Below, piece after piece: positions 1 through 8,537 of a stretch of 8,537 nt of DNA. The stretch lies in IMG/VR virus record IMGVR_UViG_2681813314_000007; one strand, written 5' to 3'. The notes under the pieces were generated by a model, which had not been told where the DNA came from, searched no databases, and saw only the letters and a program-made list of their open reading frames with translations. This DNA comes from a virus (lineage: Duplodnaviria; Heunggongvirae; Uroviricota; Caudoviricetes). Numbering within the stretch: the first letter of the stretch is position 1; each line of letters begins with the position of its first letter. The translations under genes were made by a program, and so were the position numbers.

Positions 1-124
1 GGCAGAAGCAGAAAAAGCTTATTATGCTTCCATCGGAAACGATGATCTGGCAGCCTGAGTTCACAGATAAAACACTCTCCAGGAAACCCGGGGCGGTTCA
101 CATATTGAAGAGTATAAACCTTAC

Positions 125-152
125 ATGTTGATTACATTTTTGTAATCAACAT
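125..152. repeat. Perfect 12-bp inverted repeat ATGTTGATTACA-tttt-TGTAATCAACAT (hairpin or protein-binding palindrome)
   Basis: Read directly: 125-136 is the exact reverse complement of 141-152, with a 4-nt spacer. No clean U-tract follows on either strand, so a role as intrinsic terminator is uncertain. Confidence 0.5.
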
Positions 153-378
153 CCTGTTTGGAATAGCCAGCCTTTAATGGATAACTATTTCTGACAATGC
201 AATGAGTATAATCAAGTCCATCTTCCACTGAGAATTAGAGGCGGCATGCTTTTTCCGGCTCTTGCCGGATATCCGTAATTGTCCATAATCTGCAGATTTA
301 TACCTTCTGCATGACCTGTCAGCGAAAATTTGTCCGGTGTTTCTACGGGAATGACATCAAAAGTTACACGCACTCGCG

Positions 379-690
379 TTACCGTGTAGACCTACTTTCC
401 TGCACTTGCAAGATCACAGTGGTGTAACCGTAACAGGAATTTATTCTCTGGACCGGCAGTAAATCCCTGAGTGGCGTGGTTCCCATATCAATTTCCCGCC
501 AGGCAGCCTCCATTGCCAGCGTACAGGCTGGAGCCATGACCTGCCCTTTAAATCTGGCCCGACCATCCCACCGGACGTGTTCTTCTCCCCTGAACTTAGG
601 TACAGTCATCTCCAGTGGCACAAAAGTGTCAGCGCCATAATTTTTGACCGTTATCGCGCTACGGATATTTTGTTGACTGGTGAAAATCAC
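379..690 (-). CDS. Hypothetical ORF (GTG start), possibly a decayed gene remnant
   Basis: 103-codon ORF in the track. Composition is unusual (rich in W, R, C), there is no convincing SD, and no family is recognised. A second frame continues open from about 391 down to 212 (VTFDVIPVETPDKFSLTGHAEG...), consistent with a frameshifted remnant. Confidence 0.25.
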   Translation of the reverse strand: MIFTSQQNIRSAITVKNYGADTFVPLEMTVPKFRGEEHVRWDGRARFKGQVMAPACTLAMEAAWREIDMGTTPLRDLLPVQRINSCYGYTTVILQVQESRSTR

Positions 691-819
691 CCCGCAGAAT
701 CAGGCTTATTCCCTTAACCTGGGCTTTCATCCTGACCGCCGCCTCACTACGACCAATCAGACTGCCGATGCATTTTACCTTCATTGTTAGTATCATGATT
801 TCAGGCCTGCACCATCCGC

Positions 820-1554
820 TCATTGCCCGGACTTCCGACAAATCCCGGCAACCATATCCCGGTGCTTGTTCAGCTCCCGCAGCGCGGCGCAGACTCGCTC
901 CCACTTCTGGACATGATTCTTCGCCCTACGCAGTTCGCGATTTGCCATATGCAGCGATGGCAAAATCAAATCATCTTCTCGCGTTGCAGTAAACGATGGC
1001 AGCGACTGCACAATGTCCGCCACAGTTTCTGTTTTAATATCTTCCTGTGTTGCATCTTTCTGTACCGGTAACGCAACACCGGCTGGCTGAGGAAAGGCTT
1101 TACCATCGGTTTCCGCTACCGATTCAACTTTCGGCTCTGCTGGTAAATTATCACCTGGTATGCAGTAACGAATTTTACCGTTCTGGTTTACGCGAATCAG
1201 ACGACCTTTGCTGATTGCCATTGCCAGCGTTGAAGCAACTTTGCGGGATGTTGTACCGAACAGCGTAGCCAGTTCATCCGCCGTTTGTGGTCCGCGTTGT
1301 TCAATCGTCGCGGTTAAATCGCACTCTGAGATTTTCGCTTCTGTTGCCGTGGTGGTTTCTTCTGGCGCTGGCTGTTCCTGCTGAACGTTGTTATCAGCCA
1401 CACGCCAGGTGTATACGCTTTTATCAACGAAGCCAGCCTTTTTCAGTTCCCACAGCTCGTTCAGTACTTCTTCACGACTGATATCAAGTCGCGCAGCCAG
1501 CTCTACCGACGTGGCTTTTCCCATCGCTTTCAGTGCGTCAAAAACAGTCTCCAT
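820..1554 (-). CDS. Conserved prophage protein with winged-helix-like N-terminus (DUF1627-like), downstream of replication genes
   Basis: 244-aa ORF with SD GGGAGG about 6 nt upstream of the ATG at 1554. It is co-oriented with, and 33 nt downstream of, the P-like gene. The N-terminus ([27 protein letters not shown]) looks like a wHTH. Family name is from memory. Confidence 0.7.
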
Positions 1555-1587
1555 AAATTTCCTCCCGGTAAAAAATCACTTCTCAAC

Positions 1588-2253
1588 TCAAACAAAACCA
1601 GCCGCTTTCCGGCGTTCATATTCCTGTTTCAGCAACTCAATTGGCGTTGGCCCCGACGGGCGTTTGGGGGCCGCCAGTTGTCGCCGGACTGGCGGAACGC
1701 TCAGGCCGTTACTAACATGCTTTGCCCATTTCGTCAGTTGCCGTTCTGCAAGCCGTTTTAATTCCCCTTCGGTCATCTGGCGCTCAATCCCCTTTGAACG
1801 CATCTCGAGGCAAATGTGATACAGCACAGGCTGAGACCACGGGTACTTATCACTTCCGTCGTATCGCCAGGACTCATTGCGCCAGCGGCGGTACTCCTCC
1901 ATCACAGCATCCACCGTCAGACCGAATGGATTGGCTCCGCTTTTCGAAATCAGTGCCACAAACTCAGCCAGGTCCGGAGGCCATGTTTCACCCGCCCGGC
2001 AGCGGTCCATGCACTGGCGGCAGACCTGCCGGATTTGCTGCTCAGTCATCGCGCCAATCTGTGCAATCCAGAGCTTCGAAGGTGCGGCCCCGTTCTTCTG
2101 GATCCAGCGGTTCGAATAAACCACCCCCATGAGTTCCCACAGCTTCCAGGCCGTTTCCGTCGCTGATAAATCCGTTTTCACGTTCCCACTGCTCACGTGC
2201 TGCCCGAATTTCCTGAACTGCCCGTGATGCGGTGCCACCTGGTGCTGCTGCAT
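1588..2253 (-). CDS. Replication protein P-like (lambda P family helicase loader)
   Basis: 221-aa ORF. The middle and C-terminus resemble lambda P (YPW...TDAELRRKA-type segment; C-terminal basic tail ending G-F/S-V). Strong SD AAAGGGG 6 nt upstream of the ATG at 2253. This start overlaps the O-like ORF by 212 nt; alternative starts at 2130 or 2049 would reduce the overlap but lack a comparable SD. Confidence 0.8.
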   Translation of the reverse strand: MQQHQVAPHHGQFRKFGQHVSSGNVKTDLSATETAWKLWELMGVVYSNRWIQKNGAAPSKLWIAQIGAMTEQQIRQVCRQCMDRCRAGETWPPDLAEFVALISKSGANPFGLTVDAVMEEYRRWRNESWRYDGSDKYPWSQPVLYHICLEMRSKGIERQMTEGELKRLAERQLTKWAKHVSNGLSVPPVRRQLAAPKRPSGPTPIELLKQEYERRKAAGFV

Positions 2254-3082
2254 GGTTTACCCCTTTGCTGACTGGTTTAACCTGCGCCCTGACGTGATTT
2301 ACGTGACGGGCGAATTTCTGCTCCCACTGAATCTGCGTAAACACTTTCCCCTCCGCTGCCCAGTAGTCCCGGAAGGCGGCAAGTTCAGCAGGTGTAAATT
2401 CTGTCTCCGGCAAAGCCATCCCCCACAACGCAGCCCGTCGTCGAAAATCCCGTGACGGATACCAGCTATCGCTCATCGGGAATTTTCCGATGGGTTCGCT
2501 CAGGCCATACAGGAATACAGGGGGGGCTGCCTGTAACGACAAAACTTCCTGCTCACTGGTCGGAGCACTCTCGCGTGCGTTATGTGTGGGGTTTAGATCT
2601 TTGGGTTCCTTTGGGTTCCGTGATCCGTTTTTGGGTGTCTTTGATGGAAAATTTGGGTGTCTTTGGTTATTTTCCATGCAGCTAAGAGTTCTGTTTTTGG
2701 GTCTGTTTTGTGCTGAAACATAACCATTTTCGGTACTGTTTTTATTAACAGCACCAATTTTACCCACCTTTAAAGACTCCCGTTTTTGGGTGTATTCAGG
2801 CTCGGCAACACTTTCTTCTACACCGATAAGTCGGTACACCACAATTTGCTTTGTTCTGCCTTTTCTCTCACCGGTATCAACAATTAACCCAATCTCCATC
2901 AGGTGTCGTAAGCTGTCCTGCACAGTCTTTTTGTTCAGTTCCGTTACTTCTGCCAGTGCAGATACAGACGGGTATGCACACAAATCGGCACCGCACATAT
3001 CAGCAAGCCAGGTCAATACTGACTTACTGGATGAACTGCCGGTTTTCACCTTTTTAGCCCATCGTAGTGCATCGATACTCAT
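2042..3082 (-). CDS. Replication initiator O-like protein: N-terminal HTH DNA-binding domain, low-complexity linker, DnaT-like C-terminal domain
   Basis: Start chosen at the internal ATG 3080-3082 (MSIDALRWAKK...), which has SD CAGGGG 5 nt upstream; the track's longer ORF would overlap the upstream gene by about 100 nt. The C-terminal region (PIGKFPMSDSWYPSRDFRRRAALWGMALPE...FRDYWAAEGKVFTQIQWEQKFARH) resembles the primosomal DnaT C-terminal domain. The linker is encoded by the iteron array. Confidence 0.8.
   Translation of the reverse strand: MSIDALRWAKKVKTGSSSSKSVLTWLADMCGADLCAYPSVSALAEVTELNKKTVQDSLRHLMEIGLIVDTGERKGRTKQIVVYRLIGVEESVAEPEYTQKRESLKVGKIGAVNKNSTENGYVSAQNRPKNRTLSCMENNQRHPNFPSKTPKNGSRNPKEPKDLNPTHNARESAPTSEQEVLSLQAAPPVFLYGLSEPIGKFPMSDSWYPSRDFRRRAALWGMALPETEFTPAELAAFRDYWAAEGKVFTQIQWEQKFARHVNHVRAQVKPVSKGVNHAAAPGGTASRAVQEIRAAREQWERENGFISDGNGLEAVGTHGGGLFEPLDPEERGRTFEALDCTDWRDD
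2600..2797. repeat. Candidate prophage replication origin: iteron array TTTGGGT(G/T)(T/C) x6 plus a 70-bp AT-rich segment, inside the O-like gene
   Basis: Read directly. Core copies start at 2600, 2610, 2630, 2652, 2696 and 2785. The 14-nt TTTGGGTGTCTTTG occurs at 2630-2643 and 2652-2665. AT-rich stretch at 2711-2780. Architecture parallels the lambda origin, which lies inside gene O. Confidence 0.6.
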
Positions 3083-3605
3083 ACGAACCCCTGGCAGACA
3101 TTTGTTTATCTGCAAAGTAATATTGGTATTGCTGACGATACGCGTGCTTGAAAGCAATAGCTTTTTCTATAAGCTCGTCAGTCTCACGTTCCACAACAAC
3201 TGGATCCGCAAAAAGCAGCCCGGACTCCACCACATCGCCATATTCTTTGTTTAACCCGGCGATCATGTACGTAATGCTTTTTCCGTCAGTAATTTCACAA
3301 TACAATCTGAAATCGCTGATCCGGATAGCCTCCATAATTGCCGGAATCAGCGCCGTGAATTTGTCACGCTTATCTCTGGTGTCGATAGCTTTCCAGCGTT
3401 CGAATATCTTCACCCGGTTAACGCCCAGCGCCCGTTGATCAACCTCGCCATCATTAAACGTGACGCGTTGAACATCGATGTTCGGGCGTTCTTTCAGAGC
3501 CCAGAATGCTTCCGTGATTAATATCGTCGCCTGCTCCTGTGTCATTCCTGGTCGGCATACCCAGGTATCCAGAGCCTCACAAACCTGTTCAGTGGTGATT
3601 TTCAT
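3054..3605 (-). CDS. YdaT-family protein (occupies the cII position between the Cro-like and O-like genes)
   Basis: 183-aa ORF. Its start overlaps the dicC-like stop by 17 nt, suggesting translational coupling. An internal motif (DKFTALIPAIMEAIR) resembles YdaT-family proteins of Rac-type prophages. Family assignment is from memory. Confidence 0.7.
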   Translation of the reverse strand: MKITTEQVCEALDTWVCRPGMTQEQATILITEAFWALKERPNIDVQRVTFNDGEVDQRALGVNRVKIFERWKAIDTRDKRDKFTALIPAIMEAIRISDFRLYCEITDGKSITYMIAGLNKEYGDVVESGLLFADPVVVERETDELIEKAIAFKHAYRQQYQYYFADKQMSARGSYEYRCTTMG

Positions 3606-3816
3606 TGTTCAACCGCCCCGCCCGCTTTGCCTTACGATATTCGTCATAAACTTTGGGGTCGTACTGAAGTTCCCCGCCGGATGCCTCTTGCAGGCGCATC
3701 GCGCGACCTTCAGGAACCAGTTCCCCCCATGCAGCAACGCTTGCCAGCCTAACTCCTGCGACATTGGCAAGCTTTGTTTTGCTGCCAAAAAACGCTATAG
3801 CATCAATTTTCAACAT
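3589..3816 (-). CDS. dicC: DicC-like Cro-type regulator
   Basis: 75 aa, divergent from the dicA-like gene. SD AAGGGG 6 nt upstream of the ATG. Sequence (MLKIDAIAFFGSKTKLA...GRLNNENHH) matches my recollection of DicC. Confidence 0.8.
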   Translation of the reverse strand: MLKIDAIAFFGSKTKLANVAGVRLASVAAWGELVPEGRAMRLQEASGGELQYDPKVYDEYRKAKRAGRLNNENHH

Positions 3817-3892
3817 ATCGAACCCCTTAGATTTTCCTAAGGAAACTAGATCGTAGAGAAACCTAAGTCAAGAAAAATTAGAATTACCTAAT
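3817..3892. promoter_or_regulatory. Divergent promoter/operator region of the dicA-like/dicC-like switch
   Basis: Perfect palindrome CCTTAG-attttc-CTAAGG at 3825-3842, with further TTAG/CTAAG half-sites at 3862-3868 and 3878-3892. Leftward promoter candidate on the minus strand: -35 TTGACT (3871-3866), 17-bp spacer, -10 TAGTTT (3848-3843). Rightward candidate: -10 TAGAAT at 3879-3884, only 8 nt before the dicA-like ATG. Confidence 0.55.
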
Positions 3893-4300
3893 ATGAAAAA
3901 CGAAACCTTCGGTGCTCGCCTCTTATACAGGCGAAAAAAATTAAAACTGTCTCAGGCCGCATTAGGTAAGCTGGTCAAAGTGGCTCACGTAACAATTTCT
4001 CAATGGGAAAGAGATGAAACACAGCCAGCGGGGAAGAGATTATTCGCACTGAGCCAGGCGCTTCAGTGCTCGCCGACTTGGCTTCTTTTTGGAGATGAAG
4101 ATAAGCAACCAGGCGAACCGATCCCAGATAATCAGCCAGTCAATCTGACAGAAGATCAAAAAGAGTTGCTTCAACTGTTCGACGCACTGCCTGAGTCAGA
4201 GCAAAAGGCTCTGTTGTCAGAGATGCGTGCTCGAGTTGAGAATTTCAACAAACTTTTTGAAGAACTACTCAAAGCTCGCAAAAGAAGCGCAAATAAATAA
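3893..4300 (+). CDS. dicA: DicA-like repressor (Xre-family HTH; CI analogue of Qin-type prophages)
   Basis: 135 aa. N-terminal HTH (LSQAALGKLVKVAHVTISQWERDE). Strong resemblance to E. coli DicA, including the ...FALS.ALQCSPTWLLFGDEDKQP... and ...MRARV.NFNKLFEELLKAR... segments. Confidence 0.9.
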   Translation: MKNETFGARLLYRRKKLKLSQAALGKLVKVAHVTISQWERDETQPAGKRLFALSQALQCSPTWLLFGDEDKQPGEPIPDNQPVNLTEDQKELLQLFDALPESEQKALLSEMRARVENFNKLFEELLKARKRSANK

Positions 4301-4373
4301 CCCCCCTTTTTTTCGCAACTCTCTGTAATAAAAAGCACAAACTTTCAAATACTTGTGTTTTTTACATCAAGAA

Positions 4374-4429
4374 GCTTAGGTTTTTCTACACAAAAAGCTT
4401 GACCATAACTCTTAGGCTATTCTAAATTC
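4374..4429 (+). promoter_or_regulatory. Putative early promoter of the dicB-type operon, with operator-like TTAG-N(5-7)-CTA(A) motifs
   Basis: -35 TTGACC (4399-4404), 18-bp spacer, -10 TAAATT (4423-4428). Operator-like motifs gcTTAGGtttttCTA (4374-4388) and cTTAGGctattCTAAAt (4412-4427) resemble the 3825-3842 palindrome and overlap the spacer and -10. Confidence 0.45.
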
Positions 4430-4507
4430 TACTCATCAAGACACCGCACGGTGTTCTCAGCAAACAGTTCCGCTACCCGGCGTTAAGGGGAAGCAGAGGA
4501 TTTCTCA

Positions 4508-4864
4508 GTGGGCGAAGTCAAACATCAGAATGGAAGGCGTCCAGGGATCAGCAAAGAAACAGCGATGGCGCTTTATATTGATATCAGCGCCATTGCCGGA
4601 CAGGTAAGAGTTATCAGAGCGGTAACTAAGCGGTATGCGCCTTTACTTCAGAAAGTCTCTGGTGAGTGCACCGAAGATATTGTCAACGATTTCGTCATCG
4701 AACTGCGAGGACTCATCTTCAGTTACAAGGTGACCACAATTTTTGCAGATGGCTCCCGCGAAACTGTCAGAGCCCTGCGGCTTAAAGGATGTGTCAAAGA
4801 CTTAGCCACCACATTCTGGGCAAGAAAACTTGATTGTATTCATAACCAATTTCCTCTCGAGTAA
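4508..4864 (+). CDS. Hypothetical early-operon protein (GTG start; alternative ATG at 4565)
   Basis: 118-codon ORF. SD-like AGAGGA 7 nt upstream of GTG 4508. First ORF downstream of the putative promoter. No family recognised. Confidence 0.5.
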   Translation: MGEVKHQNGRRPGISKETAMALYIDISAIAGQVRVIRAVTKRYAPLLQKVSGECTEDIVNDFVIELRGLIFSYKVTTIFADGSRETVRALRLKGCVKDLATTFWARKLDCIHNQFPLE

Positions 4865-4936
4865 CAGACCCCTCAGAGGATACCACCTCGCCTGACGTGG
4901 TTAAAAAGCAGGCAACGCTAACCACAAGGAGCCGAC

Positions 4937-5155
4937 ATGCAGAAACGAGACCCCGTCATCATCGCGCCAGACTATACCGATGATGAACTTTATGAGTGGA
5001 TGCACCAGAAAATTAAGGCGGTGCAGGACCTGAAATGGGCCAATGAAGCCAGGGCTAAGCAGGCTGAAAATCTGTCCGCTCTGGAGCAGGATATCACCAA
5101 TCTGGAAAAAGCAGCGGCATTAAGCATTGCCAGAATGATTACATACCCACGTTAA
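4937..5155 (+). CDS. ydfC: YdfC-like small prophage protein
   Basis: 72 aa. Strong SD AAGGAG 6 nt upstream of the ATG. Length and position (between the dicA-like gene and dicF) match ydfC of the Qin dicB operon. The name is assigned by synteny and memory, not by a search. Confidence 0.7.
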   Translation: MQKRDPVIIAPDYTDDELYEWMHQKIKAVQDLKWANEARAKQAENLSALEQDITNLEKAAALSIARMITYPR

Positions 5156-5177
5156 TAGCTAACCAACGAGGCTAATA

Positions 5178-5585
5178 ATGGAATTTAAAGATTTACCAAC
5201 GCCATTACAGGAAATGGCATCGAATATAGTTCGTTCACAACTGGCTACTCTTGACCTTAGTACCGCAGAAAAAGAAACCATCGATAATATGGTTCGTAAT
5301 GTGCGCAATGCTTTTTCTGGGCTATATGGTTCTGATAATCAAAAGCAGGAAAGCGATGTTAATAAACGGGTAATTTCTGTTTGCGTGAATGGCCATGTTC
5401 TTTCATCAATCAAAACAGAAACGGCGACAGTCTTCGATTGCCTTTGCATTGTACAGAGCCTTGTTGATGCCCTGTTTCGTTCAGTGAATTTAGAAAATGA
5501 TGCAAATCTGCGAGGGCGCATAATAGCACATCCATATGCACATACTTTAGGCTCTGTGGATATCAAAGATCCCACAAATCTTTAA
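5178..5585 (+). CDS. Hypothetical protein, AT-rich accessory (moron-like) gene
   Basis: 135 aa. SD GAGG 6 nt upstream of the ATG. Markedly more AT-rich than flanking prophage genes. No recognisable domain and no predicted TM segment. Confidence 0.65.
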   Translation: MEFKDLPTPLQEMASNIVRSQLATLDLSTAEKETIDNMVRNVRNAFSGLYGSDNQKQESDVNKRVISVCVNGHVLSSIKTETATVFDCLCIVQSLVDALFRSVNLENDANLRGRIIAHPYAHTLGSVDIKDPTNL

Positions 5586-5796
5586 TGAAATAGTTAACGC
5601 GAATTGTACTTGCTCTTTCGGTTGCTTTCAGAATACGCGTTGAAACTGCTGGCGGTAATTTGGTATTCCATTTATTAAAATCATGCCCGGGAAAGTACTC
5701 TTCGAAAATACTTTTAACTGCAGACTCGCCTATTGAAATGCTGCTTACCATGCGATTTTGATAAAGGCATTTAGCAATAAGAGTTGATTTTAACAT
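5563..5796 (-). CDS. Hypothetical small protein, convergent with and overlapping the 3' end of the 135-aa gene
   Basis: 77 aa. Strong SD AGGAGG 4 nt upstream of the ATG (5794-5796). It is the only long open frame across an AT-rich stretch where stops should be frequent by chance. Overlaps the 135-aa gene by 23 nt. Confidence 0.5.
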   Translation of the reverse strand: MLKSTLIAKCLYQNRMVSSISIGESAVKSIFEEYFPGHDFNKWNTKLPPAVSTRILKATERASTIRVNYFIKDLWDL

Positions 5797-6129
5797 TCAC
5801 CCTCCTGAGGGTTGGTAATTAAGGAGTTCTCCACGGGTGAAGTGGAGTGCGTGCGCCGGACACGGGTGAACATCCGGCACTGACAGTTTACTGAAAGGAT
5901 ATTTCTCTGAAAAGTCAGACCATAACGCGAAAGCGCACGGCGAGGTAGCTGGTTCATAGATAGCCTGTCGTTAAATTTTCGTCGACCGTGCGCTTCCGGT
6001 TGTGGCAATCCGCGAAATGGCGCGGCGGTAAGTATGGAGGGGTTATTCCTTCCCCGTTGAGGACACCGGGTTGTCAGGTTGACCATACGCTTAAGTGACA
6101 ACCCCGCTGCAACGCCCTCTGTTATCAAT

Positions 6130-6187
6130 TTTCTGGTGACGTTTGGCGGTATCAGTTTTACTCCGTGACTGCTCTGCCGCCCTTTTT
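6130..6187 (+). ncRNA. dicF: DicF small RNA (53 nt plus terminator U-tract)
   Basis: The sequence TTTCTGGTGACGTTTGGCGGTATCAGTTTTACTCCGTGACTGCTCTGCCGCCC followed by TTTTT matches my recollection of E. coli DicF. GC stem GGCGG (6145-6149) / CCGCC (6177-6181) precedes the T-run. Sits immediately upstream of dicB, as in Qin. Confidence 0.85.
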
Positions 6188-6191
6188 AAAG

Positions 6192-6339
6192 TGAATTTTG
6201 TGATGCGGTGAATGCGGCTGAGCGCACGCGGAACAGTTAAAACCAAAAACAGTGTTATGGGTGGATTCTCTGTATCCGGCGTTAATTGTTAACTGGTAAA
6301 CGTCACCTGGAGGCACCAGGCACCGCATCACAAAATTCA
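6192..6339 (+). repeat. 19-bp perfect inverted repeat enclosing about 110 nt between dicF and dicB (candidate long-range RNA stem / RNase III processing site)
   Basis: TGAATTTTGTGATGCGGTG at 6192-6210 is the exact reverse complement of CACCGCATCACAAAATTCA at 6321-6339. The 3' arm ends 5 nt before the dicB SD (GAGGA, 6345-6349). Confidence 0.6.
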
Positions 6340-6356
6340 TTGTTGAGGACGCGATA

Positions 6357-6545
6357 ATGGAAACGTTATTACCAAACGTTAATACGTCTGAAGGTTGTTT
6401 TGATATTGGTGTTCTGCTCAGTAACCGGGAGTTTACGGAAGATGCCATTAAGATGAGAAAATATGAACCTTATCTTCTCAATGATAATTCCATACTTTCC
6501 AGAATTGCCCTTCTTGAACTTGGTATTATCGGAGAACAGCAGTGA
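6357..6545 (+). CDS. dicB: DicB cell-division inhibitor (MinC-dependent)
   Basis: 62 aa beginning METLLPNVNTSEGCF, matching my recollection of E. coli DicB. SD GAGGA 7 nt upstream. Located directly downstream of dicF. Confidence 0.9.
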   Translation: METLLPNVNTSEGCFDIGVLLSNREFTEDAIKMRKYEPYLLNDNSILSRIALLELGIIGEQQ

Positions 6546-6730
6546 CTTCAGCATTTGCACTGGTGATGACCGTTTTTCTTATAACGGGTGAGCCACAAAA
6601 TGTGATTACCGGAATTTATGACAGTAAGTCATCCTGCATTCAGGTAAGGGACGAACAAAAAATCCCCGGTGAATGCCTCCCGTTAAAAAAAGTATCGCTG
6701 AACCTGAATAACGAAATACCGGCTGGATAA
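6542..6730 (+). CDS. ydfD: YdfD-like small protein with hydrophobic N-terminus (lysis-associated in Qin)
   Basis: 62 aa. GTG start overlaps the dicB stop (aGTGA). N-terminus SAFALVMTVFLITGEP is hydrophobic and resembles YdfD. Position immediately after dicB matches Qin. Confidence 0.75.
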   Translation: MTSAFALVMTVFLITGEPQNVITGIYDSKSSCIQVRDEQKIPGECLPLKKVSLNLNNEIPAG

Positions 6731-6825
6731 CTCGCCAGCCATATTAACGCCATACCAACGGATTAAAAATGCCAGCAATGGCAGGGATTCGTTCACCCTG
6801 AAATCTGTAATGAGGTTAAAACAAA

Positions 6826-8537
6826 ATGAGTAAAGTCTTTATTTGCGCCGCCATTCCGGACGAACAGGCAATAAAGGAAGAAGGTGCCGTCGCTGTAGCC
6901 ACTGCCATTGAAGCCGGTGATGAACGTCGCGCCCGCGCAAAATTTCACTGGCAATTCCTGGAACATTATCCGGCTGCTCAGGACTGCGCTTATAAATTTC
7001 TTGTCTGCGAGGATAAACCCGGTATACCCCGCCCTGCCCTCGATTCCTGGGATGCTGAATATATGCAGGAAAACCGCTGGGATGAGGAATCCGCTTCCTT
7101 TATTCCGGTCGAACCAGAATCCGATCCGATGAACGTCAATTTTGACAAGCTGTCCCTTGAAGTACAGAACGCGGTCCTGGTTAAGTTCGGTACATGTGAA
7201 AACATCACCGTTGATATGGCGATTGACGCGCAGGAATTACTGCAGGAAGACGTTGCTACCTTTGACGGGCATATCGTTGAAGCACTGATGAAAACGCCTG
7301 AAATTAACGCTATGTATCCGGAACGCAAACTGTTCGCTATCGGATGGGTTAAACACAAATGTAATCCGGGTGCCAAATGGCCCGAAATTCAGGCTGAATT
7401 ACGTAACTGGAAAAAACGGCAGGACGCAGAGCGCAAAGAGACTGGAAAATACACGTCTGTTGTTGATCTCGCCAGCGCCAGAGTCAATCAACAGAACACT
7501 GAAAACTCAGCAGGAAAAATCAACCCAGTCACTGCCGCCATTTGTCGCGAATACAAGCAGACATGGAAAACGCTGGATGAAGAACTGGCCTACGCTCTCT
7601 GGCCTGGTGATGTGGATGCCGGAAACATTGACGGCAGCATCCATCGCTGGGCAAAAAATGAAGTTATCGACAACGACCGCGAAGACTGGAAGCGTATCTC
7701 GGCATCAATGCGCAAACAGCCTGATGCCCTTCGCTACGACCGCCAGACTATTTTTGGCCTTGTCCGTGAACGTCCGATCGACATTCACAAAGACCCTGTG
7801 GCACTGAACAAATACATTACTGAATACCTGACTACAAAGGGCGTGTTTGAAGATGAAGGAAGAAATCAGAGCGCAACTGATACTCTCTCGTCGCCAGTAC
7901 CAGAAACTGATGCAGTGGAAACGGCAATTCCGGGCAACGAAAAAACCGAATGCAAAGTGGAAGTCGAACCATCTGTAGAGCGTGAGGGGCCGTTCTACTT
8001 CCTCTTCACCGACAAGGATGGCGAAAAATACGGTCGCGCAAACAAACTTTCTGGTCTGGAAAAAGCACTAGCCTTGGGAGCTACGGAAATCACAAAAGAG
8101 GAATACTTCGCACGTAAAAACGGCACGTACTCAGGTTCACAACAAAATACTGGTGCATCTGACACGACCGCACAACCAGAGCCGGTAAAAGTTACCGCTG
8201 ACGAAGTAAACAAAATTATGCAGGCAGCCAATATCAGCCAGCCTGACGCCGATAAGTTGCTTGCTGCCTCTCGCGGAGAATTTGTTGCAGGGATTAGCGA
8301 CCCGAATGATCCGAAATGGGTAAAGGGGATTGAAACCCGCGATTCTGTAAACCAGAACCAGCAAGAATCGGAACAGAACGACCAGAAAGCGGAACAAAAC
8401 AGCCCAAATACGCAACAAAACGAGCCAGAAACGAAACAACCTGAGCCAGTAGCGCAACAGGAACCGGAAAAAGTCTGCACCGCCTGCGGTCAGACCGGCG
8501 GCGGCAACTGCCCTGATTGTGGCGCGGTGATGGGCGA
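6826..8537 (+). CDS. Large early-operon protein, 5' partial (at least 570 codons, open to window end); possibly YdfE/RecE-N-terminal-like
   Basis: Uninterrupted frame from ATG 6826 (in-frame stop at 6811-6813 just upstream; SD GAGG 10 nt upstream) to the last base. Not in the ORF track because no stop falls within the window. Translation begins MSKVFICAAIPDEQAIKEEG and ends ...EPEKVCTACGQTGGGNCPDCGAVMG. Contains a Q/N/E-rich low-complexity segment followed by a CxxC-x8-CxxC motif. The track ORFs in this span are alternative-frame artefacts. Confidence 0.85.
   Translation, partial: MSKVFICAAIPDEQAIKEEGAVAVATAIEAGDERRARAKFHWQFLEHYPAAQDCAYKFLVCEDKPGIPRPALDSWDAEYMQENRWDEESASFIPVEPESDPMNVNFDKLSLEVQNAVLVKFGTCENITVDMAIDAQELLQEDVATFDGHIVEALMKTPEINAMYPERKLFAIGWVKHKCNPGAKWPEIQAELRNWKKRQDAERKETGKYTSVVDLASARVNQQNTENSAGKINPVTAAICREYKQTWKTLDEELAYALWPGDVDAGNIDGSIHRWAKNEVIDNDREDWKRISASMRKQPDALRYDRQTIFGLVRERPIDIHKDPVALNKYITEYLTTKGVFEDEGRNQSATDTLSSPVPETDAVETAIPGNEKTECKVEVEPSVEREGPFYFLFTDKDGEKYGRANKLSGLEKALALGATEITKEEYFARKNGTYSGSQQNTGASDTTAQPEPVKVTADEVNKIMQAANISQPDADKLLAASRGEFVAGISDPNDPKWVKGIETRDSVNQNQQESEQNDQKAEQNSPNTQQNEPETKQPEPVAQQEPEKVCTACGQTGGGNCPDCGAVMG

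Follow-up and report, generated by a model that had tools for sequence, protein, structure and literature searches.

Introduction

The closest described system is ori-lambda, the O-some origin of phage lambda and the Stx phages. It is formed by direct repeats of a dyad unit (18–26 bp) whose AAAAC centre is preceded by a C-rich arm and followed by a G-rich one, as in the lambda iteron TCCCTC-AAAAC-GAGGGA. In lambda the iterons occupy nucleotides 349–433 of the initiator gene, in the linker-coding middle that follows the DNA-binding domain, and a 40-bp A-rich tract comes after iteron 4. The surrounding genes stand in the order cro, the gene in the cII position, initiator and P-type loader, and the N-terminal half with the iterons is exchangeable relative to the C-terminal half with the loader. 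A comparable layout is seen in SPP1 G38P and in RepA of the staphylococcal plasmid pSK41, which have a winged-helix N-terminal domain, mid-gene iterons and a variable C-terminal domain recruiting helicase-loading proteins of the host or the phage. For SPP1 G38P and the initiators of RepA_N-type plasmids, the in-gene iterons are the origin.

Here we describe an array of repeats at positions 2600–2798 of a viral DNA stretch of 8,537 nucleotides (further referred to as the window). Judged by sequence comparison, this array is probably the replication origin of a lambdoid Escherichia coli prophage of the PPompW type, lying within the stretch of its own initiator gene that encodes the linker. An origin within the gene is the expected arrangement for a lambdoid phage, and the accepted picture of lambdoid replication is unchanged.

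The window shares with lambda the gene order and the exchangeability of the two halves. Its unit, ACACCC-AAAAAC-GGGTGT, partly dyad-symmetric in the window, resembles the lambda iteron in build and lies at the same place, nucleotides 285–483 of the gene. An earlier note on this DNA, made from the letters alone, had likened the locus to the iterons in the O linker of lambda, and the annotated lambda iterons bear this out. The differences are that the N-terminal domain in the window is of the HTH_36 type with no Phage_rep_O match, the C-terminal domain is DnaT-type, the P homologue lacks the first third, the units are irregularly spaced (10–56 bp) with several half-sites, and the AT-richest DNA is found within the array. 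Compared to SPP1 G38P and pSK41 RepA, which come from Firmicutes and work with DnaD/DnaB/DnaI-type partners, there is no significant sequence similarity.

Initiator, loader and operon context

The O-like initiator gene (2042..3082, minus strand) encodes 346 aa comprising a winged helix, a disordered linker, a DnaT-type ssDNA-binding domain and a tail. PGAP names its product "DnaT-like ssDNA-binding domain-containing protein". The winged helix, presumed to bind the iterons, is encoded by 2828..3082 (minus strand, aa 1–85). In the AlphaFold model, aa 3–85 fold as four helices followed by two strands, and the linker (aa 88–195) is disordered with pLDDT 30–37. The HTH_36 (PF13730) score of the window protein, 20.9 bits, is under the Pfam gathering threshold of 25, and homologues with 32–80% identity score 30–62 bits; hence the membership of the window protein in HTH_36 rests on homology to clear members. 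Fold matches of the N-terminal domain include phage HTH proteins and proteins named replication protein O or GpO N-terminal (E about 2e-5 to 6e-5), as well as weak matches to the N-terminal domains of RepA initiators 4pql, 5kbj and 4pt7 (staphylococcal; E 6e-3 to 1e-2). Weak DnaD_N Pfam matches occur in relatives of this domain. The Pfam search of the window protein gave no Phage_rep_O match at E≤0.01, and the hhalign comparison of the N-terminal domain with lambda O, based on a 26-sequence profile, gave a non-significant probability of 1.9%. Profile comparisons with lambda O and PDB sequences produced generic winged-helix noise, and homology of this domain to lambda O is not claimed.

The DnaT-type domain (aa 201–267) is encoded by 2282..2482 (minus strand). 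The HMM search proposed in the earlier note identified it by Pfam PF17948 with E 9e-17 (61 bits against the cut-off of 25), and Foldseek matched it to 4ou6 and 6aeq with TM 0.89–0.92, rmsd 0.9–1.1 Å and 53–58% identity. It is thus clearly homologous to the ssDNA-binding three-helix domain of E. coli DnaT (primosomal protein I). The N-terminal domain of DnaT is absent here, and the shared domain is fused to a presumed origin-binding winged helix; therefore the O-like protein is not a DnaT orthologue, and no role in PriA-dependent restart is expected. The C-terminal half being DnaT-type, the P-binding domain of the lambda-O type is absent.

The gene of the helicase loader (1588..2130, minus strand) directly follows the initiator gene and overlaps its stop codon. 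Translation from the ATG at 2130 gives 180 aa; the PGAP annotation starts at the ATG at 2049 and gives 153 aa. Its assignment to the lambda P type in the earlier note is upheld by Pfam PF06992 (59.6–61.2 bits, E about 1e-16, cut-off 26). The match covers profile positions 32 or 50 to 161 of 162, the N-terminal third of lambda P being missing; the loader of Edwardsiella phage EPP-1 spans positions 1–162.

Upstream, at 3054..3816 on the minus strand, lie a Cro-like gene (3816..3589, P22_Cro) and a YdaT-like gene in the cII position (3605..3054, YdaT_toxin), assigned by Pfam and by annotation in relatives. A DicA/CI-like repressor gene (3893..4300, plus strand; Pfam HTH_3) is divergent. The spacer between them, 3817–3892, has the lowest duplex stability in the whole window and presumably contains operators and promoters. 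The Cro-like and YdaT-like genes share a rightward-type operon with the initiator gene, and transcription from the immunity region passes through the array. Scans for promoters and terminators around the array revealed nothing beyond chance. Mechanically called open reading frames across the array (2452–2685 and 2490–2723 on the plus strand, 2757..2593 on the minus strand) have no support, overlap a well-supported gene and were discarded.

The repeat array

The heptamer TTTGGGT occurs six times in the window, with starts at 2600, 2610, 2630, 2652, 2696 and 2785. All copies are on the plus strand and are confined to 192 bp (2600–2791); a search of the whole 8.5-kb window found none elsewhere or on the opposite strand. 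These are the copies listed in the earlier note, which had fitted all six to TTTGGGT(G/T)(T/C). The fit holds for five, whereas the copy at 2696, TTTGGGTCT, misses by one base. Five matches compare with 0.53 expected, and none of 200 shuffles reached five. The tandem 10-mer (2600–2619) and the 14-nt repeat (2630–2643 and 2652–2665) pointed out there are both exact, and the repeats indeed fall into the linker between the HTH and DnaT-like domains, spanning approximately codons 97–161 of the O-like gene.

Read on the gene strand as ACCCAAA, the heptamer uses all three codon phases. Synonymous resampling of aa 90–170 yielded 0.74 copies on average, and six copies were reached in none of 20,000 resamplings. 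Since the observed count is about eight times that required by the protein sequence, the repeats are selected as DNA.

The actual unit is longer than the heptamer. It comprises approximately 22–26 bp with partial dyad symmetry, (A)ACACCC-AAAAAC-GGGTGT(T) on the gene strand, and the array (2600..2798, minus strand) contains about eight units of this family. Below, the units are given as read on the minus strand; their conservation was assessed in an alignment of the linker DNA of 11 relatives. U1 (2772..2798), GAATACACCC-AAAAAC-GGGAGTCTT, is the best-kept dyad (6 of 8 arm positions); its codon phase differs from that of U4 and U6, and its core is identical in the Edwardsiella, Serratia and Plesiomonas relatives. 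U2 (2746..2772), GGTGGGTAAAATTGGTGCTGTT, is degenerate and is aligned with a perfect iteron in relatives. U3 (2716..2742), ACAGTACC-GAAAAT-GGTTATGT, has diverged yet remains dyad-symmetric (6 of 8). U4 (2683..2709), ACAGACCC-AAAAAC-AGAACTCT, has a good left half and a weak right arm. U5 (2639..2665), AAGACACCC-AAATTTT-CC, is a variant with an A/T-switch centre, similar to the AAATT centre of lambda iteron 3, and is flanked on both sides by a perfect 9-nt inverted repeat (2644..2677, ATGGAAAAT / ATTTTCCAT). U6 (2617..2643), AAGACACCC-AAAAAC-GGATCACG, is the last full unit. Both U5 and U6 are conserved in all Enterobacterales relatives. The tandem 10-mer (2600..2619, minus strand) consists of two half-sites, GGAACCCAAA x2, found in the E. 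coli lineage only. Relatives have GGAATCTACCAAGGAACCWTAAAG there, and the copies at 2600 and 2610 are not conserved as such in the closest ones.

The array is irregular in the window: the mean dyad symmetry of the six copies is 0.36 against 0.42 in the null, no better than in random gene segments, and both arms are kept only in U1 and U3 (two to three of about eight units). In most lineages of relatives, palindrome scores exceed the null maximum.

Relatives of the initiator and module exchange

A scan for the N-terminal domain, covering a single genome of each species, yielded 46 loci, from Enterobacterales to Desulfovibrionaceae. They carry 4–9 such repeats at the same position of the gene. 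Of the 44 loci that could be tested, 37 have more repeated 9-mers in the 400 nt past the winged helix than in every control window of the same locus (median 6 vs 3). The architecture is conserved and the repeats are lineage-specific: each lineage has its own arm sequence, while position and spacing (17–33 bp) are retained. Both arms change together, as in GTACC/GGTAC, GTCTCA/TGAGAC, GTGTCA/TGACAC and AGTCC/GGACT. In nearly all relatives the repeat is read in two or more codon phases. Matches in a separate search with the 104-aa N-terminal protein were nearly all truncated or frameshifted fragments.

The exchange of modules is seen in the comparison with the Rac-type YdaU/YdaV module of Rac-SA53. 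The C-terminal 185 aa (the DnaT domain and the tail; 2042..2598, minus strand) and the next, P-type gene have approximately 90% DNA identity to their Rac-SA53 counterparts, and the upstream cro-like and YdaT genes belong to the same families. The N-terminal half of Rac-SA53 YdaU is unrelated and carries a DUF1376 domain, and the homology stops at the edge of the array, position 2598. The opposite combination is found in phage EPP-1 and the Edwardsiella group, with the same N-terminal domain and the same iteron joined to a different C-terminus, which in EPP-1 is unrelated (Phg_2220_C). The C-terminus and P gene of the window are joined to other N-terminal domains in Rac-SA53 and in two further loci, L132 and L133. 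The TTTGGGT array is absent from Rac-SA53 and L133, and the repeats of L132 differ (ATGTCACGAC x8). The origin sites of Rac-SA53, if within the gene, must differ from those described here. The origin of the Rac-type module in K-12 Rac is named oriJ; no sequence-level description of it was found in the literature searched.

By these comparisons, the repeat sequence is inherited together with the DNA-binding domain of the initiator, and the DnaT-like C-terminus with the short lambda-P loader is a fixed cassette that recombines exactly at the array edge (2598) with several N-terminal/iteron modules. The pairing of the DnaT-like domain with a P-type loader, regarded in the earlier note as an interesting mosaic, is a standard cassette that goes with several different N-terminal modules; it occurs in Rac-SA53 and in approximately 17% of the complete genomes of E. 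coli. The principal proposal of that note, a lambda-like array of iterons in the linker and a candidate origin, is supported by the excess of repeats over shuffles, selection at the DNA level (synonymous recoding, three codon phases), the architecture conserved in 46 relatives and the co-inheritance of the N-terminal domain and the repeat.

Occurrence and conservation in E. coli

The module was found in 907 of 5,426 complete E. coli genomes (about one in six), including O157:H7, O145:H28 and O111:H8 strains. It is improbable that the array is a relic, that is, decaying in a defective prophage with sites that no longer support replication. The raggedness described above would fit such decay, as would the state of U2, badly degenerate compared to relatives, and that of many database copies of the gene, which are frameshifted or truncated within A-tracts; one O157:H7 copy is split by IS1203. 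However, the O-like and P-like frames are intact in the window, the array is 99–100% conserved in most of the 907 genomes, and among 46 distinct E. coli alleles the downstream part of the array, 2603–2662, with four of the copies, equals the DNA-binding domain in conservation despite coding for a disordered linker. PPompW prophages have been deposited as full-length records of approximately 44 kb. Nor would a few good units be too few, as unwinding in lambda needs only two iterons and the adjacent DNA (Dodson 1986, as quoted in a citing paper).

A circular E. coli record of 8,461 bp (NZ_CP148379.1) consists of cI-cro-ydaT-O-P and cargo. It retains the same six copies, lists no other replication gene and is an indirect hint at origin activity. 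The small circular records, of 8.46 kb and 15.6 kb in strains Z1323HEC0067 and Z1322PEC0161, could be real dv-like plasmids, products of escape replication or assembly artefacts.

Stability of the array DNA

The segment 2711–2780 was described in the earlier note as a 70-bp AT-rich stretch. Its GC content is indeed low, 0.357 compared to 0.481 in the window and 0.503 in the gene, a value matched or undercut by just 2.2% of the 70-nt windows of the early operon (820–3816); the operon minimum, 0.329, is at 2692–2761. It is not, however, an element beside the array, as it is made of the units U2 and U3, both degenerate. Its instability is modest: the duplex stability is approximately 1.8 SD under the window mean, and the window's 12 least stable 40-mers do not include it. 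Hence we rejected a separate unwinding element of the lambda kind in favor of two decayed iteron units, as aligned with relatives. Still, no other part of the replication operon is as poor in GC or as unstable; the lowest 40-bp duplex stability of the gene is at 2711–2760, and the segment is a candidate site of first strand opening. The DNA past the last unit has GC content 0.53–0.59, and no distinct, strongly AT-rich unwinding element flanks the array.

The lack of such a flanking element, together with the absence of DnaA boxes from the window, could be expected if the repeats bound the O-like protein for control (autorepression, titration or handcuffing, exclusion of related phages) and replication started elsewhere in the prophage. 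According to PMC3349717, plasmid and lambda iterons also mediate control and replicative inhibition phenotypes. We consider this hardly probable. In lambda and Stx phages, the best-studied systems built in this way, iterons within the gene serve as the origin; the array contains the least stable DNA found in the replication operon; and the circular record of 8.46 kb retains the array segment. The RepA_N plasmids and SPP1, introduced above, likewise speak against a purely regulatory role.

It is very improbable that the repeats reflect repetition at the peptide level (PKNG or TQKR motifs) in the low-complexity linker, or arose through slippage during replication, and do not act as DNA sites; we rejected this explanation as largely refuted. 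In its favor, the linker is disordered, and in the Edwardsiella relatives 33-bp spacings keep the repeats in frame and produce KTPKNG peptide repeats. Against it, the motif uses all three phases in the window and at least two in nearly all relatives, synonymous recoding removes it, the complementary and co-varying arms are meaningless at the peptide level, and the repeat sequence follows the N-terminal domain rather than the linker composition.

Proposed initiation scheme

If the array is the prophage origin, as we favor, initiation may proceed as follows. Transcripts starting in the immunity region would give rise to the O-like protein. The winged helix at the N-terminus of this protein, probably dimeric, would bind the partly dyad-symmetric units ACACCC-AAAAAC-GGGTGT, and the A-tract centres would bend the DNA into an O-some-like complex. 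The least stable DNA within the array, approximately 2711–2760, may then open, with the DnaT-type domain binding the exposed single strand and/or the loader. Finally, the short lambda-P-type protein would bring the host DnaB.

More tentatively, HTH_36 initiators might constitute a large family of lambda-O-like origin binders across Proteobacteria with their own in-gene dyad iterons. In the E. coli version, the C-terminal domain of lambda O and the O-binding N-terminus of P would have been replaced by a DnaT-type domain. We regard this generalization as doubtful; in the papers found, the family is not described as such. If it is true, the initiator itself would hold the melted strand and hand the DnaB-P complex onto it, so that the path leading from origin recognition to helicase loading would be a different one, and wild 8–15-kb circles of the module would be natural lambda-dv-like plasmids.

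The pattern observed throughout the family, a winged helix followed by lineage-specific dyad repeats and a swappable recruiting domain, provides a simple rule to predict origins and their specificity in many unannotated prophages. The probable origin and its recognition sequence provide a direct handle for tests of prophage replication, the process behind toxin gene dosage once a prophage is induced.

No experimental work on the module turned up in the literature searched. One paper on the related "Eru" types of Stx phages states that their replication proteins are wholly unstudied. The papers on Eru phages mention HTH_36 and YdaT proteins and no origin or iterons. The module described here may be akin to the "Eru" replication regions with YdaT and HTH_36 proteins that some Stx phages carry.

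Prophage setting of the repeat array

The array of TTTGGGT repeats at 2600–2798 is a candidate lambda-style replication origin, located inside the gene for the O-like initiator. Lambdoid E. coli prophages of the PPompW type match the window at 99.7–100%. The 271 bp around the array are present with at least 95% identity in 907 of 5,426 complete E. coli genomes, in which PGAP names the O-like gene "DnaT-like ssDNA-binding domain-containing protein". The early operon, on the minus strand, begins with a Cro-like gene (3816..3589), followed by a YdaT-family gene (3605..3054) that occupies the cII position, the 346-aa O-like gene (3082..2042), a gene of lambda-P type (start at 2130 or 2049, end at 1588) and a DUF1627 gene (1554..820). 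The genes of the cro-ydaT-O-P string are all joined by overlaps, which suggests translational coupling; the YdaT-family gene and the start of the O-like gene overlap by 29 nt (3054–3082). A DicA/CI-like repressor gene (3893–4300) is divergent from this operon. Its product, a short DicA-like HTH_3 protein of 135 aa, has no match to the peptidase S24 domain, so RecA-stimulated self-cleavage, as in lambda CI, is an unlikely route of induction.

Repeats and iteron units

The window contains exactly six copies of TTTGGGT, all on the plus strand (starts 2600, 2610, 2630, 2652, 2696 and 2785). The earlier note described these as six copies of TTTGGGT(G/T)(T/C); five fit this 9-mer (0.53 expected; none of 200 shuffles reaches five), and the copy at 2696 has a single mismatch. 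Both repeats reported there, the tandem 10-mer and the 14-nt one, are exact. In an AlphaFold model based on 26 homologues, a winged helix (aa 3–85) and a confidently predicted DnaT-type domain (aa 200–266) are separated by an unstructured segment (aa 88–195, pLDDT 30–37). The repeats span codons ~97–161 and do lie in this linker, as had been proposed. The AT-rich stretch noticed at 2711–2780 has a GC content of 0.357, versus 0.503 for the O-like gene, and belongs to the lowest-GC part of the early operon (minimum for 70 nt at 2692–2761). However, it consists of two iteron units that could not be seen in the earlier note, and the dip is modest: duplex stability over 40 bp deviates by ~1.8 SD from the window mean, and the stretch does not rank with the window's twelve least stable 40-mers; the least stable DNA is the immunity-region spacer.

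Alignment of linker DNA from eleven Enterobacterales relatives gives a unit of ~22–26 bp, (A)ACACCC-AAAAAC-GGGTGT(T) on the gene strand. Edwardsiella phage EPP-1, with an N-domain 74–76% identical to that of the window and an unrelated C-terminal half, carries five ACACCC-GTTTTT-GGGTGT sites (in the orientation of the window plus strand) spaced by 26–55 bp. About eight units were counted in the window. In U1 (2772–2798) and U3 (2716–2742), 6/8 arm positions are complementary; U2 (2746–2772) is badly decayed; U4 (2683–2709) and U6 (2617–2643) have only a good left half; U5 (2639–2665) is a conserved variant with the AAATTTT centre; U7 and U8 (2600–2619) are two half-sites in tandem. The nearest relatives have another conserved sequence in place of U7/U8, hence two of the six copies in the earlier note are the least secure. 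The mean dyad symmetry of the six window copies does not exceed background, and the array is therefore ragged. This raggedness, as well as the many database copies that are frameshifted or IS-disrupted, is compatible with a decaying, non-functional origin; against decay, the genes are intact in the window and conservation across the 907 genomes is strong.

The truncated or frameshifted database versions of the O-like gene (P0001–P0033) have breakpoints inside the A-tract repeats (window 2600–2800), and the array may be a hotspot of slippage or sequencing error. In one O157:H7 copy (L130:1171–3523) IS1203 splits the DnaT-domain region. A perfect 9-nt inverted repeat, ATGGAAAAT / ATTTTCCAT (2644–2652 and 2669–2677), flanks U5; in lambda a palindrome adjoins the origin. 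A GC-rich palindrome, CCCCCCTAGCCCCCAAGGGGGAGGGG, follows the array at the module junction in locus L001 (2990–3020), with equivalents in loci L088–L092 (Edwardsiella, Serratia, Plesiomonas group); it is absent from the window.

Comparison with lambda and proposed mechanism

The lambda record contains four annotated iterons at nt 349–433 of the O gene (ATCCCTCAAAACGAGGGA, ATCCCCTAAAACGAGGGA, ATCCCTCAAATTGGGGGA and ATCCCTCAAAACAGGGGG), followed by a 40-bp A-rich tract. The build of the unit (C-rich arm, AAAAC, G-rich arm) and its place in the initiator gene are the same in the window, which bears out the suggested parallel with the lambda O linker. An in-gene iteron origin is the expected arrangement for the initiator of a lambdoid prophage. 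Unlike in lambda, the AT-richest DNA lies inside the array and not beside it. The proteins differ as well. The N-domain is HTH_36-like (20.9 bits, just below the cut-off; relatives score 30–62 bits) and its sequence shows no detectable similarity to that of lambda O; by fold it resembles phage HTH proteins, some of them named O or GpO-N, and weakly the N-domains of staphylococcal RepA initiators. The C-domain, already recognized as DnaT-like, is closely homologous to the ssDNA-binding domain of DnaT (TM ~0.9, 53–58% identity to 4ou6 and 6aeq), and about the first third of the P profile is missing from the P homologue.

The C-domain of DnaT binds ssDNA. By analogy with this activity, lambda and Stx phages, we infer binding, opening and loading steps. 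Transcription from the immunity region would make the O-like protein and traverse the array. Winged-helix dimers would fill the better units (U1, U3, U6, perhaps also U4 and U5) and form a wrapped complex by bending the A-tracts, the least stable DNA (~2711–2760) would open, the DnaT-type domain would take the single strand and/or the loader, and the P-type protein would deliver host DnaB. In the most novel, though less probable, reading the DnaT-type domain would provide another way of passing from origin binding to the loading of the helicase. It is unlikely that the sites serve control only, with initiation elsewhere; such a role would be contrary to all well-studied systems with this layout.

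Selection at the DNA level

The ACCCAAA core (gene strand) is read in all three codon phases, encoding T-Q-K once, x-P-K three times and P-K/N twice. Keeping aa 90–170 constant, we resampled synonymous codons according to the codon usage of the window's six genes; 20,000 trials yielded 0.74 copies on average and five at most, compared to the observed six. Among 46 distinct E. coli alleles, the segment 2603–2662 with four copies is as invariant as the DNA-binding domain, though it encodes a disordered linker.

The N-terminal domain alignment was further used to scan one genome per bacterial species. This yielded 46 loci (32–80% identity) from Enterobacterales, Acinetobacter, Beta- and other Gammaproteobacteria, Desulfovibrionaceae and one alphaproteobacterium. 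Complete members have four to nine direct repeats, which begin 270–300 nt into the gene, are mostly spaced by 17–24 or 26–33 bp and occupy two or three codon phases; the truncated ORFs L121 and L127 have three or fewer. The repeat segment exceeds every control window of the same locus in repeated 9-mers at 37 of 44 loci (median six versus three). The repeat sequence is lineage-specific and the build is the same, with co-varying arms: CACCC/GGGTG, AGTCC/GGACT, GTTCC/GGAAC, GTACC/GGTAC, GTCTCA/TGAGAC and GTGTCA/TGACAC. In most lineages the palindrome scores are above all random controls. This is how the site of a dimeric winged helix co-evolving with its protein should look. The repeats are selected as DNA and not as peptide; codon phase, synonymous recoding and arm complementarity contradict a purely peptide-level or slippage origin.

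Exchangeable modules

The C-terminal half is DnaT-type in the window, Enterobacter, Kluyvera and Klebsiella and Phg_2220_C in the Edwardsiella group, and has no known domain in the remaining family members. The next gene encodes full-length lambda P in EPP-1 and a short P in the window; in three loci its product is a DnaB-type helicase, and in others it is DUF6475. The DnaT-like half paired with a P-type loader had been noted as an interesting mosaic, but the same pair recurs with 81–90% identity behind unrelated E. coli N-modules: DUF1376 in Rac-SA53, the "replisome organizer" type in locus L132 and another type in locus L133. L132 has eight copies of a different repeat, ATGTCACGAC, stopping just before the shared junction. 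In the gene of protein P0145 (L132:1627–2001) eight or more are in tandem, and a second cluster lies ~280 bp upstream in the N-domain coding region. DNA homology to Rac-SA53 ends at 2598, and the array begins at 2600. Thus the N-domain plus its repeats and the recruiting domain plus loader are separate units of exchange, which is the classical picture of lambdoid O genes.

The combination of an HTH_36 N-domain, a DnaT-type C-domain and a short P is common and has received only generic annotation. For the apparently related "Eru" replication regions of Stx phages, papers name HTH_36 and YdaT proteins but no origin, and call the replication proteins unstudied.

Circular records and the start of the P-type gene

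A single sequencing project contributed two circular E. coli records, NZ_CP148379.1 (8,461 bp) and NZ_CP148543.1 (15,643 bp), which consist of the immunity-replication segment (cI-cro-ydaT-O-P) and adjacent prophage DNA, with no other replication gene listed in either feature table. The former is 96% identical to window 1365–3730 and has the six repeats as in the window. These circles may represent lambda-dv-like plasmids, over-replication in situ (escape replication) or artefacts of assembly; possibly they are a natural hint of replication by the module.

PGAP and the Rac-SA53 record start the P-type gene at ATG 2049 (153 aa); a start at the in-frame ATG 2130 would yield 180 aa. The 27 additional residues, MGVVYSNRWIQKNGAAPSKLWIAQIGA (window 2049–2130, minus strand, in the overlap with the O-like 3' end), are ~70% conserved in relatives from Enterobacter and Kluyvera; the O tail that overlaps them is only ~50% conserved there. 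The start at 2049 is probably mis-annotated, and this conservation implies a real dual-coding stretch; in a Klebsiella record PGAP gives the long form, with an 89-nt overlap.

Follow-up and report, generated by a model that had tools for sequence, protein, structure and literature searches.

What are two small genes that face each other across their 3' ends doing inside the dicB operon of a tailed-phage genome, and do they belong together? The window analyzed here, the whole 8,537-nt stretch of IMG/VR record IMGVR_UViG_2681813314_000007, carries between ydfC and dicF a 135-aa plus-strand ORF (ORF135) and a 77-aa minus-strand ORF (ORF77), which the first-pass annotation, made from the letters and a list of ORFs, had singled out as an AT-rich two-gene insertion, possibly a toxin-antitoxin pair or a defense system. 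The ORF list confirms both frames and their tail-to-tail overlap (Table 1), and the good Shine-Dalgarno (SD) sequences ascribed to them can be read from the sequence: GAGG at 5168-5171 for ORF135, with the ATG 6 nt downstream, and AGGAGG (reverse complement of 5801-5806) for ORF77, 4 nt 5' of its ATG. Windowed GC analysis bears out the difference in composition as well, with 39.1% GC in the cassette compared to 48.1% for the whole window; among all windows of 634 nt this value ranks within the lowest 0.4%, and the cassette is the lowest-GC stretch of the window. In a BLAST comparison with the Qin prophage of Escherichia coli K-12, window positions 4937-5175 align with K-12 up to position 2562 and positions 5810-6999 align from 2563 onward; since the flanks are contiguous in K-12 Qin, ORF135 and ORF77 fill a precise 634-bp indel. 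We rejected a further minus-strand ORF of 112 aa (5790-6128), the start choice of which varies across alleles, as a frame that arises by chance within the conserved leader of dicF.

Table 1. Features of the ydfC-dicF region, in window coordinates
Feature	Position	Strand	Description	Basis
ydfC (phrog_1744)	4937-5155	+	left neighbor	PGAP name
Cassette	5176-5809	both	634 bp, absent from K-12 Qin	BLAST of window against K-12; GC
ORF135 (WP_000394552, hypothetical; phrog_1363)	5178-5585	+	135 aa, two-module	ORF list, PGAP CDS, PHROG profile
ORF135 N-terminal module	5178-5342	+	residues 1-55 (MEFKDLP...GLY)	
ORF135 partner domain	5364-5585	+	residues ~63-135	homologous to standalone genes (phrog_23433)
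3'-3' overlap ORF135/ORF77	5563-5585	both	23 nt	
ORF77 (WP_000920491, hypothetical; phrog_10348)	5563-5796	-	77 aa	ORF list, PGAP CDS, PHROG profile
ORF77 leader	5797-5870	-	with SD	
dicF 5' leader	5810-6130	+	conserved; right flank of the slot	also in K-12
DicF sRNA	6131-6182	+	landmark on the right	Rfam RF00039, 76.7 bits
dicB	6357-6545			PF05358

Both ORFs are real protein-coding genes, because their dN/dS values are low (0.05 to 0.33 for ORF77, at saturated dS, and 0.13 to 0.5 for the ORF135 domain described below) and ORF77 has homologues in at least eight genera. The first-pass annotation had been ready to abandon its reading if the 77-aa frame lacked coding-type conservation; such conservation is what we find. 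An exhaustive HMM search gathers the ORF77 family into ~163 clusters of standalone proteins of 74 to 78 aa, and ORF77 itself matches phrog_10348 over residues 1 to 77 of 77 (E = 1.1e-47). It is a small, soluble, all-helical protein with a pI of 9.5, modeled by AF2 as five helices at a pLDDT of 96.8. That the 77-aa frame might be a chance ORF antisense to the operon, and not a gene, could be argued from the lack of a strong promoter near it in the window, but its dN/dS, the length kept over 163 clusters, the confident model, the PHROG match, and the PGAP call already refute this reading, to which we give practically no credence.

Judged by its homologues, ORF135 is not one unit: an N-terminal module specific to E. 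coli is fused to the domain that is the true partner of ORF77 and makes up the C-terminal half of the protein. Whereas residues 1 to 130 match phrog_1363 (E = 4.8e-47), residues 55 to 128 match phrog_23433 (E = 1.7e-8), the profile that the standalone partners match at E = 1e-17 to 4e-18. These standalone genes, 77 to 90 aa long, encode the partner domain in other genera; its motif is VNG...DY...LExEANxxG(K/R)TIxH...KDPxxL, and hhalign relates the domain to the most distant partner with a probability of 97.9. The AF2 model of ORF135 is poor (pLDDT 43), with a predicted helical hairpin (residues 8-49), a linker, a beta-hairpin (64-80), and a helix (85-107). Other N-terminal associations recur: in Proteus the partner gene comes after a gene resembling ydfC, in Yersinia-type loci YdfC-like sequence and the partner domain form one fused protein, a protein at locus L017 matches both phrog_1744 and phrog_23433, locus L184 is among those showing the same association, and the domain is also found fused to a ClpX zinc finger (34 bits). 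Fusions to such differing modules suggest that the partner may act as an effector or adaptor. A search with the partner domain only returned matches from E. coli alone, its reach being set by the word index, and single distant family members gave no matches in IMG/VR. Two candidate identities for the partner were rejected. A λ N-like antiterminator would fit the first pL position, but the protein, acidic to neutral in charge, lacks an arginine-rich motif; a Walker A P-loop at "EANxSGKT" has the wrong spacing, the domain is too small, and the window has GRI, not GKT.

Neither protein belongs to a recognized family, as had been supposed. Scans of ORF135, ORF77, and the standalone partners against Pfam and NCBIfam gave nothing above threshold, PADLOC-DB v2 gave no match for ORF135, ORF77, or a standalone partner at E up to 1, and the SieB family (PF14163) was not matched by the pair in Pfam at E up to 10. 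No PDB sequence was matched in profile searches, and structure searches with ORF77 against PDB and BFVD returned no structural relative and no DNA-binding fold match. A literature search found no mention of either WP_000394552 or WP_000920491, and the paper comparing dicBF loci does not characterize the two genes. The PHROG families match ORF77 and ORF135 over their full length, with phrog_23433 corresponding to the C-terminal half of ORF135; the records of phrog_10348, phrog_1363, and phrog_23433 carry no functional annotation and nothing of the pairing, overlap, or slot structure that we describe here for the locus.

The two genes travel together. Nearly every intact ORF77 locus examined faces a converging partner-domain gene, and all the enterobacterial ones do—in Proteus, Photorhabdus, Dickeya, Serratia, Klebsiella/Raoultella, Yersinia, Salmonella, and E. 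coli. Conversely, ORF77 is present at 74 of the 80 partner loci, with flanking genes varying between loci while the pair stays together. The convergent arrangement pointed out in the window is kept in homologous loci down to 39% identity for ORF77 and 25% for the partner. The overlap is usually 23 nt, in the distant L270 pair as well, with the Yersinia type having 26 nt. Its sequence on the ORF77 strand is TTAAAGATTTGTGGGATCTTTGA, an imperfect palindrome that holds both stop codons, and both proteins end in KD..L; its 30 distinct versions have the consensus TTAAAGAyyTtTGGGATCTtTrA. Fold prediction found no significant hairpin or terminator in the overlap. The pairing has its exceptions: E. coli variants of 201 aa, the only separations seen, retain the partner domain next to a different antisense gene, with sequence replaced exactly at the overlap; locus L261 has a partner with another cargo instead of ORF77; a Psychrosphaera homologue of ORF77 (43% identical) has no recognizable partner; and, outside the intact loci, a Photorhabdus ORF77 is frameshifted beside an intact partner. 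Locus comparisons, proposed to see whether the pair is present or absent as a unit, show it to be co-inherited across genera and absent from K-12. Because it recurs in many enterobacterial prophages, the pair is a real accessory module.

In E. coli, the ydfC-dicF site is a multi-allelic cargo slot within the dicB operon, bounded on either side by translation signals that are conserved. Its plus-strand gene, which has a common N-terminal module, is followed by one of at least eight unrelated antisense cargos or by none. The N-terminal module of ORF135 is found in E. coli proteins of 106 to 212 aa with unrelated C termini and is encoded in 420 IMG/VR stretches. On the opposite strand, the ribosome-binding site of the cargos is conserved across alleles, and the leader sequence of ORF77, CCGTGGAGAACTCCTTAATTACCAACCCTCAGGAGGGTGAA, common to all slot alleles, lies upstream of cargos of 63, 73, 77, 91, and 92 aa. 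A 124-aa form of the plus-strand gene is seen with no cargo, with a 73-aa cargo, or with a 148-aa cargo. Among 5,426 E. coli genomes, the dicF 5' leader occurs in 4,316 (8,995 places); the cassette is found at ≥80% coverage in 646 and the K-12-like empty junction, the commonest slot state, at ≥80% coverage in 2,745, and full-length copies of the cassette are also present in 12 records of phages, Escherichia phage Evi among them. The pair is missing from K-12 and from most dicF loci, which upholds the view of it as accessory. What had been taken for a one-off inserted locus is one allele of this slot; the "insertion" is a clean 634-bp indel relative to K-12 Qin at a polymorphic site, rather than an established insertion event. 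The alternative cargos gave nothing above threshold in Pfam, NCBIfam, and PADLOC scans; one is a protein with two transmembrane segments and a weak SLATT-like match (E = 0.002). We rejected the alternative cargos as remote ORF77 homologues, and the other plus-gene C termini as remote partner domains, at hhalign probabilities of at most 1.3%. In another E. coli prophage (locus L015), the same operon region has a PaaA2/ParE pair, located upstream at a distance of a few genes.

The minus-strand gene had been expected to need a promoter of its own, and here the evidence is divided. Nothing convincing of the σ70 type was found within 120 nt upstream of ORF77 in the window, the nearest σ70 consensus match on its strand being at 6292-6265, ~470 nt away, but its homologues outside E. 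coli have a conserved promoter-like element (TTTTCA-18-TGgTATCTT, with an extended -10) ~35 nt 5' of the ATG. A conserved inverted repeat overlaps this element and could be an autoregulatory site. The ORF77 leader in the window is predicted to fold at -23.9 kcal/mol (z = -2.2), with the SD paired to CUCCU; by hiding the SD, such a fold may cause ORF77 to be poorly expressed in E. coli. In the phages outside E. coli, the first gene to the left of a CI-type repressor encodes the partner, and ORF77 runs antisense to that early operon; this layout is not universal, as the flanking operons are oriented differently at two distant loci. One Salmonella prophage has a SieB gene (PF14163) next to ORF77 on the same strand.

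How might such a module work? Our best guess, offered tentatively, is that ORF77 is an accessory protein expressed in the lysogen and opposed by an early-lytic partner, in the geometry of λ sieB/N. The module would be a self-contained, horizontally mobile two-gene unit of temperate phages, locked tail-to-tail by its palindromic overlap; in this prophage it would occupy the cargo slot of the dicB (pL-equivalent) operon, the partner gene having become fused to the resident N-terminal module of the slot to give ORF135. Transcribed antisense to the early operon, ORF77 would be made in the lysogen, while DicA/CI holds that operon off, and the partner only when the operon fires. With no terminator or hairpin detected between the two genes, transcription of the early operon would run antisense through ORF77, and that of ORF77 antisense through the partner, and thus transcriptional collision and RNA duplex formation would keep the products in opposite states. 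We infer, too, that the two proteins may be antagonists: ORF77 would benefit the prophage, most plausibly by acting against incoming phages or disturbing some process of the host or of a phage, and the partner would be an early-lytic counter-factor that gives the phage self-immunity, a logic that would resemble that of P22 and λ sieB with esc and sas. The setting, an antisense, accessory position in a slot of at least eight cargos, appears arms-race-like and would support this reading. Against this reading count the lack of similarity to any defense, exclusion, toxin, or antitoxin family; the solubility of ORF77, unlike the membrane proteins of SieB type; the want of a convincing σ70 promoter just upstream of ORF77 in the window, together with the predicted occlusion of the SD; the pairing, which is not absolute (201-aa variants, L261, and Psychrosphaera); and the two distant loci where the layout is not antisense to the early operon.

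Co-inheritance could, moreover, be explained by the physical overlap alone. If two functionally unrelated accessory genes came to have 23 nt of their 3' ends in common, recombination could not part them without truncating one, and they would therefore travel as a frozen mosaic unit. Both C-terminal peptides are indeed encoded by the same palindromic 23-mer, the 201-aa variants have sequence replaced exactly there, lambdoid early regions are highly mosaic, and the pairing of plus-strand gene and cargo in E. coli is loose; yet an accidental overlap should be lost or shifted, whereas this one stays at 23 nt, the arrangement outlasts divergence to 39% and 25% identity with synonymous sites saturated, and the pair holds together while the flanking genes change, so that we find this account doubtful. 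The linkage and geometry on which the sieB-like reading draws would serve equally for a regulatory safety catch, in which the partner is an early protein harmful to, or decisive in, lytic development and ORF77 is its lysogeny-phase inhibitor, acting at the protein level and/or by antisense, that buffers a leaky early operon and has no role against other phages. Consistent with this, the module directly adjoins the immunity region in most genera and lies upstream of the toxic dicF and dicB genes in E. coli, the inverted repeat over the promoter-like element could be autoregulatory, and the partner domain is fused to YdfC-like or zinc finger modules. A core regulator would, however, not be expected to be dispensable, and most dicF loci do without the module, the slot holding unrelated alternatives or nothing; ORF77 also lacks a match to a DNA-binding fold. 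We consider this arrangement rather unlikely.

A classical toxin-antitoxin reading is not supported, and a toxin-antitoxin or abortive-infection pair of any kind—a growth-inhibiting toxin and its neutralizer under reciprocal antisense control through the overlap, type I-like or hybrid—seems quite improbable to us. Compact, AT-rich, tightly linked genes in a prophage early region would suit it, as would the RNA duplex that the 3' overlap would give and the PaaA2/ParE cargo of the same operon region at L015. But neither protein has a toxin or antitoxin domain, and PADLOC, Pfam, and NCBIfam speak equally little for a known defense system; co-transcription from one operon on one strand, a requirement of type II, is absent, the genes being convergent in all homologous loci; both products are soluble and neither is the small hydrophobic or membrane peptide expected of type I (GRAVY -0.13 and -0.17), and type I antisense RNA is non-coding, whereas here both strands are coding. 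A frameshifted ORF77 also lies beside an intact partner in Photorhabdus, and the partner occurs without ORF77 in the 201-aa variants and at L261, so if there is a toxin it must be ORF77, and for the better conserved of the two proteins that would be unusual.

Should the opposed, lysogen-expressed ORF77 of our preferred reading prove correct, a new protein pair with new folds would join the prophage-encoded systems of phage-phage conflict, and the fixed convergent 3' overlap would be a conserved design feature, not an annotation curiosity. Carried further, ORF77 and its partner would represent an undescribed class of two-protein phage switch, in which the convergent palindromic overlap is the device that makes expression states mutually exclusive, the orphan-fold proteins are antagonistic and provide exclusion of rival phages together with self-immunity, and the ydfC-dicF slot is an exchange hotspot for such cargos—a speculative extension that we hold to be on the improbable side. 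Even if the function is mundane, both families are "hypothetical" in all sources examined, and the pairing rule offers a direct experimental handle on them. E. coli prophages, among them those of O157, O145, O26, O103, and O121 STEC, have the slot inside their dicBF operon. The neighboring DicF sRNA and DicB act on cell division, metabolism, and phage sensitivity, and antisense transcription from the slot could also affect the processing or expression of dicF and dicB.

Among known systems, the closest in position is λ sieB, a gene that, like ORF77, points toward an early gene and is read antisense to an early operon of the pL type; the likeness is positional only. In λ, sieB (34482-35036, +) abuts N (35037-35438, -), the first pL gene, tail-to-tail, whereas ORF77 and its partner overlap by 23 nt. 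SieB proteins are membrane-associated and ~160 to 190 aa long, compared to the soluble, 77-aa ORF77, and neither ORF77 nor ORF135 resembles them in sequence or fold, PF14163 being unmatched. An exclusion phenotype, too, is a feature of sieB and would be a prediction for ORF77. What invites the comparison is that sieB, expressed by the prophage, is overcome once early transcription of the phage itself passes through it in antisense: the antisense RNA sas controls the P22 gene, and Esc bypasses it (PMC12197685; PMC7067206). Esc, however, is an in-frame internal product, whereas the counter-factor here would be a separate protein encoded on the opposite strand.

Genes antisense to lytic genes are described as typical moron loci (PMC7067206), and the cassette resembles morons such as STMMW_20121 of ST64B and bstA of BTP1 in being accessory, compositionally distinct, and opposed to lytic genes, with a promoter-like element of their own at most ORF77 homologues. 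Deviant base composition, a criterion for morons, is evident in its GC content (39.1% versus 48.1%). It differs in being a convergent two-gene unit, where a moron is one gene between its promoter and its terminator; a terminator was not detected here. Cis-antisense control through a 3' overlap is also familiar from RalR/RalA of Rac. The same type of control operates in λ OOP/cII (PMC7067206). Both resemble the present locus in that, within a lambdoid early region, convergent transcription extends over an early gene's 3' end, but in those systems the antisense is a short non-coding RNA, whereas here both strands encode conserved proteins.

Across enterobacterial prophages, ORF77, the 77-aa minus-strand gene between ydfC and dicF, is tied to one particular convergent neighbor, which in the window is the C-terminal half of the 135-aa plus-strand ORF135 (the partner domain). 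Each enterobacterial locus examined with an intact ORF77 also has a partner-domain gene that converges on ORF77, the overlap being 23 nt (26 nt when ORF77 is one residue longer); these homologous loci (L-numbers) came from Proteus (L003), Photorhabdus (L005, ORF77 frameshifted), Dickeya (L008), Serratia (L009-L011), Klebsiella/Raoultella (L012-L013), Yersinia (L017), Salmonella (L018), and about 15 further distinct IMG/VR contigs. When the search started from the partner domain, ORF77 lay downstream in 74 of 80 IMG/VR loci, the others being five 201-aa recombinants from E. coli and a single contig, L261, that carries a different antisense gene. Two much more distant pairs are also convergent: in L270 (39% identity for ORF77; 25% identity and hhalign probability 97.9 for the partner) the overlap is again 23 nt, and in L268 it is 75 nt; at the locus of a Psychrosphaera homologue of ORF77 (43% identity), we recognized no partner. 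The overlap consensus, TTAAAGAyyTtTGGGATCTtTrA, is imperfectly palindromic and contains the stop codons of both genes, so that both proteins end in KD..L; we found no significant hairpin in it.

Features of the lambdoid, Qin/dicB-type E. coli prophage early region in the window
Feature	Coordinates	Strand	Annotation
P22-Cro-like gene	3589-3816	-	
DicA-like HTH repressor	3893-4300	+	
phrog_21318 ORF (99/118 aa)	4508-4864	+	function unknown
ydfC	4937-5155		
ORF135	5178-5585	+	PGAP hypothetical protein, WP_000394552
ORF77	5563-5796	-	PGAP hypothetical protein, WP_000920491
DicF	6131-6182		Rfam, 76.7 bits
dicB	6357-6545		
ydfD-like gene	6542-6730		DUF1482, PF07358

The coordinates of both genes, their 23-nt tail-to-tail overlap, and their two Shine-Dalgarno (SD) sequences are as the first-pass annotation gave them, and the AT-rich composition that it described is borne out, with bases 5176-5809 (the cassette) at 39.1% GC compared to 48.1% for the window and forming its lowest-GC 634-nt stretch. 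Its label of an insertion presumes a direction that the comparison with K-12 Qin does not establish: the flanks are contiguous there (window 5175 and 5810 align to K-12 2562 and 2563), so that the two genes occupy a clean 634-bp indel. Among 5426 complete E. coli genomes, 646 have the cassette and 2745 a K-12-like empty junction (both at ≥80% coverage), and 4316 have the dicF leader (8995 places); the cassette is thus accessory. Over bases 5160-5800, the window matches O157:H7, O145, O26, O103, and O121 chromosomes and "PPompW" prophage records at 100% identity, and phage Evi at 93.8%. Separately, K-12 ydfA and ydfB are replaced in the window by the phrog_21318 ORF, so that the operon varies at a second place, the dicA-to-ydfC interval, where the match to K-12 is limited to ∼60 nt around 4434-4492. 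A 112-aa minus-strand ORF across the conserved dicF leader (5790-6128) looks like a chance frame, its apparent length shifting with start choice across alleles.

The first-pass annotation had left its reading dependent on coding-type conservation in the 77-aa frame. This frame passes the coding test, with pairwise dN/dS of 0.05 to 0.33 at dS >1, and a chance ORF is excluded. The 33 close homologues of ORF77 (55 to 72% identity, nearly all exactly 77 aa) come from Klebsiella/Raoultella, Dickeya, Xenorhabdus, Salmonella, Morganella, Yersinia, and Serratia, further ones occur in Proteus and Photorhabdus, and an exhaustive profile search, with clustering at 50% identity, yielded 163 clusters, almost all of them standalone proteins of 74 to 78 aa. 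In Photorhabdus temperata (L005, 4001-4165), a frameshift shortens the homologue to 54 aa, next to an intact convergent partner gene; a lone partner is tolerated, at least in this decaying prophage.

ORF135 is a composite of two modules. Residues 1 to 55 (MEFKDLP...GLY) recur in proteins of 106 to 212 aa with unrelated C termini, encoded by the hundreds in E. coli prophages, whereas residues ∼63 to 135 are homologous to standalone 77- to 90-aa genes of other genera (phrog_23433), with conserved motifs VNG, DY, and LExEANxxG(K/R)TIxH and dN/dS of 0.13 to 0.5. At residues 111 to 113 (GRI; 5508-5516), the window carries Ile in place of the Thr found in the G(K/R)T motif of nearly all partner domains (RGRIIAH versus RGRTIAH), the Ile allele being the common O157/O145-type sequence. 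The AF2 model is poor (pLDDT 43; helical hairpin, linker, beta-hairpin, long helix, disordered tail), a pattern consistent with a protein that would fold only with a partner, but just as well with the shallowness of the alignment. In Yersinia-type phages (L017, L184), the partner domain has a YdfC-like N terminus (phrog_1744) fused to it, and E. coli and Proteus have a YdfC-like gene directly upstream of the partner, a hint that YdfC and the partner may be functionally linked; in one phage (L177), the N-terminal fusion is to a ClpX C4 zinc finger (PF06689, 34 bits).

In E. coli, the pair occupies a polymorphic slot running from ydfA/ydfC to dicF, alleles of which were seen in the window and in loci L014, L020, L021, L023, and L040-L105. 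Every allele starts with a plus-strand gene bearing the MEFKDLP module, with variable C termini, and all share the right side, which on the minus strand reads ...CCGTGGAGAACTCCTTAATTACCAACCCTCAGGAGGGTGAA and then ATG. Here a conserved minus-strand ribosome-binding site, CCTCAGGAGGGTGAA-ATG (5797-5840), precedes at least eight unrelated small antisense genes (63 to 148 aa) or none: besides ORF77, the minus-strand cargos include genes of 63, 69, 73, 91, 92, and 100 aa and a 148-aa two-TM gene (L040, IMG/VR), and the extent to which they overlap the plus gene, or abut it, ranges from 0 to 77 nt. Of the cargos, those tested hit PHROG families of unknown function, with no remote homology to ORF77 in any of them; the 148-aa cargo weakly matches a DRT-associated SLATT model (PADLOC PDLC03794, E 0.002, 15.9 bits) and may be an abortive-infection-type effector. 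Pairing is loose, a 124-aa form of the plus gene occurring with no cargo, the 73-aa cargo, or the 148-aa cargo. We read this most readily as entry of the ORF77/partner module into the slot, with fusion of the partner gene to the resident N-terminal module.

Outside E. coli, a promoter-like TTTTCA-18 nt-TGgTATCTT (extended −10) lies ∼35 nt before the ORF77 start, within a very well conserved noncoding element ∼60 nt upstream, TTTTCACCAC...GGTGGTATCTTGG (−35 and extended −10), found beside differing repressors (L003, L009, L012, L017, L018, L172-L184). An inverted repeat, TCTTGG-N13-CCAAGA, overlaps it, spanning the −10, start site, and SD, and might act as an operator for autoregulation or form a hairpin in the leader. 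In the window, the shared slot flank stands in place of this element, with no good σ70 match within 120 nt upstream of ORF77. The nearest minus-strand consensus match (TTAACA-16-GAGAAT, 6292-6265), between dicB and dicF and antisense to dicF, is also present in phage Evi (L187, 3500-3530); a transcript from this candidate site would carry anti-DicF sequence and run into ORF77. In the predicted ORF77 leader, the SD pairs with an upstream CUCCU (z −2.2), and ORF77 may therefore be expressed only weakly in E. coli.

For most genera, the gene immediately to the left of a CI-type repressor is the partner, and ORF77 is oriented against the early operon there; in E. coli, the pair has the same orientation within the DicA-controlled dicB operon. 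We tentatively propose, as a possible rather than a probable scheme, that the lysogen would produce ORF77, with the partner appearing only upon derepression, that each transcript would run antisense through the other gene, since no terminator lies between them, and that the partner would counteract ORF77. Within this scheme, slot polymorphism and low GC would suggest an arms-race type of accessory role, such as exclusion or interference. The same antisense geometry might instead serve purely as a regulatory safety catch on leaky early expression, which we think rather unlikely, and we give a similarly low chance to frozen linkage, in which two unrelated genes are tied by their shared 23 nt. 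The toxin-antitoxin pair raised by the first-pass annotation, or an abortive-infection pair, is improbable: the layout is convergent, toxin or antitoxin domains are absent, and loci exist with one gene lost. Toxin-antitoxin cargo does enter the same operon region, as another E. coli dicB-type prophage has a PaaA2/ParE pair between its DicA-like repressor and ydfA (L015, 2194-2672).

Uncharacterized prophage cargo is common, but the comparative signal here is clean and unusual, and the locus neighbors dicF and dicB in STEC prophages of medical relevance. We found no mention of WP_000394552 and WP_000920491 in the literature searched, and a published dicBF locus comparison leaves the nonconserved genes uncharacterized (PMC5069750). 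Orientation against lytic genes is described as typical of accessory "moron" loci (PMC7067206), and the module belongs with antisense-embedded prophage accessory genes; what distinguishes it is that two proteins with orphan folds are encoded in a strictly conserved convergent arrangement. ORF77 faces the early operon and partner in the same geometry as lambda sieB faces N, and a true SieB gene adjoins ORF77 on the same strand in one Salmonella prophage. Although not a member of that family, the module would, by analogy, most resemble the sieB/esc/sas arrangement in its working.

Follow-up and report, generated by a model that had tools for sequence, protein, structure and literature searches.

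The leader of the small RNA DicF in lambdoid prophages contains a conserved pseudoknotted RNA domain

Introduction

DicF was among the first bacterial small RNAs described, and work continues on what it does in cell division, in metabolism and in EHEC virulence. The dicBF operon of Escherichia coli K-12 also yields a 190-nt 'long DicF' (Faubladier, Cam & Bouché 1990; Ragunathan et al. 2023), the 5′ end of which needs RNase III; the 53-nt DicF needs RNase E, as Ragunathan et al. (2023, bioRxiv 10.1101/2023.04.14.536235) state in citing Faubladier 1990. The same study found no internal promoter and reports that the 190-nt RNA builds up in stationary phase, where it is stable. In the papers on DicF consulted here, including Ragunathan et al. 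(2023), the upstream 137 nt are treated as an untranslated leader or a 3′ UTR. These papers describe no fold, pseudoknot, covariation or DicF-less occurrence of the segment; Faubladier 1990 and Faubladier & Bouché 1994 may contain an earlier mention of sequence similarity.

What, then, is the sequence in front of dicF? The question is raised by an 8,537-nt stretch of viral DNA (Caudoviricetes, IMG/VR record IMGVR_UViG_2681813314_000007; hereafter the window), in which positions 5800–6128 had been singled out, from the letters alone, as a GC-rich block that is dense in hairpins and has a duplicated loop motif. The original prediction took this block to be either the processed leader from which DicF is cut or an independent structured RNA that controls the operon or a convergent 77-aa gene.

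Results

The hairpin-dense block is the leader of the dicBF operon

Positions 5810–6128 are about 97% identical to the ydfC–dicF spacer of E. coli K-12 (319 of 329 nt match at this level), that is, to the leader of the dicBF operon, and K-12 and the window share the gene order ydfC, leader, dicF, dicB. A match to the region is present in 4427 of 5426 complete E. coli genomes, 3511 of which match at least 80% of it. The region has a GC content of 53.8%; the window as a whole has 48.1% and the two upstream genes have 38.8%. The Rfam DicF family (RF00039, a 52-position covariance model with a gathering score of 48 bits) matches positions 6131–6182, directly after the region and not inside it, so the region is leader and not DicF. 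The 3′ end of the transcript is made up as follows:

6114..6130, plus strand: spacer GCCCUCUGUUAUCAA, single-stranded and A/U-rich, ending at the DicF 5′ end, which is the published RNase E processing site
6131..6183, plus strand: DicF with its intrinsic terminator hairpin GGCGGUAUCAG...CUGCUCUGCCGCC (−15.1 kcal/mol) and U run; RF00039 match of 76.7 bits, E 4.8e-16

Judged from its sequence, the RNA from 5994 to 6183 is the published 190-nt species, with the same locus, 97% identity and the same gene order as in K-12. The near-identity to the K-12 spacer and the published RNase III and RNase E processing bear out the first part of the prediction, a processed leader of DicF.

Two open frames cross the region, one of 112 codons on the minus strand (5790–6128), which is open in K-12 as well, and one of 36 codons on the plus strand (5988–6098). 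The claim that the block holds no plausible ORF therefore stands only in part: the frames exist, yet they are not preserved and a Pfam search with the 112-aa product gave no match. Homologues of the core domain described below are 117–128 nt long, including lengths that are not multiples of three, and therefore preserve no reading frame; together with the compensatory nature of the base-pair substitutions this led us to reject a protein-coding gene in either frame. A mini-ORF from GTG at 5837 to TGA at 5869, behind AAGGAG, was likewise discarded, as the frame runs to about 40 codons in K-12 and its length is thus not conserved. ARAGORN returned no genes for either the window or the P1-like locus, which removes the idea of a tRNA-like element, prompted by the proximity of the P1 copy to tRNA genes. 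A simple scan of both strands of 5800–6128 for promoters of the 77-aa gene or dicF found no promoter-like sites. Control of the convergent 77-aa gene is not supported: by comparison with K-12, this gene and its 135-aa partner are inserted, and K-12 has the same leader without them.

The RNA is plus-sense, as had been predicted. Paired columns of the homologue alignments contain 148 G·U cells versus 51 A·C cells, and the direction of the operon is known. The original argument from GNRA loops is weak, the region having a single true GNRA loop (GAAA, 5929–5932).

Direct reading of the sequence and a repeat search located all of the predicted stems and the duplicated 10-mer, one arm being shifted by one base. 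In tests against 500–1000 dinucleotide shuffles, P was 0.008 for a perfect stem of 10 bp or more, 0.002 for two perfect stems of 9 bp or more and 0.039 for any repeated 10-mer. The fold of the whole region has a z of −2.4 on the plus strand and −3.35 on the minus strand. The 5′ part, the long stem that follows it and the core domain are taken separately below.

The 5′ third of the leader looks ordinary

The part from 5810 to 5919 holds three local hairpins and the repeat:

5829..5847, plus strand: hairpin A, CUCCAC/GUGGAG with the 7-nt loop GGGUGAA, holding the first copy of the 10-mer; seen in the sequence and in the minimum-energy fold. The predicted stem CCAC/GTGG (5831–5834 with 5842–5845) extends here to the 6-bp CTCCAC/GTGGAG (5829–5834 with 5842–5847)
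5832–5841 and 5861–5870: the two copies of the 10-mer CACGGGTGAA
5855..5878, plus strand: hairpin B, GCCGGA/UCCGGC (GCCGGA/TCCGGC in the DNA, 5855–5860 with 5873–5878); its 12-nt loop contains the second copy (5861–5870)
5880..5918, plus strand: hairpin C, CUGAC/GUCAG, with a large internal loop

Hairpin A occurs only in leaders of the Escherichia lineage (Qin-type), where its loop varies and its stem shows no compensatory change, and it is wholly replaced in some homologues (L023, L054). The stem of hairpin B is invariant, so covariation cannot be judged there; in K-12 there is a G·A mismatch at its base. In homologue L011 the 29 nt between the two copies of the 10-mer are deleted. Hairpins A–C fold no better than shuffled sequence (z −1.19, with 25 of 200 shuffles equal or better). 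The duplicated loop motif is thus real, but it is confined to the Escherichia lineage, sits on stems that never covary and is affected by the deletion in L011. We found no evidence that hairpins A–C and the 10-mer repeat are selected as structure, and the 5′ third looks ordinary. Hairpins that are merely incidental, in a GC-rich spacer, in duplication remnants or in a decayed gene without selected RNA structure, are a plausible explanation for 5810–5919. The weak fold and the invariant or broken stems in relatives speak for it, as do deletions between short direct repeats (L011, L018), the replacement of segments in L023, L054 and others, and the minus-strand frame of 112 codons, open in K-12 too.

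The 3′ part of hairpin C, AAAAGUCAGACCAUAAC, resembles the end of an upstream motif, AAAAGCAGGCACACAAC, of other lineages.

A long stem is the probable RNase III substrate

The next part forms one long imperfect duplex, within which two of the predicted elements lie:

5920..6005, plus strand: stem D, arms 5920–5943 and 5983–6005, about 22 bp interrupted by small internal loops, with 39 nt in the apical part
5931–5940 with 5986–5995: 10-bp stem AAGCGCACGG/CCGTGCGCTT, extended by the repeat search to 13 nt at 92% complementarity
5926–5935: GNRA hairpin cgcGAAAgcg

Stem D folds with −37.4 kcal/mol (z −3.65 for 5919–6007). Equivalent duplexes of different sequence, at −28 to −37 kcal/mol, are kept at other loci, among them those of the cdtI type and those of Citrobacter, Erwinia, Izhakiella and Trabulsiella. 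A species of 190 nt that ends where DicF does would begin at about 5994, in the 3′ arm of stem D and within the predicted 10-bp stem; this position is a length-based estimate, the published coordinate being given as '813/814'. A double-stranded stem of about two helical turns is present at the estimated cleavage site, and stem D is probably what RNase III cleaves. The 7 nt at its 3′ end, GUUGUGG (5999–6005), double as the 5′ side of core-domain helix P0.

We discarded the hairpin cgcGAAAgcg as a conserved element, since it is in competition with stem D and is replaced by cacGAAAgcg in other lineages. The stem D 3′ arm of several lineages reads GUGCUCUCUU or AUGCUCUUUC, which is boxA-like, and the window reads GUGCGCUUCC. 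A boxA function of GUGCUCUCUU was rejected because these bases form one strand of the long duplex.

Positions 5998–6116 form a conserved pseudoknotted domain

The 3′ part of the leader, hereafter the core, comprises five helices and a pseudoknot:

5998..6116, plus strand: core domain; covariance model R1, 138.9 bits
5999–6006 with 6106–6113, plus strand: helix P0
6010–6014 with 6021–6025, plus strand: helix P1, the predicted stem CCGCG/CGCGG
6027–6029 with 6065–6067, plus strand: helix P4, added by RNAalifold
6039–6042 with 6052–6055, plus strand: helix P2
6068–6076 with 6096–6104, plus strand: helix P3, the predicted 9-bp stem GGGTTGTCA/TGACAACCC, whose second arm had been placed at 6095–6103
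6032–6037 with 6083–6088, plus strand: pseudoknot GUAUGG with CCAUAC, the latter in the P3 loop

RNAalifold, run on a MAFFT alignment, independently recovered P0, P1, P2 and P3. In alignment A2, made by MAFFT only and scored over P0, P1, P3 and the pseudoknot, 93.1% of cells are paired and 11 pairs have changed on both sides. In alignment A5 (39 diverse sequences, 36 pairs), which like A4 was fitted to the model structure so that its counts lean towards that structure, 94.0% of cells are paired, against 33–53% in slid controls, and 16 pairs show double changes, distributed over P0 (4), P1 (1), P4 (1), the pseudoknot (1), P2 (3) and P3 (6). For either alignment none of 500 shuffles reached these figures, a control that overstates significance because the sequences are related. 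Helix P3, for example, reads GGGUAACCA/UGGUUACCC in Izhakiella versus GGGUUGUCA/UGACAACCC in the window, and the pseudoknot reads GCAUGG/CCAUGC in phage P1 versus GUAUGG/CCAUAC here. The junction nucleotides GGCGGYAAGYAUGG, CACCG and CAGGUUGACCAURCGC are invariant; in the pseudoknot and the P3 loop the invariance is in part by construction, most homologues having been gathered by patterns that fix part of both. The 5′ strand of P0 is absent from the variants L018, L066, L136 and pPE4; P0 may therefore be dispensable. Folded as a single sequence, the core is unexceptional (z −1.49).

A search of Rfam 15 at E up to 10 gave only a chance snoRNA match (E 6.7) for 5790–6135; for the whole window at E up to 1 it gave DicF and a sub-threshold STnc100 only, and in eight homologous loci it found tRNAs, C4, isrK and STnc150 elsewhere, the core being unmatched. 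Comparison separates the predicted stems: no Rfam family covers them, compensatory changes mark those in the core, the duplex at 5920–6005 is kept, and the stems of hairpins A–C show no such changes. The core is a conserved RNA domain with a pseudoknot, read from the plus strand, and for 5998–6116 the strong covariation upholds the predicted alternative of an independent structured RNA.

The core outlasts DicF

We found the core in prophages of Escherichia, Shigella, Citrobacter, Trabulsiella, Serratia, Erwinia and Izhakiella, and in phage P1, just after the ban promoters. There it starts 31 nt past the P1ban −10 element and is followed by a terminator; the P1 GenBank record already marks a 'dicF-like region'. 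The Rfam DicF model matches the window and none of the P1, cdtI, pPE4, Citrobacter, Erwinia, Izhakiella, Serratia and Trabulsiella loci, all of which bear the core. The attached small RNA varies and the core does not: the core outlasts DicF.

What accompanies the core is a terminator. Of 90 distinct flanks, 86 have a hairpin followed by a U run within about 35–115 nt downstream, and the remaining four have long or degenerate hairpins; a metagenomic homologue, L171, has no obvious terminator nearby. Promoter and core are separated by about 30 nt in P1, by about 290 nt in phage Ayreon (annotated pL 4184–4211, core 4500–4618) and by more than 1.5 kb in the window. R1 searches covered individual retrieved loci. 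A metagenome scan added six further Enterobacterales-like copies only, and a search of viral contigs for further pseudoknot variants, with A-U or G-C at the covarying position, gave no matches.

Discussion

A model of the leader

On balance, we favour reading the region as the untranslated leader of the early-left dicBF operon of a lambdoid prophage, built in three layers, with the core acting in cis. The first layer (5810–5919) would consist of three local hairpins and the 10-mer repeat, peculiar to leaders of the Escherichia lineage. In the second (5920–6005), RNase III would cut the imperfect duplex of about 22 bp at about 5994 and so create the 5′ end of the 190-nt long DicF. The third (5998–6116) would be the P0–P4 domain, locked by its loop-to-linker pseudoknot. 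Core, 17-nt spacer and DicF would together make up the 190-nt RNA, from which RNase E cleavage in the spacer would release the 53-nt DicF. Two competing partners are available to GUUGUGG, namely the base of the RNase III stem and the P0 3′ strand, and RNase III cleavage may let P0 close.

From its position, the core is best read as a cis-acting 5′ domain of a long DicF-type RNA, coupled to the terminator/small-RNA module attached to it. It could set the ratio of termination as a small RNA to read-through, or govern how stable the long form is and how it matures. The core does not seem to support base-pairing by DicF: different genera and P1 retain it with different small RNAs attached. A simple protective 5′ structure would need less conservation, which hints at a different real role.

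Antitermination

It is possible, though unlikely, that the core is a polymerase-modifying antiterminator RNA, comparable to the put RNAs of HK022 and HK639 or to EAR of Bacillus, and promotes read-through of the downstream small-RNA terminator and of later ones. Such an RNA would allow expression of the early-left genes (dicB/kil, exo, xis and int; in P1 the tRNAs, the tci genes and ban) in phages without N, and the placement of the core suits this role: in every context, for example in P1, Ayreon, cdtI, pPE4 and Izhakiella, the early genes come after the core, which itself stands between an early promoter under repressor control and the first intrinsic terminator. Annotation and PHROGs gave no N-like gene in the core-bearing mEp460, Ayreon and Stx2c phages, the PHROGs matches being to families of unknown function only; the operon of Ayreon contains a further annotated terminator; and full-length dicBF transcripts past the DicF terminator have been reported (72-nt DicF). 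However, Northern blots of K-12 showed no transcript longer than ydfABC-dicF (Ragunathan et al. 2023), and termination is therefore efficient under those conditions.

The put RNAs (putL and putR of HK022, the putL-like site of HK639) act in cis to render RNA polymerase terminator-resistant; they are about 70 nt long, with two stem-loops and a triplex (PMC9378689). Read-through of the put type depends on the RNA and on the zinc-binding domain of the polymerase beta′ subunit. Like them, the core is a structured RNA in the early operon of N-less lambdoid phages, between a repressor-controlled promoter and the first terminators. It is also single-copy, the complete mEp460 genome containing no second, putR-like core; by annotation HK639 provides the precedent of one put site, in the left operon only. 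Unlike put, the core measures about 115 nt, has five helices and a pseudoknot, and keeps a fixed distance to the terminator, whereas put sites lie near promoters. A put-type location between early promoter and first terminators is seen in P1 and Ayreon; in the window the core immediately precedes the DicF terminator, with more than 1.5 kb separating it from the promoter. There is no similarity to put in sequence or structure, and we reject homology: R1 run with filters off gave no match in HK639 34187–34312 (the putL-like site) or HK022 22000–33000, with a best, chance-level score of 12.8 bits, and a MAFFT alignment of the core with HK639 putL showed no consistent blocks.

EAR, the eps-associated RNA of Bacillus, is a processive antiterminator of about 120 nt that contains a pseudoknot and lies inside its operon. 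It was reportedly described by Irnov and Winkler in 2010. The core resembles EAR in size, in its pseudoknot and in that it can lie far inside an operon, as it does here; EAR belongs to a different phylum, has no sequence relation to the core and is, like every other Rfam family, without a match in the region.

The lambda N leader carries nutL followed by an RNase III-sensitive hairpin. The dicBF leader likewise stands at the start of an early-left operon and holds a long RNase III hairpin. Unlike the lambda leader it has no N gene and no boxB-type hairpin, and its boxA-like bases lie within the duplex, in or next to which RNase III cleaves. A lambda-type nut site was accordingly rejected, given the missing N-like gene (mEp460, Ayreon, Stx2c phage) and a boxA-like string that is present in some lineages only, inside a duplex.

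Sensing, action in trans and incidental structure

We consider it improbable that the core is a sensor, riboswitch-like or protein-bound, whose state decides whether the terminator forms and hence whether a small RNA is made or RNA polymerase reads through into division-inhibitor or recombination genes. Its build is aptamer-like and recalls transcriptional riboswitches, being a compact conserved domain with a closing helix, a multi-helix junction, invariant junction nucleotides and a pseudoknot. As in these, a conserved structured domain stands before an intrinsic terminator, in 86 of the 90 flanks, and GUUGUGG has alternative partners. In addition, GGCGGUA occurs twice, in the core (6024–6030) and in the 5′ arm of the terminator (6145–6151), and the minimum-energy fold of the 190-nt RNA prefers another long-range pairing, of GGCGCGGCGG in the core with the terminator 3′ arm, which uses this repeat and counts against the core fold of our model. 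However, inspection by eye across lineages revealed no conserved, mutually exclusive antiterminator pairing of the core 3′ side with the terminator 5′ arm, and the P1 terminator lacks the GGCGG/CCGCC base, so that the core cannot pair with its 3′ arm as in the lambdoid versions. Nor is there a match to any Rfam riboswitch, or a gene common to all contexts that would point to a ligand.

Equally doubtful is a role in trans for the fragment of about 137 nt (roughly 5994–6130) left after RNase E cleavage, for example as a stable decoy of a host protein, its adjacency to DicF reflecting a shared unit of transcription and termination. Conservation is higher in the core than in the small RNA attached to it, the promoter-to-terminator unit of P1 would correspond to a free-standing RNA of about 170 nt, and the 190-nt RNA builds up and is stable in stationary-phase cells, all of which fits this idea. 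Against it, no description of a discrete RNA of about 137 nt came to light, and no shared neighbouring gene suggests a partner; published probes target DicF, and such a fragment would have escaped detection.

Incidental hairpins, plausible as they are for 5810–5919, are a very improbable explanation of the block as a whole, being excluded for 5920–6116 by compensatory changes in all six core pairings and in the long stem, by conservation over seven genera and P1, by lengths of 117–128 nt that break every frame and by a 112-aa product without a Pfam match.

Implications

The cis-acting domain that we favour bears on a long-standing puzzle. The 190-nt long form of DicF has been known for 35 years without an explanation of its extra 137 nt, most of which are a conserved, covarying, pseudoknotted domain. 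About 80% of complete E. coli genomes contain a match to the leader, and the core extends to six other genera and to the ban leader of P1. Attached as it is to different terminator small RNAs, the core therefore has a function of its own, and it is a candidate for a new Rfam family. More speculatively, and with low confidence, it may represent a new class of cis-acting phage RNA that works on RNA polymerase or on the adjoining terminator, is common to N-less lambdoid phages of Enterobacterales and to P1-type phage-plasmids, and decides between a DicF-type small RNA and read-through into division-inhibitor, recombination and replication genes. If the core does act on polymerase or terminator in this way, it would be a third, unrelated solution beside N/nut and put.

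Genomic setting and known processing of the DicF leader

The window contains the immunity region of a lambdoid prophage together with its early-left region, the hairpin-rich leader being placed directly upstream of DicF.

Genes and RNA features of the window.
3589-3816, minus strand: Cro/DicC-like gene
3893-4300, plus strand: DicA-like repressor
4508-4864, plus strand: 118-aa gene
4937-5155, plus strand: ydfC
5178-5585, plus strand: 135-aa gene
5563-5796, minus strand: 77-aa gene, convergent, overlapping the 135-aa gene
5800-6128, plus strand: the leader region studied here
6131-6182, plus strand: DicF (Rfam, 76.7 bits)
6357-6545, plus strand: dicB
6542-6730, plus strand: DUF1482 (ydfD-like) gene

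Positions 5810-6128 are ~97% identical to the ydfC-dicF spacer of E. coli K-12. Since this spacer directly follows ydfC in K-12, the 135-aa/77-aa pair is an insertion in the window prophage. The two convergent genes (5178-5796, 23-nt overlap, between ydfC and the leader) belong to phrog_1363 and phrog_10348, both PHROG families of unknown function, and neither product has a Pfam match. Of 5426 complete E. coli genomes, 4427 contain a match to the leader region, the median being two copies.

Transcription of dicBF begins upstream of ydfA, and no internal promoter was found (Ragunathan et al. 2023). The same study, confirming Faubladier 1990, assigned the 5′ end of a 190-nt DicF RNA to RNase III and the 53-nt DicF to RNase E; the 190-nt form builds up in stationary phase and increases on RNase E inactivation. 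A 72-nt form is also an RNase III product, made from full-length RNA, so there are transcripts that run past the DicF terminator. With 190 nt measured from the 3′ end of DicF, the estimated RNase III cut falls at ~5994, within the 3′ arm of the 10-bp stem. The original prediction that the block is the leader from which DicF is processed is therefore correct, matching the K-12 leader as well as its published processing, but not new: both the leader and its processing are already known.

The predicted stems and duplicated 10-mer are all where they had been placed, bar one arm: the 9-bp stem is present, but its 3′ arm is 6096-6104 rather than 6095-6103. Against dinucleotide shuffles, P was 0.008 for one perfect stem of ≥10 bp, 0.002 for two stems of ≥9 bp and 0.039 for a repeated 10-mer. 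Folding of the whole region beat shuffled controls on both strands (z -2.4 and -3.35), unevenly along its length (-1.19 for 5810-5919, -3.65 for 5919-6007 and -1.49 for 5998-6116), and GC content is 53.8% versus 38.8% in the two upstream genes. The supposed lack of any plausible ORF needs qualification, as a 112-codon minus-strand frame is open; however, its product has no Pfam match, and with homologues of the 3′ part spanning 117-128 nt, conservation of the frame is impossible. On the plus strand (5822-5869), AAGGAG (5822-5827) precedes a 10-codon frame that starts with GTG (5837) in the first copy of the 10-mer and stops with TGA (5867-5869) in the second; the K-12 frame has ~40 codons, and the length is thus not conserved.

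A conserved pseudoknotted domain precedes DicF

By BLAST, conservation of the last 100-120 nt reaches far wider than that of the rest of the region. This core (5998-6116) is found in many lambdoid phages; P1, P7 and ~500 P1-like plasmids carry it at 76-81% identity. Homologues were drawn from viral contigs, one-genome-per-species contigs and metagenomes, the recorded hosts being Escherichia, Shigella, Citrobacter, Trabulsiella, Serratia symbiotica, Erwinia tracheiphila and Izhakiella. Three loci (L137, L138, L142) lie on contigs assigned to Bacillota, Veillonella parvula and Collinsella metagenome-assembled genomes; their copies are identical or nearly so to phage P1 or E. coli Qin sequences and probably stem from mis-binned or contaminating Enterobacterales sequence rather than from additional hosts.

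Pairings of the core domain.
5999-6006 / 6106-6113, plus strand: helix P0
6010-6014 / 6021-6025, plus strand: helix P1
6027-6029 / 6065-6067, plus strand: helix P4
6039-6042 / 6052-6055, plus strand: helix P2
6068-6076 / 6096-6104, plus strand: helix P3
6032-6037 / 6083-6088, plus strand: pseudoknot, GUAUGG with CCAUAC (within the P3 loop)

In a plain MAFFT alignment of 29 sequences, 93.1% of cells in P0, helix P1, P3 and the pseudoknot were paired, with 11 pairs carrying two-sided changes (matched by 0 of 500 shuffles). RNAalifold on a MAFFT alignment independently recovered P0, helix P1, P2 and P3 and proposed P4. A covariance model of the core, R1, was then built and 39 diverse members were realigned to it. 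Over 36 pairs, 94.0% of cells were paired, a value reached in 0 of 500 shuffles, although this control overstates significance because the core sequences are related. The later alignments are also fitted to R1, and the patterns used to collect homologues fixed part of the pseudoknot and P3 loop. Structures shifted by 1-3 columns were 33-53% paired, and a 74-sequence set gave the same picture. The compensatory changes sought by comparing homologous loci were found in every helix of the core (16 pairs, n=39). P3, for example, is GGGUAACCA/UGGUUACCC in Izhakiella and GAGCUACCA/UGGUAGCUC in locus L155; P2 varies by lineage (CGGGG/CCCCG, CUGGG/CCCAG, CAGGUG/CACCUG, CCCGGG/CCCGGG), and the phage P1 pseudoknot is GCAUGG/CCAUGC. 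A count of 148 G.U versus 51 A.C cells fits the plus-sense RNA originally proposed.

In the viral contig L155 (5072-5192) the helix P1 5′ strand, AUCUGCG, is perfectly complementary to CGCAGAU just after P3, so that P0 could reach ~15 bp at the cost of helix P1; this was the single such case noticed.

The covariance-model search of Rfam 15 identified DicF in the window, but no family matched the domain. Nor is the domain described in the DicF literature examined, though older work outside that scope may remark on sequence similarity.

The domain is tied to a terminator, not to a promoter

Of 90 distinct flanks on the 3′ side of the core, 86 have a hairpin followed by a U run that ends within ~35-115 nt, and the other four have long or degenerate hairpins. 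The terminator stem base GGCGG...CCGCC is common to the lineages, phage P1 excepted, while the hairpin body and 5′ tail differ by lineage. The Rfam DicF model matches the window and none of the other-lineage core loci tested, and the core is thus more conserved than the attached small RNA. The annotated 'dicF-like region' of phage P1 resembles the 3′ half of the core and not DicF.

The distance to the promoter is free. The core, in one copy per phage, lies ~30 nt after the C1-controlled P1ban promoter in phage P1, and ~290 nt beyond the pL annotated for phage Ayreon; in cdtI, pPE4 and the Izhakiella prophage it follows the repressor gene, and in the window it lies >1.5 kb into the operon.

Several further features were seen. 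GGCGGUA occurs both in the core (6024-6030, helix P1 3′ side and P4 5′ side) and in the DicF terminator 5′ arm (6145-6151), so the terminator 3′ arm can pair with either; in the minimum-energy fold of the 190-nt RNA it takes the long-range pairing with the core. The duplication is present in lambdoid versions and absent from phage P1. In Erwinia, Izhakiella, Trabulsiella and Serratia prophages (L145 ~4670-4740; L146, L143, L134, L166) the terminator hairpin is far longer (~60 nt) and contains AGGAG...AUAAUGUUCUACCG, a Shine-Dalgarno-like box and an AUG, both inside the hairpin; this could represent either a very small ORF or another kind of small-RNA body. The DicF-dicB interval (6180-6389, plus strand) gave a sub-threshold match to the Rfam small RNA STnc100 (36.6 bits, E 3e-5, gathering 47), and in the loci of pPE4 and phage P1 similar weak matches follow the core (L005 2766-2950, L004 2842-2961); a second conserved RNA may lie behind the DicF terminator. 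In phage cdtI (L006, 40-228, minus strand), Rfam C4 antisense RNA (68.4 bits) adjoins isrK (60 bits); the pair overlaps orf44, a putative antirepressor gene, at its 3′ end and resembles an immI-type module.

The leader upstream of the domain

The arms 5920-5943 and 5983-6005 form a long stem of ~22 bp with small internal loops (-37.4 kcal/mol). We compared it in cdtI-type phages, Citrobacter, Erwinia, Izhakiella, Trabulsiella and other loci, where the 27 nt ending in GUUGUGG pair upstream at -28 to -37 kcal/mol. Because these lineages pair there with strongly different sequence (CACAACGAUGAGAGCAUU with AGUGCUCUCUUCGUUGUG), the long stem is a conserved feature; the segment between its arms varies in length. 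It is absent only where the domain is near the promoter (phage P1) or where other sequence has taken the place of the upstream part (pPE4, L066).

On the 5′ side of the long stem, many non-Qin leaders carry a further conserved motif, CCACC(U/G)(C/A)GCCUGA(C/U)GUGGUUAAAAG(C/A)CAGGCACACAACG, in 34 of 151 loci (among them L146 ~2210-2260, L151 ~29828-29845, L134, L058, L066, L036, L109 and L012). An H-type pseudoknot is possible in it (CCAC/GUGG plus GCCUG/CAGGC), and some prophages have repeated, operator-like TTGTYGTTGGGGAWAT boxes ahead of it. The window keeps only a 3′-end remnant, AAAAGUCAGACCAUAAC (5910-5926).

Hairpins A (5829-5847), B (5855-5878) and C (5880-5918) and the CACGGGTGAA repeat are restricted to Escherichia-lineage leaders. 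Among ~100 distinct upstream flanks the loops vary (e.g. GGGUGAG, GGGUCAG, CACGGAUAAGAA), the stems are invariant or broken with no covariation, and in some relatives the whole 5′ segment is swapped for other sequence. There is thus no evidence that 5810-5919 is a selected structure, and chance structure, which applies to this segment only, is plausible. Control of the convergent 77-aa gene, as had been suggested, is contradicted by K-12, which keeps the segment without that gene.

Short direct repeats of the leader mark the exact endpoints of two natural deletion variants: L011 lacks precisely the 29 nt that separate the two copies of CACGGGTGAA (window 5832-5870), and L018 has lost the long stem between CGCGAAA 5926-5932 and CGCGAAA 6011-6017. 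The 17-nt repeat 5926-5942/6011-6027 is 82% identical.

Possible roles of the domain

The leader combines an RNase III stem with a conserved pseudoknotted domain, and this domain, a 17-nt A/U-rich spacer and DicF together make up the published 190-nt RNA. We lean, with some reserve, towards a cis-acting domain whose target is the unit of terminator and small RNA, since its position is fixed to the terminator rather than the promoter and it outlives exchange of the small RNA. It could change the frequency of termination, or the stabilisation or maturation of the long form. GUUGUGG (5999-6005) can pair with either CCAUAAC at the long-stem base or the P0 3′ strand, and because of these two possible partners RNase III cleavage may let P0 close.

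The main rival, an antiterminator like put or EAR, fits the synteny well (promoter, RNA, first terminator, early genes, no N), and no recognisable N gene was found in the core-bearing functional phages mEp460, Ayreon and Stx2c phages. However, the domain is unrelated to put in both sequence and fold, and termination at DicF is efficient on K-12 Northern blots (Ragunathan et al. 2023), which makes this reading unlikely. A riboswitch-like sensor or a separate trans-acting fragment of ~137 nt is possible but unsupported, and we regard each as improbable.

The region can be described as a small-RNA leader, processed and located in a phage early operon, with an undescribed, widely conserved structured domain.
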